5,247 bases of DNA from Octopus sinensis (Eukaryota). This document shows positions 1-5,247 of this stretch, in pieces; position 1 is the first letter of the stretch, and each line of letters starts with the position of its first letter. The translations under genes were made by a program, and so were the position numbers. The notes beneath the pieces were generated by a model that was given only the letters and a program-made list of their open reading frames with translations, was not told where the DNA came from and ran no database searches. The DNA lies in assembly GCF_006345805.1 (NCBI RefSeq), contig NW_021830098.1:1-5247 (forward strand), in the 5' to 3' direction.

Positions 1-493
1 TAAAGAGATCTTTGACGCACGGTCTCTCACTACAACGGGGGCCGTAGCTATCAATGGTTTTAAGGACAGAGTTATTATAATGCCTAGCCCTAACCCCACC
101 AAGAGGAAACGCACGCCACGGCATGGTTATATGGTTTACTCTCCCGTTTTCCCTTAACGTAAAAACTTGTCTAGGTATGGGCTTCCTCAGTTTAGTCGGT
201 AAGCATTTCTCCTGATGCGTGCTTGATATAAATAAAATATCAGTAAGAAGGCCCAAGAAACGTGCTCATGTACAAGTAATGCCACGTATACCTCTAATCG
301 ACAAAAGAGAATGCATTACAGAAACCATTATGCAATTATGTATGAGGTGTGAGTGTCGAAGGGTCCCAGTGGTGCAACGAACATACGGAAATATGTAGAA
401 GCATATTTTAATATCCAAGAGAGGCGAAATGCCACAACTATAGCGAGACACGTATGGACATTGAAGGAAAATGTTGCGCAATATGATATCTGG
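1..493 (+). mobile_element. Degenerate Penelope-like retroelement fragment (RT-distal linker and GIY-YIG endonuclease region), frameshifted, running off the left edge
   Basis: Manual translation across frameshifts gives KEIFDARS...NGFKDRVIIMPSPNPTKRKRTPRH (from nt 2), VIWFTLPFSLNVKTCLGMGFLSLVGKHFS* (126-215), ETCSC (257-271), IPLIDKRECITETI (288-329) and FNIQERRNATTIARHVWTLKENVAQYDIW (407-493). These are colinear with recalled PLE motifs (IIWFNPPFSxNVKTNIGxxFLxLIDKHFP; CNC...CPL..C; STTLSKHIWxLKE...YxIKW). The YIG motif itself is eroded. Homology is from recall only. Confidence 0.8.
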
Positions 494-992
494 CAGAAGA
501 CGGCTATTTTAATTTAATACGACTTCAATGGCGTATGTTGCATCTATTTAGCCGCCATATATTGTTTTTAAACACGGTATATCAATGAGATTTTATCTCA
601 GACGAATACAGCAGTAATTTGTCTGTCAACGATGGATATGCATTAGATATTGGCTGTTTTAATTTAATACTGTTTGAATTGCGGATTCTGGATTTTATTT
701 GGTCAGATGGCTACACGCAATGTTTATTCTGTTTCCTGTATATCAGAGGCGCCAGGTTTTGTCGAGGCATGTGGCGTGATGTGACTACACGCCGTCGATA
801 ACAACTAAGTAGATTAATGTATATCAAATGTTCACTCTAGCCGCTGCTGGGACAATTTTTCGTCACCTTCTTATATATATTGTAATTTTAAACACGGTAC
901 GTCCGTAAGAGATGTTATTTCAGGACGAATACCACAATATTTCGCCTGTATACGGTGTATACACATTAAGTATGGTACTTAGATGGCTACAC
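494..992 (+). repeat. Degenerate direct repeats downstream of the PLE fossil (possible pseudo-LTR relic)
   Basis: GGCTRTTTTAATTTAATAC occurs at 502-520 and 652-670. TTTTAAACACGGTA occurs at 566-579 and 886-899, GACGAATAC at 601-609 and 924-932, and AGATGGCTACAC at 705-716 and 981-992. Overall, about 557-716 is duplicated at about 875-992 with an internal deletion. Confidence 0.65.
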
Positions 993-1216
993 ATACACAC
1001 AAACACACACACACACATGCACATACACACACATACATACATGCATACATACATATGCATACATATATATTTTTTTATTTAAGTTTTGTTTCTATCTTTC
1101 ACGGTTTACGAGCATTACACGAACTCTTAAGTAGAAAAAATATTTATTTATATATTTATATCTGTGTGTGTGTGTATGCACACGCACACATGCATAAATG
1201 TAGATATATACGTATA

Positions 1217-1262
<46 letters not shown>

Positions 1263-1366
1263 CATGCATACATAATATATATAATCATACACATACATGT
1301 AATCACATAAAATGTATATATGTATATGACACTCATATGTGTGTGTGTGTGTGTGTGTGTATGTGT

Positions 1367-1416
<50 letters not shown>
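988..1416. repeat. Compound microsatellite: (CA)n/(CATA)n, (TA)18 at 1223-1258, (TG)n at 1338-1416
   Basis: Directly visible di- and tetranucleotide tracts with a short non-repetitive interruption at about 1075-1140. Confidence 0.97.
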
Positions 1417-1417
<1 letters not shown>

Positions 1418-1631
1418 TAGTTTTTTATTTCTGAGTAAAATGTTAGGAAATATGATCTAAAACCATTCTCCCGGTTTTATAGTTTTATAGATCTGTAAAC
1501 CACATATGTAGAGTTTGCAGTTAACGGTGTAAAATCAATGATATTGTATTGATCTCTAGCTTTTACTCATCGCATTCACTTCAAATGCTATGGCTTTTAT
1601 TTGTTTCCATCTGTATTTCTCGTTGATACAT

Positions 1632-1633
<2 letters not shown>

Positions 1634-1669
<36 letters not shown>
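1634..1669. repeat. (GT)18 microsatellite
   Basis: Perfect dinucleotide run. Confidence 0.98.
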
Positions 1670-1671
<2 letters not shown>

Positions 1672-1924
1672 TGCATTTTAAAAGTCATCACATTTTAGCC
1701 CTGATTCTGCGCAATGCAAGTTCGATTCTGTGAGGATTTAGTCTGCGGTTGTTGTTTGCATCACGCATAGATTGATCATCGACCCAACACGATGCCCTGT
1801 TTAACGCATTTTCCTGTCCCTTGATTTGAGTTATTCCAAATCTCATTCCAAATTCTTATTGCAAACATTCTAATCAAGCTTCTGATACGGGCGATGGATC
1901 GGTTCTTTGATGAACAGATTCATT

Positions 1925-2241
1925 CTACAGGTATCTCGACCCAGTAACATCAATCCTCTTCATGAGTTCCCCTGATGGTAATTCCATACCTTCTCGTCTG
2001 TTGACTTTCCGTCTCATTAGGAATATTACTGACCATTTTTCAGGCGAAATTCCATCGTGATGTCCTTGCTAAAGCCATGAATTGGGTTCTCTAAAGAACT
2101 TACCAGAGCTTCATCCTTACCATAGAACTGGGGACCACCCATAAATAGCAAATGGTTGATCTTTTGCCGTTTTTCTTTAAACTCATATCCAGAAGTTACT
2201 TTTCTCAGAAGCAACATTAAAGGAATCGTGCGTGCAGTGAA
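1925..2241 (-). pseudogene. Degenerate reverse transcriptase fragment of a non-LTR retrotransposon (R4/Dong/Rex6-like)
   Basis: The minus strand reads FTARTIPLMLLLRKVTSGYEFKEKRQKINHLLFMGGPQFYGKDEALVSSLENPIHGFSKDITMEFRLK. After a frameshift near 2035 it continues WSVIFLMRRKVNRREGMELPSGELMKRIDVTGSRYL*. This is colinear with the recalled pattern MIPLSLILRK..GYEF....KINHLLFMDDLKLYGK....FSKDIGMEFG.EKCA....GIELP.G......YKYLG. The catalytic FMDD now reads FMGG (2134-2145). Confidence 0.85.
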
Positions 2242-2297
2242 GCAGGCAAGTTGTCTCTTTTGATTGGGCTTTGGATGCCTGTCTGGGAAGAAGTTTG

Positions 2298-2380
2298 CTT
2301 GGGCAAGGGTCTCCTACTATAGCCTCGGGCCTGTGAGTGGATTTGGTAGACGGAAACTGATAGAAGCCTATTGTGTGTAT
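2298..2380 (+). mobile_element. Internal fragment of an octopus-type SINE
   Basis: CTTGGGCAAGGGTCTCCTACTATAGCCTCGGGCC-TGTGAGTGGATTTGGTAGACGGAAACTGATAGAAGCC resembles, from memory, an abundant Octopus SINE segment that runs into TA/TG repeats. The tRNA-derived head is absent. Not verified by search. Confidence 0.7.
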
Positions 2381-2412
2381 ATATATATACTATATATATA
2401 TATATATATATA
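2378..2412. repeat. (TA)n microsatellite
   Basis: TA run with one C interruption. Confidence 0.95.
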
Positions 2413-2457
2413 CCAGAATGTCATCTTTGTGACCACCTTATGAGTTCTTAACCACTC

Positions 2458-2710
2458 TATATCCCTTATCCTTATATTTTTTTATATATTTTTATATTTT
2501 TTATATCCTTTTATATTCTTTATATATTTTTTTACATTTTTTAACATTTTTTATATTTTTTAGATTTCTATATTTATATTTTTTATTTTTTTATATTTTT
2601 TTTATCTTTCGTCCTTAATCCTCGCTCCTTTATCTTTATCTTTATTTATTTATATTACCAGGTTTTTTCACGTCTGTGTGTATTTATTTATTTATTTATT
2701 TATCTATATT
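2458..2710. repeat. T-rich low-complexity tract (degenerate TTTTTTATA / TTTA units)
   Basis: Almost only T and A on the + strand for about 250 nt. Confidence 0.9.
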
Positions 2711-2871
2711 ACCTCAACATCCAAACTTCCTCCTTCTACATTGAGTGAAAGACGGGATGGACGCTTCGTTTTTGTGCTGGTGCCCCACTCTGTCGTACGC
2801 GACTGTGAGGATTGGCATCCTCAACGTAGAATTTATGATGTAATACATGTCCTTGAAGCAGTAATTGTGCG

Positions 2872-2946
2872 CGGCTGAAGAAGGCCATAGACACACGTTA
2901 TGCATTGTTATAAATCCGTCTAATAAAGGCCCGAACATATGTACCG
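2872..2946 (+). ncRNA. Type I hammerhead ribozyme motif with a damaged core (GAAA reduced to GAA)
   Basis: Stem I CGG(2872-74)/CCG(2944-46); CTGAAGA 2875-81; stem II GGCC(2883-86)/GGCC(2928-31) plus TAGAC(2888-92)/GTCTA(2918-22); C-GAA-C 2932-36; palindrome ACATATGT 2935-42; GTA triplet 2941-43. Confidence 0.65.
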
Positions 2947-3052
2947 GCTGAATCCTTGCATCATGTTTTTTATTTTGATTAATATACTCTACCACCTACA
3001 CCACTAAATGGTATATACAAGTGCTTACAATTATCAAGTATTCACCCTGAAT

Positions 3053-3078
3053 TATATATATATAATATATATATATAT

Positions 3079-3131
<53 letters not shown>
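3053..3131. repeat. Imperfect (TA)n microsatellite
   Basis: Directly visible. Confidence 0.97.
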
Positions 3132-3135
<4 letters not shown>

Positions 3136-3395
3136 GGGAAGAAATGGAGCTGAACGAAGATTTTACAAAATTCCTTTTTATTATTTTCTACGGGCTCCTA
3201 GAGAGCGTTTGTCGAAAAGCTTGCTGCGCATTTTATTTGGAGATTTAAGTTCCTGAATTTTCCTGAAGAGAAAGCTGCAAAATGGTCTCCTTATTCAATC
3301 CGTATTAGGGACTTTGCAACCTTTGAAACATATGTAGAAAATAATAAAAAGGAATTTTGTAAAATCTTCGTTCAGCTCCATTTCTTCCCTCACTA
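3130..3395. repeat. Perfect 62-bp inverted repeat (3130-3191 / 3334-3395) with a 142-bp spacer; MITE-like or inverted PLE terminal repeat
   Basis: TAGTGAGGGAAGAAATGGAGCTGAACGAAGATTTTACAAAATTCCTTTTTATTATTTTCTAC is the exact reverse complement of 3334-3395, checked base by base. Both outer ends are TA. Confidence 0.95.
3257..3342 (+). ncRNA. Type I hammerhead ribozyme with an intact catalytic core and PLE-type palindromic stem III; predicted cleavage after GUA, between 3336 and 3337
   Basis: Stem I ATTTTC(3257-62)/GAAAAT(3337-42); CTGAAGA 3263-69; extra G3270; stem II AAAG(3271-74)/CTTT(3321-24), TGCAAA(3276-81)/TTTGCA(3313-18), GTCTC(3285-89)/GGGAC(3308-12); GAAA 3325-28; stem III inside the palindrome ACATATGT 3328-35; triplet GTA 3334-36. 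Confidence 0.85.
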
Positions 3396-3552
3396 AATAT
3401 ATAAAACTTCAAATTTCCGCACTAAGGCACGGTTTGGAGACCCCATGGTCGTAACCTCAACCGTGATCTTTCTGTTGTGATTTTTGCTACCCAGGTATCG
3501 GTTATAATTTGAATAATCCGTAACAAGATAATTCATTTATCCATTTCAATAA

Positions 3553-3558
3553 TATATA

Positions 3559-3594
<36 letters not shown>

Positions 3595-3616
3595 TGTATG
3601 TATGTATGTATGTATG

Positions 3617-3646
<30 letters not shown>
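3553..3646. repeat. (TA)n followed by (TATG)20 microsatellite
   Basis: Perfect TATG run at 3565-3644. Confidence 0.98.
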
Positions 3647-3647
<1 letters not shown>

Positions 3648-4476
3648 TGCTCCCACACTGCTATAGAGAAGCATCTTCACTCGATGGGAAAGGTTCAGAA
3701 GTATGGAGCATGGGTTCCGCATGCTTTAAGTAACAACAAAAATCAACGAATCACAATCTCAGCTGGTTTGCTTCTTCGTCACCGCTCAACTCATGGACAC
3801 AAGCAACGACTTTTTTACCGAATCGTCACTGGCTGCGAAAAATGGTGCCTGTATATTAATATGAAGGAGCGTAAGAAATGGCTTAGCCCCCGGTAAACGA
3901 GCGACACCGCACGTGAAACAAGTTCTTCATCCGCGTAAAACGATGTCGAGCGTATGGTGGGACTGGGAAGGGATTATCCATCACGAATTACTTGAACGGA
4001 ACCAAACGGTCAACGCGGAACTCTATGTTCAACAGATGGAACGACTCAACATGGCTATTCAAGGGAAAAGACCTAATCGGCAGCATGGAGTTCTTCTGCT
4101 GCACGACAACGCCCGCCCTCATATCGCCAATATGACCAAGGAAGCCATTCAAACGCATGACTGGGAAGTGCTATCACACACGCCGTACTCTCCTGATTTG
4201 GTACCAACGGGTTTCCACCTCTTTCGATCTCTTTCAAATGCTATGGGCGGAGTTTAGTTCAATACAGATACAGAATTGAGAGTTTGGTTGGATCAATTTT
4301 TCGAGTCGAAATCAGGTGATTTTTACCAACGAGGTATTGAAAATCTTGTTGAACGTTGGGAAGAAGTTGTAAACAACAAGGGTGAATACATCATTGATTA
4401 ATTAGTTGTTATTTTTTATTAAACCTTTTAAAAAATTAAAGTTTAAAAAACAGCGGGAACTTAGTTACCAACACAA
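3647..4476 (+). mobile_element. 5'-truncated mariner (DD34D) DNA transposon with right TIR
   Basis: Contains a transposase relic, a 3' UTR and a terminal sequence at 4449-4476 whose reverse complement TTGTGTTGGTAACTAAGTTCCCGCTGTT resembles mariner TIRs. It is followed by TA (4477-78). No matching left TIR is present in the window. Confidence 0.92.
3648..4401 (+). pseudogene. Mariner transposase pseudogene (C-terminal ~250 codons)
   Basis: Motifs WVPHAL, IVTGCEKW (normally GDEKW), LHPRK, VWWDWEG, HDNARPH, YSPDLVPTGFHLF (normally YSPDLAPSDFHLF) and C-terminal RWEEVVNNKGEYIID* (TAA 4399-4401). There are 34 residues between the HDNA aspartate and the third catalytic position. Lesions are a +1 frameshift in the C5 run at 3887-91 and a premature TAG at 4255-57. 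Confidence 0.95.
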
Positions 4477-4483
4477 TAGATAG

Positions 4484-4527
<44 letters not shown>

Positions 4528-4528
4528 G

Positions 4529-4571
<43 letters not shown>

Positions 4572-4627
4572 GGATGGATGGATGGATGGATGGATAGACA
4601 GACAGACAGACAGACAGACAGATAGAC

Positions 4628-4690
<63 letters not shown>

Positions 4691-4759
4691 GAGATAGATA
4701 GATAGATGGATGGATGGATGGATGGATAGACAGACAGACAGACAGACAGACAGATAGAC

Positions 4760-4829
<70 letters not shown>

Positions 4830-4830
4830 C
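4477..4830. repeat. Compound (TAGA)n/(GA)n/(TGGA)n/(CAGA)n microsatellite with a higher-order duplication
   Basis: Directly visible. The block (TGGA)5-6 TAGA (CAGA)6 TAGA CAGA (TAGA)n occurs twice, 132 nt apart. Confidence 0.97.
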
Positions 4831-4979
4831 ATATGCATGTATATATATAAATATGGGGCAGCTTATGATGGAGGTATGTTGGATTGTTGGTATGGCTGTT
4901 TTTGTATATGGATAATATGGTGCTTGACTGAGGAAAGAAAACTTCGAATGACCCGTCCTTGTTTTCTTTGTAACGTCTA

Positions 4980-5054
4980 TCCGGATGTTTTGTTGTCCCT
5001 TTTTGTATCACCTAGTTGTCCGGATGTTTTGCCTTCTTGTCCCGTTTTGCATTA
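4980..5054 (+). repeat. Imperfect short tandem duplication (39-nt offset)
   Basis: TCCGGATGTTTTG at 4980-92 and 5019-31, each followed by TTGTCCC.TTTTG.AT.A. Confidence 0.8.
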
Positions 5055-5247
5055 TATTGTTGCTTGTGACGGACTTTGAATTTTATTCTGCTTAAGAAGG
5101 AAGTTAGTTCTTCCTTACAGGAAAGGAAATCTGCTCTCAACAGAAAGCATCTCCTCCCCACGAGAGAAGTACTCCCAACCCGCGCTTTTTCATTACCTTT
5201 TTCGGTTGTAAATTTTATCGTTCTTCCAAAAAATTCTACTTCAGCTT

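Follow-up and report, generated by a model that had tools for sequence, protein, structure and literature searches.

A long-stemmed type I hammerhead motif in a truncated insertion of a putative Penelope-like element

Hammerheads have been known in Penelope-like elements (PLEs) since 2014. They are of type I and active as dimers, helix III being short and palindromic, and are found as opposite-strand pairs 100-700 bp apart (PMC4209133; PMC6765202); in vitro they cleave poorly (PMC4209133), and catalytic hammerhead mutants left PLE insertion in vitro unaffected (PMC11167929). The concept of a tail has been described for PLEs (PMC11167929), and (TA)n is the preferred target of the Hydra, Naiad and Neptune PLEs (PMC8557442). 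Within the first of these groups, RWK, DKT (in place of DKG) and CxCX5C are regarded as clade signatures (Craig et al., 2021; PMC8557442). Here we describe a motif at positions 3257-3342 of a 5,247-nt stretch of DNA, the whole of which we call the window. We consider it likely that this motif is the hammerhead of a PLE family showing Hydra-clade features, caught in one dead insertion, that it has common descent with the type I hammerheads resident in the same genome, and that its role would lie in dimeric processing. It is built like the resident hammerheads: helix I has 6 bp, the core reads CUGAAGA/GAA, helix III has 2 bp and a palindromic loop, and AAUAA follows at +7.

The motif and the insertion that carries it

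The motif spans 86 nt of the forward strand and, read from the sequence, has type I topology with helix I open. Its parts are the following:

3257-3262, forward strand: 5' strand of helix I, AUUUUC (ATTTTC in DNA), pairing with 3337-3342 and placed by the Rfam alignment
3263-3269, forward strand: core box C3 U4 G5 A6 A7 G8 A9 (CUGAAGA), from the sequence and the Rfam alignment, invariant in 10/10 ORF-linked copies
3270-3324, forward strand: helix II, a 55-nt imperfect hairpin closed by G10.1 (3270)·U11.1 (3324), from sequence and folding
3325-3327, forward strand: core G12 A13 A14 (GAA), from the sequence and the Rfam alignment
3328-3335, forward strand: helix III segment ACAUAUGU / ACATATGT, 2 bp and a 4-nt loop in the monomer, 8 bp between two copies
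3336, forward strand: A17, with the predicted scissile bond 3336/3337, from its position in the Rfam alignment
3337-3342, forward strand: 3' strand of helix I, GAAAAU, inside the right arm of an inverted repeat
3343-3347, forward strand: AAUAA, 7 nt after U16.1, the same spacing as in the genuine hammerhead families of the genome

Direct reading bears out the location, the complete core and the 6-bp stem I that a first-pass annotation of this DNA had reported. Helix I is made of six Watson-Crick pairs, and every element of the required core (C3 U4 G5 A6 N7 G8 A9, G12 A13 A14, A15.1-U16.1, and H17, not G) is present in the window copy; G3265 and G3325, earlier proposed as sites for core mutants, are indeed G5 and G12, and the predicted cleavage bond, then placed at 3336/3337, agrees with the position of A17 in the Rfam alignment. 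Helix III is formed by A15.1-U16.1 (A3328-U3335) and C15.2-G16.2 around AUAU, ACAUAUGU being a perfect palindrome, while older subfamilies carry ACAUGUGU at this place, a wobble palindrome identical to that of the resident canonical family. Stem II had been described as a 54-nt multi-helix structure; it is a single imperfect hairpin of 55 nt, and the tertiary contacts suggested for it find no support, none being evident between helices I and II of the window motif. The closing pair 10.1-11.1 of the window copy is a G3270·U3324 wobble and not the conserved G10.1-C11.1, a departure that the first-pass annotation passed over. In the register used here no extra nucleotide stands between A9 and 10.1, and this nucleotide is missing from the resident canonical family too; the alternative register of the minimum free energy fold bulges G3270 and loses G10.1.

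The surroundings of the motif are those of an insertion into a (TA)n tract:

3052-3129, no strand: (TA)n-rich microsatellite, left side of the insertion target (other copies are likewise flanked by (TA)n)
3130-3191, reverse strand: inverted 5'-truncated copy of the last ~62 nt of the element, the reverse complement of 3334-3395
3192-3395, forward strand: sense 5'-truncated 3'-UTR fragment of the PLE, bearing the hammerhead motif, with ~93-95% identity (by eye) to ORF-linked loci
3396-3551, forward strand: optional one-sided tail, ending CATTTCAATA before (TA)n, conserved in many copies
3552-3646, no strand: (TA)n then (ATGT)n, right side of the insertion target

From left to right, the insertion would comprise an inverted 5'-truncated copy of 62 nt, the final ~204 nt of the element in sense, and the optional tail of 156 nt. 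Its two arms (3122-3191 and 3334-3403) are 99% complementary. A MITE, a Tc1-mariner element or a foldback DNA transposon was initially favoured because TA repeats flank arms of 62-70 bp and a mariner remnant lies nearby. We dropped the MITE/foldback reading because the arms vary among copies (from ~55 to ~540 nt, with arms of ~211 bp in full foldback copies), because single-arm 5'-truncated copies exist, anchored at a fixed 3' end that coincides with the tail end (L054, L057), and because the unit continues into an upstream ORF; fixed terminal inverted repeats enclosing a uniform non-coding unit, as expected of a MITE, are not what the copies display. A mariner remnant does lie near the insertion. 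The tail has 1842 candidates in the genome and is present in 6 of the 10 ORF-linked copies. A second, degenerate hammerhead was considered within it, GAGACCCCAUGGUCGUAAC resembling GAGACCC...GGGUCGAAAC in one subfamily only, and was judged to be due to chance. The window holds a single sense hammerhead, not the head-to-tail array of ~170-400-nt units, one sense hammerhead in each, by which non-LTR retrozymes are characterised, so that no unit-length excision or circle is expected. The identity of the motif as a PLE hammerhead is settled, as far as sequence can settle it, by this context: the 3' end of a PLE, the inverted truncated copy, the one-sided tail and the (TA)n target.

The host element and the other hammerheads of the genome

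The host repeat is very abundant, a first look at the genome giving at least 2043 candidates for the sense 3' fragment. Exact-match 27-mers identify at least 706 copies, many of them arranged as opposite-strand pairs 37-675 nt apart, and one same-strand pair of motifs has a spacing of 4,256 nt. The fragment 3192-3395 matches a stretch located ~0.5-0.7 kb downstream of an ORF encoding reverse transcriptase and endonuclease parts (RT-EN) in L074 and L085-L094; the motif itself follows the RT-EN stop codon by ~0.6 kb on the same strand (L074, L093, L085-L094). All ten ORF-linked loci read carry it at the same place, in sense and ~55 nt from the tail-less 3' end, with no variation among the ten in core, helix I or palindrome.

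The upstream open frame contains, in its RT part, VPMGSSDSAQIADL, YRDD, FLDVTL and a thumb-like ...KPS..L.YV...SNH (RT motifs B-E), and, in its EN part, AIY..(10)..YIG followed by R, H, CxxC-E, N and CxH. The EN lacks the CC of CCHH between GIY and YIG, since AIYQCRVYTDSDVYIYIG has a single Cys, and continues with CALCNSE ... LVNS ... RCPH. Open frames reach 906 aa (16,921 candidates). Pfam GIY-YIG is the top match for the EN domain, at a sub-threshold E=0.0047, and the RT gave no significant HMM or PDB match, so that both domains are recognised by motifs and this one sub-threshold HMM match. Pfam, PHROGs and PDB sequence searches with the ORF and its homologues returned nothing significant, and a large protein search returned five unnamed metagenome proteins. 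The loci read cover the ORF beyond its N-terminal ~260 aa; in that part the collinear homologues P0001 and P0002 carry RWR/RWK and DKT, and P0002, collinear with the ORF, has RWK and DKT together with CxCX5C (CNCRIPGKC); the CxCX5C linker upstream of the EN is missing from the copies read, in which the linker is Asn-rich and Cys-free. Judged by motifs and insertion traits, the element is a Penelope-like retrotransposon with Hydra-clade features. Two metagenome scans found no copies in other species.

The match of the motif to known hammerhead models is exact in place and low in score. Rfam RF00163 (Hammerhead_1) aligns its model positions 1-45 end to end onto 3257-3342 with 20.2 bits and E=0.0086, a value that applies to 282 nt searched with 4227 families. 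The Infernal/Rfam check proposed in the first-pass annotation therefore places the motif precisely and leaves it below the gathering cut-off of 34 bits, as it does every copy tested, including one with C11.1 at 24.6 bits. An Rfam scan of the whole 5,247-nt window gave no hammerhead match, its filters having removed the one at the motif, L017 and L074 gave no RF00163 match at E<=10, and no canonical hammerhead was found at E<=10 elsewhere in the 3' UTR of one long copy. By our own arithmetic, the E-value converts to ~8e-5 per window for RF00163 alone, or ~40 such matches per 2.7-Gb genome. A descriptor of equal looseness matched once in the window, at the motif, and once in 3000 dinucleotide-shuffled windows. 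With 20.2 bits and this single match among the shuffles, the motif is therefore unlikely to have arisen by chance within the window alone. At the scale of the genome, where ~40 (covariance model estimate) to ~170 (descriptor estimate) chance motifs are expected, the score by itself is not convincing, and context and homology supply the remainder.

This homology is with the other hammerheads of the genome. A family with a long helix II (25 pattern matches, RF00163 scores of 25-34 bits, e.g. G000:C1:96435221 and C5:69975879) has helix II blocks in common with the window family, in the same order: CUGCAAAAUGG / CTGCAAAATGG, AGGGAC and GCAG (p=5e-4 to 1e-3). It resembles the window family also in its palindromic helix III and in a 6-nt helix I strand followed by AAUAA. 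It differs by keeping C11.1 and a canonical helix II base, GACCC...GGGUC, where the window family has GAA(A/G)G...CCUU(U/C), by its helix I, AUGUAC/GUAUA(A/C), and by GAUC at the centre of helix III. AATAA stands at +7 in all hammerhead families of the genome, and the strings CUGAAGAG and GAAACAUGUGU are identical in the window family and the resident canonical family. Only the helix II block is significant: similarity to L038 outside the core, and of the flanks to L047, is not. No ORFs were found beside the canonical hammerhead loci L031, L034, L047 and L050, and a 178-nt tandem array of canonical hammerheads is present elsewhere in the genome (C1:173501441).

In a small alignment of 14 hand-trimmed sequences from three families only, 91.7% of the cells of helices I and III are paired versus 82.5% after shuffling, with 5 covarying pairs and a covariation score of 0.342 versus 0.171. 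The double changes of helix I in this alignment are G-C/G·U to U-A and A-U to U-A, and the central four bases of helix III differ between families (AUAU, AUGU, GAUC). Judging from the shared helix II blocks and the AATAA at +7, the motif probably shares descent with the Rfam-detectable type I hammerheads of the genome. The first-pass annotation had viewed it as a PLE-style type I hammerhead in need of a second copy, which is upheld by a host repeat that appears to be a PLE, by a location on the sense strand near its 3' end, and by a helix II homologous to that of Rfam-detected hammerheads.

An accidental CUGANGA...GAAA within a DNA transposon of the foldback or MITE type that targets TA sites, which the 62-70-bp, 99% complementary arms, the TA-repeat flanks, the nearby mariner remnant and the ~40 to ~170 motifs expected in a genome of this size might have suggested, is highly improbable and already contradicted by arms of differing length and single-arm 5'-truncated copies, by a unit that runs upstream into the RT-EN frame, by the helix II homology, by what is shared with the resident canonical family (AAUAA at +7 and identical strings CUGAAGAG and GAAACAUGUGU), and by the covariation between families in the 14 hand-trimmed sequences of three families.

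Predicted dimer and sequestration, and variation at the closing pair

Folding two copies together with RNAcofold yields a double hammerhead with an intermolecular helix III of 8 bp and a ddG of -8 to -10 kcal/mol, in agreement with the self-complementary stem III (2 bp in the monomer, 8 bp with two copies) anticipated beforehand. This predicted dimer resembles that of L031, a genuine 48-bit hammerhead of the same genome, and the ribozyme fold of the monomer has an equilibrium probability of 5e-4 to 1.4e-2. We propose that in transcripts, or pairs of RNAs, with two sense copies (such as tandem PLEs of the form pLTR-ORF-pLTR) the palindromes would join as an 8-bp helix III, upon which each core would cut after A17 to leave a 2',3'-cyclic phosphate and a 5'-OH. 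We infer that the family consensus would still cleave, probably weakly, and that this cleavage would process the RNA of the element.

The copy in the window is another matter. The helix II hairpin of the family consensus is markedly stable (z=-4.5 to -6.7), that of the window copy is not (z=-1.05), and two of its bases, 3304T and 3320A, depart from the family majority and both weaken helix II. The 3' strand of helix I sits inside the 62-70-bp inverted repeat, which is predicted to out-compete the ribozyme fold, and this sequestration of helix I by the inverted arm costs ~20 kcal/mol. We expect the window copy to be silent because of the G·U at 10.1-11.1, the two helix II substitutions, the missing cis partner and the arm trapping helix I; it is a truncated and probably dead insertion.

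The closing pair deserves attention at the level of the family. U11.1, and hence a G·U pair, is found in 627 of the 706 exact-match copies (~89%), the canonical C11.1 in 79, and U11.1 in 9 of the 10 ORF-linked copies. The copies with C11.1 form a subfamily of their own, in which both arms of a foldback often have the C. The commonest ORF-linked form has a fully paired helix II base, GAAGGCUGC/GCAGCCUUU, and the 35 essential positions show just two variants at subfamily level, both preserving pairing. Shared variants affect 2/35 essential versus 18/93 other positions, a trend only (p=0.098).

Such figures could be taken to mean that the motif descends from a PLE hammerhead and is catalytically dead in the whole family, through CpG decay of C11.1 to U and remodelling of helix II, its hairpin being kept for recognition by the RT/EN or for RNA stability. 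The excess of U11.1 (627 versus 79, and nine of ten ORF-linked copies), the fact that C11.1-G12 is a CpG, the sub-threshold Rfam score, the proliferation of Naiad PLEs without canonical hammerheads (PMC8557442) and the PLE insertion in vitro that hammerhead mutations did not affect (PMC11167929) all speak for it. We nevertheless regard this as unlikely, as the ORF-linked copies do not vary in core, helix I or palindrome and in their commonest form retain the fully paired GAAGGCUGC/GCAGCCUUU, the changes between subfamilies keep pairing, and the G·U pair retains G10.1, a natural U10.1-U11.1 hammerhead variant having been reported (PMC3088659).

More tentatively, and with some doubt on our side, the ~8:1 excess can be read as U11.1 lineages having out-proliferated C11.1 lineages with the ribozyme otherwise intact and the base of helix II re-paired, so that either the G10.1·U11.1 form, with its helix II of 55 nt, would be fully competent in vivo, or efficient cleavage would be dispensable and helix II would now serve some other purpose, for instance binding the RT/EN of the element or timing dimerisation. 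If the G10.1·U11.1 form is competent, the most conserved pair of the hammerhead family would have been relaxed; if efficient cleavage is dispensable, the family would be a natural experiment on the purpose of PLE hammerheads.

A further reading puts the inverted repeat first, a read-through transcript forming a long perfect duplex that would feed small-RNA pathways with the hammerhead as a bystander. The whole insertion does fold at -131.6 kcal/mol (z=-15), and full foldback copies, with arms of ~211 bp, resemble models of miRNA precursors. Yet the duplex is a by-product of PLE insertion rather than a structure under conservation, with arms that vary in length and many copies without one, and the conservation of the core and the covariation would be left unexplained; we consider this very improbable, and retain the dimeric PLE hammerhead as our reading.

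Comparison with known hammerheads and elements

The closest described motifs are the minimal, dimeric type I hammerheads of PLEs (Cervera & de la Pena, 2014, PMC4209133; Lunse, Weinberg & Breaker, 2017, cited in PMC6765202). The window family has in common with them type I topology, a helix I of 4-6 bp and a palindromic loop on a helix III of 1-2 bp, for which a second copy is needed, as well as the location in a PLE terminal repeat or 3' region, thousands of dispersed and mostly truncated copies, and opposite-strand pairs. Their helix II has 4-8 bp, whereas that of the window family is a 55-nt hairpin, and the latter family differs further by a G·U pair in most copies in place of G10.1-C11.1, by having no clear extra nucleotide between A9 and 10.1, and by its sub-threshold Rfam scores.

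As for the element, it resembles the Hydra-clade PLEs (Craig et al., 2021; PMC8557442) in its single ORF, whose RT precedes a C-terminal GIY-YIG that lacks the CC of CCHH and has CxxC and CxH around E and N, in insertion into (TA)n, in a hammerhead near the 3' end, in an aquatic-invertebrate-type genome, and in the RWK, DKT and CxCX5C of its homologues. Yet the hammerheads of that clade are canonical and 'readily detected' (PMC8557442), whereas those of the window family depart from the canonical form both in helix II and at 10.1-11.1. The element also seems longer (an apparent ~4.3 kb, from one tandem spacing, versus <3 kb), its linker is Asn-rich where CxCX5C would be expected, and its tail measures ~156 nt versus 30-40 bp.

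The hammerheads of newt satellite 2 and Schistosoma Sm-alpha (Forster et al., 1988; Ferbeyre et al., 1998, cited in PMC4209133 and PMC6765202) are likewise metazoan type I motifs in repeats; helix III is too short for activity as a monomer and the active form is therefore a double hammerhead. Their repeats are tandem satellite or SINE-like units, and the loops of helices I and II contact each other in them, whereas the window motif belongs to a dispersed PLE 3' region and shows no evident contact. Animal non-LTR retrozymes (10.64898/2026.07.22.740005) are also PLE-derived, hammerhead-bearing sequences, but the window copy is not in tandem.

These comparisons bear on annotation as well. The gathering score of Rfam misses the family, with its at least 700 exact-core copies and ~2000 candidate loci, so that counts of ribozymes and PLEs in such genomes come out too low, and a TA-flanked look-alike of a MITE turns out to be a typical product of PLE insertion, in which an inverted truncated copy is combined with a tail on one side only, which should help repeat annotation. 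The C11.1 and U11.1 subfamilies, the long-stemmed sister family and the canonical family, all in one genome, form a graded series on what a dimeric hammerhead needs of helix II and of the pair 10.1-11.1. The kind is not new, the window family being a PLE hammerhead in a long-stemmed form.

The motif and its relatives in the genome

Read directly, the motif at 3257-3342 (+) runs AUUUUC / CUGAAGA / 55-nt hairpin / GAA / ACAUAUGU / A / GAAAAU, and the first-pass annotation was right on its boundaries, on which residues are G5 and G12, and on the scissile bond predicted at 3336|3337. The long stem assigned there to helix II is also present, as a single imperfect hairpin of 55 nt rather than a multi-helix element of 54 nt, and is closed by G3270·U3324 instead of the near-universal G-C. 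The Rfam model Hammerhead_1 aligns end to end with exactly these positions at 20.2 bits (cut-off 34), a match obtained only with the search restricted to the motif's neighbourhood, the whole-window scan having filtered it out. The rescaled E-value is ~8e-5 for the hammerhead family in the window and ~40 per genome. A descriptor with the looseness of the first pass hits the window only here and yields one hit across 3000 dinucleotide shuffles. Taken alone, such a motif is improbable in the window, which is the entire 5,247-bp contig, yet unconvincing at the scale of a 2.7-Gb eukaryotic assembly rich in microsatellites.

Bona fide Hammerhead_1 matches in the genome reach 48.2 bits. The commonest genuine family (...AUGUAC CUGAAGAG ACCC-AGAAC-GGGU CGAAAC AUGU GU Y GUAC.. 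AAUAA) also lies within (TA)n-flanked units, and has CUGAAGAG and GAAACAUGUGU in common with the older subfamilies of the window's repeat, which carry ACAUGUGU. The helix II of a second genuine family (25 exact pattern matches; 25-34 bits with Rfam) is about 60-80 nt long; its blocks CUGCAAAAUGG, AGGGAC and GCAG return in unchanged order in that of the window's motif (p=5e-4 to 1.2e-3 by local alignment versus shuffles). In every hammerhead family of the genome, AAUAA stands exactly 7 nt after U16.1, directly past the 3' strand of helix I, and may represent a polyadenylation-like signal or a conserved piece of the PLE 3' region:

3343-3347: AAUAA; also in L031-L050, L038 and L047, other loci of the same genome

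Based on the shared strings, the ordered helix II blocks and the AAUAA spacing, we conclude that the motif is a diverged member of the genome's genuine hammerhead stock. Its family would have lost the GACCC/GGGUC base of helix II, the adjacent internal loop having turned into the pairs GAA(A/G)G...CCUU(U/C). Elsewhere, at G000:C1:173501441-173502185, five identical canonical hammerhead 3' halves lie on one strand exactly 178 nt apart, a retrozyme-like tandem array.

A Penelope-like insertion among microsatellites

The inverted-repeat arms (3122-3191 and 3334-3403, 99% complementary, TA repeats on the flanks), the right one of which contains the 3' strand of helix I, gave a first impression of a MITE with an accidental motif, overturned by copy-to-copy comparison. 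In this repeat family of at least 2043 candidate loci, the left arm differs in length in nearly every copy (~55 nt, full ~211-nt foldbacks, even ~540-nt arms). A conserved ~156-nt tail extends the unit on one side only, ending CATTTCAATA and then (TA)n (1842 candidates); some copies (L054, L057) are simple 5' truncations anchored at the tail's 3' end, and other copies have no tail and terminate ...CACTAAATATATA(TA)n. These traits correspond to the published hallmarks of PLE insertion, namely 5' truncation, an adjacent inverted 5'-truncated copy, an optional one-end tail and a microsatellite target (PMC8557442), and we therefore read the unit as a PLE insertion, not a MITE. The PLE tail is the interval separating two internal reverse-transcription start sites, and the PLE protein acts in vitro on both strands of the target, cutting and extending them (PMC11167929).

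Further features of the window
3396-3551: one-sided PLE tail; also in the ORF-linked copies L087-L090, L092 and L094
3648-4400 (+): mariner-type transposase remnant (Pfam Transposase_1, PF01359, E=2.3e-20, from 3865-4257)
983-1420, 1630-1670, 2370-2412, 3552-3646, 4478-4830: microsatellites

At four loci (L002, L003, L008, L009) the tail adjoins the short arm instead of the long arm, and the PLE 3' UTR occurs as a very large inverted dimer at L066:1560-2400(-) (arms roughly 540 nt, centre GGTATTTCTTGACCATTAATACC). The centre of full foldback copies (L017:1694-1757) is matched by miRNA-precursor models (mir-28, 50 bits, cut-off 64), which reflects its near-perfect hairpin and is no evidence for a miRNA gene. 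Much of the contig itself consists of microsatellite, with (TG)n, (TA)n, (ATGT)n and a compound (GATA/GACA/GGAT)n array, and these repeats give spurious sub-threshold matches to miRNA families in Rfam. The mariner-type remnant retains LHDNARPH within the matched residues, its frame being broken on both sides. Three direct-repeat pairs within 480-980, 72-76% identical (502/652, 557/877, 601/924), suggest an old, degenerate repeat of ~150-320 nt.

Structural constraint and predicted activity

Paired substitutions separate the families in helix I (G-C or G·U to U-A; A-U to U-A), and the centre of the helix III palindrome is AUAU, AUGU or GAUC according to family, each self-complementary. In an alignment of 14 sequences from three families, with distal helix II cut away by hand, 91.7% of cells are paired versus 82.5% in shuffles, and five pairs have changes on both sides; slid controls collapse. 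This between-family covariation, resting on three families, appears supportive for helices I and III. The consensus helix II far exceeds shuffles in stability (z=-4.5 to -6.7). That of the window copy does not (z=-1.05), since one pair each is broken by 3304T and 3320A.

The 10.1-11.1 pair is described as the most conserved of the hammerhead after 15.1-16.1, yet natural hammerheads with a U10.1-U11.1 mismatch at the start of helix II are reported (PMC3088659). Exact 27-mers from the end of helix II to helix I number 627 with U11.1 versus 79 with C11.1, and U11.1 occurs in 9/10 ORF-linked copies. The C11.1 form constitutes a genuine subfamily, marked by diagnostic changes of its own and frequently found in both arms of a foldback; a C11.1 copy scores 24.6 bits with the Rfam hammerhead model. 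As C11.1-G12 is a CpG, U11.1 may be its decay product.

Within the window's family, subfamily-level variants fall at 2 of 35 essential positions versus 18 of 93 flank positions, a trend (p=0.098); the two, U/C at position 11.1 and an A/G change within the palindrome, leave pairing intact. Singleton mutations are evenly spread, matching the expectation for dead copies. The main rival reading, that the motif of this family is a catalytically dead relic, seems to us rather unlikely. A chance origin, contradicted by context and homology, is essentially excluded. PLE context, homology and the predicted dimer instead support what the first pass had proposed, a type I hammerhead of the PLE kind that depends on dimer formation and has a lengthened helix II, its activity being predicted.

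By folding prediction, only a small fraction of monomers would adopt the ribozyme fold (P = 5e-4 to 1.4e-2), as expected from a helix III of only 2 bp. Two copies are predicted to form a double hammerhead with an 8-bp helix III, gaining 8-10 kcal/mol, in line with the model established for hammerheads of PLEs and the newt (PMC4209133; PMC6765202). One same-strand motif pair, spaced 4,256 nt and accompanied by a matching pair of upstream segments, suggests a head-to-tail tandem. If transcripts with tandem or multiple copies are cleaved after A17, PLE RNA would be trimmed. In published work, PLE hammerhead cleavage is weak in vitro and unnecessary for insertion in vitro (PMC4209133; PMC11167929). 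In the window copy, the inverted arm pairs with 3334-3395, and forcing the ribozyme fold would cost ~20 kcal/mol (P about 5e-15) versus ~5 kcal/mol without this arm. Given this sequestration, U11.1, two helix II substitutions and no sense partner, we expect the window's copy to be silent.

The host element compared with known Penelope-like elements

Traced upstream, longer copies lead into an open reading frame, which in L088 stays open for 640 aa as far as the locus edge; the endonuclease gave 16,921 first-look candidates across the genome, the longest open frame reaching 906 aa. At all ten loci found through the endonuclease, the motif lies on the ORF strand at a constant position, ~55 nt short of the 3' end as defined without the tail, and core, helix I and palindrome do not vary; the tail is present at six of these loci. 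On the endonuclease domain, Pfam GIY-YIG ranks first (E=0.0047, below its cut-off); otherwise, searches of Pfam, PHROGs and PDB sequences with the ORF and its homologues gave nothing significant.

The PLE protein is collinear with P0002, an unnamed metagenome protein (38% identity in the RT), which has RWK, DKT, CxCX5C, GIY-YIG without the CC of CCHH, and CxxC/CxH around E and N. This set matches exactly the published signature of Hydra-clade PLEs, which insert into (TA)n, inhabit aquatic invertebrates including molluscs, and contain hammerheads (PMC8557442). The copies read in Octopus have the clade's endonuclease features in common but lack its CxCX5C linker: where P0002 has this zinc-finger-like segment, the Octopus ORF joins RT and endonuclease by an Asn-rich linker that includes an (AAT)n run of variable length (L074:2028-3308(-), L088:1498-3420(-)). 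With the CxCX5C linker absent and the copies read from after the N-terminus onward, the host element is best described as a PLE showing Hydra-clade features rather than as an established member of that clade. PLE hammerheads are already a known kind, to which the window's family adds a member below the Rfam threshold. Its tail of ~156 nt is several times the 30-40 bp of the literature. Its predicted dimer gain is the same as that of the 48-bit ribozyme resident in this genome.
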